This document shows, piece by piece, positions 1 through 64,000 of a stretch of DNA of 64,000 nt. Each line of letters opens with the position of its first letter. Position 1 is the stretch's first letter. The notes below the pieces were generated by a model, which searched no databases, was not told where the DNA came from, and saw only the letters and a program-made list of their open reading frames with translations. Source of the stretch: a virus. The position numbers and the translations under genes are program-made. The stretch is taken from the IMG/VR virus record IMGVR_UViG_3300011113_000123, positions 32,001 to 96,000 of that record; one strand, given 5' to 3'.

Positions 1-78
1 TCGATCAACTTCATCCAGCTGAACTTCGTAGCAGTTCGCACAGGTGTCGACTTCACTGAAATCGTAGGAAAGTTCTAA
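1..78 (+). CDS. gp18: Tail sheath protein, C-terminal end (partial)
   Basis: Frame 1 reads SINFIQLNFVAVRTGVDFTEIVGKF*, the typical gp18 C-terminus; directly upstream of the tail tube gene. Confidence 0.9.
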   Translation, partial: SINFIQLNFVAVRTGVDFTEIVGKF

Positions 79-117
79 TAGGCGAACTAAATACTAGAAA
101 GGATAGGGAGAAAACAT

Positions 118-726
118 ATGCCCTTTAATGTGTCAACATTCGCCGCAAGAGGACTACCATACGGAGGCGCAAGACCATCTCTTTTCGAGGTGTTCTTGAC
201 GCTTCCGCCAGGAATTGCTGAACCTGCAGCTGAAGCGCAATTTACCTTCGTTTGTAAGGCTACATCACTTCCAACATCTACTGTAGGCGAAATTCAAGTA
301 CCTTACTTTGGTCGTAAGGTAAAGATGGCTGGTAACCGCACGTTTGAAAACTGGCAGGTTACAGTAATGAACGACGAAGACTTCCTGGTTCGAAACGCTT
401 TCGAACTGTGGAGCTCTTACATTAACTCTCACGAAAACAACCTTCGTGATCCATCAGTAATTACAGAGCAGGGTCTAGCATCTTATCGCACAACTGCTAC
501 AGTACGTCACTATGCTAAGACGGGCGTCTTTGCTGGTGGCACTTCATCAGGCGATGCTGCTATTCCAACTCGTCAGTATACATTCGTGAACATTTTCCCA
601 CTCAACGTTGGTAACATCGAACTGAACTGGGAAACAACTGATGCTATCGAAGAATTCACTGTAGAGTTTGCCTACGATTACTGGACTGTTGACGCCGACG
701 TTAACGGTAGGGTGATCGATACCTAA
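118..726 (+). CDS. gp19: Tail tube protein
   Basis: GARPSLFEV, CKATSLP, VPYFGRKVKMAGNRTFENWQVTVMNDEDF, IEEFTVEFAYDYW motifs; T4 gene order 18-19-20. Confidence 0.95.
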   Translation: MPFNVSTFAARGLPYGGARPSLFEVFLTLPPGIAEPAAEAQFTFVCKATSLPTSTVGEIQVPYFGRKVKMAGNRTFENWQVTVMNDEDFLVRNAFELWSSYINSHENNLRDPSVITEQGLASYRTTATVRHYAKTGVFAGGTSSGDAAIPTRQYTFVNIFPLNVGNIELNWETTDAIEEFTVEFAYDYWTVDADVNGRVIDT

Positions 727-742
727 TTGGTCGCCGATTCGT

Positions 743-750
743 TATAAATT
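743..750 (+). promoter_or_regulatory. Putative late promoter (TATAAATT variant)
   Basis: 7/8 match to TATAAATA in the intergenic space before gp20. Confidence 0.5.
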
Positions 751-767
751 AAATTGAAGGAACATAA

Positions 768-2567
768 ATGGCGATCGAATTATTTGGCTTCCGCATTGGA
801 GGGAACGATGACGCTGCTGAAAAGCAAGCGATTCAAGTCCCTTCATTTGCTCCACCTCCTAATACAGACGGCGCGATGGAAGTCGCGCCTGGTGGCGCAT
901 ACGGCACATACGTTGATCTAGAAGGCACAGCTAAGAACGAAGCAGAACTCGTAACTCGATACAGAGAAATGTCAATGTATCCTGAGTGCGAGTCTGCGAT
1001 CGATGACGTCGTGAACGAAGCTATCATTTCGAACGAACATGATGATCCAGTTTCACTCAATCTTGATAAGTTAGAACAACCTGAGAGCGTAAAGAAACGC
1101 ATTCAGGAAGAGTTCAAAGAAGTGCTAACGCTTCTTGATTTCAATAACATGGCTTATGAAATCTTCCGTCGTTGGTATATCGACGGGCGTTTGTTCTATC
1201 ATATCATGATCGACACGAAGCAGCCACGCAAGGGCATTCAGGAGCTTCGTTACATCGATCCTCGCCGTATCCGTAAGATTCGTCAGCCGCTTAAGAGAAC
1301 ACCAGTTGTTGGTCAAAACTCTAAGTTGATTGCTCCTGCATACGAAGAGTATTTCCTATTCAATCCAGCAGGTCTTTCATCTGGTACGCTTACACAGGGC
1401 GTAAAGATTTCGAAGGACGCTATCTGTTATACTCACAGCGGTTTGCTCGACGCTCGTAACCGCATGGTTCTGTCGCATCTTCACAAAGCGATCAAGCCAC
1501 TTAACCAGTTGCGTATGCTCGAAGACGCGGTAGTTATCTATCGTCTCGCGCGCGCACCCGAGCGTCGTATCTTCTACATTGACGTTGGTAATCTTCCCAA
1601 AGCAAAAGCTGAACAGTATGTTCGAGACATGATGGTTCGTCATAAGAATCGTCTGGTCTACGATGCGAACAACGGCGAAATCAAAGACGCTCGTAAGTTC
1701 ATGACTATGCTTGAGGATTATTGGCTCCCACGCCGCGAGGGTGGACGTGGTACGGAAATTACCACGCTGCCTGGCGGTGAGAATCTTGGGCAGATGGATG
1801 ACGTAGATTACTTCCGTAAGAAGCTCTACAAGTCTCTGTCCGTTCCTATATCGCGCCTTGAACCAGATGGTCAGTTTTCGCTTGGTCGTCAAGGTGAAAT
1901 CACGCGCGACGAAGTAAAGTATGCTAAGTTCATCGAGCGCCTGCGCGATCGTTTTACACATCTGTTCGACAATCTACTTGAGATTCAGCTTCTACTCAAG
2001 GGTGTAATGACCCGTGAAGAGTGGAAGCAAATGAAGAATGATATCAAGTATGATTTCCAGCGTGATAACTACTATGCTGAAATCAAAGAACAGGACATGT
2101 TGAACAATCGACTTGCTGTTCTTGGTATTGTTGACGCATACGTTGGTAAATATTACTCAGTCGAGTGGATCCGCAAGAACGTTCTTCGTCAGACAGAAGA
2201 CGAGATGAAAGAGATGGATCAGCAGATGGCTGCGGAAGGTGAGGTACAAGCCGCAGCCGATGAAGAGCAAGCACAAACTCAAATGCAGCAACAACAGATG
2301 CAGCAAGACGCTGAAATGAATTCTGCTAACAATCAGGCTAAGCAAGCTCAAAAAGAAAAGTCTACTCCGCAGAAACTTGAAATCAAAGTCAAGCACGAAG
2401 TTCCTGGCGCAAAGAAAGTAGCAACGAAGGAAGAAACTGTTCCATTCGTACCAAAGGCGCTTACGGAAGATGACAAGAAACTCATTGAAAGCATCACTCG
2501 TGCTATCGAGAAAGTTTCTAAAGAAGACATTAACGATGCTGAAGAAGAGATCAAGGATGCTATCTAA
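768..2567 (+). CDS. gp20: Portal vertex protein with Q-rich C-terminal extension
   Basis: [43 protein letters not shown] motifs. Confidence 0.97.
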
Positions 2568-2569
2568 CA

Positions 2570-3415
2570 ATGAAGGAACTAGAAAAGGCGCAGATTCTAT
2601 CCATAGCCGCTAAGTTCGCTAAGGCGGAAGCGGATGAACTGCGTCGTTCGTTCCTTGAGAATAGTTTCTCTGAAGTAGATAAAGCTAAACTCCTTTCTAT
2701 CGCGTCAAAGTTCGCCAAGCAAGAAGCGAACGAAATCAAGCGCGAAATCCTAGAACAGATCAAAACTCTCTCAGAGTCTAACGGTGTGTTAGAGCTGAAA
2801 GAAGTTCGTTTGCGTGGACCAGCAGGAAAGCAAGGTCTACGTGGCGAAATTGGTCCTCAGGGTCTCACAGGTCTTAAAGGTGACAAGGGTGATCTTGGTG
2901 AACAAGGTCCAGCTGGTCTTATGGGTCTGCGTGGTCCAAAGGGTGAAAAAGGAGATAAGGGTCAACCAGGTGAACGTGGGCCGATGGGCCCTGCTGGTCC
3001 AGCAGCAGATATCAGCCCGCTAGAAAAGAAACTAGATCAGTTCATCGAAGCAGCAGAAAAGCGTATCTCACGTATCGCGTTCTCAGCAGCTATGGGTATG
3101 GGTCGCAGCCCAGGATCTGGTGAAGTCAATCTTAAGAAACTCGATGACGTTGATTACAGCAGCTTGAGATCAGCGGCTAATGGTCAGGTGCTGATCTATA
3201 ACTCGTCAACAGGTAAGTGGCAAGCTGGAAATGCCAGCGGAACTTCGTCTAATACAATCGCCACAGTTTCTACTGCGCAGTTTGGTAGTCTCGACGAAAA
3301 CGATACAGTCGTTATTGGTGTAACTGGTGGAGTCATTACATCTAACACTGTAGGAACGTTGCTTACGCTTATCAGTGATCTCCAAGCTCGCGTAGCCGCG
3401 CTGGAAAATCCATGA
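2570..3415 (+). CDS. Collagen-repeat virion fibre protein
   Basis: About 21 Gly-X-Y triplets; duplicated N-terminal helix ([13 protein letters not shown] / [13 protein letters not shown]); [19 protein letters not shown] fibre motif. Confidence 0.75.
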
Positions 3416-4329
3416 CGATAACGGTTACAGTTTCCAACACAACATTCACACAGCTAAGAAGCAAAGTCAATGAAGTCATTGGCGTTGTGAATACGCTTGG
3501 GACTGGAAACGTTTCCAACACATATTTGCAAGCAACATTTGCGACTAAGGCTTATGCAGCTTCTAATACAGCTGTAAGATTGTTAATCAGTGATCGTGTG
3601 CAGGTATCTAACGCGGCAGCAACATATCAAACAAAAGCCGTCGAACGCGCAGCGTTAGCTAACACAAACTCTTTTATCGCAACTCGTGCGACATGGAGTG
3701 CTGTTACTGGTACTAATACAGCTCTTCGTATACTTATCAGCGATAGAATTCAAGTAGCCAACGTCGCAGCTAGATACGCTACGAAAGCATATGCAGCTTC
3801 TAACGCATACGTCAAATTAGTATTAGCTAACACTAACGCATATATTGCTGCTGTAGCCGCGTCATCTGGTGGAGGCAATGGGGTAATACTGACTAGTCTT
3901 TCATCTAGTCTTATTCCATCATCTAATGTTAACTTTGACCTTGGTAGCCCTACTAAGAGATGGCGTTCGCTTTATCTGTCTAACAACACGATCTATCTTG
4001 GTACAGCAAGAATCACGGTTGGTACTAACAACAACATCGTATTCATTGCAAACAATCAACCCGCTAGAATTGAAGCTGCTCAGCTCGTTGTTACAGCAAA
4101 TACGCCTAGCTCGTTTGAAAGCCTTACGATCACGAATCTCGTATTGAACAACGTTCTCGGAACTCAGTACGGTGGCACGGGTAAGTCTTCATTGACACAG
4201 AACGGTGTGATGTACGCTTCTAACAGTACAGCATTCGCTTTTGCAACAGGATCTAATGGTAAGATTATGCAGATTGGTTCTAATGGCGTTCCTAAGTTTG
4301 ACGATGTGGATGGAGGTTCATTTCCGTAA
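3412..4329 (+). CDS. Fibre-like structural protein with ALANTN/TNTALR repeats
   Basis: Repeat modules shared with the two downstream genes; [19 protein letters not shown] and C-terminal DGGSF motifs. Confidence 0.7.
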
Positions 4330-4601
4330 TGTCAGACGGTTATGTTTATGATAAATCTGTAGAAATGGTTGCGCTGAATCAGTATATGGAACAGCAGCAA
4401 GAACAAATCAACGTGTTACAGCAAGAGCTACTATTACTGAAGACCAAGAACGCCATGCTAGAAAAAGAGCTAGCCGAAGTCAAAAGTATAAATAGCGATT
4501 ATAAAGACCAAATAAGAAACCTGACCGCTGTAAAACAAAGGAAAACTTTAAGCAGCAATTTGTCAGCCAACAGAGGTATAAGAAATGCCATCGGTAATTA
4601 A
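4329..4601 (+). CDS. Small coiled-coil protein
   Basis: Heptad/Q-rich helix; stop/start overlap with neighbours. Confidence 0.6.
   Translation: MSDGYVYDKSVEMVALNQYMEQQQEQINVLQQELLLLKTKNAMLEKELAEVKSINSDYKDQIRNLTAVKQRKTLSSNLSANRGIRNAIGN
4487..4494 (+). promoter_or_regulatory. Late promoter TATAAATA
   Basis: Exact T4 late consensus about 90 nt before the ORF at 4585. Confidence 0.6.
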
Positions 4602-5628
4602 AATCAAAAGAAGCACGACGCCTGGATCTGCGCCGTCATCTCTGGCCGCTGGTGAAATCGCCGTCAACATTCCCGATCGTTTGCTGTTCGTAGGCGATGG
4701 TTCTTCGATCTATCGTATTGGCGCTCAGTATCTTTCAGTTGCTAACGCAGCTTCTATCTATCAAACCAAAACGGTTGAGCGTGCTGCTCTCGCTAATACC
4801 AATGCCTTCATTGCAACGAAACTTAATACGACTACGTTCAATTCTGCATTGGCGAATACGAACTCATACATTGCTACTCAAGCAAGTCGTATTACGCTTG
4901 TTAACACCAATCTTACAGGAACAAACACTGCGCTTCGTACGCTTATCAGCGATCGTCTGCAAGTTGCCAACGCAGCCACTCTGTATGCTACGAAAGTAAG
5001 CCCAACGACTTCAGGTGTTCTTGCTCATACAGGTCGTGCTACAATCAGCACCAATCTAACTGTATCTGGTAATACAACAGTTGTAGGTCTTAGAGCTAAC
5101 AACTCTCTTGGTACAGCAGGTCAAGTTCTTAAAACTAACGGAACCTCTGCATATTGGGATGCTATTGGTTCGCAAACTCAGTATCTGCAAGTTTCTAACG
5201 CTAACGCAACATTCGCTACAAAATCTAATCCATCGACTTCAGGTTTCTTCAACCACACCGGCCGTTTATCTATTGGCACAAACCTTGCTGTTTCTGGTAA
5301 CACTCGAATCAGCGGTTCAACAATCATCGATGGCGATCTAACAGTTGAAGGTGGTGTAACATACATTTCATCTTCGACACTGAACGTAGATGACTCGCTG
5401 ATCAAACTTTCTTCTAACAACGCAGCTGACATTGTAGATACAGGTTTCTATAGTAAGTATGTCGCTTCAGCTACAACTAAGTATGCTGGTGTATTTCGTG
5501 ATGCTACAGATGGTATCTTTAAGGTGTTCTCTGAATCACAAGCTGAACCAACAACGACCGTTAACGTAGCAGCCACAGGATATGCTCTAGCGCAACTTGA
5601 TGCTATTATTGACGGCGGAACTTACTAA
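4585..5628 (+). CDS. Fibre-like protein with Mtd_N-like N-terminus
   Basis: IKIKRS..P..LAAGEIAVN..D..LFVG start, repeat modules, C-terminal IDGGTY. Confidence 0.7.
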   Translation: MPSVIKIKRSTTPGSAPSSLAAGEIAVNIPDRLLFVGDGSSIYRIGAQYLSVANAASIYQTKTVERAALANTNAFIATKLNTTTFNSALANTNSYIATQASRITLVNTNLTGTNTALRTLISDRLQVANAATLYATKVSPTTSGVLAHTGRATISTNLTVSGNTTVVGLRANNSLGTAGQVLKTNGTSAYWDAIGSQTQYLQVSNANATFATKSNPSTSGFFNHTGRLSIGTNLAVSGNTRISGSTIIDGDLTVEGGVTYISSSTLNVDDSLIKLSSNNAADIVDTGFYSKYVASATTKYAGVFRDATDGIFKVFSESQAEPTTTVNVAATGYALAQLDAIIDGGTY

Positions 5629-5641
5629 CTAATTATTGCAC

Positions 5642-5675
5642 AGATGAGCGACAAGGTTTCGCTCATCTTTCCTTT
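5642..5675 (+). terminator. Stem-loop, probable terminator or processing site
   Basis: AGATGAGCGA / TCGCTCATCT 10-bp inverted repeat followed by a pyrimidine run. Confidence 0.55.
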
Positions 5676-5688
5676 CTAGGAGTTTATT

Positions 5689-7506
5689 GTGCCATCTACT
5701 ATTCGAATCAAGCGCAGCTCTGTCGCTGGTAAGAAACCAACGACATCTGACATTTCTACTGGCGAGCTTGCTCTAAACACAAAAGACTTCAAGCTCTTTT
5801 CTTCCAACGGTACTGCAATATTTGAGCTTGCTAATGCTAGTGCGTTAGCGAATACGAACAGTCGCATTGGTTTGCTCAATACGAATCTAACGGGCACAAA
5901 CACTGCTCTTCGTACGCTCATCAATGCTCGTTTGCAAGTATCTAACGCAACAACATTGCTTGCTGCGAAAGCATCATGGGCTGGATTAACTTCTACCAAT
6001 ACTGCGCTTCGTACGCTCATCAGCGATCGACTTCAAGTCGCAAACGCTGCAGCGACCTATCAAACAAGAGCCATTGAACGTGCAGCTCTAGCTAATACCA
6101 ACTCTTCGATTGCTACTCAAGCAACTCGCGTAACTTTGGTCAACACCAATCTTACTGGTACGAACACTGCGCTGCGTACTCTAATTAATGCTCGTCTGCA
6201 AGTATCTAACGCTACCACGTTACTTGCATCAAAAGCATCATGGGCTGGATTAACAGCTACTAATACAGCACTAAGAACTCTTATCAGTGATCGTTTGCAA
6301 GTTGCGAATGCTTCTGCCATATATGCACCAAAAGCGAGCCCGACGTTTACTGGTACAGTAAGCGCGCCTGTTATTTCAGTAACACAATCATCTGGTGATG
6401 AAGGTGGACAAATCGATTTGGCTATTGCTGCTACTAACACCACATTAACAGGTGGGGTTGCGATCGACATATATCAAAATAGACTTAGGATTTTTGAGAA
6501 AGGTGGCACTAATCGTGGTGCATACATTGATCTCACTGCTGCAACCGCAGGTGTAGGATCTAATCTTTTGTCTGGCGGTGGTGGTGGTGGTACAATCACA
6601 CTAACGAAAACTGCAATCAAAGATCTAACTCAAAACGATCAAGTTGTTACTAACGTTAGTTCAGGCGTTTATGCAAACACTGTAGTTGATAATTCGTTAT
6701 TGAATTTAAGAGCAACGTGGGCTGGATTAACAGCTACTAATACAGCACTAAGAACTCTTATCAGTGATCGTTTGCAAGTTTCTAACGCAGCAACATTGTA
6801 TGCTACGAAATCAAATCCTGCCACATCTGGAGTATTAGCGCATACAGGTCGTGCTACAATCAGCACCAATCTAACTGTGTCTGGCAACACTACTTCGGGT
6901 CGTTATATTTTACCAAGTACAGGGGTTTCGGCTCGTAACAACGGAGCTGACGGATGGATGTTTGAAGGCACTGGATATGTCTATCACAACCAATCTGGAC
7001 CAACATATTCTCAAACAAGAATCATCGCGCGTGCTGGTATCAGCGATGATACTAACCAAACTCTAACTTTATTTGGCGGAGTCAACGGTTCTACGACAAT
7101 CAACGGTCTTCTTGCAGCCGCAGGTAGAGCTACGATTGGTACGAATCTAACTGTATCAGGAAATACAACGCTTAATGGTACGACCACAGATAACTCCAAT
7201 GCGCTATCTCAAACGCTGACAGATGCAGCAACCATCGCTTGGAACACGGCTTCAGGACGCGTCGCTAGCGTAACTCTGACTGCTTCTCGTACCATGGGTG
7301 CTCCTACTAATTTAAAGATAGGAACTTACATTCTGAACGTAATTCAAGGTGGCACAGGGAGTTATGGTATCACATGGAACTCTGTGTTCAAGTGGCCTGC
7401 TGGTGTAGCTCCCTCACTCAGCACAGCAGTAGGTGCTAGAGATTTGTTCACATTTTATTCTGACGGAACGAACCTTTACGGATCTTATCTGCCAGACGTT
7501 AAGTGA
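5689..7506 (+). CDS. Fibre-like protein with Mtd_N-like N-terminus and multiple repeats
   Basis: GTG start with AGGAG; IRIKRS..GELALNTKD; five TNTALRTLI repeats; C-terminal beta domain (WNSVFKWPAGVAPSLST). Confidence 0.75.
   Translation: MPSTIRIKRSSVAGKKPTTSDISTGELALNTKDFKLFSSNGTAIFELANASALANTNSRIGLLNTNLTGTNTALRTLINARLQVSNATTLLAAKASWAGLTSTNTALRTLISDRLQVANAAATYQTRAIERAALANTNSSIATQATRVTLVNTNLTGTNTALRTLINARLQVSNATTLLASKASWAGLTATNTALRTLISDRLQVANASAIYAPKASPTFTGTVSAPVISVTQSSGDEGGQIDLAIAATNTTLTGGVAIDIYQNRLRIFEKGGTNRGAYIDLTAATAGVGSNLLSGGGGGGTITLTKTAIKDLTQNDQVVTNVSSGVYANTVVDNSLLNLRATWAGLTATNTALRTLISDRLQVSNAATLYATKSNPATSGVLAHTGRATISTNLTVSGNTTSGRYILPSTGVSARNNGADGWMFEGTGYVYHNQSGPTYSQTRIIARAGISDDTNQTLTLFGGVNGSTTINGLLAAAGRATIGTNLTVSGNTTLNGTTTDNSNALSQTLTDAATIAWNTASGRVASVTLTASRTMGAPTNLKIGTYILNVIQGGTGSYGITWNSVFKWPAGVAPSLSTAVGARDLFTFYSDGTNLYGSYLPDVK
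6241..6780 (+). repeat. Exact 63-bp direct repeat (6241-6303 and 6718-6780)
   Basis: TGGGCTGGATTAACAGCTACTAATACAGCACTAAGAACTCTTATCAGTGATCGTTTGCAAGTT occurs twice. Confidence 0.9.
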
Positions 7507-7509
7507 TTT

Positions 7510-7517
7510 TATAAATA
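7510..7517 (+). promoter_or_regulatory. Late promoter TATAAATA
   Basis: Exact consensus upstream of prohead core genes. Confidence 0.8.
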
Positions 7518-7542
7518 GATTCACAAGATTAAGGACTTCACT

Positions 7543-7740
7543 ATGGAACAGATTTACACAGCAATTCACTCAGCAGCCGAACAAGACGCGAACAGATTCC
7601 GCGACGCTATTGGTGCTGCTCTGAGTGCTAAGATTGCAGATGCCCTTGAGCTAAAGAAAATAGAAATCGCAGCTAGTATGTTAGCTCCACAAGAAGAGCA
7701 CTCAGCAGATCAGGAGATCGATACAGATGAAGACGTTTAA
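7543..7740 (+). CDS. Prohead core protein, gp67-like
   Basis: Small helical protein with acidic tail, between gp20 and gp21. Confidence 0.55.
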   Translation: MEQIYTAIHSAAEQDANRFRDAIGAALSAKIADALELKKIEIAASMLAPQEEHSADQEIDTDEDV

Positions 7741-8305
7741 ACAACTGCGAGAAGCCTTCAAGAAGGAAGAAAACCCAGAAGCTAAGGCTCTTCGTCCACG
7801 TGCACAAGGCGAAAAAGATTTCTATGACTCGCACACGCGTGAGGTAACAGACTATCCAGTAAAGAGCGCTGGTAGGGAAATGAAGCAAGGCGACCATCAT
7901 CCAGAAAATGGTGATCGTTCTCCCATTCAGCAGGGTACATCAAAGCTAGCCGATAAGTCAGGATTCAAGGGAAGCAAGACGCCACTCACTCGCGCTGACA
8001 AAACTCAGGGTGATTTCAAGCCACTCAAGATTTCTCCTTCTGCTGTTAAAGTTCCTGGATTCGCAGAATCAGTTTTCGTTAGTCGCCCTATCATCAACGA
8101 ATCAGATGAAGACGTTATGGAGTTCGAACTTCTTAACGGCGACGTAATTGAAATCAACGCTGACATCTATAACGCAGTGCACGAAGTGTATCATAATCTG
8201 AGCACAGGTAATCAAGTCGTATTCAGATCTGCTGTTAACGAGAGCGCCGATTCATTTGAGCGCATCCTCGATTTCGTTGCTGAAGTAATGAGCGAGGATC
8301 AATAA
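7727..8305 (+). CDS. Prohead core / internal head protein
   Basis: N-terminal MKTFKQLRE resembles the T4 capsid-targeting sequence; head operon position. Confidence 0.55.
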   Translation: MKTFKQLREAFKKEENPEAKALRPRAQGEKDFYDSHTREVTDYPVKSAGREMKQGDHHPENGDRSPIQQGTSKLADKSGFKGSKTPLTRADKTQGDFKPLKISPSAVKVPGFAESVFVSRPIINESDEDVMEFELLNGDVIEINADIYNAVHEVYHNLSTGNQVVFRSAVNESADSFERILDFVAEVMSEDQ

Positions 8306-8691
8306 TGGCTGACGGCGTAGTAAACAAACACGTTAAGGGCGGATGGGTCATTGTTAAGTTTAGTAACGGTGGCGGCTTCGTAAACCTTAATCACGTAAAT
8401 CCGCTCATCGGTGCTAACTCCGCTGGCGAAACTGTAACTCGTATGAATATCATTTCAGCAGAGTGGTCAATTGGTAACAACGCATACTGGGTTGTTAAGC
8501 GCGGCGCAAACACTGTTCTCAATCTTACAGATGGTCAGCACGTATTTGATTTCTCAGATTCACGCCTTGTAGATAACTACGGCGGTGAACCACAGGCTAA
8601 CGTTGTTGTGACTAAAGTTGGTTCTGGTCCAGGAACTATCACTCTAAAGCTACATAAGGTAGCTACAATCGCAGGAGGCTCGCAATACTAA
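8305..8691 (+). CDS. Hypothetical structural protein
   Basis: Translationally coupled to gp21; beta-rich. Confidence 0.6.
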   Translation: MADGVVNKHVKGGWVIVKFSNGGGFVNLNHVNPLIGANSAGETVTRMNIISAEWSIGNNAYWVVKRGANTVLNLTDGQHVFDFSDSRLVDNYGGEPQANVVVTKVGSGPGTITLKLHKVATIAGGSQY

Positions 8692-9347
8692 TGAAACTCA
8701 TCTGCGAAGTTAACGAAAATCTACAGATCATCACAGAGGCCAATGAAGCAGGTGAGAAGCAGTATTTCCTCGAAGGCATTCTTATGCAGGGAAACATTGG
8801 AAACAAAAACGGCCGTGTGTATCCAACAGGAACTCTAGCTAACGAAGTCGCTCGCTACAATCGTGAGTTCGTTCAGCAAAATCGCGCATATGGTGAGCTT
8901 GGACACCCACAGGGTCCAACCATCAATCTCGAGCGCGTATCTCATATGATTAAAGATCTACGACAGGAAGGCGATAACTTCGTCGGCCGCGTTAAGATCA
9001 TGGACACTCCTTACGGTAACATCGTAAAGAATCTCATGAAGGAAGGCGCAAAGCTAGGCTTTTCTTCACGTGGTATGGGTTCGCTGGTTAAGCGTAAAGA
9101 TGGTCTTATGGAAGTTCAGAAAGACTTCTATCTTGCAACAGCAGCTGATATCGTAGCAGATCCTTCAGCCCCACACGCGCTCGCGAACGGGATCATGGAA
9201 GGCAAGGAATGGGTCTGGGACAACGGCATCCTTGTAGAAAAGGAAGTTGCAGCAATTAAGCATGGAATCAATGAGGGATACGGAAGCAAGCAAGATCGCG
9301 AAGCAGTTCTGCTCAATGCTTTCAATAAGTTCCTCAAAAAGTTTTAA
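8691..9347 (+). CDS. gp21: Prohead protease
   Basis: NKNGRVYP, GELGHP, ERVSH, GFSSRGMGS, DIVADPSAP motifs. Confidence 0.97.
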   Translation: MKLICEVNENLQIITEANEAGEKQYFLEGILMQGNIGNKNGRVYPTGTLANEVARYNREFVQQNRAYGELGHPQGPTINLERVSHMIKDLRQEGDNFVGRVKIMDTPYGNIVKNLMKEGAKLGFSSRGMGSLVKRKDGLMEVQKDFYLATAADIVADPSAPHALANGIMEGKEWVWDNGILVEKEVAAIKHGINEGYGSKQDREAVLLNAFNKFLKKF

Positions 9348-9360
9348 ATGGCATCGTTTT

Positions 9361-9368
9361 TATAAATA
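9361..9368 (+). promoter_or_regulatory. Late promoter TATAAATA
   Basis: Exact consensus upstream of gp22-gp23. Confidence 0.85.
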
Positions 9369-9408
9369 AACTATAATAGATTTCTATAACCCTGAGGAGA
9401 ATATCAAT

Positions 9409-10506
9409 ATGTCAGGTCAGGAAAATAACGTCGGGAAGCTCGACGTGCAAGAAGCAAAAAAGGCGAGCTACGGCGTTGAAGCTGAGGTCGCTGATCCTAC
9501 TGGAGTTCAGGCCGCAGTTCCTGGTGGTGTAGCCCAGCAGGGTGAGAAGTCTGGTCCTATGACACAGGGCTCGGGCATCAAACCTTATACCAAAGTAGGT
9601 ATGATTAATTCTATGGTGCAAGCCCTAGGCGGTATGAAGAAAGCAGAGGTATCTGCCATGTACGACAAGTTCAAGGGTGACAAAACAAACCCACAGCAGG
9701 GTAACTCTGTTAATCCAAAGGAACGTTCAATCGGCGAAGAAAAGATTGCTCGTTTGACCGCAGAAGATATTGATGTTTCAGAAGACATCATGGCCATCTT
9801 TGCTGGTATGGAAGTTTCTGAAGAGTTCATTTCAAAGGCTTCAGAAGTTTACACAGCCGCTGTTCTTTCAAAGGTAAACGAGCAGCTCGAAGTTGTTGAA
9901 TCTCAGTTTGACGATTCTCTGACAGAAGAAGTTTCAACTGTTAGCGAAGAACTTGTTGAGCGCGTAGATTCATATCTCGACTATGTTGTTGAGCAGTGGA
10001 TGGAACAGAACTCAGTAGCCATTGAGCGCGGTCTCAAGGCTGAAATCGTTGAGTCCTTCATGAATGGTCTCAAGGGTCTGTTCGAAGAGCACTATATTGA
10101 TATTCCAGATGATGCAGTTGACGTTGCAGAAGAGCTTGCTACTCGCGTAGAAGTTCTTGAGTCAGCAATCAACGAAGAAATCGAAAAGAATGTTGAACTC
10201 ACAGCACAAATTCACGAATTCGAACGCGCTCTAGCGTTCGCAGAAGTTTCAGAAGGCCTGACAGACACGCAAGTTGCTAAACTGCAGTCACTTTCTGAAG
10301 CAGTCGACTTCGAAGACGTTGATACGTACTCAAAGAAGATTGCTACCCTTCGTGAGAGCTACTTCCCATCAAAGGCGTCTGCAGCACCTTTGTCCGAATC
10401 AGTAACTCTCGATGAGGAACCAGTGGGCGACGACGTCGCTGAAAAGCAGGTTCCAGTTGAAATGGCTGCTTATATGAACGCGATCACTCGCGGCATCAAA
10501 AAGTAA
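9409..10506 (+). CDS. gp22: Prohead core scaffold protein
   Basis: YLDYVVEQWM, GLKGLFEEHYIDIP, LRESYF, MAAY motifs; acidic coiled coil. Confidence 0.93.
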   Translation: MSGQENNVGKLDVQEAKKASYGVEAEVADPTGVQAAVPGGVAQQGEKSGPMTQGSGIKPYTKVGMINSMVQALGGMKKAEVSAMYDKFKGDKTNPQQGNSVNPKERSIGEEKIARLTAEDIDVSEDIMAIFAGMEVSEEFISKASEVYTAAVLSKVNEQLEVVESQFDDSLTEEVSTVSEELVERVDSYLDYVVEQWMEQNSVAIERGLKAEIVESFMNGLKGLFEEHYIDIPDDAVDVAEELATRVEVLESAINEEIEKNVELTAQIHEFERALAFAEVSEGLTDTQVAKLQSLSEAVDFEDVDTYSKKIATLRESYFPSKASAAPLSESVTLDEEPVGDDVAEKQVPVEMAAYMNAITRGIKK

Positions 10507-10529
10507 AAGAAAATTAGGAGAATAAGAAA

Positions 10530-11930
10530 ATGCAATCTCTGAACGAATCAATTCAGAAGAAGTGGCAGCCAGTCCTGGAACATCCTGATCTGGCTCCCAT
10601 TAAGGACGTTCACCGTCGTACCGTAGTAGCTCAGCTTCTTGAGAACCAGGAAAGAGCTGCTCGTGAAGATGGCTTCGGTTCTGGCGGTTATCGCGCTCCA
10701 GGTCTCCTGGGCGAAGCTGCTCCAACCAACGCTATGGGCAATTCATCTTCAACAGCTGGCGACGGCTCGATCGACACATTCGATCCAGTGCTCATCTCAC
10801 TGGTACGTCGTTCTATGCCAAACCTGATCGCATACGATATCTGCGGCGTTCAGCCAATGACAGGTCCAACAGGCCTGATCTTCGCAATGCGTTCACGTTT
10901 CACTAACCAGTCAACGACTCCAGAAGCTCTCTTCAACGAAGCTAACACAACGTTCTCTGGTTCAGCCGCTGGCAACACTGCTTCACGCAAGGTTGTTGGT
11001 AACACATCAACAGGCCGCTTCCAGCAGTCAAACGATCCAACGGATCGTGCATCAGCCGCTACAACTGGTTCATACACTGTTTCAACAGGTATGTCACGTT
11101 CAGCAGCTGAAGCTCTTGGCGACGGTTCTGCTAATGCGTTCCAGGAAATGGCATTCAGCATTGAGAAGGTAGCGGTTACAGCAGTATCACGCGCTCTCAA
11201 GGCAGAATACACAATGGAACTTGCTCAGGATCTTAAGGCCATTCACGGTCTTGATGCTGAGACAGAACTCTCGAACATCCTTGCTGCTGAAATCCTTTCG
11301 GAAATCAACCGCGAAGTTGTTCGTACAATCAACTACACCGCTTCTATCGGTGCTCAGGAAAACGTAACCACAGCCGGTACGTTCAACCTGGACGTTGACT
11401 CAAACGGACGTTGGATGGTTGAAAAGTTCAAGGGTCTTCTCTTCCAGATCGAGCGTGAGTCTAACCAGATCGCTAAGGCAACTCGTAGAGGCAAGGGTAA
11501 CGTTATGATCTGCGGATCTGACGTAGCTTCTGCTCTTCAGATGGCTGGCGTTCTTGATTACACCCCAGCTCTTGCTAACAACCTGAACGTAGACGACACA
11601 GGCAACACGTTTGCTGGTGTTCTGAACGGACGTATCAAGGTCTATATCGACCCATACTTCGCTTCAACTTCAGGCAAGCAGTATTTCACACTCGGGTACA
11701 AGGGCTCCTCAGCTTTCGACGCCGGTCTGTTCTACTGCCCATACGTTCCTCTCCAGATGGTTCGCGCCGTTGGTCAGGACACATTCCAGCCAAAGATTGG
11801 CTTCAAGACACGTTACGGAATGGTTGCAAACCCATTCGCAACGTCTTCAGCCGACGGCGTTATTGGTGCACCAAACACCAAGGGCTACAACGTCTACTAT
11901 CGCTTCGTGCAGGTTACAAACCTCATGTAA
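10530..11930 (+). CDS. gp23: Major capsid protein
   Basis: LVRRSMPNLIAYDICGVQPMTGPTGLIFAMR, ELAQDLKAIHGLDAE, FQPKIGFKTRYG. Confidence 0.98.
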   Translation: MQSLNESIQKKWQPVLEHPDLAPIKDVHRRTVVAQLLENQERAAREDGFGSGGYRAPGLLGEAAPTNAMGNSSSTAGDGSIDTFDPVLISLVRRSMPNLIAYDICGVQPMTGPTGLIFAMRSRFTNQSTTPEALFNEANTTFSGSAAGNTASRKVVGNTSTGRFQQSNDPTDRASAATTGSYTVSTGMSRSAAEALGDGSANAFQEMAFSIEKVAVTAVSRALKAEYTMELAQDLKAIHGLDAETELSNILAAEILSEINREVVRTINYTASIGAQENVTTAGTFNLDVDSNGRWMVEKFKGLLFQIERESNQIAKATRRGKGNVMICGSDVASALQMAGVLDYTPALANNLNVDDTGNTFAGVLNGRIKVYIDPYFASTSGKQYFTLGYKGSSAFDAGLFYCPYVPLQMVRAVGQDTFQPKIGFKTRYGMVANPFATSSADGVIGAPNTKGYNVYYRFVQVTNLM

Positions 11931-11981
11931 GAATAACCCTCCATGTAGGAGGGATAATAAGACGGGTTCAAACCGCAAACT

Positions 11982-12006
11982 GGGGAGCAGAAATGCTCCC
12001 CTTTTT
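11982..12006 (+). terminator. Rho-independent terminator after gp23
   Basis: GGGGAGCA-GAAA-TGCTCCCC-TTTTT. Confidence 0.9.
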
Positions 12007-12024
12007 CATTGAATAAATAGTGAT

Positions 12025-12573
12025 ATGAGCGCACTCGAAAACCAACCATCGAACATCAACTTCCTCGGGCAAAACGGATTTCGATTTGCTATCAAGAGGC
12101 TTCCTGGTGTAAACTATTTCTGTCAGGCTGCTACGATTCCCGCAGTTTCTATGACGCCTGTGCAAAGCCCTACTCCATTCGCGTCTGTTCCGCGCCCTGG
12201 CGATCGTATCACGTACGAGCCACTGACGGTTATCTTTAAAGTAGACGAGGATCTAAAGAACTACTTCGAGATCCAGAAGTGGCTTGAGGGGCTAGGGCAT
12301 CCTGATAGCTTGGATCAAACTCGCCAACTATCTAAGAACATCAATAACAATCTGATCGCTGGTACTCGTCCAGTTGGCTATTACACAACGTTCATGTCTG
12401 ATGCTGTTCTTTCTATCCTTACCAGTGCCAAGAACTTGAACAAGAATATCATGTTCTTTGATCTGTTCCCACTCAGTCTTTCGGAACTGAGCTTTGAAAC
12501 GACCAACAGAACGATTGACTATCTTGAGGCAACAGCTACGTTCAGCTATCGTAAGTATGAGTTAGAAGAGTAA
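12025..12573 (+). CDS. gp3: Tail completion / tube terminator protein
   Basis: NFLGQNGFRF, PGDRITYEPL, VDEDLKNYFEIQKW, FPLSLS motifs; AATAAATA just upstream. Confidence 0.88.
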   Translation: MSALENQPSNINFLGQNGFRFAIKRLPGVNYFCQAATIPAVSMTPVQSPTPFASVPRPGDRITYEPLTVIFKVDEDLKNYFEIQKWLEGLGHPDSLDQTRQLSKNINNNLIAGTRPVGYYTTFMSDAVLSILTSAKNLNKNIMFFDLFPLSLSELSFETTNRTIDYLEATATFSYRKYELEE

Positions 12574-12574
12574 T

Positions 12575-12627
12575 CTAACCCTGTGTAACACAGATCATTA
12601 TAATGGCATAAGTTCCAGTTGTCAAGA
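12575..12627 (-). promoter_or_regulatory. Antisense perfect sigma70 promoter element, copy 1
   Basis: Minus strand TTGACA(12625-12620)-N17-TATAAT(12602-12597); 38/53 ungapped identity to 46806-46858. Confidence 0.8.
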
Positions 12628-12639
12628 ACTACTTTACTC

Positions 12640-12668
12640 TTGACAACTAATGATACAAGTGGTAAACT
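12640..12668 (+). promoter_or_regulatory. sigma70-type promoter for uvsY
   Basis: TTGACA-N17-TAAACT with extended TG. Confidence 0.8.
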
Positions 12669-12674
12669 TATCAT

Positions 12675-13112
12675 ATGAAGCTAGAAAATATTTACGCCAT
12701 GTGGGAAGCCGATAGCAAGTATGATGATCTCAACTTGGATAAGGACTCTCTCAACATCTCATCCCTCCACGCCAAGTACAATCGGCTACTGAGTGAAACT
12801 CGTAGCCAATTGCGTTCAGCTGTCATCAAGAAGAAAGCTCATTATAGCACGCTCCGCGATTACTATTTGGGTCATTTGAATAATCCACAGGACCTAGAAC
12901 GTATTGGTCGCGAGCCCTTCCTTAACAAGGTTCTAAAGAACGAAGTTCAGGGCTACATAGATTCTGATGGTGATCTTATTCGTATCGACGAGCGTATTGC
13001 TCTTCTCGAAGAAAAGGTCGAAGTCATTGTTGAAATCATGAAGTGTATCCACAAGCGCGGATACGATATCAAGTCCGCGATTGAGTGGAGAAAGTTTACT
13101 AATGGATTCTGA
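12675..13112 (+). CDS. uvsY: Recombination mediator
   Basis: LHAKYNRLL, C-terminal RGYDIKSAIEWRKF; position before uvsW. Confidence 0.9.
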   Translation: MKLENIYAMWEADSKYDDLNLDKDSLNISSLHAKYNRLLSETRSQLRSAVIKKKAHYSTLRDYYLGHLNNPQDLERIGREPFLNKVLKNEVQGYIDSDGDLIRIDERIALLEEKVEVIVEIMKCIHKRGYDIKSAIEWRKFTNGF

Positions 13113-14595
13113 CGTAACTCTGACTAAGGTAAATGAAGCATTCATGCGCGTGGACGGGAACGCGGGTATCGTGCGTGAAGTTGCTGACTATCTTACGTTT
13201 GAAGTTCCTGGTGCTAAGTTTTCGCCGAAGTATAAATCAAGAGTCTGGGACGGTAAGATTCGCTTGCTTAACTCACGCAACATGCAATGTTACGCTGGTC
13301 TTGCTCACAACGTAAAGTCATTCTGTGAAGAGAATGGGTTCAGCGTTTCTATTGATCATGAACTCATTATGACTGAGGAGTTTTCACTTGAAGAAGCTAA
13401 AGATTTCGCTGCCACCTTGGGATTACCTTTTCAGCCTAATCCTCATCAGCTTCGCGCTTTTGCACTTGCTGTTCGCAATAGTCGTGGGATCCTTGTTAGT
13501 CCTACCGCTTCTGGTAAATCCCTAATAGTATATCTCATCACGAGGTATTACAATGCTCGTACTCTTATTATTGTTCCAAATATTTCTTTGGTTAATCAGC
13601 TTGCCTCTGACTTTGCTGACTATGGTTTTCTTTCCGATACTCATGTCCATCGAATCTACTCAGGGCAAGATAAACAAACGGATAGACAGGTTACCATCTC
13701 AACCTGGCAATCGATTTACGAACTTCCTAAAGCGTATTTCGAACAGTTTGAGGTGGTCATAGGCGACGAGGTACATCTGTTCAAAGCGCAGTCGCTGACT
13801 AAGATCATGACAAACTGCACGGATGTTAAGTATCGCTTTGGTGTCACCGGAACGCTCGACGACTCGCAAGTCAACGAGCTGATACTGAACGGTCTCTTTG
13901 GTCCTACACATAAGATCATCACCACGAAAGAACTGATTGATAGTGGTACGCTCGCTGAAATCAAAATCAAAGTTCTTGTTCTCAGTCATCCTCTCGAAGA
14001 ACGTAAAAAGTTAATCGACAAGACGTATCAAGATGAAATAGAACACATCATCAGCTATAGCCCGCGCAACAAGTTCATTCGCAATCTTGCTCTGTCGCTC
14101 AAGGGTAATACGTTGATTCTCTATTCATACGTTGAGAAGCATGGTGACGTTCTGCAACAGATGATCAAGGAGAAAGCGAACGGACGCAAAGTGTTCTACG
14201 TTCATGGTGGAGTTGATGGTCAAGAACGTGAAGAGATTCGACACATCGTAGAAAAGGAAACGGATGCTATCATCGTAGCTTCTTATGGAACGTTCTCTAC
14301 TGGAATCAACATCAAGAATCTACACAACGTCATCTTCAGTAGCCCCACTAAGAGTCGAATCAGAACGATGCAGTCTGTTGGTCGTGGATTGCGCGTTTCT
14401 GACACAAAAACTTCTATGACCCTATTTGACATTGCAGACGACTTGACGCATAATAAGAAGAAGAACTATACGTTGAACCATCTTATCGAACGTGTCAAGA
14501 TGTATAGCAGTGAAGAGTTCCCCTACGAACTCCACAATATCAAACTCAGGAGCGATAATGCAACAGGGCGAAGTTTATTTTCTGAAGCTGAATAA
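13102..14595 (+). CDS. uvsW: SF2 RNA-DNA/DNA helicase
   Basis: WDGKIRL, SPTASGKS, GDEVH, QSVGRGLR; probable start ATG 13102. Confidence 0.95.
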   Translation: MDSDVTLTKVNEAFMRVDGNAGIVREVADYLTFEVPGAKFSPKYKSRVWDGKIRLLNSRNMQCYAGLAHNVKSFCEENGFSVSIDHELIMTEEFSLEEAKDFAATLGLPFQPNPHQLRAFALAVRNSRGILVSPTASGKSLIVYLITRYYNARTLIIVPNISLVNQLASDFADYGFLSDTHVHRIYSGQDKQTDRQVTISTWQSIYELPKAYFEQFEVVIGDEVHLFKAQSLTKIMTNCTDVKYRFGVTGTLDDSQVNELILNGLFGPTHKIITTKELIDSGTLAEIKIKVLVLSHPLEERKKLIDKTYQDEIEHIISYSPRNKFIRNLALSLKGNTLILYSYVEKHGDVLQQMIKEKANGRKVFYVHGGVDGQEREEIRHIVEKETDAIIVASYGTFSTGINIKNLHNVIFSSPTKSRIRTMQSVGRGLRVSDTKTSMTLFDIADDLTHNKKKNYTLNHLIERVKMYSSEEFPYELHNIKLRSDNATGRSLFSEAE

Positions 14596-14935
14596 CGGAG
14601 AAGATATTCTCTGCCAGCTCATCGGAGACGACGAAGACTATCTGTTCATCACTCAGCCATATCGCGTTGAACTCATGCAGTCTCCAACCACGATGACTGT
14701 AGCCACTACAATCATGCGTTGGCTACCATTTGACAGTTTAATGGATGAGCACGTATGTCTAGATAAGAAAAACGTCTTGACATATATGATAGTTGATGAT
14801 ACAGTAGCTACTAAGTACATGAATACTATCAGTGACGAATCACGTAAAGAACGCGAACAAGTCATGGATCGACTGAGACAAGCTACACATGCAGTTCAAC
14901 GTTCTATGGCTAACACACATGGATCACTACATTGA
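14558..14935 (+). CDS. Conserved hypothetical protein (Sm-like fold likely)
   Basis: AGGAG before ATG 14558; LKLNNGEDI motif; between uvsW and gp55. Confidence 0.65.
   Translation: MQQGEVYFLKLNNGEDILCQLIGDDEDYLFITQPYRVELMQSPTTMTVATTIMRWLPFDSLMDEHVCLDKKNVLTYMIVDDTVATKYMNTISDESRKEREQVMDRLRQATHAVQRSMANTHGSLH
14777..14805 (+). promoter_or_regulatory. Intragenic sigma70-type promoter upstream of gp55
   Basis: TTGACA-N17-TACAGT with TG extension. Confidence 0.55.
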
Positions 14936-15474
14936 TTAACAAACCTAAAGCCAAGAAGCACTACGTAAACAACAAGGATCTGTATGATGCTATGGTTGCG
15001 TATAAGGCTCAAGTGAACGAGAACAAAGAAGCTGGAAAGCAAGCACCACGTATTCCTCACTACATCGGTGAGTCGATTATGAAGATTGCAACACATCTTG
15101 CCTATCGTCCAAACTTTGCAAACTATACGTTTCGCGAAGAGATGATCTCTGACGGTATCGAGAACTGTTTGCTATACATCAATAACTTTGATCCAGCTAA
15201 GTCGCAGAATCCTTTCGCATACTTTACGCAGATCATCTACTTCGCTTTCATTCGACGTATTCAGAAAGAAAAGAAGCATCTCTATACGAAGTATGCAGCC
15301 ATCGAGTACGCTAACATCATGGGAGAAACGTCCGAGTCTCAGGGAGGTGATAGCGGATCATACGATACTGATATCAAGTATGGTGAATGGTCCAAGGAAC
15401 AGATGGAGAAGTTCATGGCTGACTTTGAGACTAGTAAGGGTATCAAGCGCGGAAGTAAGAAAGCTGCATCATGA
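14932..15474 (+). CDS. gp55: Late transcription sigma factor
   Basis: HYVNNK, NYTFREEMISDGIENC, NPFAYFTQIIYFAFIRRIQKEKK. Confidence 0.96.
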   Translation: MINKPKAKKHYVNNKDLYDAMVAYKAQVNENKEAGKQAPRIPHYIGESIMKIATHLAYRPNFANYTFREEMISDGIENCLLYINNFDPAKSQNPFAYFTQIIYFAFIRRIQKEKKHLYTKYAAIEYANIMGETSESQGGDSGSYDTDIKYGEWSKEQMEKFMADFETSKGIKRGSKKAAS

Positions 15475-16532
15475 AGATTGCTTTGATTACTGATACGCAC
15501 TGGGGAGTGCGCAACGACCAGCTCGCATTCCTTGACAACAACAAGAGGTTTCTTGATGACGTTTTCTTCCCGTATCTTGATCTTCATGGCATTAGCACCG
15601 TTATCCACCTCGGTGATTTGGTTGATCGCCGTAAATACCTCAACATCAACACGGCTAAACGAATGCGCGATGATTTTATATCACCTCTACGCGCAAGAAA
15701 CATTACGACCCATCTCATCATCGGCAACCACGACACATATTTCAAGAATACGAATTCAGTCAACTCCATTCGAGAGTTTTACAGCGATGACTTCAACATC
15801 TACGAGCGAGCCACAGAAGTAGAGTTTGATGACGTTCCTATCCTATTCATCCCGTGGATCTGTGATGACAACCGTGATGAAACTATCGAGCTCATAGGAA
15901 AGACCAATGCACAGATCGCTCTGGGACACTTGGAAATCGCGGGCTTCGAGATGTATAGAGGAAGCCCCGTCAGTCATGGTGACGACCGCAGTCTTTTTAG
16001 TAGGTTCGATCTTGTATGCAGCGGTCACTATCATCATAAGTCTACTCATGGGAACATTAATTATCTTGGGTCTCATGCTGAGTTTACTTGGAGTGATTAC
16101 GACGACCCTAAGGGATTTCATATCCTCGACACTGAGACGCGTGAGCTCACTTTTGTAGTCAATCCTTACAAGATGTTCCGCAAGATCTGGTATAACGATA
16201 AGGACAAGACTTCAGAAGAAGTTATGGAGCGCGACTTCAGTCTGTATGCTGGAGCCTATGTCAAGCTGATCGTATCCAACAAAGACAATCCATTTCTGTT
16301 CGATCTGTTTACCACGAAACTGTATGAAGCTGCGCCGCTAGAAGTTACCATCGTTGAAGACCATCGCAACATGGATACCATCAGCGAAGATGATCTACTA
16401 GACGAGGCTGAAGATACGCTTACTATCTTGTCTAAGTATATTGGCACGATTGAATCTAACGTTGATAACAAAGATCTTGACAATCTGATGCGTTCACTAT
16501 ATCATGAAGCTCTTCAGATGGAGACTACGTAA
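15471..16532 (+). CDS. gp47: Recombination endonuclease subunit (Mre11/SbcD-like)
   Basis: DTHWG, HLGDLVDRRK, IGNHD, GHLE, SGHYH metallophosphoesterase motifs. Confidence 0.95.
   Translation: MKIALITDTHWGVRNDQLAFLDNNKRFLDDVFFPYLDLHGISTVIHLGDLVDRRKYLNINTAKRMRDDFISPLRARNITTHLIIGNHDTYFKNTNSVNSIREFYSDDFNIYERATEVEFDDVPILFIPWICDDNRDETIELIGKTNAQIALGHLEIAGFEMYRGSPVSHGDDRSLFSRFDLVCSGHYHHKSTHGNINYLGSHAEFTWSDYDDPKGFHILDTETRELTFVVNPYKMFRKIWYNDKDKTSEEVMERDFSLYAGAYVKLIVSNKDNPFLFDLFTTKLYEAAPLEVTIVEDHRNMDTISEDDLLDEAEDTLTILSKYIGTIESNVDNKDLDNLMRSLYHEALQMETT
16477..16505 (+). promoter_or_regulatory. Intragenic sigma70-type promoter upstream of gp46
   Basis: TTGACA-N17-TATCAT. Confidence 0.55.
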
Positions 16533-16717
16533 TGGAATTTGTAGCCAACGAAATCTACGTTGATCGCGAAGGCAATGAGTATAGATACCTTGAGCGTCGT
16601 AGTGGCGTCCAGGTATTTGAGTCTGTTGAAACTGGTACTCGTCTTGTATTGAATCCTGTTGGGCGTTATAGATGGGATGACCAGGATCATCCTCGTGACA
16701 TTATCGGAAAGAAATGA
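16532..16717 (+). CDS. Hypothetical protein
   Basis: Coupled overlaps with gp47 and gp46. Confidence 0.6.
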   Translation: MEFVANEIYVDREGNEYRYLERRSGVQVFESVETGTRLVLNPVGRYRWDDQDHPRDIIGKK

Positions 16718-18420
16718 TTCACTTCACAAAGGTACGCTGGAAGAACTTCATTTCGACCGGCAACGCCTTCACAGAAATCCATCTCGATAAGAACGACTCT
16801 ACTCTCATCGTTGGCGAAAACGGCGCGGGCAAGTCTACAATGCTTGACGCGCTGTGCTTTGGTCTTTACGGTAAGCCGTTCCGTAAGATCAAGAAGGATC
16901 AGCTGATCAACTCTGTGAACGGTCGTGATACTGTTGTCGAAGTTGAGTTCACATCAAAAGAACATCAGTACGTCGTAAGACGCGGAATCAAGCCAAGTCT
17001 ATTTGAGATTATAGAAGACGGCGTGCTGATTGACCAGGATGCAGCTGCGCGTGACTATCAAGACATGCTTGAGAAGCATATTCTTAAGTTGAGCATGAAG
17101 TCATTCACGCAGATTGTTATTCTTGGTTCGTCGTCGTTCGTTCCGTTCATGCAACTGACTACGAGCGTTCGGCGTGAAGTCATCGAGGATCTGTTAGATA
17201 TCCGCGTCTTTTCCTCGATGGCTCTCCTTCTTAAAGATCGTGTCGCGACTAATCGTGAAGAGTATAAGCTCAACGATCGTGACATTACATACACGAACGA
17301 TAGCATCAGAGCTCAGGAAAAGATCCGCGTAGAGCTAGATGAAAAGCGTCTGGAAAAGATTGAAGAGTATAAGAAGCGTATCGAGCAAGCTCAGAGTAAC
17401 ATCGCGCGCGAGCACGCGAGCGCGTCAGAAATAAATGCTGAGATTGAAGAGCTGATGGAAAAGTGTTCTAACCATCAAACTCTCAGCTCGCGCGTTCAGA
17501 AGATTTTGAGCTTGGAAAAGAGCTTGGAAACAAAGAAAACTAACGCTCGTAAGACTATCAAGTTCTATGCTGACAACGACGAGTGTCCTACATGCACGCA
17601 AACTATCGACATACACGTTCGAGCGGAGAAGATTGGTGAGAAGGAAAAAGTCATCCATGAAATCGAGGACGGTCTCAAGAAGCTCGCGACCGAGTTGGCT
17701 ACGACAGAAGAAAGCCTCGCCAGAGTTCAAGAAATCCAGCGCGACGTATCAGTACGCCAGCGTGATTATGCTGCTTGCCAGACTGCAATTGCAGCCTATC
17801 AGAAAGAAATCTCTGTTTACAACAAAGAAATCGGGAATCTTAACAAAACCGAAGACGCCACGTCGGCGACCGGTGCACTGATTGGGCTTCGTGATGATCT
17901 AGCGAAGTTCCTTGAAGTGAAGGAACGTATCCTACGTGAGAAGGAGATGTATGAACTTGCTACTGTTATCCTGCGTGATAGTGGAATCAAGTCGCGTATC
18001 ATTAAGCAGTACATACCAGTCATCAACAAACTGGTGAATAAATACCTCGCCGCCATGGACTTCTTTGTGAAGTTCGAACTGAACGAGTCGTTTGAAGAAA
18101 AGATCCTATCGCGCCATCGCGATGACTTTACATATGACTCGTTCAGTGAAGGTGAGAAGATGCGTATTGATCTTGCGCTTCTGTTCACATGGCGTTCTAT
18201 CGCACGTATGAAAAACAGTGCCAGCACCAACCTGTTGATCCTCGACGAAGTGTTCGACGCATCACTAGACTCTAATGGCTGCGACGAGTTCCTAAAGATC
18301 ATCCACGACATGGAAGGATCTAACATATTCGTCATATCGCATAAGGGCGATGTGCTGCATGATAAGTTCGCTAACACAATACGCTTTACAAAACACAAAA
18401 ACTTTAGTAGGATAGTATGA
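16714..18420 (+). CDS. gp46: Recombination ATPase subunit (Rad50/SbcC-like)
   Basis: GENGAGKST, CPTC zinc hook, FSEGEKMRIDLAL, LILDEVFD. Confidence 0.96.
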   Translation: MIHFTKVRWKNFISTGNAFTEIHLDKNDSTLIVGENGAGKSTMLDALCFGLYGKPFRKIKKDQLINSVNGRDTVVEVEFTSKEHQYVVRRGIKPSLFEIIEDGVLIDQDAAARDYQDMLEKHILKLSMKSFTQIVILGSSSFVPFMQLTTSVRREVIEDLLDIRVFSSMALLLKDRVATNREEYKLNDRDITYTNDSIRAQEKIRVELDEKRLEKIEEYKKRIEQAQSNIAREHASASEINAEIEELMEKCSNHQTLSSRVQKILSLEKSLETKKTNARKTIKFYADNDECPTCTQTIDIHVRAEKIGEKEKVIHEIEDGLKKLATELATTEESLARVQEIQRDVSVRQRDYAACQTAIAAYQKEISVYNKEIGNLNKTEDATSATGALIGLRDDLAKFLEVKERILREKEMYELATVILRDSGIKSRIIKQYIPVINKLVNKYLAAMDFFVKFELNESFEEKILSRHRDDFTYDSFSEGEKMRIDLALLFTWRSIARMKNSASTNLLILDEVFDASLDSNGCDEFLKIIHDMEGSNIFVISHKGDVLHDKFANTIRFTKHKNFSRIV

Positions 18421-18953
18421 TGTATGATTTGCTAAAAGGTAACGATCCGCTCCTGAAGAGCGTGTGCCCAGAGTTCGATTTTGAACGTGGATATTTCGAT
18501 GAACAAAGTCTTGCCTTTAACGGAGAAGAGTTATACAATTATCTTCGTGATAAGATGATCGAGCATAAGGGCGTAGGTCTTTCTGCCCCTCAGCTTGGTA
18601 TCATGACTCGCGCGTTCGTGATTGGTAATCCGTCAGACCCAGACAACATCATTGGTATCTTTAATCCTATGATCGTTGACTATAGCGAAGAAACTGTAGT
18701 GTACGAAGAAGGATGTGTCAGCTATCCTGGTATGTTCATCAAGATCAAGCGCCCGCGTTCGATTCGCGTTCGCTATCGTAACTTCAACGGAGAAACTGTA
18801 ACTATTAAGTTCGATGGTTACACAGCGCGAGTGTTTCAGCACGAGTACGATCACCTAAATGGTATTACGTTCCAGCAACGAGCCAATCGTTATCATCTAG
18901 AGCAGGCTCAACGATTCAAAGACAGAGCAGACAGGAAGCTGAAAAGCGCATGA
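18417..18953 (+). CDS. def: Peptide deformylase
   Basis: GVGLSAPQLG, EGCVS, QHEYDHLNG motifs. Confidence 0.93.
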   Translation: MMYDLLKGNDPLLKSVCPEFDFERGYFDEQSLAFNGEELYNYLRDKMIEHKGVGLSAPQLGIMTRAFVIGNPSDPDNIIGIFNPMIVDYSEETVVYEEGCVSYPGMFIKIKRPRSIRVRYRNFNGETVTIKFDGYTARVFQHEYDHLNGITFQQRANRYHLEQAQRFKDRADRKLKSA

Positions 18954-20089
18954 GTAACTATCAGCCGTATACCGTAGAAGACGTGCGACGTTCATCGTCT
19001 CGCGAACTGTTCACTGTAATTTCAACGTTCGCTGGAGGCGGAGGATCTTCGACTGGGTATCGGCTTGCAGGCGGGAAAGTTGTCGCGATCAACGAGTTCG
19101 TTGAGGAAGCAGTAGCTACCTATTCGCGCAACTTTCCCGATACGAAAGTGATTCTTGGGGATATTAAGAACATCACCGGAACAGATCTACTCGCTGCAGG
19201 AAATTTGCATCCAGGCGATCTTGATATCCTTGACGGCTCTCCTCCTTGTTCCGCGTTTTCTTCGTCTGGTAAAGGTAAGAAGGGATGGAACAAGGAGAAG
19301 AAATACTCTGACGGAAAGGTCGTAAAGAACATTGAAGATCTATTCCTTGAATATATAAGGATAGCTGAAGATATCAGCCCTAAGGTAATCGTAGCAGAAA
19401 ACGTCGAGGGTATCACCGCTCGCGCTGCGATTGAAAAACTCAGAGAATTCGTAACAGGCTTCGAGCACGTTTCGCCCGGCTACCAAGTAGTCTATCAGGT
19501 GATGGATGCGTCGAAGTTTGGGGTGCCCCAGAGTCGTATGAGAACCTTCTTCGTGGGAGTTAGGAACGATGTGTTCGCGACTCTGGGGCTGGAGGAGTAT
19601 GAGCTCGCTAGACGAGTTTTTCCAGTACCCACTACGAGTGATGGCGTGTCGATTGGTAGCGCGATCGAAGGGATCGAGAACGATCCAGCAGAAGTTCAAA
19701 TGCTCCTGGACTTCTGCGAAACAAGTTTCCAAAAGAAGTTCGTGGAAACTATGCCATTCAATCCTCATAAGGTGTTGAAGCCAGGTCCTGTTAACGGCAA
19801 GACTTCTTGCTTTAACATGAAACGCCCCGCACCCAATCTTCCTTCTCCTACTCTCACACAGATGGGTCAGCAGCGTAGTGCCAGTGGCGTTATGCACTAT
19901 GCTGCGAATAGGAAGTTGACAATCAAAGAAATGAAGCGTATTATGAGTCTTCCTGATGACTACGAGCTGACTGGCACGTTCGATCAGCAGGCTGAACGTA
20001 TTGGTCGAATGGTTGCGCCGAAGATGATGTGCGCTCTAGCCACATCAATCTATGAAAACATCTTGAAACCATATGAGGAATTGCAATGA
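18950..20089 (+). CDS. C5-cytosine DNA methyltransferase family, probable carboxymethyltransferase
   Basis: FAGGGG, GSPPC, ENV, QSRMR, RKLT..EMKR motifs; motif X reads IGRMV instead of IGNAV. Confidence 0.9.
   Translation: MSNYQPYTVEDVRRSSSRELFTVISTFAGGGGSSTGYRLAGGKVVAINEFVEEAVATYSRNFPDTKVILGDIKNITGTDLLAAGNLHPGDLDILDGSPPCSAFSSSGKGKKGWNKEKKYSDGKVVKNIEDLFLEYIRIAEDISPKVIVAENVEGITARAAIEKLREFVTGFEHVSPGYQVVYQVMDASKFGVPQSRMRTFFVGVRNDVFATLGLEEYELARRVFPVPTTSDGVSIGSAIEGIENDPAEVQMLLDFCETSFQKKFVETMPFNPHKVLKPGPVNGKTSCFNMKRPAPNLPSPTLTQMGQQRSASGVMHYAANRKLTIKEMKRIMSLPDDYELTGTFDQQAERIGRMVAPKMMCALATSIYENILKPYEELQ
19916..19944 (+). promoter_or_regulatory. Intragenic sigma70-type promoter upstream of the CmoA-like gene
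   Basis: TTGACA-N17-TATTAT. Confidence 0.45.
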
Positions 20090-20769
20090 CAGGTAAGTTC
20101 ACGTTCGCTACGCGCGAGGAAGGCTTCGACGAGCATATCGACACCTCGATTCGTGGATATGGTGATCTGTGGCGAGACGTAGTTGATATCTCGCAGTATT
20201 TCGTCGAAGATCAGACCATGGTCGTTGACATCGGTTGCTCGACTGGTAAGATGCTAAAGCATATGATCGCGCAGAACAAGTTCGCTCCCCTGGCTATGTA
20301 CGAAGGCGTTGAGATCGAACCTGAGTTCTGGAAGGATTACGACGAAGACGAACGCAACTGGAGTCAGCTCCAGTATCATAAGGGTAGCGTCCTTGACTAC
20401 GACTTCTACAACTGCTCGTACGTGACTAGCATTTTCACGTTGCAGTTCATGTCGTTCAAGGATAGGAAGCAAGTGTTCGAGCAGGTCCATAGAGGACTGT
20501 TGCCAGGCGGAGCGTTTGTGTTCGCAGAAAAAACTATGCCTGAGAGCGTTCGTATCCACGAGATTCGTACGTTCACCTACTACGACTTTAAGCGCAAAAC
20601 GTTTGCGTCTGACGATATCATGGATAAGGAACGTCAGCTTAGGCATATGACCAAGCCCAGCACTCGGCAGGAAATCGTCGATATGTGTCGGAACGCGGGC
20701 TTCACCGTAGTCGACTCGTTCTGGCAGAACCACGCTTTTACCGGCTTTATCGCTCTTAAGAATCCATAA
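20086..20769 (+). CDS. cmoA: CmoA-like carboxy-S-adenosylmethionine synthase
   Basis: FDEHIDTSIRGY, DIGCSTG, FTLQF, PGGAFVFAEK resemble CmoA-family motifs; ATGA overlap with the MTase. Confidence 0.8.
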   Translation: MTGKFTFATREEGFDEHIDTSIRGYGDLWRDVVDISQYFVEDQTMVVDIGCSTGKMLKHMIAQNKFAPLAMYEGVEIEPEFWKDYDEDERNWSQLQYHKGSVLDYDFYNCSYVTSIFTLQFMSFKDRKQVFEQVHRGLLPGGAFVFAEKTMPESVRIHEIRTFTYYDFKRKTFASDDIMDKERQLRHMTKPSTRQEIVDMCRNAGFTVVDSFWQNHAFTGFIALKNP

Positions 20770-20774
20770 AAGCC

Positions 20775-20803
20775 TTGACAATCGACCCCTAAGCGCGTAC
20801 AAT
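20775..20803 (+). promoter_or_regulatory. Early promoter
   Basis: TTGACA-N17-TACAAT. Confidence 0.85.
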
Positions 20804-20829
20804 GAAAATTGTCAATGATGGAGTCGAAA

Positions 20830-21042
20830 ATGTTTAACGCTATAAAAATCGCTAAGTATAACTTCGTAGAAAACGCGCTTTTCTACTTTCATAATAAAGT
20901 AATCGACTATACGCTTACTACTAATAACGTAACTATACTTAAAATCCTTCTTAAGCTTCAGCGTTATATACTTGCTAAGGGGGTTTGTTACGAAAACTTT
21001 TACGAAACTTTCTACGATCATTACGAAGCTATCGAATACTGA
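20830..21042 (+). CDS. Small early hypothetical protein (AT-rich)
   Basis: GGAG RBS before ATG 20830; own promoter and terminator. Confidence 0.6.
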   Translation: MFNAIKIAKYNFVENALFYFHNKVIDYTLTTNNVTILKILLKLQRYILAKGVCYENFYETFYDHYEAIEY

Positions 21043-21082
21043 TACAAAAAAGTTTCGCTAACGAAATCAGTGACTTAGCACT

Positions 21083-21113
21083 AACCCTCTGTTTTTACAG
21101 GGGGTTTATTTTT
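21083..21113 (+). terminator. Probable terminator
   Basis: AACCCTCTGT / ACAGGGGGTT stem followed by TATTTTT. Confidence 0.65.
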
Positions 21114-21120
21114 GGAAGGT

Positions 21121-21170
21121 GCCATTGACAATCAGCCAGAAACCCCGTAGAATCAATATAGTGAATGGAG
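21121..21170 (+). repeat. 50-bp promoter+RBS repeat, copy 1 (early promoter)
   Basis: TTGACA-N17-TAGAAT..GGAG; 48/50 identical to 21375-21424. Confidence 0.9.
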
Positions 21171-21176
21171 GCTGAT

Positions 21177-21239
21177 ATGGATAACTCGACCCAAGCTGAT
21201 TCGGCTGACTACGAAATCCCCTACGTCTCCCGCCGCTAA
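21177..21239 (+). CDS. 20-aa microprotein MDNSTQADSADYEIPYVSRR
   Basis: GGAGG RBS directly downstream of a consensus promoter. Confidence 0.4.
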   Translation: MDNSTQADSADYEIPYVSRR

Positions 21240-21253
21240 TCTGGAGCTTGACT

Positions 21254-21382
21254 ATGCACACTGAGGCTTTGCTTTACGCTTTCGCTCCCCTTATCGCCTA
21301 TGCTCTAGGCTCAGTTCTGACCCTCATCTGCTACAGCTACGCTATAAGAAAAAAGACCAAAAACGCCAAAAAGGGCCATTGA
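21254..21382 (+). CDS. 42-aa single-TM membrane peptide with basic tail
   Basis: GGAG RBS; MHTEALLYAFAPLIAYALGSVLTLICYSYAIRKKTKNAKKGH. Confidence 0.5.
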   Translation: MHTEALLYAFAPLIAYALGSVLTLICYSYAIRKKTKNAKKGH

Positions 21383-21424
21383 CAATCAACCAGGAACCCC
21401 GTAGAATCAATATAGTGAATGGAG
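21375..21424 (+). repeat. 50-bp promoter+RBS repeat, copy 2 (early promoter)
   Basis: TTGACA(21379)-N17-TAGAAT..GGAG. Confidence 0.9.
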
Positions 21425-21429
21425 CCAAC

Positions 21430-21636
21430 ATGAAACTGATTCTTTCTTATGGGGAAATCCCTGATGTGGAAATCGAAGGAAACTTCGACTTCGACTCTGC
21501 GCTTGCATACATCGAAATGCTTGAGAATCAGGAAAATCCTGAAATCGAAGGAGCTGAAGTGCTTCTCAGAGATGGAGTCGACGAATGGTTCCTTGACTCT
21601 GACGAAAACTCGCTCTACTGGTCTAAGATTGTCTAA
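21430..21636 (+). CDS. Small acidic early protein
   Basis: ATG 21430 after GGAG. Confidence 0.65.
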   Translation: MKLILSYGEIPDVEIEGNFDFDSALAYIEMLENQENPEIEGAEVLLRDGVDEWFLDSDENSLYWSKIV

Positions 21637-21649
21637 CAGGAGCTGACCG

Positions 21650-21859
21650 ATGGTAAACGTGGAAAAGGTGTCCAAGTTCTTAAAAGAATGGTTCGACGAT
21701 GCCGACAAGGTTGAGTATCACAATGTTGCTGGCGGCTATTGGGACGTGATATACTATGATGGCGACGACGTTCGCGTCGAGGCGTACAAGTTCGTGGATG
21801 GGAAGTTGAAAAACTTTTCTTCCATGGTGTACGGGGAAGACATGTACGAAGAAGAATGA
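21650..21859 (+). CDS. Small acidic early protein
   Basis: AGGAG RBS; operon packing. Confidence 0.65.
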   Translation: MVNVEKVSKFLKEWFDDADKVEYHNVAGGYWDVIYYDGDDVRVEAYKFVDGKLKNFSSMVYGEDMYEEE

Positions 21860-21874
21860 GACTGGAGATGTGCT

Positions 21875-22084
21875 ATGGTTGAACAGATTACCCACGTTGT
21901 CGAATTCAGCTATTGGTATCGCTGCAACTACGGAATGGAGCTAGGTTCCAACGAAAGGAATTTCGTCAGTGAGTCTGCGGCCGATGAGTACGCGGATTAT
22001 CTGATGAAGAACCACGAAGTGGTATCAGTTCGTGTCGTCAAGCTCGATAAGCCGTTCATGGCTGGCTCTCAGTTCGAGGAGTAA
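21875..22084 (+). CDS. Small early protein
   Basis: GGAG RBS; operon packing. Confidence 0.6.
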   Translation: MVEQITHVVEFSYWYRCNYGMELGSNERNFVSESAADEYADYLMKNHEVVSVRVVKLDKPFMAGSQFEE

Positions 22085-22088
22085 TGCG

Positions 22089-22262
22089 ATGATTAAGCTC
22101 AACGATCGCGTTCAATATATCAAAAGCATCGAGTGGGGCCCAGCGACTGGCGATACTGGCGTTGTGATACACGTCTTCAGCGACGGAACGTTTCTGGTTC
22201 GTGTTGACGGTGCGCCTGGCGCCTACTGCACTCATCGTCGTGAAGTTGCTGTTATTAAGTGA
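22089..22262 (+). CDS. Small SH3/KOW-like early protein
   Basis: GAGGAG RBS; LNDRV...GDTGVV..V..DG.FLVRVDG pattern. Confidence 0.55.
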   Translation: MIKLNDRVQYIKSIEWGPATGDTGVVIHVFSDGTFLVRVDGAPGAYCTHRREVAVIK

Positions 22263-22360
22263 AGGACAGTAGCGATGACTGAATTCTTTCAAGACGCATA
22301 AGTTCATGACTGGTCCTATGTTCGGTTGTGTTAAGTTTCAATCTAGGGGATGAAGTGACA

Positions 22361-22597
22361 ATGTTCGTATTCGTGTTTGAGGATGTACTGATCGACTACT
22401 CTGCTGGTATGGCAGTGATTGTTGCTAATGATCTTCAGCGCGCTCAGAAAATGGCTTATGAAAAGTTTGGTGTTCGTGAGTCGTATGAACAGTTCATGGC
22501 TTCCGAAGATGGGGCGGGTTTTGCAAAGCCTACTGCTGAGTTCCGCACTGATGACTTCGAAGAAGAGCAGATTAAGTATGTGTATGGTGGAGGTTGA
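22361..22597 (+). CDS. Small early protein
   Basis: ATG 22361; ends YVYGGG. Confidence 0.6.
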   Translation: MFVFVFEDVLIDYSAGMAVIVANDLQRAQKMAYEKFGVRESYEQFMASEDGAGFAKPTAEFRTDDFEEEQIKYVYGGG

Positions 22598-22598
22598 T

Positions 22599-22796
22599 AT
22601 GACTGTGAAGTATCGTATTCAACTTGTAGAATCCGAGCGTGGATGGGGTCAGGAATACTGGTCTGAAGAGTATGACACGTTCGAAGAAGCGAAGGAACGT
22701 ATCAAAGACGTCAATTCTAAGAACATCGGCGCAACCGTTCCTGGTTGGTATATGCAAGCCGAAGAAACGATTGAAGCCGTCGAGGCTGAAAGATAA
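22599..22796 (+). CDS. Small early protein
   Basis: GGAGG RBS; VESERGWGQ motif. Confidence 0.65.
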   Translation: MTVKYRIQLVESERGWGQEYWSEEYDTFEEAKERIKDVNSKNIGATVPGWYMQAEETIEAVEAER

Positions 22797-22799
22797 CCC

Positions 22800-22828
22800 T
22801 TGACAACTATCCGCCAGCGTAGTACAAT
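22800..22828 (+). promoter_or_regulatory. Early promoter
   Basis: TTGACA-N17-TACAAT. Confidence 0.85.
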
Positions 22829-22834
22829 TATTAA

Positions 22835-25156
22835 ATGATGAAGGAGAGAACTATGGCTGAACAGAAAACTGTAACTCCTGGCGGATCGCTCGATAAGCTC
22901 GCGAAGCTCCTCGCGGCTGAGAACATTATGGTTGAGCATAAGCCCATCAAGACGGCTTACTTCGACGTGAAGAATCGCGTTCTAGCCCTTCCTATGTGGA
23001 AGGAGATGACTGAGTCGCTCTATCACATGCTCGTCCTCCACGAGGTCGGTCATGCGCTGGATACGCCCGCTGACGGCTGGAAGGGTGCAATCGACAAGGT
23101 CAAGGAAGAAGAGAAATCTTCGTTCGTGGCTCAGACGTTTCAGGGCTACCTCAACGTCGTCGAAGACGCGCGCATTGAGCGTAAAATCAAAGCCAAGTTT
23201 CCTGGCTCGCGTAAGGATTTCGTCGACGGCTACAACTGGCTGCACGACCAAGACTTCTTCTCGATCAAGAACGAGAACATCGACAATCTGTCGCTGATTG
23301 ATCGTATCAATCTCTATTTCAAGCTCGGTACGCGCCTTCGTCTCAAGTTCACTGACGAAGAGCGAGTGTTCGTTCGTCGCGCTGAGCAGACTATCACGTT
23401 CGACGACGTGATCAAGTTGGCTGAGGATATCTTGGCTTACGCTAAGAAGAAGCGCGAAGAAGAGAACGAGCAGGAAGAGAATAGCTTCACTATCGCTATG
23501 GAAGGCGAAGACGGCGAAGAGTCTGACGACTTCGACGATTTTGACGAAGACGAGGCTGACGACTCTGACGACGAGAGCGGCAACCAGCGTTCGTCGAAGG
23601 GTGAAGGTGATATCCAGGACGACTCTGGCGGTGGTCGTAAGGGTGGGAGTTCTTCGAAGCCTGTTGATGAGGCTAAGACTGACTCTGCGATGAACGATCG
23701 TATGGAAGAGCTGCTCGACGAGAAAGTGTCGGGGCGTTCTTTCACCTACATCATGTACCCTAAGGATATCACGCACGAGGAGTTCGTCGTTCCTTACAAG
23801 ACCGTTCTTCAGCTCGTCGAGGGTGATTTCAATAAATGCTCCGACAAGGCTAAGGTTGTCGAGTATCGTAACTGGCTGGCCAATCGTTTCCGTGCGGAAA
23901 ACAACACGGCTATCAACTATATGGTCAAAGAGTTCGAGATGAAGAAGGCTGCTGTCGCATACTCGCGCAGCAAGCAGGCTAAGACTGGCGTCATCGATAC
24001 GAACAAGCTGCACGGCTATAAGTTCAATGATGATATCTTTAAGCGCCTGACGATTGAGCCGACTGGCAAGAACCATGGCGTCGTTGTTATCCTCGACATG
24101 TCTGGTTCTATGACTACCAACTACAAGGGCGCGATGGATCAGTTGATTTGTCTGGCTATGTTCTGTCGTCGTGTTGGTATTCCTCATCGTATCTATGGGT
24201 TTACCCAGGTTACGGATGACTTCAATAAGTTCGACAAGACGAGACGTCTTAAGAAGACGGAGATGTTTGCGCGTATCTCGCGTCGTGTTGGTGATAAGAG
24301 CTTCATATTCCCTGACATGGACTTTGATCTCGTAGAGTTCTTCCACGAGTCGATGTCGCTCAAGGAATTCAACACCATGGTTGGTACCTTGCTGCTTTCA
24401 GCCAAGATGCAGCATAGGCACCTTAGTGATGATTTCCTTGGAAAAACGCCACTCTCTGAGTTCCTTTCTCGCAACGTGAAAGATTATCATTACGGCTTCC
24501 TGCATTTCCTTCAGCTGGGTGGTACTCCGCTGAACGATGCGATCCTTGTATCTCGTGATCTGTTGGCTAAGTTCCGCAAGGAAAAGAACATTCAGATCAT
24601 GAACTTCGTGTGCATCACTGACGGCGAAAGTAATGGCTCGTCCTACTACAGACCGAGCCGGCATCCTGATTCTCTCCATAAGGAAGAGAATCTTGCATGT
24701 CGCTCTAACAAGTATGACAAGAATACGAATATCTTCATTGACGAAGAGAGCCGTATTCAAACCATGATCCAGTTCCAAGAGAACTACCAGATCACGGCTA
24801 TGTTTGCTCGTACCGTGAGCAAGTCGCAGAACACGACGTTCGTTGGCTTCTATATCGTCAATGGTACCTATGATGTTCGTGGTGTCGCCTATCGATATGC
24901 TCTTAATAACATGATTGAAGAGTTCATGGCTAAGTGGAAGAAGAGCAAGGGCGAGATCGCTGTCGATGGCATGCTCAACTTCGATGTGTTCTACATCATC
25001 TTGGGCGGAAGGAATCTCGAAGCCCAGCAGACTACGTTCGAAGAAGCCAAAGACTTGAAGAAGGGTCAGTTAGCCAGAGCTTTCATCACAGCTCAGACCA
25101 AACGCGGCGCTTCCCGCACTGTTCTTGGCAAATTCATCGAGAAGATCGCGGCTTGA
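22835..25156 (+). CDS. HExxH metallopeptidase-like + vWA domain protein (CobT-like partner of MoxR ATPase)
   Basis: LHEVGHAL, NVVEDARIE, acidic linker, MIDAS DMSGS, GGTPL, ITDGE. Confidence 0.85.
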   Translation: MMKERTMAEQKTVTPGGSLDKLAKLLAAENIMVEHKPIKTAYFDVKNRVLALPMWKEMTESLYHMLVLHEVGHALDTPADGWKGAIDKVKEEEKSSFVAQTFQGYLNVVEDARIERKIKAKFPGSRKDFVDGYNWLHDQDFFSIKNENIDNLSLIDRINLYFKLGTRLRLKFTDEERVFVRRAEQTITFDDVIKLAEDILAYAKKKREEENEQEENSFTIAMEGEDGEESDDFDDFDEDEADDSDDESGNQRSSKGEGDIQDDSGGGRKGGSSSKPVDEAKTDSAMNDRMEELLDEKVSGRSFTYIMYPKDITHEEFVVPYKTVLQLVEGDFNKCSDKAKVVEYRNWLANRFRAENNTAINYMVKEFEMKKAAVAYSRSKQAKTGVIDTNKLHGYKFNDDIFKRLTIEPTGKNHGVVVILDMSGSMTTNYKGAMDQLICLAMFCRRVGIPHRIYGFTQVTDDFNKFDKTRRLKKTEMFARISRRVGDKSFIFPDMDFDLVEFFHESMSLKEFNTMVGTLLLSAKMQHRHLSDDFLGKTPLSEFLSRNVKDYHYGFLHFLQLGGTPLNDAILVSRDLLAKFRKEKNIQIMNFVCITDGESNGSSYYRPSRHPDSLHKEENLACRSNKYDKNTNIFIDEESRIQTMIQFQENYQITAMFARTVSKSQNTTFVGFYIVNGTYDVRGVAYRYALNNMIEEFMAKWKKSKGEIAVDGMLNFDVFYIILGGRNLEAQQTTFEEAKDLKKGQLARAFITAQTKRGASRTVLGKFIEKIAA

Positions 25157-25181
25157 CAACGAGCCGCGACCCCTATATACT
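25153..25181 (+). promoter_or_regulatory. Early promoter
   Basis: TTGACA-N17-TATACT. Confidence 0.8.
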
Positions 25182-25209
25182 AAGTCTAATGGTTAGAGGA
25201 GATGGGCTA

Positions 25210-25389
25210 ATGCGTCGCATGCGTTTCAAGGTATCATATACCCTCAAGAACGAAAACAAGCTGCTGGAAGACTATTCCCTCGGGTTTAACGAATTGCGTC
25301 TTGCCATTGTCTTCATGAAGCAGCTCGCGAATGTTGATGGCTTTCTTGGCGGAAAGCTGGTTGGCAAACCGACCATCGAAAGAATGTGA
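25210..25389 (+). CDS. Hypothetical protein
   Basis: GAGGAG RBS before ATG 25210. Confidence 0.55.
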   Translation: MRRMRFKVSYTLKNENKLLEDYSLGFNELRLAIVFMKQLANVDGFLGGKLVGKPTIERM

Positions 25390-25390
25390 C

Positions 25391-25419
25391 TTGACAACCA
25401 CGCGCCAACGTGATACAAT
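25391..25419 (+). promoter_or_regulatory. Early promoter
   Basis: TTGACA-N17-TACAAT with TG extension. Confidence 0.85.
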
Positions 25420-25439
25420 ATGTTATATGATGAAGAAAG

Positions 25440-26636
25440 GTGAATGTGATGCTCAAGGCTAATCAACTCAAGTTCCTCGAACTCGCTACTGAAAAGTTTG
25501 GCGTAGAAGCTGTTGTTCCTGTCTCAGAGCTCGTTGCTCTGGCAGAATCTAACGGTATGGCAAACGCTGATCATCATTGGCTTTATAAGTCAACGTATCG
25601 CGCTGGGCGTGCTCAGTATCGTTTGCCGCGCCATGAAGCTGATACTACTTCGCTGGCGGCTATGGCTGCTGACATTGTTCCTATTCGTCGTGAGTCGCCT
25701 GTGGCTAAGAAGTTCGATCCGAACGTTGTTTCCGAGCACGAGTATGCGCAGATTCCTGCTAAGGATAAGCACTACGTTGCGTTTGGCGAATTCAAGATGA
25801 TCGAGAAGATCATCAGCTCTGCCAAGTTTTTCCCTGTGTTCATTTCTGGTCATTCCGGCAACGGTAAGACCTTCATGGTCGAGCAGGTTTGCGCCAAGGT
25901 CAAGCGCCCGATGATTCGCGTACAGATGTCGCGCGAGACTGACGAAGACGATCTCATTGGCGGCTTCCGTCTCATCGAAGGTGAGACTAAGTTCATGAAG
26001 GGCCCAGTGCTTCGTGCTATGGAGCTTGGTGCGATTCTGCTCATCGACGAGGCTGACCGTGCTGATCCTGGTAAGGCTATGTGCTTGCAGGGTATCCTCG
26101 AAGGTAAGCCGTACTACATGAAGAAGACTGGCGAGATCGTTACCGCGGCTCCTGGCTTCAACGTGATTGTTACTGCGAACACCAAGGGTCGTGGCTCTGA
26201 CGATGGTCGCTATGTTGCGGCTACCATGCTCGACGATGCGTGGCTTGAGCGTTTCCCGATCACCATTGAGCAGGAGTATCCTGCGCCTTCGATTGAGAAA
26301 AAGATCTTGACAAACTATCTGTCCGATGATACAATGACTGATGATGATAAGTCATTCGTTGAACATCTTGTTGTCTGGTCCGAGATTATCCGCAAGACTT
26401 TCACTGAAGGTGCGATTGACGAGCTCATTTCTACTCGTCGCCTTGTTCACATCGCACAGACTTATCGTATGCTTGGCGATCGCATGAAGGCTATTCGCCT
26501 GTGCATTAACCGTTTCGACGAAGAGACGAAGACTGCGTTCCTCGATCTCTATTCTAAGGTTGATCCTACCATCAACCCCGTCCCCGAGACTCCTGCTGTA
26601 GTTGCAGCGGAGAACAGTCAGGAAATTGCTTTCTGA
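25440..26636 (+). CDS. MoxR/CobS-like AAA+ ATPase
   Basis: GHSGNGKT, DEDDLIGG, LLIDE, ANTKGRG, ERF, STRRL. Confidence 0.9.
   Translation: MNVMLKANQLKFLELATEKFGVEAVVPVSELVALAESNGMANADHHWLYKSTYRAGRAQYRLPRHEADTTSLAAMAADIVPIRRESPVAKKFDPNVVSEHEYAQIPAKDKHYVAFGEFKMIEKIISSAKFFPVFISGHSGNGKTFMVEQVCAKVKRPMIRVQMSRETDEDDLIGGFRLIEGETKFMKGPVLRAMELGAILLIDEADRADPGKAMCLQGILEGKPYYMKKTGEIVTAAPGFNVIVTANTKGRGSDDGRYVAATMLDDAWLERFPITIEQEYPAPSIEKKILTNYLSDDTMTDDDKSFVEHLVVWSEIIRKTFTEGAIDELISTRRLVHIAQTYRMLGDRMKAIRLCINRFDEETKTAFLDLYSKVDPTINPVPETPAVVAAENSQEIAF
26307..26335 (+). promoter_or_regulatory. Intragenic sigma70-type promoter
   Basis: TTGACA-N17-TACAAT with TG extension inside the AAA gene. Confidence 0.55.
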
Positions 26637-26668
26637 CTGTAATCTAAACCAAACTGGAGTATGACTAT

Positions 26669-26935
26669 ATGACTAAGACTGATTCTGTTCTCACTGCCCT
26701 CAAGAACGGTGAAGAGCTGACAGCCGCACAGATCAAGGCTCGCTTCTCTGTCGGCAATCCGCATGAGGTGATTCGTACGCTGCGCGAGCGTGGCTATGCA
26801 GTCTATCTCAACGAGCGCACCAACTCGAAGGGTGAGGTCACTCATAAGTACCGCCTCGGTACGCCTTCTCGTCAGATGGTTGCTCTGGCGTATGCTGTTA
26901 TGGGTAACGAAGTCTTCGTTCGCGAAGCTGCGTGA
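26669..26935 (+). CDS. Winged-helix DNA-binding protein
   Basis: VLTALKNGEELTAAQI..RF...NP...IRTLRERGY..YRLG pattern. Confidence 0.7.
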   Translation: MTKTDSVLTALKNGEELTAAQIKARFSVGNPHEVIRTLRERGYAVYLNERTNSKGEVTHKYRLGTPSRQMVALAYAVMGNEVFVREAA

Positions 26936-26944
26936 TGCTATATA

Positions 26945-26977
26945 AGGGAGGGGGAGCAATTCCCCTCCCTACATTTC
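26945..26977 (+). terminator. Terminator-like hairpin
   Basis: AGGGAGGGGGA-GCAA-TTCCCCTCCCT. Confidence 0.7.
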
Positions 26978-26991
26978 TATGGAGCATTTAA

Positions 26992-27231
26992 TTGGCAACT
27001 GATACCCGTGAACCTTGGGAACACCTCAAGGGAGTTTCTGTCACTGTTCGCAATAACGATGTGAACGGTGCTCTTCGTGTTTTGAAGAAGAAGATTCAGC
27101 GCGAGAACCTACTGCGTGATCTTGCTGAACATGAACACTATACACAGCCCTCAGTTAAGCGTCGCATGAAGAAGCAAGCTGCTGTTGTTCGTTGGAGGAA
27201 AAAGCAAGCAGAAATTGCTGAATCTCTCTAA
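26992..27231 (+). CDS. rpsU: Ribosomal protein bS21 homolog
   Basis: VTVRNNDVNGALRVLKKK..RE...HY..PSVKRR; TTG start after GGAG. Confidence 0.88.
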   Translation: MATDTREPWEHLKGVSVTVRNNDVNGALRVLKKKIQRENLLRDLAEHEHYTQPSVKRRMKKQAAVVRWRKKQAEIAESL

Positions 27232-27267
27232 TCCGAGCATACATAATAACATTACATTGGAGTAATC

Positions 27268-28131
27268 ATGGCAGCTATTGAAATTTCAGTATCCATCGAA
27301 GAACTACGCAAGAAGAAGATCTTCGTCGCGACACCTATGTACGGTGGTATGTGCGGCGGGCAGTATACCAAGTCCACAGCCGACCTTGCGTCGATGGCCG
27401 CACAGTATGGCATGGACGTTCGCTTTTTCTATCTGTTCAACGAGTCGCTGATTCCGCGAGCACGAAACTACCTTGTGGACGAGTTCCTTCGTTCCGACTG
27501 CACCCATCTTATGTTCATTGACGCTGACATTGGCTTTGATCCCAATGACGTCATCGCTCTTGCTGTCATTGCAGAAGAGGGAACCGATAAGTATATCGTA
27601 TGCGCGCCGTATCCTAAGAAGTGTATCGCTTGGGAAAAGATCAAGCGCGCAGTCGATAAGGGTGTAGCCGACCGCGATCCTAACATCCTCGAGAACTACG
27701 TAGGCGACTACGTGTTCAATCCTAAGTCTGGCGCTTCTTCGATTCCGCTCGATGAGCCAGTCGAGGTGCTGGAAAGCGGCACGGGCTTTATGATGATCCA
27801 GCGATCTGCGTTGGAAAAGTTCCGCGAAGCGTATCCTCAGTACATGTATCTCCCCGATCATGTTCGCACAGAACACTTCGATGGTACGCGCGAAATCCTT
27901 ATGGCTTTCCAAGCTGAGATTGATCCTGCTTCTAAGCGATATCTGTCGGAAGACTATTGGTTCTGTCAGAAGTCCGCAGATGCTGGCATTAAGACTTGGC
28001 TGTGCCCGTGGATGAAGCTCCAGCACATGGGCTCCTATGTGTTCGCTGGTTCGTTGATTGATTTGGCTACGATTGGCGCGTCGGCTACAGCCGATGAAAG
28101 CTCCATGACCAAGCCGAAGAAAAAGAAGTGA
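27268..28131 (+). CDS. GT-A fold glycosyltransferase-like protein
   Basis: IFVATPMYGG, NESLIPRARN, LMFIDADI (DxD), GTGFMMI, LSEDYWFC. Confidence 0.7.
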   Translation: MAAIEISVSIEELRKKKIFVATPMYGGMCGGQYTKSTADLASMAAQYGMDVRFFYLFNESLIPRARNYLVDEFLRSDCTHLMFIDADIGFDPNDVIALAVIAEEGTDKYIVCAPYPKKCIAWEKIKRAVDKGVADRDPNILENYVGDYVFNPKSGASSIPLDEPVEVLESGTGFMMIQRSALEKFREAYPQYMYLPDHVRTEHFDGTREILMAFQAEIDPASKRYLSEDYWFCQKSADAGIKTWLCPWMKLQHMGSYVFAGSLIDLATIGASATADESSMTKPKKKK

Positions 28132-28137
28132 AAAGTC

Positions 28138-28166
28138 TTGACAACCCCACACAATGATGATACAAT
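28138..28166 (+). promoter_or_regulatory. sigma70-type promoter for gp45
   Basis: TTGACA-N17-TACAAT with TG extension. Confidence 0.85.
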
Positions 28167-28184
28167 CAACAGATAGGAGTTTAC

Positions 28185-28850
28185 ATGATGAAGCTATCTA
28201 AAGAAACCACAGAAATCCTCAAGAACTTCGCGGCTATCAATCCTTCTCTCATCTTCGTTCCTGGAACTGTACAGAAGACGATGAGTCCACAGAAGACTGT
28301 GATGGCTAAGGCTAACGTCGCTGAGTCATTCAGTAAGGAGTTTGCTATCTACGATCTTACCCAGTTCATCTCGACTGTTTCTTCGTTCGAAGATCCAGAT
28401 CTCAAGTTGGGTGATGATCGAGTGACGATCACTAATGGTAAGGGGTCGGCTGACATTCGCTATGCTAAGTCTGACCTCATCAAGTCGCCCACGAAGGAAG
28501 TGAATCTTTCTTCTGTCGATATCAGCTATACGATTGAAGCTTCTGCGTTGCAGAGCGCTCTCCGCATGGCTGGCGTGCTTTCTCTTCCTGAGATTGCGCT
28601 CATTGGTCGTGATGGTGTAGCGTATCTCGCTGCTATCGATTCTCGTAACGAAGGATCTAATACCTTCATGTACGAAGTTGGTACGGCTGAAGCCAACTAT
28701 CGTATGATCTTCAAGTCTGAGAATCTCAAGCTCTTGAATCGTGATTACGAAGTTCGTGTTTCTGCTAAGGGTATCTCGCATTTCAAGTCGAAGACTGGAG
28801 ATGTTGAATACTGGATTGTTGCTGAGCAGGGTAGCAAGTACGGCGAGTGA
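28185..28850 (+). CDS. gp45: Sliding clamp
   Basis: MKLSKETTEILKNFAAINPS, FAIYDL..F, YWIVAE. Confidence 0.95.
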   Translation: MMKLSKETTEILKNFAAINPSLIFVPGTVQKTMSPQKTVMAKANVAESFSKEFAIYDLTQFISTVSSFEDPDLKLGDDRVTITNGKGSADIRYAKSDLIKSPTKEVNLSSVDISYTIEASALQSALRMAGVLSLPEIALIGRDGVAYLAAIDSRNEGSNTFMYEVGTAEANYRMIFKSENLKLLNRDYEVRVSAKGISHFKSKTGDVEYWIVAEQGSKYGE

Positions 28851-28854
28851 TATT

Positions 28855-28879
28855 GGGGAGCTACGGCTCCCCTTCCTTT
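28855..28879 (+). terminator. Hairpin with cUACGg loop after gp45
   Basis: GGGGAGC-TACG-GCTCCCC-TTCCTTT. Confidence 0.7.
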
Positions 28880-28898
28880 GTTATGTCGGAGATGTGAT

Positions 28899-29438
28899 AT
28901 GTACATCAGTGATGAGAAACGACTTTTGATATCCGAGATTTTAAAGATTGGTGTCACTAAACCCTTCCATCGAGTTACGCTTCGTATAGTCGTAGATCGA
29001 GAATTTCGATTTGGCCTGAGTATGACCTTTAGGGAAGGAGGTGTTCCTACTTATTCTACGGGTCTGTACGCTATCTATGCGGAGGGTCCTGAATTTGATG
29101 AATGTCTATATGTTGGTGAATCTAGACATTGTGTGAGTCAAAGGATTAGAAAGTTTTTCAAAGAACTAGCAGACTGCAGTCATGAAGATGAAGATCATGC
29201 GGGAGCTAGGAGAGCGAGTGATAATGGCGGATATACTATCGACTCGCACGAGTACAAAGTGAAGTGGGTTTCATGGGAAGAAATTTTTCGCATAGCGAGA
29301 GAAAAGAACATCAACACAGACTTTAGATATCTAGATGAGTTCGTTGCTCATCATCTGAAATCAAAGTACAATTCATCAACGTTTCTACAGTATGGATACA
29401 ATGGTCGTACTCTTGAAGAGTTTCTGGAGATTGCATAA
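28899..29438 (+). CDS. GIY-YIG-like endonuclease (free-standing homing endonuclease candidate)
   Basis: GLYAIY...LYVGES...QRIRKF; interrupts the normally adjacent gp45-gp44. Confidence 0.6.
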   Translation: MYISDEKRLLISEILKIGVTKPFHRVTLRIVVDREFRFGLSMTFREGGVPTYSTGLYAIYAEGPEFDECLYVGESRHCVSQRIRKFFKELADCSHEDEDHAGARRASDNGGYTIDSHEYKVKWVSWEEIFRIAREKNINTDFRYLDEFVAHHLKSKYNSSTFLQYGYNGRTLEEFLEIA

Positions 29439-30376
29439 TGCGTGAAGAATTTCTGTGGGTTGAAAAGTATCGTCCTCGTAAGATTGCAGATTGTATCCTG
29501 CCTGAAGATCTTAAGGCTACGTTCCAGCAGTTTGTGAACAACGGTAACATCCCTAATCTTCTTTTGAGCGGTACGGCTGGCGTTGGCAAGACTACAGTTG
29601 CTCGTGCCATGCTGGAAGAAATCAACGCGGACTACATCGTTATCAACGGATCGATGAATGGTAACATTGACACACTCAGAACGGATATACGTAACTTCGC
29701 TGCGACGGTATCTTTTACTGGAGGTCGTAAGTACGTTATCCTTGACGAGGCAGATTACCTTAACGCAAACTCAACTCAACCAGCTCTACGAAACTTTATG
29801 GAGGAATTCTCATCTAATTGTGGGTTCATCCTCACCTGTAACTTTGTCAATAGGATCATCGACCCACTTCATTCGCGTTGTTCCGTTGTAGAGTTCAAGA
29901 TTGGCGTCAAGGAGAAGGCTGAGCTAGCCAAGCAGTTCCTCGTGCGCGCGTGCGGGATCCTGGATCAGGAGAGCGTTGGCTATGACAAGAAAGTCCTAGC
30001 CGAAGTGATTATGAAGCACTTCCCAGATTGGCGTCGTGTGCTGAATGAGTTGCAGCGATATTCAGTCCGCGGTACTATTGACTCGGGTATCCTTGCGTCG
30101 GTTGACAACGTAGAGATCAAGGAGCTTGTAAAGTATCTGAAGGCTAAAGAGTTTGAGGCTATGCGAAAGTGGGTCAGCCAAAACTCTAGCATGGACGTTA
30201 ATGTGCTGTTCCGTAAGTTGTACGATGCAGCCAGCACGATCATGAAGCCAGAGTCTATTCCGCCGCTCGTTCTTACCCTAGCCGACTATCAGTACAAGGC
30301 TGCGTTCGTGACTGACCAGGAGATCAATTTGGCTGCTTGCATGACCAACATTATGATCGACTGTGAGTTCAAATGA
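29438..30376 (+). CDS. gp44: Clamp loader large subunit
   Basis: LWVEKYRP, GTAGVGKTT, ILDEADYL, PLHSRC. Confidence 0.96.
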   Translation: MREEFLWVEKYRPRKIADCILPEDLKATFQQFVNNGNIPNLLLSGTAGVGKTTVARAMLEEINADYIVINGSMNGNIDTLRTDIRNFAATVSFTGGRKYVILDEADYLNANSTQPALRNFMEEFSSNCGFILTCNFVNRIIDPLHSRCSVVEFKIGVKEKAELAKQFLVRACGILDQESVGYDKKVLAEVIMKHFPDWRRVLNELQRYSVRGTIDSGILASVDNVEIKELVKYLKAKEFEAMRKWVSQNSSMDVNVLFRKLYDAASTIMKPESIPPLVLTLADYQYKAAFVTDQEINLAACMTNIMIDCEFK

Positions 30377-30765
30377 GCAACCCCTTTGTCTATGTTGATA
30401 GTGTATGTTCCACCAAAAAGAACCTCATGCGAGGGACTGCGAACGACGAGCTCGCTGAAAAGGAGTACAAGGCGTATCTAACGAATCGTTCGCTGTCATA
30501 CCACCAGGACGCTATATTCTACGCCAACGAAATGAATAGGCGTCCTCAGCTCGACAATAAGCTGCAATACGAGTTTTTACTAAATAGCCTGCGGAAGCGG
30601 AAAAGATACGCTAAGTGGCAAAAGCAAAAAGCTGATGCTTCCGTTGATATGATCATGGAGTATTTCGGCTACGGTCGCGCAAAGGCAGAACAAGCATTGC
30701 AAGTTTTGACTGATGACCAGTTGACCATGATCGAGAAGGCTCTCGATAAAGGTGGAAAGGTATGA
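30373..30765 (+). CDS. gp62: Clamp loader small subunit
   Basis: NRSLSYHQD..FYANEMN, LQYEFLLN.LRKRKR, EYFGY. Confidence 0.92.
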   Translation: MSNPFVYVDSVCSTKKNLMRGTANDELAEKEYKAYLTNRSLSYHQDAIFYANEMNRRPQLDNKLQYEFLLNSLRKRKRYAKWQKQKADASVDMIMEYFGYGRAKAEQALQVLTDDQLTMIEKALDKGGKV

Positions 30766-31169
30766 ACACATCAGTCGAAAATATGATCGAGGTAAAGCTC
30801 CGATCAGCTGAAGACTTTCTAAAGATCCGTGAAACGCTCACTCGTATTGGCGTAGCATCGCGTCGTGATAAGGTATTGTTCCAGTCATGTCACATCCTGC
30901 ATAAGCAGGGTCGATACTACATCGTTCACTTCAAAGAACTCTTTGCCCTCGATGGCAAGCCCACGAACTTCTCTGACGAAGATAAGGGTCGTCGCAATAC
31001 GATCGCTAATCTGCTCGCCGAATGGGAGCTGATCGATATTGTTGACGCCGAACGCACTAAGGATCCTGTGGCTCCGCTGAATCAAATCAAGATTCTAGCG
31101 CACAAGGAGAAGCACGAATGGAAACTCGAAGCCAAGTACAATATCGGCAAAAAGAAGTCAGGCGACTAA
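30762..31169 (+). CDS. regA: Translational repressor
   Basis: DFLKIRETLTRIGVAS, QSCHILHKQGRYYIVHFKELF. Confidence 0.96.
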   Translation: MNTSVENMIEVKLRSAEDFLKIRETLTRIGVASRRDKVLFQSCHILHKQGRYYIVHFKELFALDGKPTNFSDEDKGRRNTIANLLAEWELIDIVDAERTKDPVAPLNQIKILAHKEKHEWKLEAKYNIGKKKSGD

Positions 31170-31293
31170 GACGTAAGTTCTTCGTCGAATATTCCTGCAA
31201 CTTCCTGAACGCTGTCGCGTTCTTGTCGGTATTGTGCGTTTGGTGCTTCGGTTTGTACCATCAATCATTATAGAGATTTATACGGCACCACCG

Positions 31294-31301
31294 TATAAAT
31301 A
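31294..31301 (+). promoter_or_regulatory. Late promoter TATAAATA for hsp20
   Basis: Exact consensus 53 nt before the start codon. Confidence 0.75.
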
Positions 31302-31305
31302 ACCC

Positions 31306-31357
31306 GTGACGCCTTCGGGGTCACATTACTAACCTTGCTTAACAGGAGGTCTAAATG
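31306..31357 (+). promoter_or_regulatory. ROSE-like RNA thermometer in the hsp20 5-prime UTR
   Basis: cUUCGg hairpin (31306-31324), then ACCUUGCU-UAAC-AGGAGGU pairing the SD with a bulged G. Confidence 0.7.
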
Positions 31358-31819
31358 ACTAAGAATGATTATACCCAAAACACCAATCCTTGGGGTCAGT
31401 TCGATCCATTTTCTGTAGGATTCGACAAGACTTTCAAGCTGCTATCTGCTCATCTCGATGGGATTGGAAAGTCGCTTCCAGGCTACCCGCCATACAATAT
31501 TAAGAAAGTCGACGATAACAAGTATGTCATCGAACTAGCTGTCGCTGGTTTCGCAAAGACTGACCTTGAAGTCGTTCTTGACGGCGGTAAGCTGACAGTC
31601 GCTGGTAAGACTAAAGAAGCCAACGACCTGGATAACGCAAACGCCTATTATTTCTACAAGGGTATCGCAGAGCGCGCATTCACTCGCACGTTCACTCTCG
31701 CCGACTCTGTAGAAATCAAGAACGCCGAAATGATTAACGGTATTCTTAAGATCTGGCTCGAGAACTTGATTCCTGAGCACAAGAAGCCTAAGAAGATCGA
31801 CATCAAGGACGCGGAGTAA
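31355..31819 (+). CDS. Small heat-shock protein (Hsp20/IbpA-like)
   Basis: YPPYNI, IELAVAGF, KGIAERAFTRTF, NGILKI, PEHKKPKKIDI. Confidence 0.95.
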   Translation: MTKNDYTQNTNPWGQFDPFSVGFDKTFKLLSAHLDGIGKSLPGYPPYNIKKVDDNKYVIELAVAGFAKTDLEVVLDGGKLTVAGKTKEANDLDNANAYYFYKGIAERAFTRTFTLADSVEIKNAEMINGILKIWLENLIPEHKKPKKIDIKDAE

Positions 31820-31891
31820 GTCCCCCGTGAGTTCTTGACTATGACGCTGGGTAGCAACCGCTGCCCAGCATTTATCTTTTTAGGAGCAACC

Positions 31892-32041
31892 ATGTTAGAA
31901 CGAGTGTCACAAGCATATCAATACTACAAAACAATCTTCGAACTCGCTCGCTTATCCGACCAGGATCTGGAGCAGTTAGGTTTGTCGAGATCTGAAATCG
32001 TATTCGTTGCATATAAAGCTATTCTGGTGCAACATGATTGA
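31892..32041 (+). CDS. DUF1127 (YjiS-like) small protein
   Basis: AGGAG RBS; KTIFELARLSDQDLEQLGLSRSEI fits the DUF1127 pattern. Confidence 0.7.
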   Translation: MLERVSQAYQYYKTIFELARLSDQDLEQLGLSRSEIVFVAYKAILVQHD

Positions 32042-32124
32042 TTTCATCATCGAAGTTAGAGAACTGATGCGCCAGCTTATGGGAAATAGACCGTACGGCT
32101 AAATAGCTTCCGAAAGGAGGCCTC

Positions 32125-32745
32125 ATGTTAGTTACGCATCAACAACTATGTCAGTTCTTTGAAGATACTGATGAACAATGGCTCGCAGAAGTGTTAGAAC
32201 CGCTCAATGAAGTTCTAGCTTTCTACGAGATCAATACTCCCCAAAGAATCTCCATGTTCCTAGCTCAAGTTGGCCACGAGTCAGCAGGTATGTCGGTCAT
32301 GGAGGAAAATCTAAATTATTCTGCTCAAGGCCTTAATAAGATCTTTCCAAAGTATTTCGCCCGCGCTGGGCGTGACGCGAATGCGTTTGCAAAGAAACCT
32401 GAGCTCATCGCGAACGTAGTGTACGCAAGTCGTATGGGTAATGGTCCTCCTGAATCAGGAGACGGATATCGCTATCGCGGTCGTGGATTCATTCAGCTAA
32501 CAGGTAAGTCTAACTATGCGGCATTCGCAGCTGATATGGAGATGTCGCTGGATGAAGTTGTACCTTGGCTTGAAACAGCAGAAGGCGCATGTTGGTCTGC
32601 TGGTTGGTTCTGGGATTCCCGTGAACTGAACAAGTGGGCCGATAAGGGTGATATTGTAACAGTAACCAAAAAGATCAACGGTGGAACAATCGGTCTGGAA
32701 GATCGTAAGCATCATTATGAAGAAGCTCTACACATTTTTTCATAA
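32125..32745 (+). CDS. Endolysin, glycoside hydrolase family 19
   Basis: FLAQVGHES, EENLNYSA, DGYRYRGRGFIQLTG, TKKINGG..GLEDR. Confidence 0.92.
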   Translation: MLVTHQQLCQFFEDTDEQWLAEVLEPLNEVLAFYEINTPQRISMFLAQVGHESAGMSVMEENLNYSAQGLNKIFPKYFARAGRDANAFAKKPELIANVVYASRMGNGPPESGDGYRYRGRGFIQLTGKSNYAAFAADMEMSLDEVVPWLETAEGACWSAGWFWDSRELNKWADKGDIVTVTKKINGGTIGLEDRKHHYEEALHIFS

Positions 32746-32754
32746 GGAGTTACG

Positions 32755-33228
32755 ATGCCTAGATTCGGTAATCCTGATCCAAACGAGGAACCAGTAAAAC
32801 CACCAGTAGCAATGGATCAGCTAGATCCAGCCACAAAAGGCGCGGCTGCTAGACCAGAGTTCAGTTCGAGACCATCGTTCTCTGCTCCTGCGCCTGCAGT
32901 TCCGCAACTATCAGAAGCAGCTCAGCTTGCCACTATTGAACTAGAAAAGCAGAAGTGGGAAGCGGAAAATAACAAGCAGAATGAAGATTGGATGGTCAAG
33001 AAGTGGCGACCCGCAATGGGTTGGTGCTATATGGTTATCTGCGTGCTCGACATGGCTATCTTTCCTATCATGTGGTCAGTCGCGCAGGTTATGGTTAAGA
33101 TGCCGCTTACTCAATGGAATCCTCTAACGCTACAAGGCGCTGGTCTATTCCATCTAGCAATGGGAGCCGTCCTTGGTATCGCCGCATGGTCCCGCGGCCA
33201 AGAAAAGATACAAGGTGTTGCAAAGTAA
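32755..33228 (+). CDS. Holin-like membrane protein
   Basis: KKWRPAMGW motif, hydrophobic segments, SRGQEK; next to the endolysin. Confidence 0.75.
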   Translation: MPRFGNPDPNEEPVKPPVAMDQLDPATKGAAARPEFSSRPSFSAPAPAVPQLSEAAQLATIELEKQKWEAENNKQNEDWMVKKWRPAMGWCYMVICVLDMAIFPIMWSVAQVMVKMPLTQWNPLTLQGAGLFHLAMGAVLGIAAWSRGQEKIQGVAK

Positions 33229-33237
33229 GGAAATGAT

Positions 33238-33585
33238 ATGAACGTGAATCCTGTGAATGTAAATGAAGTGCAGAATGCTCAGTTGTCAGTCGTAATGCTT
33301 CGTCTATTGAATGGCGATGAGATTGTAGGTAAGGTTGGAGCAGTAGGTAACATGATCAAAGTCGTGAAGCCTGCTGCTGTCATGATTCAACCAACGGCTA
33401 CTGGTAAAGCAAGCATGGCGTTGGTTGACTTCATCCCTATGGCTAAGAACAAAGAAATCTTTCTCGATCCTCGCAACGTTCTTTTCACATACGAGCCCGA
33501 CGATCAGATCGAAGCTGCTTATCAGCAGAACTTCGGTTCGGGATTAGTGCTACCTAAGAAAGGGATCTTGACAACTGCGTCGTAA
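33238..33585 (+). CDS. Conserved hypothetical protein (Sm-like fold likely)
   Basis: LRLLNGDEIVG...YQQNFGSGLVLP; precedes gp43. Confidence 0.65.
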   Translation: MNVNPVNVNEVQNAQLSVVMLRLLNGDEIVGKVGAVGNMIKVVKPAAVMIQPTATGKASMALVDFIPMAKNKEIFLDPRNVLFTYEPDDQIEAAYQQNFGSGLVLPKKGILTTAS

Positions 33586-33596
33586 CGTGATAGAGT
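33568..33596 (+). promoter_or_regulatory. sigma70-type promoter for gp43
   Basis: TTGACA-N17-TAGAGT with TG extension. Confidence 0.7.
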
Positions 33597-33602
33597 ATCA
33601 CT

Positions 33603-36122
33603 ATGACGAAATTCTACACGAATGCAATTGAGTACGGTAACAACATCCTCGTCCGCGGTTACGATCGCGGGCGCCCTTTCAATGAAAAGATTCCCTACAA
33701 ACCAACTCTGTTCCTACCGTCCAAGCGCAAGGATCTTGCGACGTGGAAAGACATCGTGGGTAACACGCTTGATCCTATGCCATTTGACTCTATGCGCGAT
33801 GCTAAGGATTTCATCAAGCGATACGAGGACGTCAGCAACTTCAAGCTGTATGGTATGCCTCGCTTTCTGTATGCGTATCTGAACGAAGAGTATCCTAACG
33901 AAATCGCATACGACCAAGATCTAATCAAGGTTGCGTATATCGACATCGAGGTTAGCTCAGAGTTTGGCTTTCCTACGGTTGAGCGCGCGTCTGATACTGT
34001 TACGGCTATCACGCTCAAGAAAGACGGCGTCTTCCATGTGTGGGGATACGGCGACTTCAGGCCCAATCGCAACGACGTTCAGTATTACCAATGCAACAAC
34101 GAAAAGGAACTGCTACTCAAGTTCCTCAGTGAGTGGAGCTTAGATTATCCTGATCTCGTGACTGGCTGGAACGTCACGTTCTTCGATATTCCTTATCTCG
34201 TTCGTCGTATGAGCGCGGTGCTTGGTGAAAACGAAGCAAAACGCTTTTCGCCATGGCGCATCTTTAAGGAACGTCGTGTTCGTACGAAGTTTGGTAAAGA
34301 AGAATCCGTCTACAACATCGCTGGCGTTGCTACTCTCGACTATCTCGAGATGTATCAGAAGTTCACTTATACTCAGCAAGAAAGCTACAAGCTCGATCAC
34401 ATCGCGTTCGTTGAACTCGGTGAGCGCAAGCTATCGTACGACGAATACGAAACGTTGCATGAGTTCTATATGAATGACTTCCAGCGATTCATCGAGTATA
34501 ACATTCGAGACGTTGAGCTCGTCGAAAAGCTCGACGATAAGATGAAGCTCATATCCATGGCTCTCGCGCTAGCGTACGACGCGAAGGTGACTTTGCTTGA
34601 TGTGTTCACACAAGTTCGTATGTGGGACGTTATCATTCACAATCACCTGTACAAGCAAGGTATCGCTGTACCTATCGAAGGTGGCGGATCTAAAGACGAA
34701 GCGTATGTTGGCGCGTTCGTCAAAGAACCTAAGCCTGGTGGATATGACTGGGTTATGTCATTCGACTTGAACTCTCTGTATCCGCATCTTATCATGCAGT
34801 ACAACATCTCTCCCGAAACGTTGCTGCGTGATGGTCGCAATCGCGCAGTGAAGATTGATGTAACAGTGGATGAACTGCTCGATGGTCATATCCCTGAAGT
34901 TCCAGAAGGATATGGTCTAGCTGCGAACGGCTGTTTCTTCAGCAAAGCGCGTCAGGGTTTCTTGCCTGAGATCATGGAGCGTATGTACAACGATCGTGTC
35001 GTCTACAAAGATAAGATGATCGCTGCTCAGAAAGATTATGAAAAGACTAAGTCTAAGCAAGCATCCAAGGATATCTCTCGATACAAAAACATGCAGCTCG
35101 CTAAGAAGGTTCAGTTGAACTCAGCTTACGGCGCGATTGGTAATCCTCACTTCCGTTTCTTCGATATCAATCAAGCGACGGCTATTACTCTTGGTGGTCA
35201 GCTATCTATCCGCTGGGCTGAAAACGAAATCAATAAGTATCTTAATAAGCTCCTAAAGACTAAGGATACGGACTATGTCATTGCTTCCGATACGGATTCG
35301 TTGTATATCAGTTTTGATAGACTTGTACAAGTGGTCTTTGAAGGTCGAGGATCGCAGCAAAGTGATCCTACAGCACAGAAGCAGAAAATCGTTGACTTTC
35401 TGGACAAGGTGGCTCGTGAAAAGATTGAACCTGTTATTGATGGGATTTATTCGGATCTTGCTGTTCGGATGGAAGCATTCTCGCAAAAAATGAACATGAA
35501 GCGTGAGGTTATCGCTGATCGTGGTATCTGGACTGCGAAGAAGCGATACATCCTCAACGTTCATGACTCTGAAGGTGTGCGATACGCCAAACCCAAACTA
35601 AAGATCATGGGCATCGAAGCTGTTAAGTCGTCGACTCCTGCTGTGTGTCGTCAGGCAATTATCGATGCGCTGAACATCATCATGTCTAAAGAAGAAGAGG
35701 ACTTGCATAAGTTCATCGCTGACTTCAAGTCTAAGTTCTACAAGCTGAGCTTCGAGGAAGTTGCGTTTCCGCGTTCCGTACAAGATCTAACTAAATACGC
35801 AAAGGAAACTAAGAGCATTCCTATCCACGTTCGTGGCGCGTTGCTCTATAACAATCTAGTCAAGAAGCTTAGTCTACAGAAAAAGTACGAGCTTATCAAG
35901 GATGGCGAAAAGATTCGCTTCTCATACTTGAAGATGCCTAATCCTGCTCGCGACAACGTGATTTGTGCGTTTTCATCTTTACCGTCAGAGTTCGACCTTG
36001 AAGAGTATATCGATTATGATATGCAGTTCGAGAAAGCGTTTATGGCTCCTCTCAACTCTATCCTTGAAGTGATTGACTGGCACTCTGAGAAGCGAAGCTC
36101 ATTGGAGGACTTCTTTTCATGA
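33603..36122 (+). CDS. gp43: Family B DNA polymerase
   Basis: DIEV exo I, SFDLNSLYPH, KVQLNSAYG, ASDTDS, KKRY. Confidence 0.98.
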   Translation: MTKFYTNAIEYGNNILVRGYDRGRPFNEKIPYKPTLFLPSKRKDLATWKDIVGNTLDPMPFDSMRDAKDFIKRYEDVSNFKLYGMPRFLYAYLNEEYPNEIAYDQDLIKVAYIDIEVSSEFGFPTVERASDTVTAITLKKDGVFHVWGYGDFRPNRNDVQYYQCNNEKELLLKFLSEWSLDYPDLVTGWNVTFFDIPYLVRRMSAVLGENEAKRFSPWRIFKERRVRTKFGKEESVYNIAGVATLDYLEMYQKFTYTQQESYKLDHIAFVELGERKLSYDEYETLHEFYMNDFQRFIEYNIRDVELVEKLDDKMKLISMALALAYDAKVTLLDVFTQVRMWDVIIHNHLYKQGIAVPIEGGGSKDEAYVGAFVKEPKPGGYDWVMSFDLNSLYPHLIMQYNISPETLLRDGRNRAVKIDVTVDELLDGHIPEVPEGYGLAANGCFFSKARQGFLPEIMERMYNDRVVYKDKMIAAQKDYEKTKSKQASKDISRYKNMQLAKKVQLNSAYGAIGNPHFRFFDINQATAITLGGQLSIRWAENEINKYLNKLLKTKDTDYVIASDTDSLYISFDRLVQVVFEGRGSQQSDPTAQKQKIVDFLDKVAREKIEPVIDGIYSDLAVRMEAFSQKMNMKREVIADRGIWTAKKRYILNVHDSEGVRYAKPKLKIMGIEAVKSSTPAVCRQAIIDALNIIMSKEEEDLHKFIADFKSKFYKLSFEEVAFPRSVQDLTKYAKETKSIPIHVRGALLYNNLVKKLSLQKKYELIKDGEKIRFSYLKMPNPARDNVICAFSSLPSEFDLEEYIDYDMQFEKAFMAPLNSILEVIDWHSEKRSSLEDFFS

Positions 36123-36331
36123 AGAAAAAGACTAAGAAACCCGCAAGGAAACCAACTCGCAACGATCTAGATAAGATGTCGTATGAAAAGCGAGAACGAG
36201 TAAGAAAACAGCTAAGAAAAGGGGCTGTATATACAAGAGCGTTCAAGACACCACAATCATTCGGTGCAGCCAGTCCAGTTAGACATGTTCCGATTGAAGA
36301 GTATTTGAAAGAAATCAAGAGTGATTCGTGA
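36119..36331 (+). CDS. Small basic hypothetical protein
   Basis: ATGA overlap with gp43; GGAGG RBS. Confidence 0.55.
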   Translation: MKKKTKKPARKPTRNDLDKMSYEKRERVRKQLRKGAVYTRAFKTPQSFGAASPVRHVPIEEYLKEIKSDS

Positions 36332-37130
36332 AATCTTAGTGCATCAGGTAGATGCTATGTCTCACGACAGCCGCGTAGCTGTTCTACTATCAGGCGGAGT
36401 CGATAGTGTATCTATTGCGTTTGCTGCGCATCGGCTCGGAAAGAAGGTAGTCGCTTACACGTTTCATCTCGATGGTCAGCCATCATATGATTCGCAGAAA
36501 GCAGTCGAGATCGCAAAGATCATGGAATGGGATTATCGTGTCGTGGTAGTCCCAACCAATAACGTAGAGCAAGACTTCATTCGTTTGGCTAAAGAAGTTC
36601 ACTGCGAAAAGAAAACACACTTCGAGTGTTGCTTTCCGTTTCTATACGTGTACCCACAGATCAAGGAGTATGAAGTTCTAAGTGGATGGGCTGCTGACGG
36701 ATACTATGGTGTATCGAAAAAAGCGAACATTCACTACAAGCATACGAAGGAAAAGTTCGACGAGTTTCGTAAAGACTACTTTGGTGCTAACAATCGCGCT
36801 GGATATATGTGGCATAAACGAATCGCGGAGAAGTTGCATAGCAAACGATTCATTGCTCCGTATCTAGATCCAGACGTTGCTAAGTTCTTTATGAGCAAAG
36901 ATTGGTATGAACTGAATCAGCCATATCAAAAGCATCATGTAGTCGAAGCATTCACTGAGTTCAAGCAGATTGGTGGTGTGAAGAAACATATCAATCTGCA
37001 ACTAGGATCAGGAATAGATAAGCTATTCGAGAAAGAAGTATTGAGCAACACCAATCTTAATTTTTACAATCGCAAGCGAGTTATGGACGTATGTCGTGAC
37101 TGGGCAAACAAAGGAGCAGAGTTGTGGTAA
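36321..37130 (+). CDS. Stand-alone asparagine-synthetase-like ATP-dependent amide ligase
   Basis: PP-loop LLSGGVDS, VLSGWAADGYYG, APYLD; no glutaminase domain. Confidence 0.8.
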   Translation: MIREILVHQVDAMSHDSRVAVLLSGGVDSVSIAFAAHRLGKKVVAYTFHLDGQPSYDSQKAVEIAKIMEWDYRVVVVPTNNVEQDFIRLAKEVHCEKKTHFECCFPFLYVYPQIKEYEVLSGWAADGYYGVSKKANIHYKHTKEKFDEFRKDYFGANNRAGYMWHKRIAEKLHSKRFIAPYLDPDVAKFFMSKDWYELNQPYQKHHVVEAFTEFKQIGGVKKHINLQLGSGIDKLFEKEVLSNTNLNFYNRKRVMDVCRDWANKGAELW

Positions 37131-37414
37131 AAGTGCCGCAGGAGTATGCTGACTTCGACTTCGGTTTCACTGGAGTTGATGAGAGTGAAATCAAACAAGA
37201 TGTTCTGAGAGAGCTGACTGCTAAGGACGAAGCTCTGTCAGCAAAGGAACTGGAGCTGGCTGATAAGGTAAAGACGCTTGAAGCTATCATCGTCCCTCTG
37301 CTGAACAACCTAATCAAGACAGCGGATAAGGAATACATCTACTGGCCTAATCGTAAAGAAAAGTGTCAGGATATGTTGGAAAAGGTATTGAAGACCACTA
37401 GAGGGGTCAAATGA
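37124..37414 (+). CDS. Hypothetical protein
   Basis: DFDFGFT..., PLLNNL...YIYWPNR; AGGAG RBS. Confidence 0.65.
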   Translation: MVKVPQEYADFDFGFTGVDESEIKQDVLRELTAKDEALSAKELELADKVKTLEAIIVPLLNNLIKTADKEYIYWPNRKEKCQDMLEKVLKTTRGVK

Positions 37415-37632
37415 GCACCAATATGATTCAGCTGAATCCTCCTATCCCTGTTATGACACCACAGGGTAGGGCTATAGCCCATTTCATTATCGACTATGGT
37501 ATGGAAAACGACTTGATGTGGGTTTGCTTTCAGGATGACACAGGAGAGTGCTGGACCTGGGAAAACGCCTACATCCGCGCTCGTACGAATCAAACCATTG
37601 GGCGTAGAAAGATGAGCAAGATCGATGTTTGA
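37411..37632 (+). CDS. Hypothetical protein
   Basis: ATGA overlap; QLNPPIPV.TP.G...IDYG...W pattern. Confidence 0.65.
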   Translation: MSTNMIQLNPPIPVMTPQGRAIAHFIIDYGMENDLMWVCFQDDTGECWTWENAYIRARTNQTIGRRKMSKIDV

Positions 37633-37804
37633 AGTAACAGAAGACAACTATCTCAGTTTCTTGACGCTTCATGGTCAGGACCCAGAATGCGCGCAACGAG
37701 TAGTAGAAACATATGATGGATCTGCGGGATATCATGAACTCCTATCAGTCCGCATATGGGTAGAAGCGTCAAAGATGCTTCTAAAGAAGCATGCTAACGG
37801 CTAA
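37625..37804 (+). CDS. Hypothetical protein (59 aa, below the ORF track cut-off)
   Basis: Open frame ATG 37625 to TAA 37804 that fills the gap with overlaps on both sides. Confidence 0.45.
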   Translation: MFEVTEDNYLSFLTLHGQDPECAQRVVETYDGSAGYHELLSVRIWVEASKMLLKKHANG

Positions 37805-38612
37805 CGTAGATCGTTGGCTTATTATGACGACGGGGATTGCTCTCTCCGTCGTTTCTGCGTGGTACTCAGTCACAGGTCTTACTGCTATTTTCGCTGGTGC
37901 ATACTGGGCTATCATAATCCTAGGAGGCACACTAGAGTTCGGTAAGATCATTCTAGCTTCGTGGCTCTACAGGAACTGGAAGTATATTCCGTTCCTCATG
38001 AAAGCATACTTCACGAGCGCGCTTATCATACTCATGGTTATCACTAGCATGGGTATCTTTGGTTTCTTATCCAAAGCTCACCTAGATCAAGTTGCACCAT
38101 CTGGTGATATAGTGGCTAAGATAGAACGCATCGATGATAGCATCGCGCGCGAGCGCACGCGCATCACGCGAGCAGAGCAGCAACTAACTCAGCTCGACAA
38201 GGCTATCGACTCTATCATAGATAGAAACAATCGTGCGCAAACTGCTCTACAGATACGCCAGCAGCAGAAGAAAGAACGTGATACGTTAGCTGCTGATATC
38301 AAAGATGCGCAGAAAGCCATTGACGTTCTGCTCGATGAAAAAGCTCCGCTCATGAAGAGCACTAGGGCTATCAAGTTAGAAGTTGGTCCTATTCGTTATG
38401 TGGCTGAGTTGATCTACGGAGAAAGCAATGAACGTGATCTAGAATCAGCCATACGCATTATGATACTTCTGCTCGTATTCGTTATTGATCCCCTGGCTGT
38501 GTTGTTGATTATTGCAGCCAGTAAAGAGGTACGTAAAGAAGTAGAGAGTATAGATGCTGTTGCCACCAACGGAGACCTATGGGAACCGATGATCCTGGAA
38601 AAGAAGTCTTGA
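37791..38612 (+). CDS. Membrane protein with coiled coil
   Basis: Three N-terminal TM segments, GIFGFLSKAH, coiled coil, VGPIRYVAE, C-terminal TM. Confidence 0.75.
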   Translation: MLTANVDRWLIMTTGIALSVVSAWYSVTGLTAIFAGAYWAIIILGGTLEFGKIILASWLYRNWKYIPFLMKAYFTSALIILMVITSMGIFGFLSKAHLDQVAPSGDIVAKIERIDDSIARERTRITRAEQQLTQLDKAIDSIIDRNNRAQTALQIRQQQKKERDTLAADIKDAQKAIDVLLDEKAPLMKSTRAIKLEVGPIRYVAELIYGESNERDLESAIRIMILLLVFVIDPLAVLLIIAASKEVRKEVESIDAVATNGDLWEPMILEKKS

Positions 38613-38637
38613 CAATCGAACACTTACAGAGTAATAT
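38609..38637 (+). promoter_or_regulatory. sigma70-type promoter for uvsX
   Basis: TTGACA-N17-TAATAT. Confidence 0.65.
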
Positions 38638-38654
38638 GATAGTGGAGGTGAAAT

Positions 38655-39707
38655 ATGTCGCTTAAAGAAAAGTTGATTAAGAATAGCACGATTGAGTTTA
38701 CGGCTACTCTCGACAAGAGTAAGATCTTTACGAAAAAGGATATGGTCCAAACGACAGTGCCGATGATTAATGTCGCGCTATCTGGTTCAGTGGACGGTGG
38801 TATTACGCCAGGCATTACAATGCTTGCTGGTCCTTCAAAGCATTTCAAAACTGGCTTCGCGCTACTAATGGCTTCTGCCTTTCTGAAGAAGTATTCAGAT
38901 GGTGTGATCTTGTTCTATGACTCTGAGTTTGGTACGCCGCAAGCATACTTCAACACGTTTGGTATTCCATTTGATTCAGTTGTTCATACGCCAATCATGG
39001 ATGTGGAGCAGCTGAAGTTTGATATTATGAAGCAGCTAACTGCGCTTGAGCGCGGCGAGCATGTTATGATCGTCATTGATTCTATTGGTAACCTCGCTTC
39101 CAAGAAGGAAGTTGAAGATGCGCTAAATGAGAAGTCAGTTGCTGATATGTCTCGTGCGAAGCAGCTCAAGTCGCTGTTCCGTATGATCACTCCATATCTG
39201 ACACTGAAAGATATTCCTATGGTTGTGGTCAATCACACCTACAAGGAAATTGGTTTGTATCCGAAGGATATCGTCGGAGGTGGAACTGGTTCATATTACG
39301 GGTCAGATAACATCTGGATCCTTGGTCGTCAACAAGACAAGGATGGTACCGAGATCCAAGGCTATCACTTTGTCATCAACGTGGAGAAGTCACGCTATGT
39401 CAAAGAAAAGTCAAAGATCCCAATCACTATCTCATATGACGGAGGGATTAATCGTTGGTCTGGTCTTCTCGATGTCGCTCTTGATGGCGGCTACGTATCT
39501 AAGCCAAAGGTTGGATGGTACGCGCGAGTGGATCGCACAACAGGAGAAATCGTGCCTCCTAACATGCGAGCCTCAGATCTAGTTGATAACGGCGAGTTCT
39601 GGAAGACTATGTTCAAGGAAACGGACTTCGCTAAGTACATCAAGGAAAAGTATTCTATCGCGCACGGCGCAATCTTGTCGGAGGAAAACGAAGATGCTTC
39701 TGAGTGA
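38655..39707 (+). CDS. uvsX: RecA-like recombinase
   Basis: AGPSKHFKT, FYDSEFG, IDSIGNLASKKE, GGTG. Confidence 0.96.
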   Translation: MSLKEKLIKNSTIEFTATLDKSKIFTKKDMVQTTVPMINVALSGSVDGGITPGITMLAGPSKHFKTGFALLMASAFLKKYSDGVILFYDSEFGTPQAYFNTFGIPFDSVVHTPIMDVEQLKFDIMKQLTALERGEHVMIVIDSIGNLASKKEVEDALNEKSVADMSRAKQLKSLFRMITPYLTLKDIPMVVVNHTYKEIGLYPKDIVGGGTGSYYGSDNIWILGRQQDKDGTEIQGYHFVINVEKSRYVKEKSKIPITISYDGGINRWSGLLDVALDGGYVSKPKVGWYARVDRTTGEIVPPNMRASDLVDNGEFWKTMFKETDFAKYIKEKYSIAHGAILSEENEDASE

Positions 39708-39900
39708 ATATTGGAGCGACGACAGAACGAAGAGAGCCGAAGTCCATAAGGACTCCGGCGACTTCTATGTTAAGTTCTACGAGGACGAAGAGCTGATTCT
39801 AACTGAGTCATATGTAGATAAGAGTCAAAGCTGGGCTGAAGCGGCTGCTGAAAACTATACGATGGGAATTAAGGTGGTGCAGAATGGCAAGCGTCGTTGA
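39694..39900 (+). CDS. Hypothetical protein
   Basis: GGAGG RBS before ATG 39694; WAEAAAENY. Confidence 0.6.
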   Translation: MLLSEYWSDDRTKRAEVHKDSGDFYVKFYEDEELILTESYVDKSQSWAEAAAENYTMGIKVVQNGKRR

Positions 39901-40228
39901 CAATCCAGTCGCAGTGAAGTATAATCATATCACTCGCGAAGATGTACCAAAGTTCGTCTGCATCAAGATAGAGGAAGGCGAGTTTGAGGGTATCATCTAT
40001 CATTATGAAAACGTCAATGTCGGTGAAGAAACAGAAGATGGTGGTGCGCTGTTAAACTTTAACTATCACGTCGTCGAATCGTTTTTGGCTGAAGAAATGT
40101 TAACTGACAGCCTAAAGAAACGTTTCGAAGATACAGTCGCTGGTATTCTTTTCGACATTTTGGTTCAGCAAGTAGGAAGGATTGGGAATGAAGATCGAAC
40201 TGACGATTCTGAAGAATCTGGTTCATAA
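39884..40228 (+). CDS. Hypothetical protein in the gp40 (head vertex assembly chaperone) position
   Basis: Lies between uvsX and gp41; acidic, about 114 aa. Confidence 0.5.
   Translation: MASVVDNPVAVKYNHITREDVPKFVCIKIEEGEFEGIIYHYENVNVGEETEDGGALLNFNYHVVESFLAEEMLTDSLKKRFEDTVAGILFDILVQQVGRIGNEDRTDDSEESGS
39897..39925 (+). promoter_or_regulatory. Perfect sigma70 promoter upstream of gp41
   Basis: TTGACA-N17-TATAAT. Confidence 0.75.
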
Positions 40229-41609
40229 CGAAGACTTCGCCCGCAAGACTCTACCATTCGTAAAAGAAAACTATTTCAGTGATTCGTCTGAGCGCTTGGT
40301 GTTCAGGCGAATCCATGACTTCATGACCAAGTATAATTCACGCCCGACGCGCGAAGCTATTGGTATTGAAATTGAGTCTAGCACGAACTTATCTGAAGAA
40401 GAGCACAAGCGTTCGCTGGAACTGGTTCGATCACTCGTCGAACCAGAGCCCGTCACGATGGATTGGCTTCTAGAATCTACGGAGGCGTTCTGTCAAGAGC
40501 GTGCAGTGTATAACGCTATCATGGATAGTATCTCTATCCTTGATGGCAAAGACAAGAACCGCACCAAGAACGCTATCCCTGAGATTCTATCAGAAGCTCT
40601 TGGCGTTTCATTCGACAGTCATATCGGTCACGACTTCATCGACGACTTTGAAGAGCGATATGACTATTATCATCGCGTAGAAGAAAAGCTCCCGTTTGAT
40701 ATTGAGTTGATGAACAAGGTTACTCGCGGAGGCTTGTCGCGTAAGTCTCTCAATATCATCCTTGCAGGCACGGGTGTTGGTAAAACTCTTGCGATGTGTC
40801 ACTTCGCAGCAGCTAATCTTGCGATGGGCAAGAACGTTCTCTATATCACTATGGAAATGGCCGAAGAGAAGATCGCCGAGCGTATCGATGCTAATCTGTT
40901 GAACATTGCTACAGAAGACATCAAGCAGCTTCCGAAGGAAATGTACGAAAACAAAATCAAGCGACTTCGAGCAAAGACTACGGGGAAGCTCATCATTAAG
41001 GAGTATCCCACTGCGTCGGCTCATGCTGGTCATTTCCGTCATGTTCTTAACGAGCTTAACCTCAAGCGCAATTTTGTTCCTGATATTATTTACGTTGACT
41101 ATCTTAACATTTGTTGTTCGTCGAGAATCAAGCCAGGAGTAAACGTTAACAGCTACACATACGTCAAGTCTATAGCCGAAGAACTGCGTGGGCTTGCAGT
41201 CGAGCGCAATTTACCTATCGTGTCAGCTACTCAGACAACTCGTTCTGGATATACCAGCAGCGATCCTGGGCTGGAAGATACTTCCGAGTCGTTCGGTCTG
41301 CCTGCTACAGCTGACTTCATGATCGCGCTCGTGCGTGACGAAGAAATGGATGAGCGTGGCCAGCTCATGGTAAAGCAGCTGAAAAATCGTTATAGCGATC
41401 CAGCGGAATACAAGCGATTCTTCGTTGGCGTCGATCGTATCAAGATGCGCCTGTTCGATCTCGAAGACTCAGCCCAAGAAGACATCATCGACGATAGTCG
41501 CGGTGGCAAAACCAAACGCTCTGAATCAGTCATGGACAACACCAAGTTCGGAATGGAAGATCGTGAACGCAACAAACCCAAATCCAAGTTCAGCGGCCTC
41601 AAGTTCTGA
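40188..41609 (+). CDS. gp41: Replicative DnaB-like helicase
   Basis: AGTGVGKT, YITMEMAEE, VDYLNI, SATQTTR, SESFGLPATAD, KQLKNRY. Confidence 0.96.
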   Translation: MKIELTILKNLVHNEDFARKTLPFVKENYFSDSSERLVFRRIHDFMTKYNSRPTREAIGIEIESSTNLSEEEHKRSLELVRSLVEPEPVTMDWLLESTEAFCQERAVYNAIMDSISILDGKDKNRTKNAIPEILSEALGVSFDSHIGHDFIDDFEERYDYYHRVEEKLPFDIELMNKVTRGGLSRKSLNIILAGTGVGKTLAMCHFAAANLAMGKNVLYITMEMAEEKIAERIDANLLNIATEDIKQLPKEMYENKIKRLRAKTTGKLIIKEYPTASAHAGHFRHVLNELNLKRNFVPDIIYVDYLNICCSSRIKPGVNVNSYTYVKSIAEELRGLAVERNLPIVSATQTTRSGYTSSDPGLEDTSESFGLPATADFMIALVRDEEMDERGQLMVKQLKNRYSDPAEYKRFFVGVDRIKMRLFDLEDSAQEDIIDDSRGGKTKRSESVMDNTKFGMEDRERNKPKSKFSGLKF

Positions 41610-41629
41610 GGGGCTAAATAATATCGTTC

Positions 41630-41658
41630 TTGACAACGACGATAATCTACGCTATGCT
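41630..41658 (+). promoter_or_regulatory. sigma70-type promoter
   Basis: TTGACA-N17-TATGCT. Confidence 0.7.
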
Positions 41659-41682
41659 AGTCCAATAGTAAGAGGAGGTGTC

Positions 41683-42222
41683 ATGACCTCAAGATTGGAG
41701 TACGCCAAAAATAAAGCCAAGATCAGTATAACAGGCGGATCGCCTTTTAAGCGTAAGATGCTCAAACGAGCAGCCAGATGGATGCTAGGATATACTCTCG
41801 GCACCCGTTTAGCCAACAACATAACGCTGAAGATTCGTATCGATGACTCTTTGGTAAACACTAGGTTCTATGGTTCTGTCATCTGGGAAGACGATAATCA
41901 TCGACCAAGAAGTTACGACATGGAGTTATGCAACTATCTAACTGATAGAACATTGTTCAAGGTTCTTGCTCACGAGATAGTTCACATCAGACAGTATGCA
42001 ACCGGCGACCTTAAAGATCTAGCAACTCAAGCCAACTATTGTAAATGGAAAAACAAGCTCGTACAGGCTGAAGGCAAAGGTAGAATATCGTATTTCAAAC
42101 TGCCGTGGGAAATAGAAGCGAGACGTGATCAAGAGATCATCCTTAGAGAATGGAAAGAAACACACGGCTATCATTTCAGACAAAAGACTGGGGAGTTGTA
42201 TAGTGAGCGTGATAATCTATAG
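41683..42222 (+). CDS. HExxH zinc metallopeptidase-like protein
   Basis: LAHEIVHIRQY and LPWEIEA; GAGGAGG RBS before ATG 41683. Confidence 0.75.
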   Translation: MTSRLEYAKNKAKISITGGSPFKRKMLKRAARWMLGYTLGTRLANNITLKIRIDDSLVNTRFYGSVIWEDDNHRPRSYDMELCNYLTDRTLFKVLAHEIVHIRQYATGDLKDLATQANYCKWKNKLVQAEGKGRISYFKLPWEIEARRDQEIILREWKETHGYHFRQKTGELYSERDNL

Positions 42223-42430
42223 CAGGGATGATTGCCCTTGGTGTGTTCGAGCTAAAGATATGTTGTATTCTATAGGAAAAGAATACGAAGAGATTAAGAT
42301 TGGTCGTGATCTCACGCGCGAGGAGTTCAAGGAACAGTTTCCAGAAGTTAAAACAGTACCATATATAATCATTGATGGAACCGCTATCGGTGGTTATGAA
42401 AATCTGTTATCACATTATAAGCTCTCATAG
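42203..42430 (+). CDS. Glutaredoxin
   Basis: IYSRDDCPWC, TVPYI, IGGY; GTG start. Confidence 0.88.
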   Translation: MSVIIYSRDDCPWCVRAKDMLYSIGKEYEEIKIGRDLTREEFKEQFPEVKTVPYIIIDGTAIGGYENLLSHYKLS

Positions 42431-42497
42431 CTCAATTGGTTAGAGCCCGCCGCTCATAACGGTGTAGTTCCAGGTTCGAGTCCTGGTGGGAGCTCCA
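42421..42497 (+). tRNA. tRNA with CAU anticodon (Ile2-like or Met), encoded CCA
   Basis: Cloverleaf: GCTCTCA/TGGGAGC, D-arm GCTC/GAGC, CGCCG-CTCATAA-CGGTG, CCAGG-TTCGAGT-CCTGG, T73, CCA. Confidence 0.9.
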
Positions 42498-42513
42498 TTT
42501 AGTCTGAGGAATC

Positions 42514-42957
42514 ATGAAACTTCTTGTGCCGTTGAACTCTGAACTGATGCATCTACTCAATGATGATTCAGTTCGTCCTGAACTTAGTTATGCGTTTAGA
42601 ACATCAAATGGTCGAGAATGTTTCGTCCTAACGGAAGACGATCCTCGGGCTGTTATCTGTGTAGCATATACACATCAGGTTCCTACGACTGTAGAAGAGC
42701 TTGATGCGTATAGCTTCAATGATACCAACGATCCAAACGGTATAGCAGTTTTCTATACTGTTTGGTCGTACGGTAAAGGCGCTGGGCGCGATATTGTGTT
42801 CAGCGTAGTAGACCACATCAAGCACTTCAAGCCATGGGTCGGGCGATTCGTAACTCTCAGCCCCAAAACCGAGATGGCTAAAAAGTTTCATTTAAGCAAC
42901 GGTGCTTTCACACTCAGTGACAATATTGAGTCCGTGAACTACGAGTATCGCGTTTAA
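42514..42957 (+). CDS. Hypothetical protein, possible GNAT fold
   Basis: FYTVWSYGKGAGR and AKKFHLSNG resemble GNAT motifs A and B. Confidence 0.55.
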   Translation: MKLLVPLNSELMHLLNDDSVRPELSYAFRTSNGRECFVLTEDDPRAVICVAYTHQVPTTVEELDAYSFNDTNDPNGIAVFYTVWSYGKGAGRDIVFSVVDHIKHFKPWVGRFVTLSPKTEMAKKFHLSNGAFTLSDNIESVNYEYRV

Positions 42958-42980
42958 TCAGCCTGAGAAATAAATAAGAA

Positions 42981-43340
42981 ATGCGCAACATATTTACAGT
43001 CATTGCGCTGTCTGCTTTTGTTGGCGGATGTGCAACAACAGAAGCAGTCTCGAGTTCATATTATGTTAATGCGACTTGGTATGCTTGCTGCAATCGTACA
43101 GCAAATGGTGAGAAATTCAACCCAAACGGGATGACGGTCGCTCACAGAAGGTATCCTTTCGGAACCATGCTGAGAGTTACTAACCCAGACAACGGCAGGT
43201 CCATAGTTGTCCGAGTTAATGATCGTGGTCCATTTACGAAAGGCGTGGATCTAGACATATCGAGAGGAGGTGCCCAGCAATTGGGGATAATCAATAAAGG
43301 TCGAGCGAAAGTTCGAGTAGAACACTTAACGTCTAGATAA
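42981..43340 (+). CDS. RlpA-like (DPBB) lytic transglycosylase lipoprotein
   Basis: Lipobox-like VGGC; TANGE.F, AHR..PFGT, VRVNDRGPF, LDIS. Confidence 0.88.
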   Translation: MRNIFTVIALSAFVGGCATTEAVSSSYYVNATWYACCNRTANGEKFNPNGMTVAHRRYPFGTMLRVTNPDNGRSIVVRVNDRGPFTKGVDLDISRGGAQQLGIINKGRAKVRVEHLTSR

Positions 43341-43391
43341 GATACGTCATTATATCTTCCTTTCGTAGCGTAAGCCAAAATAGGAGATAAA

Positions 43392-44039
43392 ATGAGGCTA
43401 CTAAAAACATTAACAGTAATCTCTGCTGTTGTTCTAGCATCGACTGCATACGCAGCGCCTGGAAACCGAAACAGAGTTACACCAACACAAAATACAACCA
43501 CTACATACATTAACAGCGACGACGAATCTCATGCTTCTTACTGGACTAGAGAAAACAACATCACTAGAGTCACATTACAAGAGCATGTAGAAACTAGAAA
43601 TAGAGTAAAGAAAGTTGCACAAAGACCTGTGCAGCGAAAGTCAAATCCGGTGGTTGTAGCGAAGCAGTTTGAAGGTTTGGATGCCCGTAGGCATAGAGCC
43701 GCGCTTCGTAATCTAATGGATGTAGATCCTTTAAAAGTACCTTGGTGTGCAGGGTTTGTGAACGCAGTTCTTTATCGATCAGGAGTACAAGGAACTTCGT
43801 CACTGCAAGCTAGAAGTTTCCTGCACTGGGGTATGTCTACCAGGAATCCGCAGAAAGGTGATATTGTAGTTTTTACACGAGGAAAAGGTAACACTACTGG
43901 TCACGTTGGATTCTATATGGGACAAGAAGTTGTAGATGGCGTAAAGTATATCCTCGTTCTAGGTGGGAACCAGAACAAGGCTGTCAATGTCGCTTATTAT
44001 CCAGCAAACAGATTGCTTGGATTCCGCACATTTGGCTGA
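43392..44039 (+). CDS. Secreted NlpC/P60-CHAP-type peptidoglycan hydrolase (TIGR02594-like)
   Basis: Signal peptide; PWCAGFV, ARSFL.WG, GDIVVF.RG, GHVGF, LGGNQ. Confidence 0.85.
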   Translation: MRLLKTLTVISAVVLASTAYAAPGNRNRVTPTQNTTTTYINSDDESHASYWTRENNITRVTLQEHVETRNRVKKVAQRPVQRKSNPVVVAKQFEGLDARRHRAALRNLMDVDPLKVPWCAGFVNAVLYRSGVQGTSSLQARSFLHWGMSTRNPQKGDIVVFTRGKGNTTGHVGFYMGQEVVDGVKYILVLGGNQNKAVNVAYYPANRLLGFRTFG

Positions 44040-44071
44040 TGATTAAGGAGGTGTGTTTTTTGTCATCAGTC

Positions 44072-44102
44072 GGGGAGGCGTGTGGTGCGCCTCCCCTTTT
44101 TT
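44072..44102 (+). terminator. Rho-independent terminator
   Basis: GGGGAGGCG / CGCCTCCCC followed by six T. Confidence 0.9.
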
Positions 44103-44107
44103 GCGTT

Positions 44108-44115
44108 TATAAATA
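44108..44115 (+). promoter_or_regulatory. Late promoter TATAAATA
   Basis: Exact consensus right after the terminator. Confidence 0.8.
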
Positions 44116-44153
44116 ACGTATAGCATCAACAGCTAATCAACGAAGGAACGGAC

Positions 44154-44471
44154 ATGAAGTCGTTTAGACAGTACTGCAACGAAGAGTTTTCTTATGTCGA
44201 AGAATCCTCAGAAGGTACAACTTTGAAGGATTACCCGCATCTCCATAAGCATGTTGCGGAAAAACAAAAGAAACAGAAACTTCCAGCCCATTTCATGCAT
44301 AATGTTGGCGATACTCCGGTACATCCTAAGTCTGCAGCTGCTCACAAAAAAGCAGACAGTGCTTTGTCTAGCGGGCATCCTACAGCAAAACGTCGCGCTG
44401 ACGACGTGTATCGCGGCACCTATGATTACGAGGGTTCAGCTGAACGTCGCGTCGCAAACGCAAAGAAGTGA
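44154..44471 (+). CDS. Putative internal head protein
   Basis: MKSFRQYCNEE capsid-targeting-like N-terminus; late promoter; K/H-rich. Confidence 0.6.
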   Translation: MKSFRQYCNEEFSYVEESSEGTTLKDYPHLHKHVAEKQKKQKLPAHFMHNVGDTPVHPKSAAAHKKADSALSSGHPTAKRRADDVYRGTYDYEGSAERRVANAKK

Positions 44472-44497
44472 CGATTAATAGTCAAGGACAATAGATA

Positions 44498-45466
44498 ATG
44501 GCTAAAACGATTTCAATCGCTGTGGCAGCACGAATCAATGAAATTTCTGTTTTCAGATATGGTAGTCCTGCTAAGTATAGTTCTAGTGGCGGATTAGCCG
44601 CTAGAAGACAGCTGGAATCTGACATAGAGCCGTTTACTTCGAAAGAAGATATCAGCGAAATCGCAGATCAAGATGGTCGCGCGAAGCTGATGGTCGAGGA
44701 GTTTATCAAATGGGCTAAAAGCAACGGATACTCTGGATCCGTTGCTGATTGTTGGTGGACGGCAAAGCCAGGTGATTTGACTAGAGTAACAGGTAAAACG
44801 GTAGATTCGTCTAAGAATCCGACAGACGTGCTTTTCAAGTTCACTTCTGGTCCAGCTGGATCTGAAGGGTTTCTTGGTTTGTCTGCAAAGTCTACGGGCA
44901 AAGCTAAAGAAATTGGATTTAAGAATCCGGGTGTAGGAACGCTTGAAAATCTACTAGGTATCGAGCTATCACCTATTCTTAATGACTACGTCGCTAGAAT
45001 AGTTAAATTGCATAAGTTTTCTACGACAAGCTCGAAACGAAAAACTGAAATTAGAAGTTCTTCGAAGAAAGTTCAAGACTCTGTGGATGCAATGGGTTCT
45101 TTGGCTATGAAAGATCTAAGAGACGCTCTACTAAAAAAATATAAGGGTATCAAAGATCAGAATTTCATAAAGAACCATATACTAGATGACTGGATGAATT
45201 TTAAAACTGACGATAAGCAAAAGATCTTTCCTCCATACATAAAAGTGACTGGACAAGGAACAAAAGGTAGGTATACAGTATCTATCGTAGATCCTAATTC
45301 AAATTCTAAAATTGATTACATCAAATCTAATAAGATAACTTTTGAAGCAGTTGGTAACGAATCTATTGGTGTTAAAGCTGGAACACATCAGATTATGAAA
45401 ATTCGTTTTAAGTTTGAATCTCAAAAACTGGCTTCCTCTATGAAGTTATCTGGAGAACCTTGGTGA
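44498..45466 (+). CDS. Hypothetical protein, possible PD-(D/E)xK nuclease
   Basis: NPTDVLF...GLSAK pattern; lysine-rich and AT-rich. Confidence 0.5.
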   Translation: MAKTISIAVAARINEISVFRYGSPAKYSSSGGLAARRQLESDIEPFTSKEDISEIADQDGRAKLMVEEFIKWAKSNGYSGSVADCWWTAKPGDLTRVTGKTVDSSKNPTDVLFKFTSGPAGSEGFLGLSAKSTGKAKEIGFKNPGVGTLENLLGIELSPILNDYVARIVKLHKFSTTSSKRKTEIRSSSKKVQDSVDAMGSLAMKDLRDALLKKYKGIKDQNFIKNHILDDWMNFKTDDKQKIFPPYIKVTGQGTKGRYTVSIVDPNSNSKIDYIKSNKITFEAVGNESIGVKAGTHQIMKIRFKFESQKLASSMKLSGEPW

Positions 45467-46695
45467 AAAAGCTGTCGACGTTCATCGCTGAGGAAAAGAA
45501 TCTGCATATGGAACACATCGAGGACTTGATCCTCAATGATGGCGTCGCTGGTGCAAAGCAAATCTTCAACTTTCTTATACAGATGCGCAACATGCTTGGC
45601 GGCAGCACCACAAAGAAAGTATCTGGAACTGTGAAGTGGGATGGTGCTCCTGCTATCTTTGCTGGTGTAGATCCTCGCGATGGAAAGTTCTTTGTAGCGA
45701 AGAAAGGCATCTTCAATAAGAACCCAAAGATCTACAAGACACAAGCAGATATCGACGCTGATCTATCTGGCGAATTGGCTGATAAGTTCAGCGTTGCTCT
45801 TCGTGAGTTCAGCAAGCTAGGTATCACGTCTGGTGTATACCAAGGCGATCTCATGTTCACGAAGGGAGATGTTAAAGCAGAAACGATCGACGGGAATAAA
45901 TACTACACGTTCCAACCAAACACAATCGTCTATGCTGTTCCAACTAACTCCGCGCTAGGTAAGACGATCGCTAAAGCAAGCATCGGTGTCGTATGGCACA
46001 CAACCTATACAGGCGACTCGTTCGAGAGCATGAAAGCATCATTTGGTAAGGGTATCGTCGAGAAGCTGAAACAAGTTGGTACGATCTGGATGGACGATGC
46101 TAACTATAAGGACGTCAGCGGAACTGCTACGTTCACAGCAGCCGAAACCGAAAAGTTCAACGCCATACTTTCGCAGGCTGGTAAGATTCTACAGGGATTA
46201 CCAAGCGAAGCTGTAAATGCGTTTTCCAGAGATTCAGAGTTACTGATCCGTGTCAAAACGTACAACAACTCTAAGGTACGAGCTGGCGAAAAGATTATGA
46301 ATACGACTTCACATGTTGCTGGCTTTATCCACTATATGAACGACTATTATCAAAAAGAAGAAGATAAGAAGAAAACGCCTGCTGGTAAGAACGCAGTGAA
46401 AGCTAAGAAAGCTCAGTCGTTTGGACCTATCGTACGAACACCACTGCTTCAGCTGAAATCCATATTTGATTTTATGAACCTGATTGTTGACGCCAAGATG
46501 ATGATTATAGCAAAGATGAATTCAGCAGCGAGTGTCGATACGTTCCTACGTACACGTCAGGGATTGAAGATCACTTCGCCTGAAGGATATGTTGCAGTAG
46601 ATCATTTGACTGGTGGAGCAGTAAAGCTAGTAGATCGTCTGGGATTCAGCCAAGCAAACTTTAGTCCAGACATTATCAAGGGATGGGAGAAATAA
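45463..46695 (+). CDS. Conserved T4-like protein (DUF6267-like) with ATP-dependent ligase-type motifs
   Basis: GTG start after GGAG; HMEHIED, VKWDGAPA, YQGDL, PEGYV, AVKLVDR. Confidence 0.7.
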   Translation: MKKLSTFIAEEKNLHMEHIEDLILNDGVAGAKQIFNFLIQMRNMLGGSTTKKVSGTVKWDGAPAIFAGVDPRDGKFFVAKKGIFNKNPKIYKTQADIDADLSGELADKFSVALREFSKLGITSGVYQGDLMFTKGDVKAETIDGNKYYTFQPNTIVYAVPTNSALGKTIAKASIGVVWHTTYTGDSFESMKASFGKGIVEKLKQVGTIWMDDANYKDVSGTATFTAAETEKFNAILSQAGKILQGLPSEAVNAFSRDSELLIRVKTYNNSKVRAGEKIMNTTSHVAGFIHYMNDYYQKEEDKKKTPAGKNAVKAKKAQSFGPIVRTPLLQLKSIFDFMNLIVDAKMMIIAKMNSAASVDTFLRTRQGLKITSPEGYVAVDHLTGGAVKLVDRLGFSQANFSPDIIKGWEK

Positions 46696-46696
46696 C

Positions 46697-46801
46697 ATGG
46701 AACTCATTATCGGATTCGCAGCAGGACTCATCGTAGGATGGAACTTCCTACCTCAGCCTACATTCATTAAAGGATGGATTGATAAGATTAGCGGTAAGTG
46801 A
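46697..46801 (+). CDS. 34-aa membrane microprotein
   Basis: GGAG RBS; MELIIGFAAGLIVGWNFLPQPTFIKGWIDKISGK. Confidence 0.55.
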   Translation: MELIIGFAAGLIVGWNFLPQPTFIKGWIDKISGK

Positions 46802-46805
46802 TATA

Positions 46806-46858
46806 CTGACCCCTCGTAACACTACTCATTATAATGGTTATATCTGAAGTTGTCAAGA
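46806..46858 (-). promoter_or_regulatory. Antisense perfect sigma70 promoter element, copy 2
   Basis: Minus strand TTGACA(46856-46851)-N17-TATAAT(46833-46828); homologous to 12575-12627. Confidence 0.8.
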
Positions 46859-46864
46859 CGTTTT

Positions 46865-46872
46865 TATAAATA
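46865..46872 (+). promoter_or_regulatory. Late promoter TATAAATA
   Basis: Exact consensus upstream of the 1337-aa gene. Confidence 0.8.
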
Positions 46873-46874
46873 AA

Positions 46875-46938
46875 GGGAGCAGAAGGCTACGGCAATCCTG
46901 CTCCCAACTCATATGCGGTCAGGCCACGGCAATCCCGC
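46875..46938 (+). promoter_or_regulatory. Tandem structured 5-prime UTR motif (two hairpins sharing AGGCYACGGCAATCC)
   Basis: GGGAGCAG/CTGCTCCC and GCGG/CCGC stems enclose near-identical loops; abuts the GAGGA SD. Confidence 0.65.
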
Positions 46939-46947
46939 GAGGATAAA

Positions 46948-49900
46948 ATGAAGAGCGTTGTATTCACATTCGGGCGTATGAATCCGCCTACGACAGGGCA
47001 CCAGCTACTGGTGAACAAACTGATCGCTCTCGCTCAAACGAGCAAGTCGACTCCTCGCGTTTACTTGTCACATTCAGTCGGCAAGAAAGATCCCCTTCCA
47101 TACGATAAGAAGATCGCGTTCGCTCGTGCAGCGTTTGGTGCTATCGTACGCAAATCAAACTCAAAGAACGTTATTCAGATTCTCAAGGATCTTGAAGAAG
47201 AAGGTTTCACTCACGTCACGATGGTCGTTGGGTCTGATCGCGTTCCTGACTTCACTAGACTACTCAACACATACAACGGCAAGGAATACACGTTCGAAAA
47301 GATTGACGTCAAGTCAGCTGGCGAGCGTGATCCAGACGCAGACGATGTGACAGGTATGTCAGCCAGCAAGATGCGCGCTCTAGCTAAAGACGAAAAGGTC
47401 GCAGAGTTTCTTCGCGGCGCTCCCAACACCCTCAAAGCAGCACAAGCCAAAAGCATGTATACGGCTGTGCGTAAGGCTCTACTAGGAGAAAATGTTATGG
47501 AATATGGCCATGACGAAAAGTTCCTCGAATTCATTTTCGAACAGGATACAAAGGAAGACGACGATCTGACGGATATGCCGTCGGATGGTGAGATCTCAAA
47601 GCACTTCGATTCACTGCATCCAGACGATCTTGATCTCGACGACGCTGATGCTATGATGCTCGATGTTATTCTCGGTAACGAAGAAGAAGAGGAAGAAATC
47701 AAGGAAGCCAAAGTTCTTTCGATTCAGCAGCGTCAGAAGCTATCTCAGCGCATGAAGGCTATGTCTAAGCGTCTAGCTCGTCTTCGTCAGATCAAAGCAA
47801 AGCAGATGCCAGCTCAGCAGCGCCTTCGCATGCGCGCGCGAAAAGCTGCTATTATGCTTCTTCGTAAGCGCGCAACAGGCAAGAAAGATCTAGATTACGC
47901 TTCTCTATCGAAGTCACAGCGCGTAGCAGTAGACACTGCTCTTGTTCAGCGTTTTGGTAATAGTCTCAACAGAATCGTAGATCGTCTATCAACACGTCTG
48001 CTCCCTCGCGTACGCAAGCACGCGCAGGAGTACGTTAAGAAAGCTCGTGAAGAAGTCAAGGAACAAACACTCGATCCAAAGACAAAGAAGCACGTTTCGG
48101 ATCAGAAGCAAGATAATCCTCTGAATCTTGATGCGCTCAAGCTGAACATCTTGAATACTGATCCACAGAAAAATGATCGTGCGGCACCAGATCCAAAGCA
48201 AGCTCATCTGCATAAGAATAAGAAGGCTACACACTTCTTTAAGACATTCGATGAAGGTCGTAAGAGTTCTGCTGATAAGGACGCTCGCGATGCTGGTGAT
48301 ACCAACATCATCTATCAGATGCGTAAGACTATTAATTCGCGCGGCGAGCATGAAACAGTGTTTGCTGATGGGCACAAAGCAAACGTTTCAATCGCAGACG
48401 CCAAGAAACTTCTAGCTAAGTTTGAAGCTATTCGTATGCCTGCTGATAAGCAAGAGTTCACTATCCAGGCTGGTAAGTCTCTTTCTTCATTCAAAAACGT
48501 GCTTGCTCATGGCGTGAAGCAAGAAAAGAAGAAGATTTCGCTTGGCGGTAAGAGCTTCAAAGAGTTTTATCTTGGTGTGGGTCGCTCGCGCACTGTTTCT
48601 GCATATGATAACGATGAACCACCAGGAACTCGTCGCGTTGCTGAAGCTAAGAGCGTTGGTGGCGTAGAGCCAGATGCGAACGATGATCCTAATGTTTCGC
48701 GTAAGCCTAATCCAAAGCTAGACCTGTTGCTTCGCCTTGGTCTAGCAGATACAGACGAGCTGCAGAAGTATCGTCGTGCGCTGCGTTCTAGCAAAAAGCA
48801 AGCTCTTGGTTCGCCTGAGATGCGTAAGAAACTAGCTGATCTGTTGGATAAGCTGATTGATATCGTTACAGGCGATCCATCAACTTATTCGCGCGTCAGA
48901 TACAAGGTACAGGCTCAGGAAGCTATCTCGCTTGTTAATAAGGCTGAAAAGTCTGGTGTAGACGTAACAGTACTAGCTGAAGTGTTCATGCGCGAGATCG
49001 CAGAAACAAGTGATAACAACAGAGCTTTCAATCGCGTGAACTCATTCATTGCTGGCGGGAAAGCTGCTGAATTAGACAGCGATCTGTCAGAAAAGGCAGA
49101 TTTGCCTCACAAGTATCGTGCTGGTCTATCAGACAAAACCGCTGCTGCAAGAAAATCGCATTGGGATAAGATGAACAAGCTGTCTGATCGCGATCCTCGC
49201 GCGTACGAGCCAGCACCTGGAGATGCGACTGCAAAAACAAAACCATCGAAGCACACGCTAAAGTACAAGAGAATGTACGGAGAAGAAGCTATGGACGAAA
49301 GTTCTGAAACAGGATTAGCTGCAAAAGCTAAGAAGTCTGGTGTTTCGCTCGGAACGCTGAAGAAAGTGTATCGTCGTGGCGTCGCAGCATGGAACTCTGG
49401 TCATCGTCCAGGCACAACTCCGCAGCAGTGGGGAATGGCTCGCGTCAACTCTTACATCACAAAAGGTAAGGGAACCTATCATGGCGCAGATAAGGATCTG
49501 CGTGAAGACGAGCTGAATGAAAAGGGTCCAGGTCTGTGGGCTAACATTCATGCAAAGCGTCAAAGAATCAAAGCTGGCTCTGGTGAGCGTATGCGTAAAC
49601 CAGGATCCAAGGGAGCACCTACAGCAGATCAGATTAGAGCAGCTAAGAGCGAAGAAACACAAAACGAAGGTCAAGCTAACTGGGCTAAAGCTCGTAAAGA
49701 AAACGAACGCTCTAGCGTTGCGTATCTGAATCGCGCAAAGAAGTCATACGTTGATCGTAGTGTGACTCCATATAAAGCTGACGACGCTAAGATTGCTGCT
49801 GATTCCATGAAGGATTTCGTAGCCAGAGGCGGTAAGATTCAGCAGCTTCCGCCTGGTAAAAAGACGATCAAGTCGCTCGTTAAACCTAAGAAGTATATGA

Positions 49901-50961
49901 CGCCTAATCAGGCTTCAAAGATTACAGAACAGAACATGACGACACATGATGCAGTTCCTCTCTCGAAGAGAGTGAAGCGCGTTAAGAGCTTCCATGCTTT
50001 CCATCCTCCAGTGAAGGAAACGGTGCAGCGTGATTCTGATATTAGAATGGTTAAAGTTCGTATGCCCGATGGAACTACCAAGTTCCGTAAAGAACGTGCG
50101 CCAGCTAAAGTTCAGCAGGAAATGTATACAGGTTCGGAGCCAACTACAACTAATCCAGCTGATCCAGCAAGTCGTTTCGTAGGAACTAATGCTATTCGTC
50201 AGACGTATGCTAATGTAACTCCTGGCCAGGGATCAGTTGCAGGTGAAATTGCAGTAGCGAAGTATGCGCCCGAAAAGGTCAACTACACATCGTCAATGGC
50301 TAAGAAGACGCATACAGAAGTGGATCAGTCTAAGGATAACCTGAGCAAGAAACACTTCAATGACATTCGCAAGGCTCTTGGTGGTATTCGTGAATCGCAT
50401 GATCTTAACGAAGCGTTTGCTGCTGGATTTGAACTAGCTCCATTCGCGCGCGATTATGGTATGACAGTTCAGTCAGCGTTTGAGCATCATCCAGACGTAG
50501 AACGTATGATGGACGAGTCCAATACCAAAACGACGAAAGCGATTGTTTATAAGGACAATAAGCCATTCGCTATATATCCAGATATGAAATCTGCTCAGAA
50601 AGAATACTATGGTAAGGATGGTTATTCTATCGGCACTGTATCTTTGAGTAAGTCTAAGGCTTTAAAGAAATTAAATCCAGGTCTCAAGATTGTTGAAGAC
50701 TCAATGGATGAAGCTACATATCAAGGGCGCAAAGTTCCACTTAACAAACCTATGAAGGGTGATGTTAAGAAGTCAAAAGTTTATGTTGATCCAGACGGCG
50801 ACGGCAAAGCTAAAAAGATCAACTTTGGTGATAAGAATCTAAGTATCAAGAAAGATCAACCTGCTCGTAAGAGATCATACTGTGCTCGCTCTAGCGGTCA
50901 GGGTAATTTAACTAAGAAAGATAGTGCCAACTATTGGTCACGTAGAGCATGGAATTGCTAA
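46948..50961 (+). CDS. Cytidylyltransferase-like (HxGH) nucleotidyltransferase fused to a multi-module basic polyprotein
   Basis: FGRMNPPTTGH, VVGSDR, MSASKMR in the first 183 aa; later modules (WGMARVN, KKINFGD..SANYWSRRAW) separated by xxE linkers. Confidence 0.8.
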   Translation: MKSVVFTFGRMNPPTTGHQLLVNKLIALAQTSKSTPRVYLSHSVGKKDPLPYDKKIAFARAAFGAIVRKSNSKNVIQILKDLEEEGFTHVTMVVGSDRVPDFTRLLNTYNGKEYTFEKIDVKSAGERDPDADDVTGMSASKMRALAKDEKVAEFLRGAPNTLKAAQAKSMYTAVRKALLGENVMEYGHDEKFLEFIFEQDTKEDDDLTDMPSDGEISKHFDSLHPDDLDLDDADAMMLDVILGNEEEEEEIKEAKVLSIQQRQKLSQRMKAMSKRLARLRQIKAKQMPAQQRLRMRARKAAIMLLRKRATGKKDLDYASLSKSQRVAVDTALVQRFGNSLNRIVDRLSTRLLPRVRKHAQEYVKKAREEVKEQTLDPKTKKHVSDQKQDNPLNLDALKLNILNTDPQKNDRAAPDPKQAHLHKNKKATHFFKTFDEGRKSSADKDARDAGDTNIIYQMRKTINSRGEHETVFADGHKANVSIADAKKLLAKFEAIRMPADKQEFTIQAGKSLSSFKNVLAHGVKQEKKKISLGGKSFKEFYLGVGRSRTVSAYDNDEPPGTRRVAEAKSVGGVEPDANDDPNVSRKPNPKLDLLLRLGLADTDELQKYRRALRSSKKQALGSPEMRKKLADLLDKLIDIVTGDPSTYSRVRYKVQAQEAISLVNKAEKSGVDVTVLAEVFMREIAETSDNNRAFNRVNSFIAGGKAAELDSDLSEKADLPHKYRAGLSDKTAAARKSHWDKMNKLSDRDPRAYEPAPGDATAKTKPSKHTLKYKRMYGEEAMDESSETGLAAKAKKSGVSLGTLKKVYRRGVAAWNSGHRPGTTPQQWGMARVNSYITKGKGTYHGADKDLREDELNEKGPGLWANIHAKRQRIKAGSGERMRKPGSKGAPTADQIRAAKSEETQNEGQANWAKARKENERSSVAYLNRAKKSYVDRSVTPYKADDAKIAADSMKDFVARGGKIQQLPPGKKTIKSLVKPKKYMTPNQASKITEQNMTTHDAVPLSKRVKRVKSFHAFHPPVKETVQRDSDIRMVKVRMPDGTTKFRKERAPAKVQQEMYTGSEPTTTNPADPASRFVGTNAIRQTYANVTPGQGSVAGEIAVAKYAPEKVNYTSSMAKKTHTEVDQSKDNLSKKHFNDIRKALGGIRESHDLNEAFAAGFELAPFARDYGMTVQSAFEHHPDVERMMDESNTKTTKAIVYKDNKPFAIYPDMKSAQKEYYGKDGYSIGTVSLSKSKALKKLNPGLKIVEDSMDEATYQGRKVPLNKPMKGDVKKSKVYVDPDGDGKAKKINFGDKNLSIKKDQPARKRSYCARSSGQGNLTKKDSANYWSRRAWNC

Positions 50962-50976
50962 TAGAGGAGAAATGAA

Positions 50977-51240
50977 ATGAATGACGCTATTATCTTTGGT
51001 TCAATCGTAGCGATTGTTTTGTTCTTGGGTTGGCTTTGGTGGCCAAAGGAAGAAAAGAAGGAAGAGAAGAAAGAGGAAGCTCCAGCTGCTCCAGTAGAGC
51101 CAGTTGCTGCTCCAGTCGAGTCGCAGATCACTGATGCTGTTACTCAAGCTGCTCCTGTAGTGCCTGACGCACCTACAACAAAGAAGCCAAGAGCAAAGAA
51201 AGCAACTTCTGCTCCTAAGGTTACGAAGAAGGGAAAGTAA
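50977..51240 (+). CDS. Membrane-anchored low-complexity protein
   Basis: N-terminal TM then K/E- and A/P-rich tail. Confidence 0.65.
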   Translation: MNDAIIFGSIVAIVLFLGWLWWPKEEKKEEKKEEAPAAPVEPVAAPVESQITDAVTQAAPVVPDAPTTKKPRAKKATSAPKVTKKGK

Positions 51241-51241
51241 T

Positions 51242-51682
51242 ATGGATCCACTCGTAGAGTCGCTCAAGAAAGTTCTAGCGAGTAGCTTTTCTTTCTATCT
51301 GAAGGCGCACAACTATCACTGGAACGTAGAAGGTCATAGCTTCTCGGAGTATCACGCCTTCTTGGGTGATCTCTACGCAGAAGTCTGGGGTGCGGTTGAT
51401 CTCATCGCAGAACACATCCGCACTCTAGACGCATACGTTCCTGGTTCACTTACACGTTTCCAGCAGCTGACTTCAATCGAAGATGAGCTTGCAGTTCCAA
51501 CTAGCCGCATGATGATGGCTAAGTTGTTTGCTGACAATCAGCGCATTCTTAACGATCTGCAAGCAGCTCATGCTGTTGCTGAGTCTGCTGGTAAGCGTGG
51601 TATTGTAAACTTCCTTGAAGATCGCATCGACATTCATGAAAAGCATGCTTGGATGCTTCGTTCATTTACTAAAGGTGAATAA
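51242..51682 (+). CDS. dps: Dps ferritin-like DNA-protection protein
   Basis: KAHNYHWNVEG..F...H, D.IAEHIR, HEKHAWML. Confidence 0.92.
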   Translation: MDPLVESLKKVLASSFSFYLKAHNYHWNVEGHSFSEYHAFLGDLYAEVWGAVDLIAEHIRTLDAYVPGSLTRFQQLTSIEDELAVPTSRMMMAKLFADNQRILNDLQAAHAVAESAGKRGIVNFLEDRIDIHEKHAWMLRSFTKGE

Positions 51683-52998
51683 TGGCTCAGTTCAGAACCG
51701 ATACGAGTAGATATCTACCTAACTGCAACACGATCTTTGAGGTCGTGATGCTTGCGGATCCTTATGGGAATCGTATCGGTCCTGCTAATCCATCAGGTGT
51801 TGCTGTTGATGCGTTCGGGCGCGCTCGCGTGTCTATGCCGCTTACGCTGTTTGATTCTTCACATAGATATCGCGACAATGGTTTGTGGTCGACATCGAAC
51901 ACGGCAGGCACGACTTATGCGTTTAGTCAGAACGAAGGTCTAGTGAAGCTGAACGTAACAACTGGCGCAAATCAAGAAATCGTTCGCGAAACGATTAAGG
52001 TGTTTTCATATCAGCCAGGTAAATCGTTACAGATCATGAACACTTTTGTGATGGATAAGCCTAAAACTGGATTGAGACAGCGTGTTGGATACTTTGGTGC
52101 AAACAATGGTATCTATCTTGAGCAGTCTAACAGCGATATCTACTTTGTAGAAAGAAACTACACCAACGGAACGTTGAGAGAAAATCGTGTATCTCAAGCC
52201 AATTGGAATGTCGATACACTTCTTGGTAATGTTCCTTCGAGCCCATCGCATCTCACGCTCGACTTGACTAAAGCACAAATTTTGTTTACAGATATTGAGT
52301 GGCTTGGATTGGGAACGGTTCGTTGCGGATTCGTTATTGACGGACAACAAATTCACTGCCATTCATTTCATCACGCAAATGTGTTGGAAACGACTTACAT
52401 GACGACTGGCTCGTTGCCATTGCGTTATGAAATCAAAAACACAGCAGCAACTGCTAACAATAGCACGTTGAAGCAAGTATGCTCGACTGTTATTTCTGAA
52501 GGTGGATATGAACTACGCGGATCACAGCAGTCTGTAGAAACTACGATTGGTAGCCCAAAAGATTTACCGACAGCAGGAACATACTATCCTGTGATATCAC
52601 TACGACTAAAAGCGACGCCTAATCGATTAGACGCTATTGTTATCCTCACTGCGCTTTCGCTTCTTGGTATTACTAACAACGCAAACTATAATTGGCGTGT
52701 AGTTACGGGTGGAACAACAACAGGCGGCACATGGGTAGATGCTGGTTCTGACTCTGCTGTTGAGTATAACAAAACGGGAACAGGATTTTCTGGCGGAAGA
52801 GTTATGGCTAGCGGGTTTCTAAACGGTTCTGCTCAAGGTTCAACGCCTACAGATATTCTAAAAGAAGCGCTGTTCAAGTTTCAGCTAGAACGTAATGGTC
52901 TTACATTAGCACCATTTGAACTAACATTAGTTGCAGCATCAGATACAAACGGTGCAGATATCTATTCATCACTGGACTGGGAAGAGATTTCAAGATAA
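51682..52998 (+). CDS. Virion structural protein, beta-rich
   Basis: DAFGRARVS.P.TLFD, YQPGKS, EWLG.G.VR.GF motifs; late block. Confidence 0.65.
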   Translation: MAQFRTDTSRYLPNCNTIFEVVMLADPYGNRIGPANPSGVAVDAFGRARVSMPLTLFDSSHRYRDNGLWSTSNTAGTTYAFSQNEGLVKLNVTTGANQEIVRETIKVFSYQPGKSLQIMNTFVMDKPKTGLRQRVGYFGANNGIYLEQSNSDIYFVERNYTNGTLRENRVSQANWNVDTLLGNVPSSPSHLTLDLTKAQILFTDIEWLGLGTVRCGFVIDGQQIHCHSFHHANVLETTYMTTGSLPLRYEIKNTAATANNSTLKQVCSTVISEGGYELRGSQQSVETTIGSPKDLPTAGTYYPVISLRLKATPNRLDAIVILTALSLLGITNNANYNWRVVTGGTTTGGTWVDAGSDSAVEYNKTGTGFSGGRVMASGFLNGSAQGSTPTDILKEALFKFQLERNGLTLAPFELTLVAASDTNGADIYSSLDWEEISR

Positions 52999-53007
52999 GG
53001 AAAGCAA

Positions 53008-53259
53008 ATGTCATATAAGAGCTTAGAATCTGTTATTCGCGAAGCAGCTCGCGGTCCACAAAAAGAAAACAACGAAGTCGATGACGAAGGTAATATGGCT
53101 AAAGGTGAACTGCGTATGATCGCTTCGCGCGCGCAAGAACTTATTTCTATGCTCGACGACAACACTCAGCTTGAGGGATGGGTACAAAGCAAGATCACCA
53201 AAGCTGAAGATTACATCAACTCAGTATATGATTATATGAAAGGTCAGAAAGGAAACTAA
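53008..53259 (+). CDS. Putative internal head protein
   Basis: DDEG.MAK..L, LEGWVQSKITKA.DY. Confidence 0.6.
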   Translation: MSYKSLESVIREAARGPQKENNEVDDEGNMAKGELRMIASRAQELISMLDDNTQLEGWVQSKITKAEDYINSVYDYMKGQKGN

Positions 53260-53260
53260 T

Positions 53261-54493
53261 ATGTCAGTAGATCCAAAGAAGTTTGGTATCACGCCATCTC
53301 TCGTAGAAACAGTGAAGGAAGCTCTGAAGGGAAGTCAGCACAAGATTGACGTTGCTGAACCTAAGGGTAAGATCACTGGAGCAGACTTCAAGAAGTTGCG
53401 CGGTGAAACATCAGATCCAGTTGTTCAGAGTAACCTGGATAAGGTCAATGCAGTTGCAAGCGATCTTAAGAAGATGGCCTCTGAGCCAATTAAGCCAATG
53501 GGCTCTAAGACATCAACAACGAGTCTTCCTAAGGCTACGTTCAATCTGAAGCCACCTATGGGTGAAGCAGCGAAGCCAGACTTCCTCGATCTCGATAAGG
53601 ACGACAATAAGAAAGAGCCAATGAAGCATGCTGCAAAGCAGACTAAGGAAGAAGTCGAGCAGGTCGACGAGCTTTCCAAATCAACTCTTGGCTCTTATGT
53701 TAAGAAGGCTTCAGGTTCTGCTGCAACACATACTGGCGCAGCAGCTGCTTATGGTAGCTCTAGCAAGAGTCCAGATCCAAAGAAGATGGCGCAGCATCAA
53801 GCTGTAGCAACAAAAAGGTCAACAGGTATCGCGAAAGCAGTTGGTAAGCTCACTAAGGAAGAAGTTGAGCAAGTCGATGAACTTTCCAAGTCAACTCTTG
53901 GCTCTTATATCAAAAAAGCTAGTGGAAGAGTTGCAGATAAATCACGTCATGCGGGTGATATTGAAAACAGACGCGACGTTTCACCAGCAGCTAAAGAAGT
54001 TTTGGCAAAACAGAATAGAAAAGTTGATAATTCTTTAAAAGGAATTTCAAGAGCAACAGATCGTCTTGCAAAAGAAGAAGTCGAAATGACTGAAGCTGAA
54101 TCACAGGCTGCAAAGCAGATCGCTGCTAGAAAAGAAGCGATGAAGACGCACATTCAAAAAAAGATCGCTAATAAGCAGATGTCCGCGATGCAGGCTAAGG
54201 CTAATCAGCGTCTGAAGAGCATCAATGCTTCTAACGATAAGTGCAGCTGCGGCGACACGAATGAGTCAAAGATGAAGTGCGAGATGCACGGTGGTAAGGA
54301 TAAAGAAGCTAAGATGGGTCGCGAGAAAATCGAAGTGAATCCACCACTACGCGAAGCAGAAGATCTACCAAAGAAGGTAGTCACTAAGGGTCACGAAATC
54401 GCCAAGTCTCTAATCAAGAGCAAGGCAAAAGTTCGCGAGCCATATGCAGTTGGAATGGCTCAAGCTAAGAAGTCTGCTGGCATCAAGGACTAA
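53261..54493 (+). CDS. Repeat-containing putative internal head polyprotein
   Basis: TKEEVEQVDELSKSTLGSY(V/I)KKA twice; basic modules separated by EE/xxE sites. Confidence 0.65.
   Translation: MSVDPKKFGITPSLVETVKEALKGSQHKIDVAEPKGKITGADFKKLRGETSDPVVQSNLDKVNAVASDLKKMASEPIKPMGSKTSTTSLPKATFNLKPPMGEAAKPDFLDLDKDDNKKEPMKHAAKQTKEEVEQVDELSKSTLGSYVKKASGSAATHTGAAAAYGSSSKSPDPKKMAQHQAVATKRSTGIAKAVGKLTKEEVEQVDELSKSTLGSYIKKASGRVADKSRHAGDIENRRDVSPAAKEVLAKQNRKVDNSLKGISRATDRLAKEEVEMTEAESQAAKQIAARKEAMKTHIQKKIANKQMSAMQAKANQRLKSINASNDKCSCGDTNESKMKCEMHGGKDKEAKMGREKIEVNPPLREAEDLPKKVVTKGHEIAKSLIKSKAKVREPYAVGMAQAKKSAGIKD
53642..53920 (+). repeat. Imperfect 69-bp direct repeat, period 210 bp
   Basis: 53642-53710 versus 53852-53920, mostly synonymous differences. 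Confidence 0.8.
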
Positions 54494-54549
54494 ATACTAA
54501 ACTATATCATGCCGAGTAGTCACTAACGAAAAGCGGAAAGGAAACGACT

Positions 54550-55287
54550 ATGCCACTTTGGGGTTTTTCAAGAGAGTCAACACAGGTAGCTTCTGGTGCA
54601 AACACAGTAGCTTCTATCGTTAAGGGTTATCGCCCACTTCCACGCGCATCAGGTTCGGAAGAGCCAGATGTTGGTGGAAACATTCAGAACGCTAACAAGC
54701 GCAACATAATTGCAACAACGGTTGGATGGGTTCGTCGTGTTAACAGACGCGATACTCACGGTAACCAGCGTCAGATTGATGAAGTTCTTGTAGCAGCTGC
54801 ACCAGGCGGCGGATTCTATTACACGTCAAACACACATCTAGGGCGCCCAGATATCGTAGAAATTTTCGTTAAGCCAAACGCAAACGGCGTTATCTCAGCG
54901 AACGTTTCTGCGAACTTGTATGTTGTGTTCAATATGCCAGTTCACCTACGCGCTTCTTCGAACGCGCTGTCGATCAACATTGCAAACACAGCCGGTGGTA
55001 ACAACGGAGTGGCGCGTATTGCTGCTTCTGCTGCTGCGCGCGCAAACGTTGCTAACAACGTTCTCGTGTTCACGATGCCTAAGCTACAGGGTCGCGCGGG
55101 ATCACTGAAGGCCACTTATCATATTAATGCTCAATCGATTCTTGTGACAGGTAATCCACTTTATAATCCAGAACAGGGAACAACCCATGCAGCTAACCTC
55201 GTAATCACAGGTGCAGTTGCTAACGGATTGTCAAACGGCTGGGGTGCTCGTATTACTGACTTCACAGTATCACCAAGAGGCGTTTAA
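54550..55287 (+). CDS. Virion structural protein
   Basis: MPLWG start, GWVRR..EVLVA; CTAAATA late-like site upstream. Confidence 0.6.
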   Translation: MPLWGFSRESTQVASGANTVASIVKGYRPLPRASGSEEPDVGGNIQNANKRNIIATTVGWVRRVNRRDTHGNQRQIDEVLVAAAPGGGFYYTSNTHLGRPDIVEIFVKPNANGVISANVSANLYVVFNMPVHLRASSNALSINIANTAGGNNGVARIAASAAARANVANNVLVFTMPKLQGRAGSLKATYHINAQSILVTGNPLYNPEQGTTHAANLVITGAVANGLSNGWGARITDFTVSPRGV

Positions 55288-55305
55288 TAGGATCGGAGTC
55301 GCTAG

Positions 55306-55686
55306 ATGGCTGACAAAAAGGTTACACAACTTACATCATTGACGACCACAGCGGCTCCAGATCTGCTGATGATCGTTGATGATCCAACGGGAACACCAGT
55401 ATCGAAGAAGATCACAGTAAAGAACTTCTTCGCTACTGTTCCCTCTAATACCGTATTTACTGCAAACGTAACTGCTTCTGGAAACAGAGTGCAGCTTGCG
55501 TCGAATGTAAACATCACCAAAACTCTTACAGCTAACACAGTCAAAATCACGTTTGGTTCTACACCAGCATCAAACAACGCAACGACTGTGGGTATGGCTG
55601 TAGGAGAGATGCGTTTTACTAATACATATCTTTACATTGCAGTAAACGCAACAACGATTAAGAGAGTAGCACTGAGCACGTTTTGA
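55306..55686 (+). CDS. Virion structural protein
   Basis: MADKKVTQL..DLLMIVDDP..SKKIT; YLYIAV..KRVALSTF. Confidence 0.65.
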   Translation: MADKKVTQLTSLTTTAAPDLLMIVDDPTGTPVSKKITVKNFFATVPSNTVFTANVTASGNRVQLASNVNITKTLTANTVKITFGSTPASNNATTVGMAVGEMRFTNTYLYIAVNATTIKRVALSTF

Positions 55687-56132
55687 TGATTGAGCCAATA
55701 CTTGAATTCTTGAAACAAAATAATGCAGCGAGCAATGGTCATAGCGGTCGTAACCTCATCGATCACTTAGTTGGGACCGCAGACCTACTAGCTCAATGGA
55801 ACTGTGATATGGATGTAGTATTGGCTGGCTTGTGTCATTCAGTGTACGGTACAGATTCATATCATACCGTTACCATAGATCATTCTAGGCGTGATGAGAT
55901 ACGCGCTTTGATTGGAGAAAGAGCAGAACGACTTGCGTGGGAATTTGGTAACAGAAAAAACCCACGCATCGTTTCGTTCTTACAGAATAATGAAATAGAC
56001 CTGATAGTTATTGAGTGCGCGAATCTGATCGAGCAACAAGTTGATCCTAGCCAATTAGCTGCTGCGACTGTTGTACAACTACCTGATAATGTTCAAAGAG
56101 CCGTTAACGATTACTTGGGGACATATCACTGA
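55683..56132 (+). CDS. HD-like domain protein (DUF6817-like)
   Basis: HSGR.L.DHL.GT, AGLCHSVYGT, LIGERAERL. Confidence 0.7.
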   Translation: MMIEPILEFLKQNNAASNGHSGRNLIDHLVGTADLLAQWNCDMDVVLAGLCHSVYGTDSYHTVTIDHSRRDEIRALIGERAERLAWEFGNRKNPRIVSFLQNNEIDLIVIECANLIEQQVDPSQLAAATVVQLPDNVQRAVNDYLGTYH

Positions 56133-56467
56133 TGTCAATAGAAGCAGCAGGATCATACGTTACAGCCAAAGCAGTATCCGCAGCAGGAGGAATGTTTGGT
56201 GGACTAGCAATGTTTGCGTTCATGAAACCTAAATCAATTTTAGACGCAACTATTCGCGGCGGCGTCTGCACAGGATCTGCTATCATATTCGCTCCCGTTC
56301 TTTGCGAGTATTTCGAAACATCACAATCAACGAATCATCTTCTAGCTGCTGGAGCAGTTATTGGGTTCTTAGCATGGGGCGTGCTGTCTATGACGGCGCG
56401 CTTTTTCATTAAGGCTGAAGCATCTAACAAAGATATTGTAGAGGCTGCAAAAGAAATAAAAAAGTGA
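56132..56467 (+). CDS. Membrane protein, holin-like
   Basis: Three hydrophobic segments and a charged C-terminus; near the spanins. Confidence 0.55.
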   Translation: MSIEAAGSYVTAKAVSAAGGMFGGLAMFAFMKPKSILDATIRGGVCTGSAIIFAPVLCEYFETSQSTNHLLAAGAVIGFLAWGVLSMTARFFIKAEASNKDIVEAAKEIKK

Positions 56468-56468
56468 G

Positions 56469-56858
56469 ATGAAAGGTAAATTGGACGATTCAAATTTCTT
56501 TCTTTATGCTGCACATCATTATCTAAATCCATGTGTGGACGAGCAAGAGTTCTTAGATGATTTGAACAGGATCAAGAACATTCGTAGGCTGATTGGTCGT
56601 TATGAAAAACACGGCGAGCTGAAGGAGCGATTGATACTGAATCATCTAATGGTGCTCTATAATGTGTTTGAACATAAAGCTATGACGCGAATGCTTGCGT
56701 TTAGGCTGTATGAGTTCTTACCCATACTCAAACCGTTTTTACTCTTGCTGAACTACTGGCCTGAGAAGATAACCGATATAGGATCAACTTGCGAAACGAT
56801 CAGATCAAACGATATCATCATGGATATGCGAGTAGTCGAAATCTTGAGGAAAATCTAA
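56469..56858 (+). CDS. Conserved T4-like hypothetical protein
   Basis: NF.LYAA.HY.NP...EF.DDL.R, LKERLILNH. Confidence 0.7.
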   Translation: MKGKLDDSNFFLYAAHHYLNPCVDEQEFLDDLNRIKNIRRLIGRYEKHGELKERLILNHLMVLYNVFEHKAMTRMLAFRLYEFLPILKPFLLLLNYWPEKITDIGSTCETIRSNDIIMDMRVVEILRKI

Positions 56859-57172
56859 TGATCAAAGAAGATATGGGTGGAGGATTAGGTGGTGCACCTG
56901 GAAGCCCAACGACTAGCGGCATCGCTAACGTAGCAGGAGCGAACGTAAGCACTGATCCTGTTCACTGGAGCAAGCGTCAGCCTAAGATGGGCCCTAAGGG
57001 AACAATGAAGAAGTATGGTCAGCCTATGGTGTTCAAGGCTGTGCTTCGTCGTAAAGAAACTAACGAAGCAACTGTATACTATAAAGCTCTGGGTAAGCGC
57101 GTGAAGGCTGTAAGTCGCACCAGTGCCATGGGTAACGGAAGTGATGGATCGGGAGGAAACGGAGGGACATAG
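56858..57172 (+). CDS. Hypothetical protein
   Basis: GAGGA RBS before ATG 56858. Confidence 0.5.
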   Translation: MIKEDMGGGLGGAPGSPTTSGIANVAGANVSTDPVHWSKRQPKMGPKGTMKKYGQPMVFKAVLRRKETNEATVYYKALGKRVKAVSRTSAMGNGSDGSGGNGGT

Positions 57173-57175
57173 CAC

Positions 57176-57637
57176 ATGGGTATAGGCATCAAGATAGCTA
57201 TAGCAGCTATCCTTTTTTCTGTTGTTTCTGGTGGATACTTCTACATTCAAGCTCTACAGGGTAAGCTAGAGGCGGCTGCTGAAGTGCAGCAGCGTATGGA
57301 AGGTGTGATCACCCAGCAGAAGATTGTAATGGAGCAGACCCAGCGCGACTTGAAACTCATGAACGAAATCAATCAGGATGTAGCCGAAAAGGCTCAGGCT
57401 GCACAGAATGAAGTTAACAATCTAAGCCGCAAACTGTCTCGTCTTGATAGCCTATCTAAGGCCCCTCCTAGCGAAACTGAAATGCGCGTCAATCGCGGAA
57501 CGCGAGATGCTTTGCGTTGTAATGAAATCGTGACCGGTTCACCATTGACAGCTGATGAACTAAGTGGTAAGATTAAGAATAATGTGTGCAATGACCTAAT
57601 CCAATCACTCCTACCAAAGAAGGAGCCAGCAAAATGA
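57176..57637 (+). CDS. Inner-membrane spanin (Rz-like)
   Basis: N-terminal TM, coiled coil, C-terminal cysteines; overlaps a lipoprotein gene. Confidence 0.75.
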   Translation: MGIGIKIAIAAILFSVVSGGYFYIQALQGKLEAAAEVQQRMEGVITQQKIVMEQTQRDLKLMNEINQDVAEKAQAAQNEVNNLSRKLSRLDSLSKAPPSETEMRVNRGTRDALRCNEIVTGSPLTADELSGKIKNNVCNDLIQSLLPKKEPAK

Positions 57638-57975
57638 AAATCGTAGTTGCTGGATTGTGCGCCATGCTACTGGCTGGATGTAGCGAAACAGTGAAAGTGT
57701 TTGATAAGCCAGTATTGGTTGATAGAGCACAACTGATCCTTCCTCCAGTTCAGCCTATCAATCAGGGTGAGATGAAATGGATTGTTATTACCCCTGAGAA
57801 TTATGCTTCTAAAGTGAAAGAGCTGAGTGGAAGAGGCGATGTAGTCCTGTTCGCTCTTAACTCTCAAGGCTACCAGACGTTGTCTATGAACGTGGCTGAG
57901 ATGCGTAAGCATATTCAGCAACAGAACGCCGTGATCGCAGCCTATAAAGAATATTACAAACAGGATAAGAAATAG
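57634..57975 (+). CDS. Outer-membrane spanin lipoprotein (Rz1-like)
   Basis: LLAGC lipobox, Pro-rich stretch, C-terminal YYK. Confidence 0.75.
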   Translation: MKIVVAGLCAMLLAGCSETVKVFDKPVLVDRAQLILPPVQPINQGEMKWIVITPENYASKVKELSGRGDVVLFALNSQGYQTLSMNVAEMRKHIQQQNAVIAAYKEYYKQDKK

Positions 57976-57977
57976 TC

Positions 57978-58006
57978 TTGACAATCTTCCTTGAGCTTAT
58001 TATAAT
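57978..58006 (+). promoter_or_regulatory. Perfect sigma70 promoter for primase
   Basis: TTGACA-N17-TATAAT. Confidence 0.88.
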
Positions 58007-58012
58007 GAACCT

Positions 58013-59020
58013 ATGTCTACTATCACTGATCACAAATATGCACAGATGATCTCGCACAAGCTTCTGCTGTTCAAGCGGAAGTCTGAGCGGGTCTATAACT
58101 TCCGCTGTCCTTTCTGTGGCGACTCACAGAAGAACAAATTGAAAACCAGAGGCTACCTGTTTGAGAAATCAGGTGGACTCATTTACAAGTGTCACAATTG
58201 CGATGTCGGTACTAATCTTGGTAAACTTATTGAGCTCGTTGATCCTGGTCTGGCCAAAGCGTACAGACTAGAGTCCTACAAAGAAAAAGTTTCTTCCAGC
58301 ACAGAAAGCGAAGCGTTCCTGATCCCTAAGACGGAAAAGGAACGTCCTTCTATCATTCTTGACGAGATGCTTCCGCGTCTCGATCAACTTCCTGCGCATC
58401 ATCGCGCAGTGCAATATGCCAAGTCGCGTAGTCTACCGAAAGATCGTTGGAATGATCTATACTACGCGCGAGATTTCAAAGAACTCGAAACGTTGAATCC
58501 AGCCTATGAGGGGCGTTTGGCATCAGACGAACGGCTAGTGATTCCGTTTCGACGCGAGGATAGGTTGCTCACTGGCGTTACAGGTCGCGCTATGGGTAAC
58601 TCATCCTTGCGATATGTTACCATCAGGATCACTGATGATCCGTTGATCTATGGTCTCGATCGCGTGATGCGTGGTAAAACTATATACGTCGTGGAAGGTC
58701 CTATTGACAGCATGTTCCTTGATAATGCTATCGCTGCCGGCGGGACTGACTTCCAACGAGCTCTATATAGTTTGAACGGCGAAAATGTTGTTCTTGTGTT
58801 CGACAACCAGCCGCGCAACAAGCAAGTTGTAAAGCGTGTCGAATCATATGTTCAACGTGGATACCCTATGGTTATATGGAACTCAAGCTGGACATATAAA
58901 GATATCAATGATGCTATACTCTCAGGACTTAGTGTTTCAGCAGTTGAGCATATACTAAATAAATCCACGTTTAAGGGTCTAGCTCTTAAACTCGCAATCC
59001 GAGATTGGAAAAAGTGCTAA
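58013..59020 (+). CDS. gp61: DNA primase
   Basis: NFRCPFCGDS..CHNC zinc finger, VVEGPIDS, FDNQPRN, KDIND. Confidence 0.95.
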   Translation: MSTITDHKYAQMISHKLLLFKRKSERVYNFRCPFCGDSQKNKLKTRGYLFEKSGGLIYKCHNCDVGTNLGKLIELVDPGLAKAYRLESYKEKVSSSTESEAFLIPKTEKERPSIILDEMLPRLDQLPAHHRAVQYAKSRSLPKDRWNDLYYARDFKELETLNPAYEGRLASDERLVIPFRREDRLLTGVTGRAMGNSSLRYVTIRITDDPLIYGLDRVMRGKTIYVVEGPIDSMFLDNAIAAGGTDFQRALYSLNGENVVLVFDNQPRNKQVVKRVESYVQRGYPMVIWNSSWTYKDINDAILSGLSVSAVEHILNKSTFKGLALKLAIRDWKKC

Positions 59021-59080
59021 CGCAGACTCATACTCTGCGAACGGATAACTATTGTCTAAGAAGAAAAAACGGAGTTCCAT

Positions 59081-60988
59081 ATGTCTAATTCTCTACCGAC
59101 CCTCTATCAACAGTTTATTCATCTTTCGCGTTATTCTAGATTCTTGTGGGACGAGGGTCGTCGAGAAACTTGGAATGAAACGATTAGTCGTTTCTTTGAC
59201 TTCTTCGAAACGCATCTCAAGGATCAGCACAACTACGATATCAAGAAATATCGTGCTGGTCTCGAAGAAGCAGTTCTTTCGCAGAAGGTTATGCCTTCCA
59301 TGCGTTGCGTTATGACAGCAGGCGAAGCGCTCAAGCGCGAGAACGTCGCAGCATATAATTGCTCGTACGTCGCAGTCAATACGCCGCGAGCTTTCGATGA
59401 GATTCTATATGTTCTTATGAACGGAACGGGTGTAGGATTCTCAGTAGAATCAAAAGACGTTGAACAGCTACCTATCATTGCAGAAGATTTCCATCCCTCA
59501 GATACAACCATTTTCGTAGCCGACTCTAAGCTAGGTTGGGCTAAAGCTCTCAAAGAACTCATTCATCTTCTCTACTCTGGACAAATTCCTAAATGGGATC
59601 TCAGCAAGATTCGTCCAGCAGGAACTCCTCTTAAGACGTTTGGTGGTCGCGCTTCAGGTCCTAAGCCTCTCGATGCTCTTTTCAATTTCTGCGTTGATAT
59701 CTTCAAGAAGGCCGCTGGTCGTCGTTTGAATACGCTGGAAGCACACGACATCGTTTGTAAGATTGCTGACATCGTTGTCGTTGGTGGTGTTCGCCGTTCT
59801 GCTCTTATCTCTCTGTCAGATCTGAACGATGACCGTATGCGTATAGCCAAATCTGGTCAGTGGTGGGAAAACGATTCGCAGCGCGCACTTGCTAACAACT
59901 CAGCCGTGTACAAAGAAAAGCCAGACATGGGTTTGTTCATGGAAGAGTGGAAGTCTCTCTATGAGTCGAAGTCTGGTGAGCGTGGTATCTTCAATCGTGC
60001 TTCTGCAAGAGCTACTGTAATCAAGCACGGTCGTCGCGATCCGAACTATGAGTTCGGTACTAATCCTTGCTCCGAGATCATTCTACGCGATAAGGAGTTC
60101 TGTAATCTTACTGAAGTTATCATTCGCGAAACCGACACTCTCGAAACACTGAAGGAAAAGGTCTATTGGGCTACTATCCTTGGCACATGGCAGTCAACGC
60201 TGACGAACTTCCGTTATCTGTCTTCAGCGTGGAAGAAGAACTGTGAAGAAGAGCGTTTGCTTGGTGTATCTCTAACAGGAATCATGGACAATGACCTCAC
60301 AAACGGAAAGCTCCCAGGCCTTAGCGATCGCTTGGAACAGCTTCGTGAAGTTGCAGTCGCCGCGAATGCAAAGGTTGCTAAGGAGCTGGGTATTCCAGTA
60401 TCTGCTGCTGTTACCTGTGTTAAGCCTTCTGGCACTGTTAGTCAGCTTTGCGATAGTGCTTCTGGCATTCATGCTCGCCACAGTCCTTACTATATCCGTA
60501 CCGTTAGAGCTGATAAGAAAGATCCGCTCGCTGCACTGATGATTGATGCTGGTGTTCCAGTTGAAGATTGTGTGATGCGCCCAGACAACGTCTATGTGTT
60601 CTCTTTCCCAATGAAGGCTCCTGAGAACGCAGTGTTCCGCACAGACATGAGCGCAATCGAGCAGTTGGAACTTTGGGTTACGTATCAGGATCACTGGTGC
60701 GAGCACAAGCCTTCTGTCACTATCTCCGTCAAGGAACATGAGTGGCTCGACGTTGGTGCATGGGTCTATAATCACTTCGACAAGATGTCTGGTGTTTCGT
60801 TCCTTCCGTTCAGCGATCACGTTTATAAGCAGGCTCCTTATCAGGATTGCTCGAAGGAAGAGTACGAAGAATTCGCAGCTAAGATGCCTAAGATTATTGA
60901 TTGGGCCAAGCTCAGAGATTATGAAAAGACTGATACTACGACAGGAGCGCAGGAACTTGCTTGCGTGGCTGGCGGGTGTGAGATCTGA
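59081..60988 (+). CDS. nrdJ: Class II (adenosylcobalamin-dependent) ribonucleotide reductase
   Basis: YNC, GTGVGFS, VVVGGVRRSA, TNPCSEI, VKPSGT, C-terminal CVAGGC. Confidence 0.93.
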   Translation: MSNSLPTLYQQFIHLSRYSRFLWDEGRRETWNETISRFFDFFETHLKDQHNYDIKKYRAGLEEAVLSQKVMPSMRCVMTAGEALKRENVAAYNCSYVAVNTPRAFDEILYVLMNGTGVGFSVESKDVEQLPIIAEDFHPSDTTIFVADSKLGWAKALKELIHLLYSGQIPKWDLSKIRPAGTPLKTFGGRASGPKPLDALFNFCVDIFKKAAGRRLNTLEAHDIVCKIADIVVVGGVRRSALISLSDLNDDRMRIAKSGQWWENDSQRALANNSAVYKEKPDMGLFMEEWKSLYESKSGERGIFNRASARATVIKHGRRDPNYEFGTNPCSEIILRDKEFCNLTEVIIRETDTLETLKEKVYWATILGTWQSTLTNFRYLSSAWKKNCEEERLLGVSLTGIMDNDLTNGKLPGLSDRLEQLREVAVAANAKVAKELGIPVSAAVTCVKPSGTVSQLCDSASGIHARHSPYYIRTVRADKKDPLAALMIDAGVPVEDCVMRPDNVYVFSFPMKAPENAVFRTDMSAIEQLELWVTYQDHWCEHKPSVTISVKEHEWLDVGAWVYNHFDKMSGVSFLPFSDHVYKQAPYQDCSKEEYEEFAAKMPKIIDWAKLRDYEKTDTTTGAQELACVAGGCEI

Positions 60989-60990
60989 GC

Positions 60991-61146
60991 ATGGCAGAAA
61001 AAGATCTGTCCTGCCCTTGCGGAGAATACGATTATACAGTGATATACGAAAAACGTGGAAAGAAAGCTACTCCTCAGTTCTGTCCCTTTTGTGGGGCAGA
61101 CGCTGAGGAAGACGAGATACAAGAGTTAGAGGAAGATGATGAATAG
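60991..61146 (+). CDS. Small zinc-ribbon protein
   Basis: CPCG...CPFCG with acidic tail, 51 aa (translated by hand). Confidence 0.65.
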   Translation: MAEKDLSCPCGEYDYTVIYEKRGKKATPQFCPFCGADAEEDEIQELEEDDE

Positions 61147-61852
61147 CGGCATATCTTTTATCATACCTTGTTACAACGAAGAGCAGTTCATTAGAGATTG
61201 TGTTCGTTCTATCAAAGAAGATACACAAGGTATGCCTAACATTGAGATCATCGTTATTGATAATAACTGCACTGATGCAACAGCAGATATCGCAAGAGAT
61301 GAAGGTGCGATTGTTATTAGCGAAGAACAAAAAGGCGTTGTCTTCGCTAGACAACGCGGCTATCTAGAATCTAAGTATGATCTAATAGCAAACATCGATG
61401 CTGACTCTAGGATCCCTTTGGGATGGACCAAAACTGCGCTTAGAACTATGTCTGATGAATCTGTTGTTGCAGTAACAGGTCCGCTGATTTATGATGACGC
61501 ATCTTTGAAACTTAGATTCGCAGTAAGATTATATTACTATCTTGCTTATATCAGTTGCCTACTGATTGGAGTATTTCTTCAAGGCGGAAATTGCTTGATT
61601 AGAAAGTCTGCGTTAGATGAATTGGGTGGTTATGATACTTCTGTAGCTTTTTATGGTGAAGATACCATGACTGCGAAGAGGTTAGAGCGTTATGGTAAAA
61701 TCAAGTTCAATATGAAACTGAATCTTTTCTCATCAGCAAGAAGATTGGAAAAGCAAGGCGTTCTGAAGACAACATGGTTATATCTCGTGAACTATTTGTA
61801 TGTGACTGTGAAGAACAAACCACATACTAACGAGTATAAGGACTTCAGATGA
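61136..61852 (+). CDS. Glycosyltransferase family 2
   Basis: IIPCYNEE, IDNNCTD, IDADS, GGYD, GED, SARR. Confidence 0.88.
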   Translation: MMNSGISFIIPCYNEEQFIRDCVRSIKEDTQGMPNIEIIVIDNNCTDATADIARDEGAIVISEEQKGVVFARQRGYLESKYDLIANIDADSRIPLGWTKTALRTMSDESVVAVTGPLIYDDASLKLRFAVRLYYYLAYISCLLIGVFLQGGNCLIRKSALDELGGYDTSVAFYGEDTMTAKRLERYGKIKFNMKLNLFSSARRLEKQGVLKTTWLYLVNYLYVTVKNKPHTNEYKDFR

Positions 61853-62586
61853 AATCTTATAAGACAGTGTTCATTTCCGACATTCATCTTGGCACTAAAA
61901 TGTGCCAAGCACAAAATCTGCTAGAATTCTTCAAGACGTTTGAATGCGAAAGGATGTACCTTGTAGGAGACATCATTGATGGCTGGGCTATGCGAGGAAA
62001 GAAGTATTGGCCTCAACATCACAACGACGTTGTCCAGAAGTTACTAAGACGTGCAAGAAAAGGCACAGAGATTATCTATATTCCTGGTAATCACGACGAG
62101 TTCATGCGCGAATACTGCGATGCTGAGTTTGGTCATATGTTATTGCAGAAAGAAGCGGTGCATGTAGGCGTAGATGGTAAGATCTACTACGTTACTCATG
62201 GCGATCAGTTCGATGTCGTGATCACGAACGCCAAATGGTTAGCACATCTCGGTTCGTGGGCATATGACGTAAGTATTATGATCAGCCTAGGATTGAATAA
62301 GATACGTCATGCTCTAGGTATGCCCTACTGGTCTCTATCTTCATACCTTAAGCAAACTGTGAAGGAGTCTGTGAACTTCATCGGCAACTACGAAGAGACG
62401 CTTTCAGACTATGTTAGTAAGAAGGGTTACAATGGTATTATTTGCGGTCATATACACCATGCTAATATTCGTGATATTAGCAGCGTTAGATATATAAACT
62501 GCGGCGATTGGGTTGAAAGTATGACCGCTATCGTCGAGCATCATGATGGGCGTTTTGAACTAATAGAATGGAAATCAAATGAATGA
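61849..62586 (+). CDS. PlcP-like metallophosphoesterase (LpxH superfamily)
   Basis: ISDIHLG, GDIIDGW, HNDVVQKLLR.ARKG, GNHD, HGDQFD, YWSLS, CGHIH, N.GDWVES. Confidence 0.85.
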   Translation: MKSYKTVFISDIHLGTKMCQAQNLLEFFKTFECERMYLVGDIIDGWAMRGKKYWPQHHNDVVQKLLRRARKGTEIIYIPGNHDEFMREYCDAEFGHMLLQKEAVHVGVDGKIYYVTHGDQFDVVITNAKWLAHLGSWAYDVSIMISLGLNKIRHALGMPYWSLSSYLKQTVKESVNFIGNYEETLSDYVSKKGYNGIICGHIHHANIRDISSVRYINCGDWVESMTAIVEHHDGRFELIEWKSNE

Positions 62587-62770
62587 ATCCCTGATGAGCA
62601 TCAATGAACGTTATAGCATGCTGCTCGATAAGTTTGAATCTATCCGCGCTAATGTTCATCTCGTTGCTGGTGAAGAGCTAGAGTTCGCTATGAAGGAAAT
62701 GGATAAGATAGAAACTATCTTGAAACAGCTTGAGGACCTATACCCAGAGGACGTTTCACGCCATATATAA
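62579..62770 (+). CDS. Hypothetical coiled-coil protein
   Basis: Overlapping operon packing. Confidence 0.5.
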   Translation: MNESLMSINERYSMLLDKFESIRANVHLVAGEELEFAMKEMDKIETILKQLEDLYPEDVSRHI

Positions 62771-62774
62771 CTGT

Positions 62775-63239
62775 ATGGCCAGTTATGATAATCCTTGGAC
62801 TTTTAACGGAATAGAGTTTGACAGTGAAGATATCGGGAACTCCTATGGGTTTGTGTATCTTATTACGACGCCAGAAGGCCAGAAGTATGTCGGAAGAAAA
62901 TACTTCTGGTCAGTCCGCAAAGTACGCGGAAAGAGTCGTCGCCAGCGATCTGAATCCGACTGGAAAACTTACTATGGATCCAGTGACGCCCTCAAGGCTA
63001 AGATCAAAGATTCTGACAAATCCCTCTTCAGACGCGAAATAATTTCTTTACATTCGACTAAAGGTGATGTGAACGTAACTGAAGTCCGACTACAATTTGT
63101 TATGAATGTGTTGGAGGACGAGTCTTTCATCAACGAAAATGTTAATGGTAAGTGGCATCGGCCTCCAGATCACATTGTCGCGAATCGTCGTATTTCTGCT
63201 GAGTACATGTTAATTTTTAGAAAGGATATAAATGTATAA
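62775..63239 (+). CDS. denA: GIY-YIG endonuclease, endonuclease II (DenA)-like
   Basis: YGFVYLIT...KYVGRK, ESDWKTYYGSS, FRREII, E..LQF, N.NVNG. Confidence 0.75.
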   Translation: MASYDNPWTFNGIEFDSEDIGNSYGFVYLITTPEGQKYVGRKYFWSVRKVRGKSRRQRSESDWKTYYGSSDALKAKIKDSDKSLFRREIISLHSTKGDVNVTEVRLQFVMNVLEDESFINENVNGKWHRPPDHIVANRRISAEYMLIFRKDINV

Positions 63240-63462
63240 GAAACGATCAGGTTTCGTTAATGGTAGACCATTATATGGCTGGTCGACTGGTAAGCAAACA
63301 AAACCGAATGATTATTATAATCCTTATAAGCGCGATCCACACTTTACTGGTGGAATGAACCGAAAGATACATGAAAGCAAAAAGAACGGTCTTTATTGGT
63401 TGACAGATGAAGAAAGAGAACGTATGATACAGGAGTATATGGAGAACAAAGAAAATGAGTGA
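63232..63462 (+). CDS. Hypothetical protein
   Basis: AAGGA RBS; overlaps both neighbours. Confidence 0.5.
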   Translation: MYKKRSGFVNGRPLYGWSTGKQTKPNDYYNPYKRDPHFTGGMNRKIHESKKNGLYWLTDEERERMIQEYMENKENE

Positions 63463-64000
63463 AACCGATTCTCTGCCCTCGCATCTAGGCGGACATCTCA
63501 ACAAGACGCATAACGATCGTGGTCTTCTCCAGTATCTTATTGGAGAATACAAAATCAAGTCGTTCCTTGACGTAGGTTGTGGTCCTGGTGGTATGGTCGC
63601 GCTCGCGGGAATGCGCGGGCTCGAAGCTGTTGGCATCGACGGCGACTGGGAAGTTCCTAAAGAGCCAGACACGAATATCGTTATCCACGACTTTACCACT
63701 GGTCCTTGCCTTCTGACGAAAGCTCAGTTTGATCTTGGTTGGTCTGTAGAGTTTCTAGAGCATGTCGAAGAGCGATACATGGATAACTACATGGCTGCGT
63801 TCCAGCGATGCAAGTATGTTGTATGCACTGCTGCGCCGCCAGGCTATCCCGGGCATCATCACGTAAACTGTCAGACTGAGGAATACTGGATTAAGAAGTT
63901 CGACAGTTACGGATTCGATTTTGATCTGCAACAGACAGTTACAATCCGCGCAATGTCTACTATGCAAAAGCCGTTCATGCAAACCACAGGAATGTTCTAC
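63455..64000 (+). CDS. Class I SAM-dependent methyltransferase (partial, runs off the window)
   Basis: Hand translation: FLDVGCGPG, GIDGD, SVEFLEHVEE, GHHHVNC. Confidence 0.8.
   Translation, partial: MSETDSLPSHLGGHLNKTHNDRGLLQYLIGEYKIKSFLDVGCGPGGMVALAGMRGLEAVGIDGDWEVPKEPDTNIVIHDFTTGPCLLTKAQFDLGWSVEFLEHVEERYMDNYMAAFQRCKYVVCTAAPPGYPGHHHVNCQTEEYWIKKFDSYGFDFDLQQTVTIRAMSTMQKPFMQTTGMFY

What the first reader, a model, noticed from the sequence alone, without database searches (positions are those of the whole stretch)
12575..12668. Conserved ORF-less antisense promoter element present twice: candidate R-loop origin or antisense RNA
Seen: 12575-12627 and 46806-46858 align without gaps (38/53): CTRACCC-N3-GTAACAC-N3-TCATTATAATGG-N10-AGTTGTCAAGA. 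On the minus strand each is a perfect TTGACA-N17-TATAAT promoter in a window with no credible minus-strand genes. The -10 sits in a palindrome (CATTATAATG). Conservation extends into the transcribed part (GUGUUAC-NNN-GGGUYAG), and each copy is back-to-back with a plus-strand promoter. Known: the T4 origin ori(uvsY) is a promoter whose transcript forms a priming R-loop, and UvsW dissolves such R-loops; copy 1 abuts uvsY-uvsW. Inference: these are transcription-primed origins, or early antisense RNAs that suppress premature late-gene expression (gp3 here; the ligase-like operon at copy 2).
Basis: partly seen in the sequence, partly recalled or inferred. Interest (0 to 1): 0.8.

Follow-up and report, generated by a model that had tools for sequence, protein, structure and literature searches.

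The report
Conserved backward promoters in T4-like phage
An uncultured T4-like phage and its relatives keep three or four letter-perfect host-type promoters, with no gene behind them, pointing backwards into late structural genes; they most likely make early antisense RNA, and nothing testable here marks them as replication origins.

Summary
Both copies are perfect TTGACA-N17-TATAAT promoters on the minus strand. A third inverted copy lies outside the window, between the PAAR gene and gp25. A fourth copy, in sense orientation, is the promoter and 5'UTR of a conserved 130-aa basic protein.

In metagenomic relatives the inverted cassette sits at the same three junctions: gp3|uvsY, next to the late promoter of the DUF6267/1337-aa genes, and gp5|gp25. 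In 40 distinct variants the -10 is always TATAAT and the spacer is 17 nt in 39. The spacer sequence varies freely. This pattern points to purifying selection on a minus-strand sigma70 promoter.

Downstream, only TGT at the likely start site and GGTCA about 10 nt further on are conserved. The palindromic -10 is not conserved.

All inverted copies lie in late-gene territory that has no plus-strand early promoters. The best reading is early "anti-late" antisense transcription.

The T4-type R-loop origin reading fails the tests I could run. There is no MotA-type promoter, no A+T-rich element downstream, no G-skew and no shift in cumulative skew. It is not excluded. No transcript data exist.

I rate this a new variant of a known kind.

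The parts
12597..12625 (-). Copy 1 (junction J1) core promoter: -35 TTGACA at 12625-12620, 17-nt spacer, -10 TATAAT at 12602-12597.
   Evidence: The same element follows the gp3 stop codon in every relative with at least 70% gp3 identity, and in a lineage with about 50% identity.
12574..12596 (-). Copy 1 transcribed leader: TGT at 12590-12588 (inferred start at G 12589) and GGTTA at 12580-12576, the equivalent of GGTCA. It ends against the gp3 stop codon (12571-12573).
   Evidence: TGT 1.8 bits per position, GG 1.4-1.7 bits. The start site is inferred from its distance to the -10 and the pyrimidine-purine rule; it is not measured.
12640..12677 (+). Divergent plus-strand uvsY promoter: TTGACA at 12640-12645, TAAACT at 12663-12668, and the ATG at 12675 only 6 nt after the -10, so the mRNA is probably leaderless.
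   Evidence: The arrangement is conserved in relatives, with 13-15 bp between the two -35 hexamers.
12025..12573 (+). gp3-like tail completion/tube gene. It is the target that copy 1 would transcribe in antisense.
   Evidence: phrog_45, tail tube, E 3.5e-38. Synteny gp23-gp3-uvsY-uvsW.
11937..11953 (.). Covarying hairpin just after the gp23 stop codon. The plus strand has an A-run before it, so it reads as an intrinsic terminator only for minus-strand RNA, about 650 nt from the copy 1 start site.
   Evidence: In three relatives a stem position is U-G on the plus strand (an A-C mismatch on the minus strand), which suggests it also, or mainly, folds in plus-strand RNA. Its role as the antisense terminator is unresolved.
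46828..46856 (-). Copy 2 (junction J2) core promoter: -35 TTGACA at 46856-46851, 17-nt spacer, -10 TATAAT at 46833-46828.
   Evidence: Conserved in relatives L043-L048 and at the equivalent junction in G001.
46802..46827 (-). Copy 2 leader: TGT at 46821-46819 and GGTCA at 46811-46807. It ends against the TGA stop (46799-46801) of a 34-aa membrane-peptide ORF (46697-46801).
   Evidence: Sixteen of 16 bases (TGAGGGGTCAGTATAT) are identical to the 5'UTR of the sense copy at genome 110,160.
46865..46872 (+). T4-type late promoter TATAAATA of the 1337-aa gene (46948-50961), 8 bp from the antisense -35. This is where the antisense promoter's UP element would lie.
   Evidence: The pairing of TATAAATA or ATAAATA with the antisense -35 is conserved at junctions J2 and J3.

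Best explanation
The two elements belong to a small family of promoter-plus-leader cassettes: TC-TTGACAA, 17 nt, TATAAT, 5-6 nt, TGT, 7-8 nt, GGTCA. One copy per genome, in sense orientation, drives a conserved basic early protein of about 130 aa. Three copies here (four in one sub-lineage) are inverted. Each starts directly after the stop codon of a late gene: gp3, the peptide after DUF6267, or the PAAR/gp5 genes.

Shown: these are minus-strand sigma70-consensus promoters under strong purifying selection. They have no ORF behind them. They sit at syntenic sites in regions that otherwise lack early promoters.

Inferred: host sigma70 RNA polymerase fires from them immediately after infection. 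The untranslated transcripts run backwards into the late genes. While early transcription lasts, this keeps those late units silent, through polymerase collision with any sense transcription, pairing with stray sense RNA, or both. At J2 and J3 the antisense promoter's upstream contact zone also covers the adjacent late promoter. The effect ends when the late sigma factor gp55 takes over the polymerase.

The conserved TGT and GGTCA probably set the start site and act as a common operator or RNA signal. That signal would co-regulate all copies with the early protein gene.
For: Promoter and selection:
- Exact consensus on the minus strand at both sites.
- In 40 distinct variants from relatives the -10 is TATAAT in all, the spacer is 17 nt in 39 of 40 and the -35 is TTGAC[A/G]. 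Spacer positions carry mostly 0.0-0.7 bit against 2.0 bits at most hexamer positions.
- Most relatives lose the plus-strand TATAAT but keep the minus-strand one.

Synteny and copy number:
- G001 (154,689 bp) has exactly three opposite-strand perfect promoters, at gp3|uvsY, at the late promoter before DUF6267, and at gp5|gp25. G002 has two such promoters plus one sense copy.
- A strict-pattern scan of IMG/VR gave at least 120 hits. Of the 80 loaded, most fall at J1, J2, J3 or J4, or in front of the P0001-family gene.

The cassette is a working promoter: the sense copy carries a Shine-Dalgarno sequence and the ATG of a conserved protein.

Layout: genome 0-44.6 kb and 140-157.6 kb hold no plus-strand early promoters. 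The inverted copies lie in that late territory or at its edge, or in a small late island at 75-85 kb.

No ORF: no conserved ORF follows the inverted copies.

Against: - There are no transcript data for this or any related phage, so timing, length and even activity are inferred.
- Only 3 of at least 14 late promoter regions have such a partner, and no reason is known why gp3, gp5/PAAR and the DUF6267 region should need silencing.
- In relative L044 a minus-strand intrinsic terminator follows the cassette within about 35 nt. There a long antisense RNA cannot be the point.
- No consistent RNA fold was found in the leaders.
- The candidate terminator at the far end of gp3 shows plus-strand U-G pairs that would be mismatches on the minus strand.
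- The conserved GGTCA is unexplained.
Confidence: 0.5

Rival explanations
1. Transcription-primed (R-loop) replication origins. The untranslated transcript stays hybridised to its template and primes leftward leading-strand synthesis, as at T4 oriF/oriG. The cassettes, possibly including the sense copy, would be the phage's multiple origins. GGTCA would mark hybrid formation or processing.
For: T4 origins are promoter-based. [quoted passage not shown] These cassettes create the only local divergence points in an almost one-stranded genome. There are three or four dispersed copies per genome. The promoters are ORF-less yet perfectly conserved. L044's immediate terminator shows that a short RNA suffices there. 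uvsW, whose T4 homologue unwinds origin R-loops, is present.
Against: The promoter is sigma70 early type, not MotA middle-mode. Pfam searches found no MotA or AsiA, although the control genomes also gave no hits. There is no A+T-rich element downstream: the median GC percentile of the first 50-100 nt is 33-38% across 40 variants, and copy 3's first 100 nt are GC-richer than the genome average. The transcript has no G-skew. Cumulative GC skew is essentially monotonic, with no turn at any copy. Copy 1 fires away from uvsY, unlike, by my recollection, T4 ori(uvsY). Leftward forks would run head-on into nearly all transcription.
Confidence: 0.12
2. Promoter-occupancy switch. What matters is RNA polymerase sitting on, or firing from, the cassette, not the RNA. 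Bound sigma70 holoenzyme and its alpha subunits cover the adjacent divergent plus-strand promoter (the late TATAAATA at J2 and J3, the uvsY promoter at J1). That promoter is thereby held off, or helped by divergent supercoiling, until sigma70 is displaced.
For: The late promoter lies 8-12 bp from the antisense -35, in the position of an UP element, in all J2 and J3 variants. At J1 the two -35 hexamers are 13-15 bp apart in all relatives. The 50 bp upstream of copies 1 and 3 are among the most A+T-rich in the genome (0.6th percentile). A perfect consensus gives very stable complexes. L044 terminates the RNA at once.
Against: At J4 the cassette abuts the start codon of the next gene and no TATAAATA-type late promoter is visible in the spacer. 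The partner promoters belong to two different classes. This reading does not explain the conserved transcribed GGTCA, nor why the cassette always abuts a stop codon.
Confidence: 0.15
3. Neutral or selfish copies of a mobile promoter cassette (PeSL-like), spread by recombination and merely tolerated.
For: Leaders are homogenised within lineages. Sense and inverted copies of one lineage share the stretch between TGT and GGTCA: TACGAGG in the lineage of G000, TGTAACC in that of G001, TCCGAAG in a third. This suggests gene conversion between copies. T4-type phages are known to carry repeated early-promoter cassettes (PMC2839356, PMC4122927).
Against: The same three junctions are occupied in lineages whose flanking proteins have diverged to 31-50% identity. 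The hexamers are invariant while the spacer drifts. The orientation is always against the late genes. The sites are in core late modules rather than hyperplastic regions, and no terminator stem-loop precedes the promoter.
Confidence: 0.05

Closest known systems
[quoted passage not shown]
   Same: They are antisense to late structural genes. The authors propose that they attenuate late gene expression early in infection, and they are conserved between diverged relatives.
   Different: Those were found as transcripts, without defined consensus promoters (15 of 17 lie within structural genes). Here the evidence is the reverse: three or four defined, letter-perfect sigma70 cassettes with a shared leader at fixed junctions, and no transcript data. 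The phage family also differs.
T4 replication origins oriF (uvsY) and oriG (34) (PMC3016281)
   Same: Both are promoter-based elements of about 100 bp, present in several copies per genome and placed at local transcriptional divergence. uvsY and uvsW are nearby at copy 1.
   Different: The T4 origins use MotA-dependent middle promoters followed by an A+T-rich unwinding element and, by my recollection, also express a gene. These cassettes are sigma70-consensus, ORF-less, lack the A+T-rich downstream element, and copy 1 fires away from uvsY.
PeSLs, composite terminator/early-promoter cassettes of T4-type phages (PMC2839356, PMC4122927)
   Same: Both are repeated early-promoter cassettes within one T4-type genome, with signs of recombination between copies. 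This genome's many plus-strand early promoters look PeSL-like.
   Different: PeSLs lie in hyperplastic regions, in the sense orientation, and are composite terminator/promoter sequences. The inverted cassettes lie in conserved late modules, face backwards and have no stem-loop upstream.
Convergent-promoter interference (coliphage 186 pR/pL) and T4 'anti-late' or gene 32 antisense transcription (from memory; Belin et al. 1987 appears in the reference list of PMC3014915)
   Same: A strong promoter facing a weaker or later one across a gene. Early RNA complementary to late messages.
   Different: In T4 the anti-late RNA is a by-product of early and late genes lying on opposite strands. Here nearly all genes share one strand and dedicated ORF-less promoters would supply the antisense RNA.

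Membership tests
Bacterial sigma70-type (phage early) promoter | -35 TTGACA, 17 +/- 1 bp spacer, -10 TATAAT | tested here: met
   12 of 12 matches at both window copies and at genome 152,917.
Bacterial sigma70-type (phage early) promoter | Selection on the hexamers and the spacing but not on the spacer sequence, on the proposed strand | tested here: met
   40 variants: TATAAT in 40 of 40, 17-nt spacer in 39 of 40, most hexamer positions 2.0 bits against mostly 0.0-0.7 bit in the spacer. Most relatives lose the plus-strand TATAAT.
Bacterial sigma70-type (phage early) promoter | Transcripts start about 7 nt downstream of the -10 in vivo or in vitro | not testable with these tools
   No transcript data. 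The sense copy with a Shine-Dalgarno sequence and the ATG of a conserved protein is indirect support.
T4 R-loop origin (oriF/oriG type; PMC3016281) | Middle-mode promoter with a MotA box at -30; MotA and AsiA encoded | tested here: not met
   The -35 region is TTGACA. The genome gave no PF09114 (MotA) or PF09010 (AsiA) match, but the control genomes gave none either and the genome is about 90% complete. T4 oriE is reported to use an early-mode promoter, so this weakens the origin idea without excluding it.
T4 R-loop origin (oriF/oriG type; PMC3016281) | A+T-rich DNA unwinding element immediately downstream of the promoter | tested here: not met
   GC of the first 50 nt downstream of the inferred start site: copy 1 0.38 (9th percentile), copy 2 0.42 (25th), copy 3 0.42 (25th). 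Over 100 nt, copy 3 is 0.50 (78th). The median percentile over 40 variants is 33-38%.
T4 R-loop origin (oriF/oriG type; PMC3016281) | Location at a strand switch of transcription with a shift in nucleotide skew | tested here: inconclusive
   Local divergence is present, since the promoters stand back to back. Cumulative GC skew rises almost monotonically with no turn at any copy. T4 oriA and oriC also lack such shifts.
T4 R-loop origin (oriF/oriG type; PMC3016281) | Persistent RNA-DNA hybrid; origin-dependent plasmid replication in infected cells | not testable with these tools
   Needs a cultured phage-host pair.
Early cis-antisense RNA against late genes (PAK_P3/PAK_P4 type) | Transcription unit lies opposite late or structural genes and has no ORF of its own | tested here: met
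   gp3, PAAR/gp5 and the DUF6267 region lie downstream of the cassettes, and no conserved minus-strand ORF is present.
Early cis-antisense RNA against late genes (PAK_P3/PAK_P4 type) | Higher abundance early than late in infection | not testable with these tools
   Inferred only from the promoter class.
PeSL (promoter-early stem-loop) cassette | Composite terminator (stem-loop) plus early promoter, lying in hyperplastic regions | tested here: not met
   No stem-loop lies upstream of the -35. What lies there is the late promoter or the uvsY promoter. The sites are in core late modules and the cassettes are inverted.
Any Rfam RNA family | Match at gathering threshold | tested here: not met
   The only Rfam hit in the window is a tRNA at 42421-42494.

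The most novel reading that the evidence does not exclude
The cassettes form a dedicated regulon. Three or four ORF-less, maximal-strength host promoters share a start-site TGT and a GGTCA signal about 10 nt downstream with one early protein gene. Their real job would not be antisense silencing. They would instead be the phage's replication origins: R-loop or short-RNA primed, without the T4-type unwinding element.
Probability: 0.12. Interest if true: 0.8.

Novelty: new variant of a known kind. Interest (0 to 1): 0.55.

Why it matters
T4-like phages of the cyanophage/pelagiphage type carry nearly all genes on one strand. How they keep late genes silent early, and where they start replication, is largely unknown.

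This work shows a fixed set of gene-less, letter-perfect host promoters aimed backwards at late genes. They are conserved across a broad uncultured, T4-like clade known only from metagenomes. That gives concrete, mutable sites for testing both questions.

The finding also shows that conservation in metagenomes alone can establish that an intergenic promoter is functional. The free spacer serves as an internal neutral control.

If the cassettes proved to be origins, they would be the first origin signature shared among copies in a T4-type phage. T4's own origins share no motif.

Tried and rejected
- Bidirectional promoter built on the palindromic -10: rejected. Most relatives keep TATAAT only on the minus strand, and the plus-strand -35-like CTRACC is weak.
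- Hidden small ORF or leaderless peptide behind the inverted copies: rejected. The position of the sense copy's ATG reads ATC or ATT, stops follow within 4-10 codons, and nothing is conserved.
- Promoter for the distant minus-strand gene cluster (genome 139-146 kb) from copy 3: unlikely. It lies 6.5 kb away across eight plus-strand genes, and copies 1 and 2 have no such cluster.
- GGGGT as a Shine-Dalgarno or ribosome decoy: rejected as the conserved feature. Lineage B reads AACCGGTCAG, so only GGTCA is kept.
- Conserved 5' RNA hairpin: none found.
- P0001 as the factor that binds the shared leader: weakened. G001 has three inverted cassettes but no detectable P0001 homologue or sense copy, although that record is only 93% complete.
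- AlphaFold model of P0001: too poor to use (pLDDT 59, pTM 0.23), so I ran no fold search. Pfam gave nothing and PHROGs only an unknown-function family.
- RegA operator: the leaders (GAUUGUUAUC, GUGUUAC) loosely resemble the T4 RegA SELEX site AAUUGUUAUGUAA (PMC3014915), and regA is present. The inverted copies lack the AUG, so I did not pursue this.
- Sigma-dependent pause element or T7-type primase site (GGGTC): recalled resemblances only, not consistent across lineages.
- Megablast against deposited phages found nothing. The closest named phages share only about 50% UvsW identity. Methylophilales phage Melnitz has a gp3-uvsY spacer without the cassette, and cyanophage S-SCSM2R has no spacer at all.
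- Literature: the T4 genome review could not be opened and two searches for 'anti-late' RNA found nothing. That point therefore rests on memory.
- Transcription-driven DNA entry by backward promoters: considered. I know of no evidence for it in T4-type phages, and it cannot be tested here.

Full report
**What is there.** The window is bases 32,001-96,000 of a single 157,580-bp phage contig with 45.7% GC. The phage is T4-like. Its gene order gp23, gp3, uvsY, uvsW is typical of the cyanophage/pelagiphage branch. Almost all genes lie on the plus strand. On the minus strand each is an exact TTGACA-N17-TATAAT. The window holds 16 such sites with at most one mismatch, against 0.23 expected. Fourteen are plus-strand promoters in front of genes, and only these two face backwards.

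**The family in this genome.** A whole-genome scan finds about 45 plus-strand TTGACA-N17-TAnnnT promoters and four on the minus strand. One, at genome 19,458, probably serves two real minus-strand genes. The other three are the two window copies and a third at genome 152,917, between a PAAR-motif gene and gp25. All three share CCATTATAAT and a similar transcribed stretch. The same stretch follows a plus-strand perfect promoter at genome 110,160. There GAGGGG serves as the Shine-Dalgarno sequence, and an ATG opens a 130-aa basic protein, P0001. The element is therefore a promoter-plus-leader cassette, with one sense copy and three inverted copies that have no ORF.

**Conservation.** Searching IMG/VR with gp3 gave 39 loci.
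- J1: every locus with at least 70% gp3 identity carries the inverted promoter directly after the gp3 stop, back to back with a uvsY promoter.
- J2: the copy 2 cassette recurs in relatives next to a TATAAATA late promoter.
- J3: the copy 3 cassette recurs before gp25 in near relatives. It is absent from T4-like phages with 47% gp25 identity or less.
- Near-complete relatives: G001 (154,689 bp) has 19 main-strand and exactly three opposite-strand consensus promoters. The three are all perfect and sit at the same three junctions, even though its DUF6267 and gp5 homologues are only 31% and 37% identical to ours. G002 has two inverted copies and one sense copy.
- More distant genomes: the complete genome G003 has none, and phage Melnitz has none in its gp3-uvsY spacer.

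Across 40 distinct variants the -10 is TATAAT in every case, the spacer is 17 nt in 39, and the -35 is TTGAC[A/G]. Spacer positions carry mostly 0.0-0.7 bit, against 2.0 bits at most hexamer positions. The free spacer works as a built-in neutral control, so the hexamers and their spacing are under purifying selection. Most relatives read ATTATAT or ATTATAC on the plus strand, so the selected strand is the minus strand. The palindrome in this genome is incidental.

A strict-pattern scan of IMG/VR returned at least 120 hits. Of the 80 loaded, roughly 17 are at J1, 15 at J3 and 14 at J2. Three are at a fourth junction, J4, between homologues of genome genes 27,649-28,062 and 28,059-29,672. About 17 lie in sense orientation in front of P0001-family genes.

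**The leader.** Downstream of the -10, only TGT (5-6 nt on) and GG(T)(C)A (a further 7-8 nt on) are conserved, at 1.4-1.8 bits. TGT sits where a start site is expected, so I infer a start at its G. The stretch between TGT and GGTCA is lineage-specific and is shared by sense and inverted copies of one lineage: TACGAGG here, TGTAACC in G001, TCCGAAG in a third lineage. This points to gene conversion between copies or to co-evolution with a common factor. GGTCA is not a Shine-Dalgarno sequence, because lineage B reads AACCGGTCAG. No conserved fold, no conserved ORF and no Rfam family explains it. Each inverted cassette ends within a few bases of the stop codon of the upstream plus-strand gene.

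**Setting.** Plus-strand early promoters are absent from genome 0-44.6 kb and 140-157.6 kb, which hold the structural genes and T4-type late promoters. Copy 1 sits exactly at the right edge of the first block. Copy 3 sits inside the second. Copy 2 sits in a small late island at 75-85 kb. At J2 and J3 the late promoter lies 8-12 bp from the antisense -35, where an UP element would lie. At J1 the two -35 hexamers are 13-15 bp apart.

[quoted passage not shown] The results here were:
- The promoter is sigma70-consensus, and no MotA or AsiA domain was found. The caveat is that the control genomes gave no hits either.
- The first 50-100 nt downstream are not A+T-rich. The 50-nt windows fall at the 9th, 25th and 25th percentiles. 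Copy 3's 100-nt window falls at the 78th. The median over 40 variants is at the 33rd-38th percentile.
- The transcript is not G-rich.
- Cumulative GC skew shows no turn at any copy.
- Copy 1 fires away from uvsY.

None of this excludes an origin of a different design. T4 oriE is said to use an early promoter. In relative L044 a minus-strand terminator follows the cassette within about 35 nt, so a long antisense RNA is not always made.

**Antisense reading.** The layout fits early transcription running backwards into late genes. Early antisense RNAs within structural genes, proposed to damp late expression, are described for PAK_P3 and PAK_P4 (PMC5563952). Between gp23 and gp3 lies a covarying hairpin (11937-11953) with an A-run before it on the plus strand. 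It would terminate only minus-strand RNA, about 650 nt from the copy 1 start. In three relatives one stem position is U-G on the plus strand, which would be an A-C mismatch on the minus strand. I leave its role open.

**Verdict.** Its purpose is inferred. My estimates are: anti-late antisense transcription about 0.5, a local occupancy switch on the neighbouring promoter about 0.15, R-loop origins about 0.12, and neutral mobile cassettes about 0.05. Earlier notes of this scan include a second first-stage note on this same stretch (e1-5648137). They also include a similar backward-facing perfect promoter in an unrelated myovirus (e1-186035), which I did not check.

Noticed in passing
window 12663-12677; many plus-strand promoters listed (e.g. 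window 22800, 25391, 33568, 57978): Many early genes, uvsY included, have their ATG only 5-7 nt after the -10 hexamer, so their mRNAs are probably leaderless. For uvsY this spacing is conserved in all relatives examined.
   Followed up: partly
window 11931-12024 (gp23-gp3 spacer): Two covarying hairpins flank a nearly invariant 24-nt stretch, AAGACGG(G/T)TTCAA(A/G)CCGCAAACT, which has a T-arm-like GGTTCAAACC core. A late promoter follows, with the gp3 ATG only 5 nt after it. This may be an undescribed 3'UTR or processing element of the capsid mRNA.
   Followed up: partly
window 46873-46947 (5'UTR of the 1337-aa gene): After the late promoter come hairpins whose loops repeat AGGCYACGGCAATCC. 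The second copy, GCGGT(C/T)AGGCYACGGCAATCCCGCGAGGA, is conserved in relatives, including distant G001, and contains GGTCAG or GGTTAG. It may be a translational operator.
   Followed up: no
genome 110,214-110,606 (L041:3215-3604), protein P0001: A conserved, very basic 130-aa early protein driven by the strongest promoter type. Its N-terminus reads MAILPIYYTTTNMRKRK and its conserved C-terminus APAYNKGAxQYITD..LGRK. It has no Pfam family, and the AlphaFold model is mostly of low confidence. A diverged 122-124-aa version occurs in another lineage.
   Followed up: partly
window 46697-46801: A 34-aa ORF encodes a hydrophobic peptide (MELIIGFAAGLIVGWNF...) directly after the DUF6267 gene. It is conserved in relatives L043, L047 and L048, with a longer version in L046.
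   Followed up: no
window 21115-21165 and 21369-21419; genome 121,962: Near-identical early promoter repeats (CCATTGACAATCARCCAGRAACCCCGTAGAAT...) lie in front of small genes. They resemble the PeSL cassettes of T4-type phages.
   Followed up: no
L044, about 458 nt downstream of its DUF6267 homologue: In this relative the inverted cassette is followed at once by a GC hairpin and a T-run on the minus strand. The cassette would then make an RNA of only about 35 nt.
   Followed up: partly

Follow-up and report, generated by a model that had tools for sequence, protein, structure and literature searches.

The closest described counterpart of the locus analysed here is found in Synechococcus phage S-B43, whose CmoA, CmoX and CmoY were characterised by Yang et al. 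(Nat Commun, Dec 2025; PMC12783734). The S-B43 CmoA is a carboxy-SAM synthase with a kcat of 2.33 per s, and the S-B43 CmoX (SpCmoX) forms 5-carboxymethylcytosine (5cxmC) at GC sites; the wild-type enzyme takes only carboxy-SAM, and its R350N variant is inactive. In the 1.9 Å structure of SpCmoX (PDB 8YF3), Arg350 contacts the carboxymethyl group of carboxy-SAM, replacing Asn304 of M.HhaI, while Phe25, Glu47, Phe48 and Asp69 contact the adenine and ribose of the cofactor. The AsnB-like ligase CmoY adds glycine to yield 5-glycylcarboxymethylcytosine (5gcxmC), a base present in S-B43 virion DNA. Resistance to HhaI was reported in vitro, only for DNA modified by the S-B43 CmoX. Mining of IMG/VR recovered 5,615 candidate CmoX sequences, and the associated ligases fall into several clusters with differing pocket residues whose amines are not known; members of the glycine-type cluster, delimited by a threshold of ~30% identity or 1e-56, keep the glycine-carboxylate-binding residues. 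Depletion of SAM by CmoA was raised as a possible side effect (PMC12783734).

Three further systems are relevant. The engineered M.MpeI N374K is a carboxymethyltransferase (reference 21 in PMC12783734) and, like the enzyme described below, has a basic residue in place of the motif X Asn, with which it uses carboxy-SAM and makes 5cxmC. However, M.MpeI N374K is CpG-specific, carries Lys and draws on host CmoA, whereas the CmoX of the present phage is natural, carries Arg, probably acts at GpC and is accompanied by its own CmoA. Phage TET-associated, GpC-specific C5-methyltransferases make 5-methylcytosine (5mC) for TET oxidation, and some TET-linked "C5-MTs" have an altered motif X and lack methylase activity (Burke et al., PNAS 2021; PMC8256090). 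The bacterial CmoA/CmoB pathway of tRNA cmo5U synthesis (4GEK, 4IWN) shares the CmoA fold, but it includes CmoB and uses tRNA ho5U as the acceptor.

The window, a stretch of 64,000 nucleotides, comprises bases 32001-96000 of a 157,580-bp IMG/VR virus record that is ~90% complete. The record represents an uncultured metagenomic phage. A gp47-like phosphoesterase, a gp46-like SMC/ABC ATPase, a family B DNA polymerase and UvsX encoded in the window identify the phage as T4-like, as is S-B43. Unlike S-B43, it has no psbA that could be found in the record, and because of this absence it is perhaps not a cyanophage. ParB_N, which often neighbours CmoX (PMC12783734), was not found in the record either. 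A megablast search of positions 18417-20769 against GenBank phages returned no matches, and relatives exist only at the protein level. The features discussed below are listed in Table 1.

Table 1. Features of the modification loci, in window positions unless stated otherwise.
Feature	Position	Strand	Basis
gp46-like recombination nuclease subunit	16714-18420	+	Pfam SMC_N/AAA_23
peptide deformylase	18417-18953	+	Pfam Pep_deformylase
cmoX, DNA cytosine C5-carboxymethyltransferase homologue, 379 aa	18950..20089	+	PF00145 and PDB 8YF3 matches
motif IV of CmoX, S97-P98-P99-C100 with catalytic Cys	19238..19249	+	SPPC from residue 97; coordinates by arithmetic from ORF start
Arg353 codon CGA, motif X of CmoX	20006..20008	+	sequence read; aligned to Arg350 of 8YF3 / S-B43 CmoX
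cmoA, carboxy-SAM synthase homologue, 227 aa	20086..20769	+	TIGR00740, 4IWN/4GEK, SpCmoA, phrog_4752
terminator-like hairpin, first one downstream of cmoA	21083..21106	+	10-bp stem then T-run, consensus scan only
cmoY cassette, ~1-kb indel between gp43 stop and next gene	36118..37129	+	nucleotide homology break against G001
cmoY, glutaminase-less AsnB-type PP-loop amide ligase homologue, 269 aa, GTG start	36321..37130	+	SpCmoY homology, PF00733
TET/JBP dioxygenase (469 aa), NTP-transferase/kinase fusion and TAGT glycosyltransferase	genome 116.5-120.7 kb

The predicted CmoX matches PF00145 over profile positions 1-323 of 324 (E 7.6e-52) and PDB 8YF3 over residues 6-373 (E 9.3e-104), and it is a full-length relative of the S-B43 CmoX with 49% identity. 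Its gene is the sole PF00145 gene in the whole record, which contains no second C5-MTase. The canonical C5-MTase motifs are intact save for the motif X Asn: F27 of motif I (FxGxG), S97-C100 of motif IV, E150-V152 (ENV) of motif VI and R196/R198 (RxR) of motif VIII are all invariant among the relatives, and the SPPC of motif IV, equivalent to S95-C98 of SpCmoX, lies in a column that is invariant in 42 aligned relatives. At the position of M.HhaI Asn304 the canonical Asn is missing and Arg353 is found instead, codons 20000-20014 reading ATT GGT CGA ATG GTT (I-G-R-M-V). All residues named for the S-B43 enzyme (PMC12783734) are thus kept, with F25, E47, F48 and D69 of SpCmoX corresponding to F27, E49, F50 and D71, Cys98 to Cys100, Arg350 to Arg353, and the ENV and RxR motifs likewise retained. 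Conservation is only moderate in the target recognition region, and the GC specificity of CmoX is assumed from S-B43. Should CmoX target GpC like its S-B43 counterpart, the genome offers 9,290 sites, or ~26% of all its cytosines.

The start of cmoA overlaps the stop of cmoX in a common ATGA at 20086-20089. CmoA is a class I methyltransferase-fold protein whose translation contains the motifs DIGCSTG, FTLQF and PGGAFVFAEK. It shares 47% identity with the S-B43 CmoA (SpCmoA) over 225 of its 227 residues (E 2e-77), and it also matches the E. coli CmoA structures 4IWN and 4GEK (E ~1e-17, aligned over the full length) and phrog_4752 (E 8.5e-53). The best NCBIfam match is CmoA TIGR00740, likewise over the full length (E 6.4e-23), with a score of 81.7 bits, below the equivalog cut-off of 193.3 bits. 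Since the biochemically validated SpCmoA also falls under this cut-off with 115.6 bits, the threshold defines the bacterial CmoA and not the phage clade. Across all 157,580 bp of the record no CmoB (PF08003) was found, as also in S-B43, and the predicted acceptor is DNA cytosine, in contrast to the tRNA acceptor of the bacterial pathway.

A preliminary description of this DNA had reported a complete C5-MTase with Arg353 in a motif X reading IG-R-MV, overlapping by ATGA a gene with CmoA-like motifs, and no CmoB in the window. The full-length PF00145 match, the codons read and the TIGR00740 match bear this out, and the absence of PF08003 extends beyond the window to the whole record.

In total, 49 IMG/VR loci encode relatives of CmoX, and these form three groups by identity. 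Members of the first group (87-92% identity, together with one locus at 57%) have the order cmoX-cmoA, as in the window. In the second group (65%), one member of which is a complete genome of 155 kb bearing terminal repeats, the order is cmoY-cmoX-(1.1 kb)-cmoA. The third group (41-44%) carries Leu in motif X (IG-L-MV) and has neither cmoA nor cmoY nearby. Where the motif X column holds Arg, cmoA lies within 2 kb in all 16 of 16 loci (S-B43 and 15 IMG/VR loci, whose CmoX shares 49-92% identity with that of the window); where it holds Leu, cmoA is nearby in none of 25 full-length relatives. Since all of these are related sequences, the two counts do not amount to independent events. Because of this co-occurrence, Arg353 is not to be read as a chance substitution on the sequence comparison. 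The Leu-type proteins are the nearest non-CmoX relatives found and share all motifs, including IG-x-MVAP. In seven Leu-type loci a TET/JBP homologue lies directly downstream of the methyltransferase gene, and on this arrangement they resemble the TET-partnered, GpC-specific enzymes that make 5mC (Burke et al., 2021; PMC8256090).

It may be asked whether CmoX is instead an ordinary 5mC methyltransferase, with CmoA serving host tRNA cmo5U synthesis or draining SAM. All canonical motifs but the motif X Asn are intact, and SAM depletion by CmoA has been considered for the S-B43 system (PMC12783734); on the other hand, that reading sits badly with the exclusive use of carboxy-SAM by wild-type SpCmoX and the inactivity of R350N (PMC12783734), with the strict co-occurrence of Arg and cmoA, and with the lack of a CmoB gene in the phage record. 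We regard it as the least probable of the readings considered here.

ATGA overlaps also occur at 18417-18420, between the gp46-like and peptide deformylase genes, and at 18950-18953, between the latter and cmoX. The ATGA overlaps that link all four genes, from the gp46-like one to cmoA, suggest a single translationally coupled unit. The hairpin downstream of cmoA is weak evidence for a possible end of the transcription unit. A near-consensus TTGACA-N17-TATTAT site within cmoX (19916-19944, ~140 nt before cmoA), identified by pattern match only, could provide extra transcription of cmoA. A survey of relatives of the gp46-like gene revealed that the slot just after the peptide deformylase gene holds variable cargo. 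Besides the cmoX-cmoA of the window, it is occupied by cmoY-cmoX-x-cmoA, by a TAGT glycosyltransferase with a class I methyltransferase in a 93%-complete genome (L114), or by a DruA-like protein (L096).

The third component is encoded elsewhere. Only one Asn_synthase gene was found in the record, at 36321-37130, and its product shares 51% identity with the S-B43 CmoY (SpCmoY), residues 1-265 aligning to 1-265 (E 4e-91). The PF00733 match (E 2.2e-14, positions 2-153) covers a synthetase domain only, without a glutaminase domain; the PP-loop SGGVDS occupies residues 24-29, and weak QueC/ThiI-type PP-loop matches were also obtained. The gene directly follows that of the gp43 DNA polymerase and precedes uvsX, 15.5 kb downstream of cmoX-cmoA and hence not adjacent to it. 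In S-B43, where the order is cmoA-cmoY-cmoX and the gene coordinates are confirmed by the source data of PMC12783734, and in the 65%-identity clade, cmoY adjoins cmoX or cmoA.

Because of this CmoY orthologue, the final base is likely 5gcxmC and not bare 5cxmC, the amine being taken from orthology. We are more confident of the carboxymethylation than of which amine is attached. The pathway could run as described with CmoY joining an amine other than glycine, or with an end product otherwise different from 5gcxmC. Several ligase clusters have different pocket residues (PMC12783734) and the identity of the present CmoY to SpCmoY is no more than 51%, but this figure is far above the ~30% that defines the glycine-type cluster, the E value lies well inside the SpCmoY cluster threshold, whose members have the glycine-carboxylate-binding residues, and the missing glutaminase domain makes glutamine-derived ammonia unlikely. 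Such an outcome is improbable, though it is the most credible of the alternatives to glycine addition.

The presence of cmoY varies among close relatives. Nucleotide homology to the relative G001 stops at 36117 and restarts at 37130, with ~11 bp in between in G001. No cmoY was found at the polymerase junction or elsewhere on the contigs of G001, G003 and G004 (139, 77 and 45 kb), in which CmoX is 87-92% identical, cmoX-cmoA is kept and the DNA polymerase gene borders directly on the following one. G010, by comparison, has a cmoY (88% identical) at the same polymerase junction. Among sister phages, therefore, the mark probably ends at 5cxmC in some and goes further in others. The link of cmoY to cmoX-cmoA thus rests on orthology and not on neighbourhood, because of the 15.5-kb distance and the close relatives without cmoY.

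These same two facts, together with the weak QueC/ThiI-type matches, could be taken to mean that the mark ends at 5cxmC in this phage, and that the AsnB-like gene does another job, e.g., a nucleotide or tRNA-related amidation. That is quite improbable, however, since the gene encodes a full-length orthologue of an enzyme acting on 5cxmC in DNA, and an orthologue lies directly upstream of cmoX in the 65%-identity clade. Glycine addition by CmoY remains the preferred reading.

The genome carries a second modification operon, which lies outside the window and encodes the TET/JBP dioxygenase, the NTP-transferase/kinase fusion and the TAGT glycosyltransferase. The TET gene occupies genome positions 116,545-117,954. 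As CmoX is the sole C5 transferase of this genome, the two systems might be connected. TET would then hydroxylate the methylene of 5cxmC or of its glycine amide and TAGT would glycosylate it, resulting in a cytosine with both amide and sugar, which we consider highly improbable; the narrower version, in which the carboxymethyl methylene of the CmoX product is hydroxylated and then glycosylated to give a doubly decorated cytosine, is rated slightly lower still. Such cross-talk would be in keeping with the close relative G001, which also has both the CmoX and the TET/TAGT systems, with the TET-partnered methyltransferases being the nearest non-Arg relatives of CmoX, and with the methylase-inactive, motif X-altered TET-linked proteins (Burke et al., 2021; PMC8256090).

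The distribution of the genes points the other way. Full-length orthologues of the phage's TET (33-37% identity) are encoded by the complete genomes of Stenotrophomonas phage DLP6, Caulobacter phage Cr30 and phage C48C1, none of which contains a PF00145 gene, so that this TET family can do without CmoX or 5mC. Conversely, CmoXAY occurs without TET in S-B43 and in the complete genome G002. Most phage 5mYOX enzymes act on thymine and are not paired with a C5-MT (O'Toole et al., 2026; PMC13229309). Five long TET-bearing fragments have no PF00145, but they miss the gp46 region as well and so carry no weight here. TET was not found on twelve contigs from the gp46 search, some of them with no cmoX behind their peptide deformylase gene, and the metagenomic relatives thus supplied no example of TET without CmoX. 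Given the TET genes without PF00145 in three phages, the CmoXAY systems without TET and the published survey, the TET of this phage is most likely an independent thymine dioxygenase. Two independent post-replicative hypermodifications, one on C and one on T, are more likely than cross-talk.

Homology, conserved residues and gene arrangement together make it probable that the phage encodes a complete post-replicative cytosine hypermodification pathway of the S-B43 kind, with CmoA, CmoX and CmoY, and from them we infer what each enzyme does, which motif is targeted, which amine is joined and that the mark is protective. CmoA would convert SAM and host prephenate into carboxy-SAM, which Arg353 of CmoX would select over SAM. 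Cys100 would attack C6 of the cytosine, and the carboxymethyl group would be transferred to C5, giving 5cxmC, probably at GpC. CmoY would adenylate the carboxyl of 5cxmC and join an amine, most likely glycine, to form 5gcxmC. All three genes would be expressed with the replication genes, since cmoX-cmoA is coupled to the gp46-like and peptide deformylase genes and cmoY comes just after that of the DNA polymerase. The mark would most likely shield phage DNA from host nucleases, an anti-restriction role that we infer by analogy. The proposal in the preliminary description that the phage makes its own carboxy-SAM and carboxymethylates its DNA cytosines is thus supported by the homology to S-B43 as regards the pathway, but the end product it named, 5cxmC, is likely to give way to 5gcxmC. 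Its suspicion that such a phage pathway had already been reported proved justified by the publication of December 2025 (PMC12783734).

The chemistry of the S-B43 CmoA, CmoX and CmoY having been published, the system is not novel; the published picture is unchanged, and the locus mainly backs the claim that the pathway is widespread (PMC12783734). It brings an uncultured T4-like lineage without psbA into the CmoA-CmoX-CmoY family. The residue at motif X, Arg or Leu, separates carboxy-SAM users from TET-partnered methyltransferases, and the position behind the peptide deformylase gene is a fixed site of variable content, at which different DNA-modification cargos replace one another. The cmoY indel in sister genomes provides natural 5cxmC and amide variants, which would allow a test of what glycine adds.

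Between the peptide deformylase gene and a gene for a 773-aa protein lies a slot whose content varies among the relatives, with cmoX-cmoA in this phage, a TAGT-domain (glycosyltransferase family) gene with a class I methyltransferase gene in locus L114, and a DruA-like protein gene in L096. In phage DLP6, a TET/JBP (dioxygenase family) gene lies just upstream of the deformylase gene. The 773-aa gene is conserved 3' of the slot, and its product had no match in a Pfam search, strongly matched a PHROG family named 'peptidase', and contains a DMSGSM motif resembling a von Willebrand A metal site.

Seven promoter-like sites, in each of which a 17-nt spacer separates a perfect TTGACA from a 5/6 match to TATAAT, are all located on the coding strand, and the one at 19916 falls within cmoX, approximately 140 nt ahead of cmoA. 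A total of 22 promoter-like sites were found, with 13.4 ± 3.8 expected. The DNA polymerase gene gp43 and the amide ligase gene cmoY are separated by a spacer, whereas they abut with almost no spacer in the relative G010.

Features discussed in the text and their coordinates
Feature	Coordinates	Strand	Description
Variable slot	window 18953-22835		cmoX-cmoA
Variable slot	L114:8243-11971		TAGT-domain glycosyltransferase + class I methyltransferase
Variable slot	L096:8228-11496		DruA-like protein
773-aa protein gene	window 22835-25156		phrog_459 'peptidase', E 2.9e-178
Promoter-like sites (n=7)	window 14426, 16477, 19916, 20775, 21125, 21379, 22800	+	sequence pattern
Spacer, 198 nt	window 36123-36320		gp43 stop to cmoY GTG start
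TET/JBP-TAGT gene group	genome 116,545-120,695 = L054:4546-8696		outside window
TET/JBP relative (L176)	KU682439.2 27179-28525		Stenotrophomonas phage DLP6; deposited as 'SNF2 DNA repair protein'
TET/JBP relative (L177)	KF301602.1 59353-60681		Caulobacter phage Cr30; deposited as 'SNF2 DNA repair protein'

The C5-MTases of the IMG/VR loci L019-L043 share 41-44% identity with CmoX, and their motif X reads IG-L-MVAP, with Leu replacing the Arg of CmoX or the Asn of ordinary enzymes. A TET/JBP gene is located directly 3' of the C5-MTase gene in seven of these loci (L020, L021, L023, L024, L027, L033, and L041), and the motif X Leu may mark a clade of TET-partnered GpC methyltransferases.

The record itself carries a TET/JBP-TAGT gene group downstream of rnh and mazG. 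This group comprises the genes for a TET/JBP dioxygenase (469 aa; Pfam match Tet_JBP), a 520-aa NTP-transferase/kinase fusion, and a 276-aa TAGT glycosyltransferase, together with a 130-aa ORF. The DLP6 and Cr30 products share 33-37% full-length identity with this dioxygenase, and their deposited name looks wrong. Since the orthologue-bearing genomes of DLP6, Cr30, and C48C1 lack a C5-MTase, the TET/JBP protein of the record is probably a thymine dioxygenase. If so, two separate post-replicative hypermodifications would occur in one phage.

Follow-up and report, generated by a model that had tools for sequence, protein, structure and literature searches.

A gene for an enzyme resembling asparagine synthetase lies close behind the DNA polymerase gene of a T4-like phage, and the question raised by this locus is what such an enzyme would amidate there. 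The window considered here is a stretch of 64,000 nucleotides from an IMG/VR virus record (IMGVR_UViG_3300011113_000123, positions 32,001 to 96,000). The original prediction, read from the letters of the window, was that the enzyme acts on the carboxyl group of 5-carboxymethylcytosine (5cxmC) made by a pair of genes elsewhere in the window. This idea is not new: the enzyme family was published in December 2025 (PMC12783734), and the window gene is a further member of it, the CmoY family. The proposed chemistry has already been demonstrated for phage S-B43, and our result by itself opens no new question. Our additions are modest and consist of fusion proteins, two alternative sites for the gene cassette together with a split layout, and a pattern in the C-terminal tails.

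Gene, domain and fold of the putative ligase

The gene is a single plus-strand open reading frame encoding 269 residues (Table 1), and all three of the motifs quoted in the original prediction were found in it: SGGVDS at residues 24-29, SGWAADGYYG at 121-130, and PYLD at 180-183. The start codon in the list of open reading frames is GTG, and it is backed by homologues that align from residue 1. The gene is the second one 3' of gp43, which encodes a family-B DNA polymerase; only the 70-residue orf70 stands in between, in keeping with the predicted position two genes after gp43. In the window, gp43, orf70, cmoY, and the reading frame at 37124-37414 (orf96) overlap by a few bases each and therefore form one translationally coupled string. 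Because this string is led by the DNA polymerase gene, cmoY is probably expressed together with the replication genes. No family match was found for orf70, which is seen only in this genome and is absent from 43 of 43 related loci, where cmoY comes directly after gp43.

Table 1. Features of the window discussed in the text, with positions in the window
Feature	Position	Strand	Basis
cmoX homologue, putative DNA cytosine C5-carboxymethyltransferase; SPPC motif, motif-X Arg353	18950..20089	+	homology, PF00145
cmoA homologue, putative carboxy-SAM synthase; shares its first 4 nt with the end of cmoX	20086..20769	+	homology, phrog_4752
gp43, DNA polymerase; heads the overlapping string gp43-orf70-cmoY-orf96	33603..36122	+	C-terminus SSLEDFFS
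orf70, 70 aa, Lys/Arg-rich; between gp43 and cmoY, overlapping both	36119..36331	+	ORF list
cmoY homologue, putative ATP-dependent amide ligase, 269 aa; asparagine-synthetase synthetase domain only	36321..37130	+	ORF list, Pfam PF00733, homology, AlphaFold, fold
PP-loop ATP pyrophosphatase motif SGGVDS, residues 24-29 of CmoY	36390..36407	+	read from sequence
orf96, 96 aa, translationally coupled to cmoY	37124..37414	+	ORF list; tail comparison

The Pfam family Asn_synthase (PF00733) covers residues 2-155 of the window protein (E 2.2e-14). In a profile search of PDB sequences, E. coli AsnB (1ct9) was matched with an E value of 1e-13, from AsnB residue 209 onward. This start lies past the glutaminase domain, so only the synthetase half is present, and the original description of the protein as a synthetase domain alone is borne out. 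No GATase_7 or other glutaminase domain was found in the whole 157.6-kb genome record, which is approximately 90% complete, nor was a close cmoY paralogue found in that record. There was one sub-threshold Asn_synthase-like match (E 0.003), at positions 14325-14609 of G000 and outside the window. Among PHROGs, the protein matches phrog_26038, a family of unknown function (E 7.8e-33).

An AlphaFold2 model built from an alignment of 77 sequences was very confident (pLDDT 96.6, pTM 0.92). In Foldseek searches with the whole chain, the matches were to the synthetase domains of beta-lactam synthetase (E 5e-10, TM 0.72) and AsnB (TM 0.75), and also to human ASNS and carbapenam synthetase. In the PP-loop, where ATP would be bound, S24, G26, D28, and S29 are kept in 241 to 244 of 245 homologues. 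All of the family-wide residues are intact in the window protein (S24, G26, D28, S29, D57, K98, E102, G122, D126, R150, P180, K204, H223, and Q227).

Comparison with enzymes of known mechanism indicates what the fold could do. AsnB and human ASNS (1CT9 and 6GQ3) share with the window protein the fold, the SGGxDS PP-loop, and the Asp of SGxxxD, which is D126 here and D351 in AsnB, and they act through an acyl-adenylate, as we would expect of the window enzyme. However, identity to AsnB is about 16%, the window protein has no N-terminal glutaminase domain, AsnB E348 is replaced by Trp123, and the acyl substrate of AsnB is aspartate whereas that of the window enzyme would be a modified base in DNA. 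Beta-lactam and carbapenam synthetases (1MC1, 1JGT, 1Q15), the source of the best Foldseek matches, derive from AsnB; they adenylate a carboxylate, and the nitrogen nucleophile that they employ is not ammonia. They differ in having a vestigial N-terminal domain, in forming an intramolecular amide (a lactam), and in acting on small molecules.

These relationships also allow for an enzyme of small molecules or RNA, such as an asparagine synthetase that relies on ammonia, a PP-loop enzyme (QueC-like or otherwise), or a tRNA enzyme working with CmoA on nucleosides of the cmo5U type. Source databases call homologues "asparagine synthetase B", there are weak PP-loop matches to QueC, ThiI, and NadE (Pfam) and to LarE (among the Pfam and NCBIfam models), and the cellular role of CmoA is in tRNA modification. 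We consider such an enzyme very unlikely here, as the window protein scores far under the curated cut-offs of these families. With the AsnB model (TIGR01536), it reached 42.9 bits against a cut-off of 267.1, with only model positions 238-370 matched and no glutaminase domain. With the QueC model (TIGR00364), it reached 23 bits against 150.3, and the Pfam QueC match comprises residues 20-78, the PP-loop region; LarE, ThiI, and NadE scored far under their curated cut-offs. Apart from that to AsnB, the matches span only the N-terminal nucleotide-binding part. A close homologue, moreover, acts on DNA in vitro.

The characterised CmoY pathway and the likely product

That homologue belongs to the CmoA-CmoX-CmoY pathway of Synechococcus phage S-B43 (Yang et al., Nat Commun 2025, December; PMC12783734). 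In this pathway, CmoA makes carboxy-SAM, and CmoX, a homologue of C5-methylases with an SPPC motif and with Arg350 replacing the motif-X Asn, carboxymethylates cytosine in GC sites; its crystal structure is 8YF3 (PMC12783734). The ligase, SpCmoY, couples glycine to the 5cxmC of DNA in a reaction that needs ATP, as seen in E. coli as well as in vitro; in native DNA of S-B43, the glycine amide 5gcxmdC (m/z 343.1) is present while free 5cxmdC is absent (PMC12783734). The source data place cmoY at 147774-148589 of S-B43 (PMC12783734).

When 50,697 phage records were searched by tblastn, the window protein matched best in the Synechococcus phages S-B05, S-B43, and RB11-B, with 51.5% identity across 99% of its length (E 1e-76). 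The gene matched in S-B43 is the one at 147774-148589, and the S-B05 protein is 100% identical to that of S-B43. In the published similarity network, ligases are joined at an E value of 1e-56, or about 30% identity (PMC12783734); our pairwise comparison with S-B43 CmoY gave an E value of 4e-91, which is on another database scale than the 1e-56 of the network, and 51% identity over 99% of the length, which is well over 30%. A likeness of this order is well outside what chance would give. The two proteins (A0A514ABJ0 in S-B43) are of similar length, at 271 and 269 residues, both consist of the synthetase domain with its PP-loop and nothing more, and both genes are found among the replication genes of a T4-like phage. 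The partners are related as well. The window CmoX is 49% identical to that of S-B05 and S-B43, retains the SPPC cysteine (C100), and has Arg353 aligned to R350 of SpCmoX; it matches PF00145 and the sequence of the crystal structure 8YF3 (E 9e-104). The window CmoA is 47% identical to that of S-B05 and S-B43 and 52% identical to the homologue in S-CRM01.

From the S-B43 enzyme, to which the observed homology, fold, motif conservation, and gene linkage connect the window protein, we infer its chemistry, its DNA substrate, and its amine. The window protein is very probably a CmoY orthologue, the last enzyme of the CmoA-CmoX-CmoY pathway of cytosine hypermodification, and in all likelihood it amidates 5cxmC in DNA. 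The core of the original prediction, that the carboxyl group made by the gene pair at 18950-20769 is adenylated and then amidated, is supported by the activity shown for SpCmoY. CmoA would convert SAM and prephenate to carboxy-SAM, and CmoX would place the carboxymethyl group on C5 of cytosines in the phage DNA. CmoY would then bind ATP at its PP-loop and adenylate the new carboxylate, giving 5cxmC-AMP and PPi, after which attack by an amine would displace AMP and leave an amide. With glycine, the likeliest amine, the product would be 5-glycylcarboxymethylcytosine; otherwise, another alpha-amino acid may be used.

Glycine is our best guess for the amine, and we hold it with modest confidence. 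It is based on the window protein falling into the SpCmoY cluster by the network threshold, a cluster said by the authors to keep the residues that bind the glycine carboxylate (PMC12783734), and on a tree. The tree, a quick IQ-TREE version, places the window protein and SpCmoY in one clade of 27 rows, apart from the type found in Erwinia jumbo phages, with an SH-aLRT of 92 that is below the tool's mark of 95. It is also based on the absence from the window protein of the glutaminase domain carried by predicted users of ammonia. These are the CmoX-associated ligases of the A0A7T0Q3R0 cluster (PMC12783734), which occur with CmoX and CmoA and, like the window enzyme, are presumed to amidate 5cxmC. 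They have a glutamine-hydrolysing domain of their own, an architecture absent from the window protein, and their predicted product is the simple amide put forward in the original prediction. The alternative offered there, an amine-conjugated cytosine, agrees with the characterised homologue, while the simple amide (dC +57 Da) does not: with glycine added, the expected shift is likely to be dC +115 Da, for a nucleoside with [M+H]+ 343.1. Amidation had also been proposed to remove the extra negative charge before packaging. A glycine amide retains a carboxylate and therefore the negative charge stays, so that this rationale fails if the amine is glycine.

However, an identity of 51% leaves the amine specificity unfixed. 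The same reaction on 5cxmC could use another amino acid, ammonia (giving 5-carbamoylmethylcytosine, +57 Da), or a polyamine, in which case the window phage and S-B43 would end up with different bases. Two differences between the proteins speak for this. Residues 155-167 (36783-36821) are of the form NRAGYxWHxR in the window protein and of a Gln-rich type (N-V-T-G-F-R-Q) in SpCmoY, a difference in kind, and position 123, aligned to AsnB E348, is Trp in the former and Ile in the latter. Over the 245 homologues, the loop is of two types, that of the window protein, with Trp164 in 106 sequences and His165 in 118, and an SpCmoY-like one, N-P-A-G-x-x-Q-Q; its counterpart in AsnB is residues 381-390, and it may be a specificity loop that lines the substrate site. 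Variety of amines in the family is further hinted at by an Erwinia jumbo-phage CmoY-like gene that stands beside DUF1611 and alanine-racemase-like genes. Against another amine stand the network cluster and tree clade shared with the glycine enzyme, and against ammonia in particular the lack of a glutaminase domain in both the protein and the genome record. We regard a different amine as possible, if doubtful.

Linkage of cmoY to cmoX and cmoA

The family is large. A scan of 1.84 billion cluster representatives returned 664 clusters at 50% identity (E<=1e-3). The result confirms that the published pathway reaches into uncultured T4-like phages, which abound in metagenomes. We scanned 43 related IMG/VR loci with the proteins of the window. 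In 26 of the 43, cmoX is beside cmoY or within about 2.5 kb of it, with or without cmoA, and most of the remaining loci end within a few hundred bases of cmoY and are too short to tell. One locus (L043) had only a distant CmoA-like gene and a weak methylase-like match. Among isolated phages, the collection of 50,697 records contains a CmoY-like gene in 58 and a CmoA-like gene in 67. CmoA accompanies CmoY in 51 of the 58 as confirmed by accession, and in 6 more as inferred from equal genus counts; Salmonella phage Sen-NF, with a CmoY-like protein of 24.6% identity, is the sole record of the 58 without a CmoA-like gene. The 58 records span at least five unrelated groups (Kyanoviridae, Erwinia and Dickeya jumbo phages, PaBG, a Yersinia jumbo phage, and a staphylococcal siphovirus). 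An absence of co-occurrence across phages would have spoken against the original prediction; instead, linkage is found in 26 of 43 loci and CmoA in about 57 of 58 records.

Five proteins of the 664-cluster set are fusions of a CmoY-like domain with a C5-methylase domain. The CmoY-like domain comes first in P0167, P0183, and P0180, and the methylase domain comes first in P0184 and P0185. The full-length fusions (P0167, P0183, P0184, and P0185) keep the SPPC motif and the motif-X Arg, and P0180, with a partial methylase domain, falls outside the alignment. These fusions are not mentioned in PMC12783734. Together with the near-complete co-occurrence, fusions in both orders provide independent genomic support for the link between enzyme and substrate. 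Fusion to CmoX-type DNA methylases and a near-obligatory linkage to cmoX also point to DNA, and away from small molecules or RNA, as the substrate.

While linkage is the rule, the arrangement of the genes differs. The commonest order among the related loci is gp43-cmoY-cmoX-cmoA-uvsX-gp41. A second cassette site has the order gp46-PDF-cmoY-cmoX-cmoA in L037, and L031 and L041 are similar. In S-B05, S-B43, and RB11-B, cmoY is flanked, with overlaps on both sides, by the genes of a small methyltransferase and of a DNA cytosine methyltransferase, so that in S-B43 it stands between its partners, whereas the window cmoY is 16 kb away from cmoX-cmoA. In the window and in its kin L004-L010 (86-88% identical), cmoY stands on its own behind gp43, and two long relatives, G001 and G002, encode a 91%-identical CmoX about 16 kb upstream of cmoY, as in the window. 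The lineage of the window thus divides the cassette over two sites, each of which is used elsewhere for the whole cassette.

A gene detached from cmoX-cmoA in this way could be a remnant of the splitting of the cassette, inactive or in the course of decay, in which case the phage DNA would carry plain 5cxmC. Some phages, such as S-CRM01, do have CmoA and CmoX and no CmoY-like gene, and the window protein has lost the polymerase-type tail of its nearest relatives (see below). We consider this very unlikely. The reading frame is intact, every family-invariant residue is kept, and the predicted structure is modelled with very high confidence. Furthermore, the same split layout occurs with 86-91% identical proteins in several independent contigs, which indicates purifying selection.

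Several further arrangements were seen in the course of this comparison. CmoA-like genes are present in S-CRM01 (HQ615693.1, NC_015569.1), Staphylococcus SPbeta-like phages, Gordonia phage Evaa, and Alcaligenes phage Afa-NA1, in which no CmoY-like gene was found at E<=1e-3; in S-CRM01, a DNA methylase gene adjoins the CmoA-like gene. Such phages may contain plain 5cxmC or may use another ligase. L037 (9573-11872) has a tandem pair of CmoX-like genes between cmoY and cmoA, with 64% and 55% identity to that of the window; the pair may represent two sequence specificities. The 413-residue protein P0223 has a CmoY-like domain followed by a sub-threshold match to the uracil-DNA-glycosylase superfamily (E 1.6e-4), which could make it a ligase with a base-flipping module attached. 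In Alexandravirus jumbo phages, as in Erwinia phage pEa_SNUABM_1 (L002, 3981-9480), three genes separate the CmoA-like from the CmoY-like gene. They encode a 420-residue unknown protein, a DUF1611 protein, and an alanine-racemase-N-like protein, and no PF00145 methylase was found among the six open reading frames scanned there. This cassette suggests that another amine is used, which may be a modified or D-amino acid, and perhaps another transferase as well.

C-terminal tails and the sliding clamp

In every locus compared, gp43 ends in [S/T/N]-L-E/D-x-F-F-x. Many T4-like CmoY proteins (L007-L023, L031-L037, and many of the P entries) end in [S/T/N]-L-x-x-F-[F/L/M/I/Y], of the same type as the gp43 of their own locus. 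The residue before the Leu covaries between the two tails of a locus: TLEDFFS in gp43 is paired with TLEDFF(S) in CmoY, NLEDFFV with NLEAFIL, and SLEDFFV with SLEQFYV. A clamp-type tail was never seen on CmoX or CmoA in the tail comparison. A second class of CmoY tail, G-x-L-P-[I/V/L], is represented by SpCmoY, whose C-terminus reads GQGTLPL.

Whether a tailed CmoY would bind the sliding clamp was approached by structure prediction. The window encodes its own gp45 at 28185-28850. The complex of the gp45 trimer with the tailed CmoY of G002 scored 0.59, against 0.01 for the best of three controls. Of 80 solved complexes, 58 attain the mark for a complex, as do 2 of 110 mismatched pairs; scores of 0.60 or less account for only 7 of the 80 solved complexes but for both of the mismatches that pass. 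The runs agreed in at least 91% of contacts, and the pLDDT of the partner was at least 82. This model hints that the tailed CmoY of G002 may bind the gp45 trimer. The structure of RB69 gp45 with the C-terminal peptide of the polymerase has been solved, and therefore the pass may reflect memory of that complex.

The window CmoY itself has no polymerase-type clamp tail. It ends in NKGAELW, while its own gp43 ends in SSLEDFFS, and this ending also differs from that of S-B43 CmoY. Its closest relatives (L007-L010 and P0002-P0006) end in TLEDFF-type tails, and because the nearest neighbours in the tree are all tailed, the absence is a derived one. The last six codons of the window cmoY consist of the AAAGGAG ribosome site and the GTG start of orf96. 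The NKGAELW ending recurs in P0087, a homologue of only 59% identity, and is therefore a junction module rather than damage. A frameshift hiding a TLEDFF tail was looked for in the three frames after the stop codon, and none was found.

The window genome is a natural variant, in which the ligase gene is apart from its partners and the clamp-type tail is absent, and the split gene and missing tail are useful for asking whether amidation is coupled to replication. A more speculative picture, which we think rather unlikely as a whole, would have the last step tethered to the clamp in the relatives, the tail traded for a coupling junction in the window, and a non-glycine amide, which would be an undescribed cytosine, as the product.

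The downstream gene of this junction, orf96, has no Pfam or PHROG family and is conserved 3' of cmoY in L004-L010. Its N-terminus, VPQEYADFDFGFTG, is kept in the same loci and resembles an aromatic motif of the clamp-binding type, placed at the N-terminal end.

Follow-up and report, generated by a model that had tools for sequence, protein, structure and literature searches.

Introduction

The T4 gene 43 operator and the MS2 coat hairpin are autogenous phage translational operators. The T4 gene 32 pseudoknot, mentioned by Fremin et al. 2023 (PMC10690425), is another. The RNA module that we describe here resembles these operators in being a structured leader at the ribosome-binding site of a single gene, for which we propose binding by the gene's own product. 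It differs from them in its 4x4 internal loop, 2-bp stem and YNMG loop, which often come in tandem, and in that its target is a late, probably head-packaged protein and its candidate binder has no known function. Judged from sequence, the module would work like the known autogenous operators, yet it belongs to no Rfam family.

Two riboswitch-like or phage-specific groups of RNAs also invite comparison. In the guanidine-II (mini-ykkC) riboswitch both hairpins are required, the loops are ACGR, and the RNA leads bacterial transporter genes. Our element recalls it in having two short, similar hairpins and a linker just before the Shine-Dalgarno sequence; unlike it, the module has a YAHG loop and a conserved internal loop, suffices as one copy and matches no Rfam model. 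Identity with guanidine-II was considered and rejected, as covariation fixes the YAHG loop and hairpin 1 is lost in three close relatives. GP20-a (RF02991), GP20-b (RF03003) and the candidate RNAs of Fremin et al. 2023 (PMC10690425) are likewise conserved hairpins directly upstream of one phage gene family; our module differs from those described there in its downstream gene and in having no Rfam match, and it may be among that paper's unnamed candidates. The YNMG tetraloop (PMC2346598) covers the module's cap only, not its internal loop or function.

Leader of the late gene

The window, a stretch of 64,000 nucleotides, is part of a 157.6-kb T4-like phage genome; its features are collected in Table 1. 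A sequence-only reading had reported two hairpins between a late promoter and a Shine-Dalgarno sequence, with a shared interior and with the second hairpin ending right before GAGGA. These observations are correct, and both interiors are exact AGGCYACGGCAATC matches (at 46884 and 46921). Its description of the loops stands in part: the cap is a tetraloop, but of the YAHG/YNMG type across the family rather than YNCG, and the asymmetric internal loop is a property of hairpin 1 here, the canonical form being symmetric.

The leader fold with both hairpins has a free energy of -28.9 kcal/mol (z = -2.97; 2 of 200 shuffles were as good). Under our motif model, which includes both copies, module 1 scores 20.8 bits and module 2 scores 30.9 bits. 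Since two AGGCYACGGCAATC matches with at most 2 mismatches also occurred in 11 of 100 shuffles of the 64 kb, such a pair is not rare by itself, and the case for the module rests on conservation. By analogy with T4, the transcript would start 1-3 nt downstream of TATAAATA, which would place hairpin 1 at the 5' end.

Table 1. Features of the leader and of the genes on either side of it.
Feature	Position	Strand	Remarks
DUF6267 gene	45460..46695	+	RNA-ligase-like nucleotidyltransferase fold with KWDG; neighbor, not required for the motif
T4-type late promoter TATAAATA	46865..46872	+	Invariant or nearly so in 10 relatives
Module 1 (distal)	46875..46905	+	8-bp outer stem, 3x4 internal loop, GC/GC mini-stem, UACG loop
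Module 2 (proximal)	46915..46938	+	4-bp outer stem, UCAG/AAUC 4x4 loop, GC/GC mini-stem, CACG loop
Shine-Dalgarno GAGGA	46939..46943	+	Directly 3' of module 2; invariant in aligned relatives
ATG of 1337-aa ORF	46948	+	Downstream of GAGGA
Gene for modular late protein, led by the element	46948..50961	+	1337 aa
HIGH-superfamily nucleotidyltransferase (NTase) domain	46948..47493	+	PHROG "cytidyltransferase"
Arg/Lys-rich (basic) domain	47692..48057	+	Another candidate RNA binder; many motif-led genes lack it
DUF5824-like helical domain, divergent "a" type	48913..49131	+	Best candidate operator-binding domain; fold pLDDT 92
DUF5824 helical domain, conserved basic "b" type	49297..49515	+	Also common in motif-less loci

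Three further elements lie just upstream. A sigma-70 promoter on the minus strand (46856-46828), with perfect TTGACA and TATAAT hexamers (12/12) 17 nt apart, stands back to back with the late promoter and faces the 3' end of the DUF6267 gene in antisense orientation. In 10 relatives both hexamers are conserved, as are some 25 nt downstream of them; no listed ORF of at least 50 aa lies directly ahead of the promoter, and antisense RNA is a possible product. A conserved CTGACC before the late promoter (46806-46811) could pair with the 5' strand of hairpin 2 (46915-46922), over 6 bp here and 8 bp in L002, and so open module 2 in read-through transcripts, but the complementarity is not kept in L003 and L004. 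Between the DUF6267 gene and the promoters there is also an unlisted hydrophobic ORF of 34 aa (46697-46801), present in L001 and L010 as well.

Structure and covariation of the module

The module spans about 24 nt and reads, in strand order, outer stem, NNAG, 2 bp, YAHG, 2 bp, ARWC, outer stem, so that a 4x4 internal loop (NNAG/ARWC) separates the outer stem from a 2-bp mini-stem capped by a YNMG-type tetraloop. In an alignment of 99 distinct modules, partly selected by pattern, A8, G15, A18 and C21 are invariant. In this alignment 85% of the cells are paired, compared with 60% in shuffles (0/500) and 23-51% in slid registers, and the mini-stem is 99.5% paired. Compensatory changes are present in both stems. 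The outer mini-stem pair is GC in 66 modules, CG in 17, UA in 12, GU in 2 and AU in 1; the same pair types recur in the modules of loci selected through the protein (n=71: GC 48, UA 10, CG 9, GU 2, GG 2). In the latter set the loop-closing pair is CG in 62, GC in 6 and UG in 3, and 66 of the 71 loops read Y-N-(A/C)-G, under a scoring that favors such loops. The asymmetry between G-U and A-C is weak (21 vs 14), and we do not take it as evidence for RNA. That leaders of homologous phage genes carry a conserved, covarying RNA module is supported, with 130 distinct leaders having it.

The most conserved positions are unpaired bases of the internal loop, and the stems vary freely. As most terminal loops are YNMG, a type of tetraloop known to be stable (PMC2346598), the internal loop is likely the recognition site. 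The same conservation bears on the idea that the leader binds nothing and is a structural 5' stabilizer and fixed attenuator that sets the translation rate of a late mRNA. YNMG tetraloops are stabilizing (PMC2346598), a hairpin stands at the presumed 5' end, and the stem abuts or holds the Shine-Dalgarno sequence, all as this idea would have it. A plain hairpin would be more stable, however, conservation concentrated in unpaired bases over freely varying stems is not what it predicts, and in L001 and L010 hairpin 1 has turned into a plain hairpin while module 2 is intact. We therefore regard a purely structural leader as rather improbable.

Distribution of the module

Copies of the module in other phages were found through homologues of the downstream protein and by pattern scans of viral contigs. 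The module occurs in distinct leaders of T4-like phages, in tandem in 82 of the 130 and, by the threshold used, as a single copy in 48, and it sits just after a late promoter at one locus per genome. The motif model found only the two leader copies in this genome and at most one true locus in each of 29 other phage records. A third hit in G001 and extra hits upstream of DUF6267 in L395 and L399 lie in coding-like sequence with no promoter or stem and were dismissed as chance. There is no convincing cellular copy: when one common variant was run as an exact pattern against 185,579 prokaryote genomes, the single match fell in a MAG, on a phage fragment that carries a late promoter.

At gathering score, the window and 9 motif loci matched no Rfam 15 models other than those of tRNAs, and even at E <= 10 nothing fell over the motif; it thus matches none of the families, riboswitches, GP20-a/b, wcaG and manA included. 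Our literature searches, which did not extend to the supplementary lists of Weinberg 2017 and Fremin 2023, returned no paper describing the module, so that an RNA motif family with clear covariation appears here that we have not found described.

Hairpin 2 can persist without hairpin 1 or its core in relatives that share 77-93% protein identity: the loss is seen in L001, L002 and L010, and module 2 is retained in 10 of 10 aligned relatives. Module 1 is thus apparently dispensable, and one copy can suffice. Carriers are also found among phages cultured on laboratory hosts. In Stenotrophomonas phage DLP6 the module lies directly before a "cytidyltransferase" gene, and the genome also has an "a" domain. 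Phages phiM12 and phiN3, reached through the protein as a forward test, each combine an "a" domain with a variant hairpin, which has a longer left strand and a UUCG loop and immediately precedes the Shine-Dalgarno sequence; both variants were recognized by eye, the motif model having missed them. The module was not found in Melnitz, HTVC008M, C48C1 or S-ShM2, where the NTase is present, and Ochrobactrum phage OC has the basic domain only, with no motif at that gene.

Coupling to the ribosome-binding site

Two layouts relate the module to translation initiation (the counts that follow are not independent). If no more than 9 nt separate the last module from the AUG, the mini-stem is of the CC/GG or UC/GA type in 51 of 63 cases, and in these same 51 the loop and the 3' strand of the mini-stem read AAGGG, AAGGA or ACGGA, that is, a Shine-Dalgarno sequence; another Shine-Dalgarno sequence is present in only 2 of the 63. 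None of 60 distal modules reads in this way. When the module is set further back, as in this window, a separate Shine-Dalgarno sequence follows the stem in 31 of 44. Conserved structure thus overlaps or abuts the ribosome-binding site, as in a translational operator. Because both layouts place a hairpin on or against the initiation site, control of translation is indicated.

Domains of the downstream gene

The downstream protein is built of shuffled modules in a row. Its NTase domain gives weak profile hits to PPAT, NMNAT and MJ0951, and CTP_transf_like is found in 59 of 73 homologues. The helical DUF5824-like domain, about 65 aa long, comes in two types, the conserved basic "b" and the divergent "a". 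Fold searches with it gave no clear known fold in the PDB (best Z 5.6) and otherwise only viral relatives; a profile search of the basic domain against PDB sequences gave no match, and literature searches on DUF5824 and DUF6267 returned nothing. In unrelated small phages the helical domain lies in or near head genes. The "b" type occurs in unrelated phages (L298-L302: HTVC111P, DSL-LC01, MED4-184, CRP-831 and Salinibacter phage 1_25), several times near portal or head genes or inside an ORF annotated as major capsid protein, with no RNA motif.

It is the helical domain, and not the NTase, that accompanies the RNA. Among complete ORFs of a viral set selected through the RNA, 48 of 53 have the helical domain, 35 the basic domain and 19 the NTase; of the 5 ORFs lacking the helical domain, 2 have a divergent copy, 1 has it in the next gene, and 2 appear to be chance matches. 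A different pattern, run on metagenomes, gave 39, 35 and 4, respectively, among 41 complete ORFs; this set shares clades with the viral set. Of 88 complete motif-led ORFs, 85 have the helical domain (87 counting the next gene), and the module is limited to leaders of a single gene family or operon. Often the NTase has a gene of its own on the upstream side of the late promoter, and what the module then leads is the gene holding the remaining parts; the module does not follow the NTase.

This bears on the proposal of the sequence-only reading that the hairpins are a tandem aptamer for a nucleotide linked to the downstream enzyme. A small-molecule riboswitch, for a nucleotide, an NAD precursor or an ion, would close the ribosome site when its ligand binds. 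In keeping with it are the conserved loops and variable stems, the frequency of tandem copies, the position over the ribosome site and the nucleotide-chemistry enzymes of the locus. Against it, the unit is very short, single copies are common and hairpin 1 is gone in close relatives; the enzyme domain is usually missing from the regulated gene, so that the motif-led genes do not share a link to a ligand; phiM12 keeps its variant copy before an NTase with degenerate motifs; and the module is confined to one late gene family, with the prokaryote scan yielding a phage sequence only. We consider a riboswitch very improbable, and we give just as little credence to its more specific form, in which the module would be a minimal aptamer and its ligand a nucleotide-type signal that the NTase and its RNA-ligase-like partner make or consume. 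If that form were true, it would constitute a phage-only riboswitch class with the Shine-Dalgarno sequence built into the binding hairpin, and would put a name to the product of an uncharacterized enzyme pair of T4-like phages.

Proposed mechanism and choice of binder

Based on these comparisons, we propose that the module is probably a translational operator bound by a protein, whichever protein that may be; of the options raised by the sequence-only reading, an autoregulatory operator appears to fit best. In our model, late RNA polymerase would start at the promoter and the leader would fold into one or two modules. The protein would read the conserved internal loop, with A and G on the left and A and C on the right, while the YNMG loop and the 2-bp mini-stem would hold the shape. 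Once bound, it would clamp the proximal hairpin on or beside the ribosome-binding site and lower translation, and a second copy of the module would add affinity. The likeliest binder is the regulated gene's own product, by way of its small DUF5824-like helical domain, which would give negative feedback. The product is probably destined for the phage head, and packaging would then remove the repressor.

Binding by the gene's own helical domain is a tentative assignment, which may turn out either way. It draws on the partition of the two domain types. Among loci picked by the "a" domain, the motif is found in 78 of 79, and the remaining locus has no upstream DNA. In 101 NTase loci, the motif occurs with an "a" domain in 50 and with a "b" domain only in 6; 43 have neither motif nor "a", and the 2 with "a" and no motif look "b"-like by eye, so that no convincing "a" locus lacks the motif. 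The cultured phages DLP6, phiM12, phiN3 and OC are in line with this partition. Several of these locus sets were chosen by motif or domain and share clades, and nine "b" domains in the DUF6267 set were typed by eye. On a quick tree the association is clustered, with 3 independent pairs (median p 0.5; none opposite on average), too few to reach significance, so that the protein link is not significant after phylogenetic correction. Several observations weigh against the assignment. The "a" domain is on average net acidic (mean charge -1.8 vs +8.2 for "b"), which is atypical of an RNA binder; many motif-less loci have "b" domains; in the complete genome G008 the motif is accompanied by just one "b" domain; and in L118 a tandem module leads the DUF6267 gene, the gene with the NTase and "a" helical domain coming second in the operon.

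These observations leave some room for the same operator with a binder acting in trans, such as the NTase, DUF6267, the basic domain, a head protein, RegA or a host protein, in which case the helical domain would be no more than a marker of the target gene. Nearly all motif loci contain the NTase and DUF6267 genes, upstream or downstream, this genome encodes RegA, and the "a" domain is not basic. We nevertheless find a trans binder unlikely: there is one site per genome and not a regulon, the NTase and DUF6267 are mostly found without the motif, DUF6267 was not detected in phiM12 or phiN3, and a search of five partial motif-bearing genomes, run without a positive control, did not detect the basic domain. 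Known RegA sites are unstructured, which counts against RegA, and the hosts of the cultured carriers (Stenotrophomonas and Sinorhizobium) belong to different classes. The N-terminal NTase domain, which had been named as a protein to assay for binding, likely gives way to the internal helical domain. A second late promoter, with a UUCG-capped hairpin directly after it (31294-31330), lies downstream of regA (30783-31148) and is unrelated to the module.

If binding by the gene's own helical domain holds, it would be the first function for DUF5824-like domains, namely sequence-specific RNA binding by a helical domain of about 65 residues, and would constitute feedback control of a T4-like late gene. 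With an RNA and a protein of such small size, the two together could be used as a compact switch for translation.

The DUF6267 neighbor

DUF6267 is almost always next to or fused with a HIGH NTase, an uncharacterized enzyme pair common in T4-like phages. Its earlier label as ligase-like is reasonable: its predicted fold resembles those of RNA ligases (Z 8.9, rmsd 3.6 and 184 aligned residues against a nick-sealing RNA ligase structure), and the K, D and G of its KWDG are invariant. A profile search against PDB sequences gave no match.

With such a neighbor, the module might be a tag that marks the transcript for modification (capping, ligation) or co-packaging by the DUF6267 enzyme or the NTase, or, as had been suggested, a substrate of the ligase-like enzyme. 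The ligase-like fold, the module's place near the 5' end of the RNA and the report of the NTase family in cyanophage virion proteomes, whose authors caution about co-purification (PMC10665884), would suit a tag. Only 5 of 80 loci selected through DUF6267 have the module (many of these loci are short), most NTase loci are likewise without it, phiM12 and phiN3 pair a variant module with no detectable DUF6267 and, in phiM12, a degenerate NTase, and a tag leaves the Shine-Dalgarno coupling unexplained. We thus hold the enzyme tag to be the most doubtful of these readings, and the substrate proposal finds no support in the same loci.

The N-termini of the proteins starting at 44154 and 45460 resemble the T4 capsid-targeting sequence, which suggests that these two proteins may be packaged in the head. 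Elsewhere in the window, a single tRNA-Met(CAT) lies at 42421-42497, and a Dps/ferritin-like gene (51242-51682) is found two ORFs beyond the large gene.
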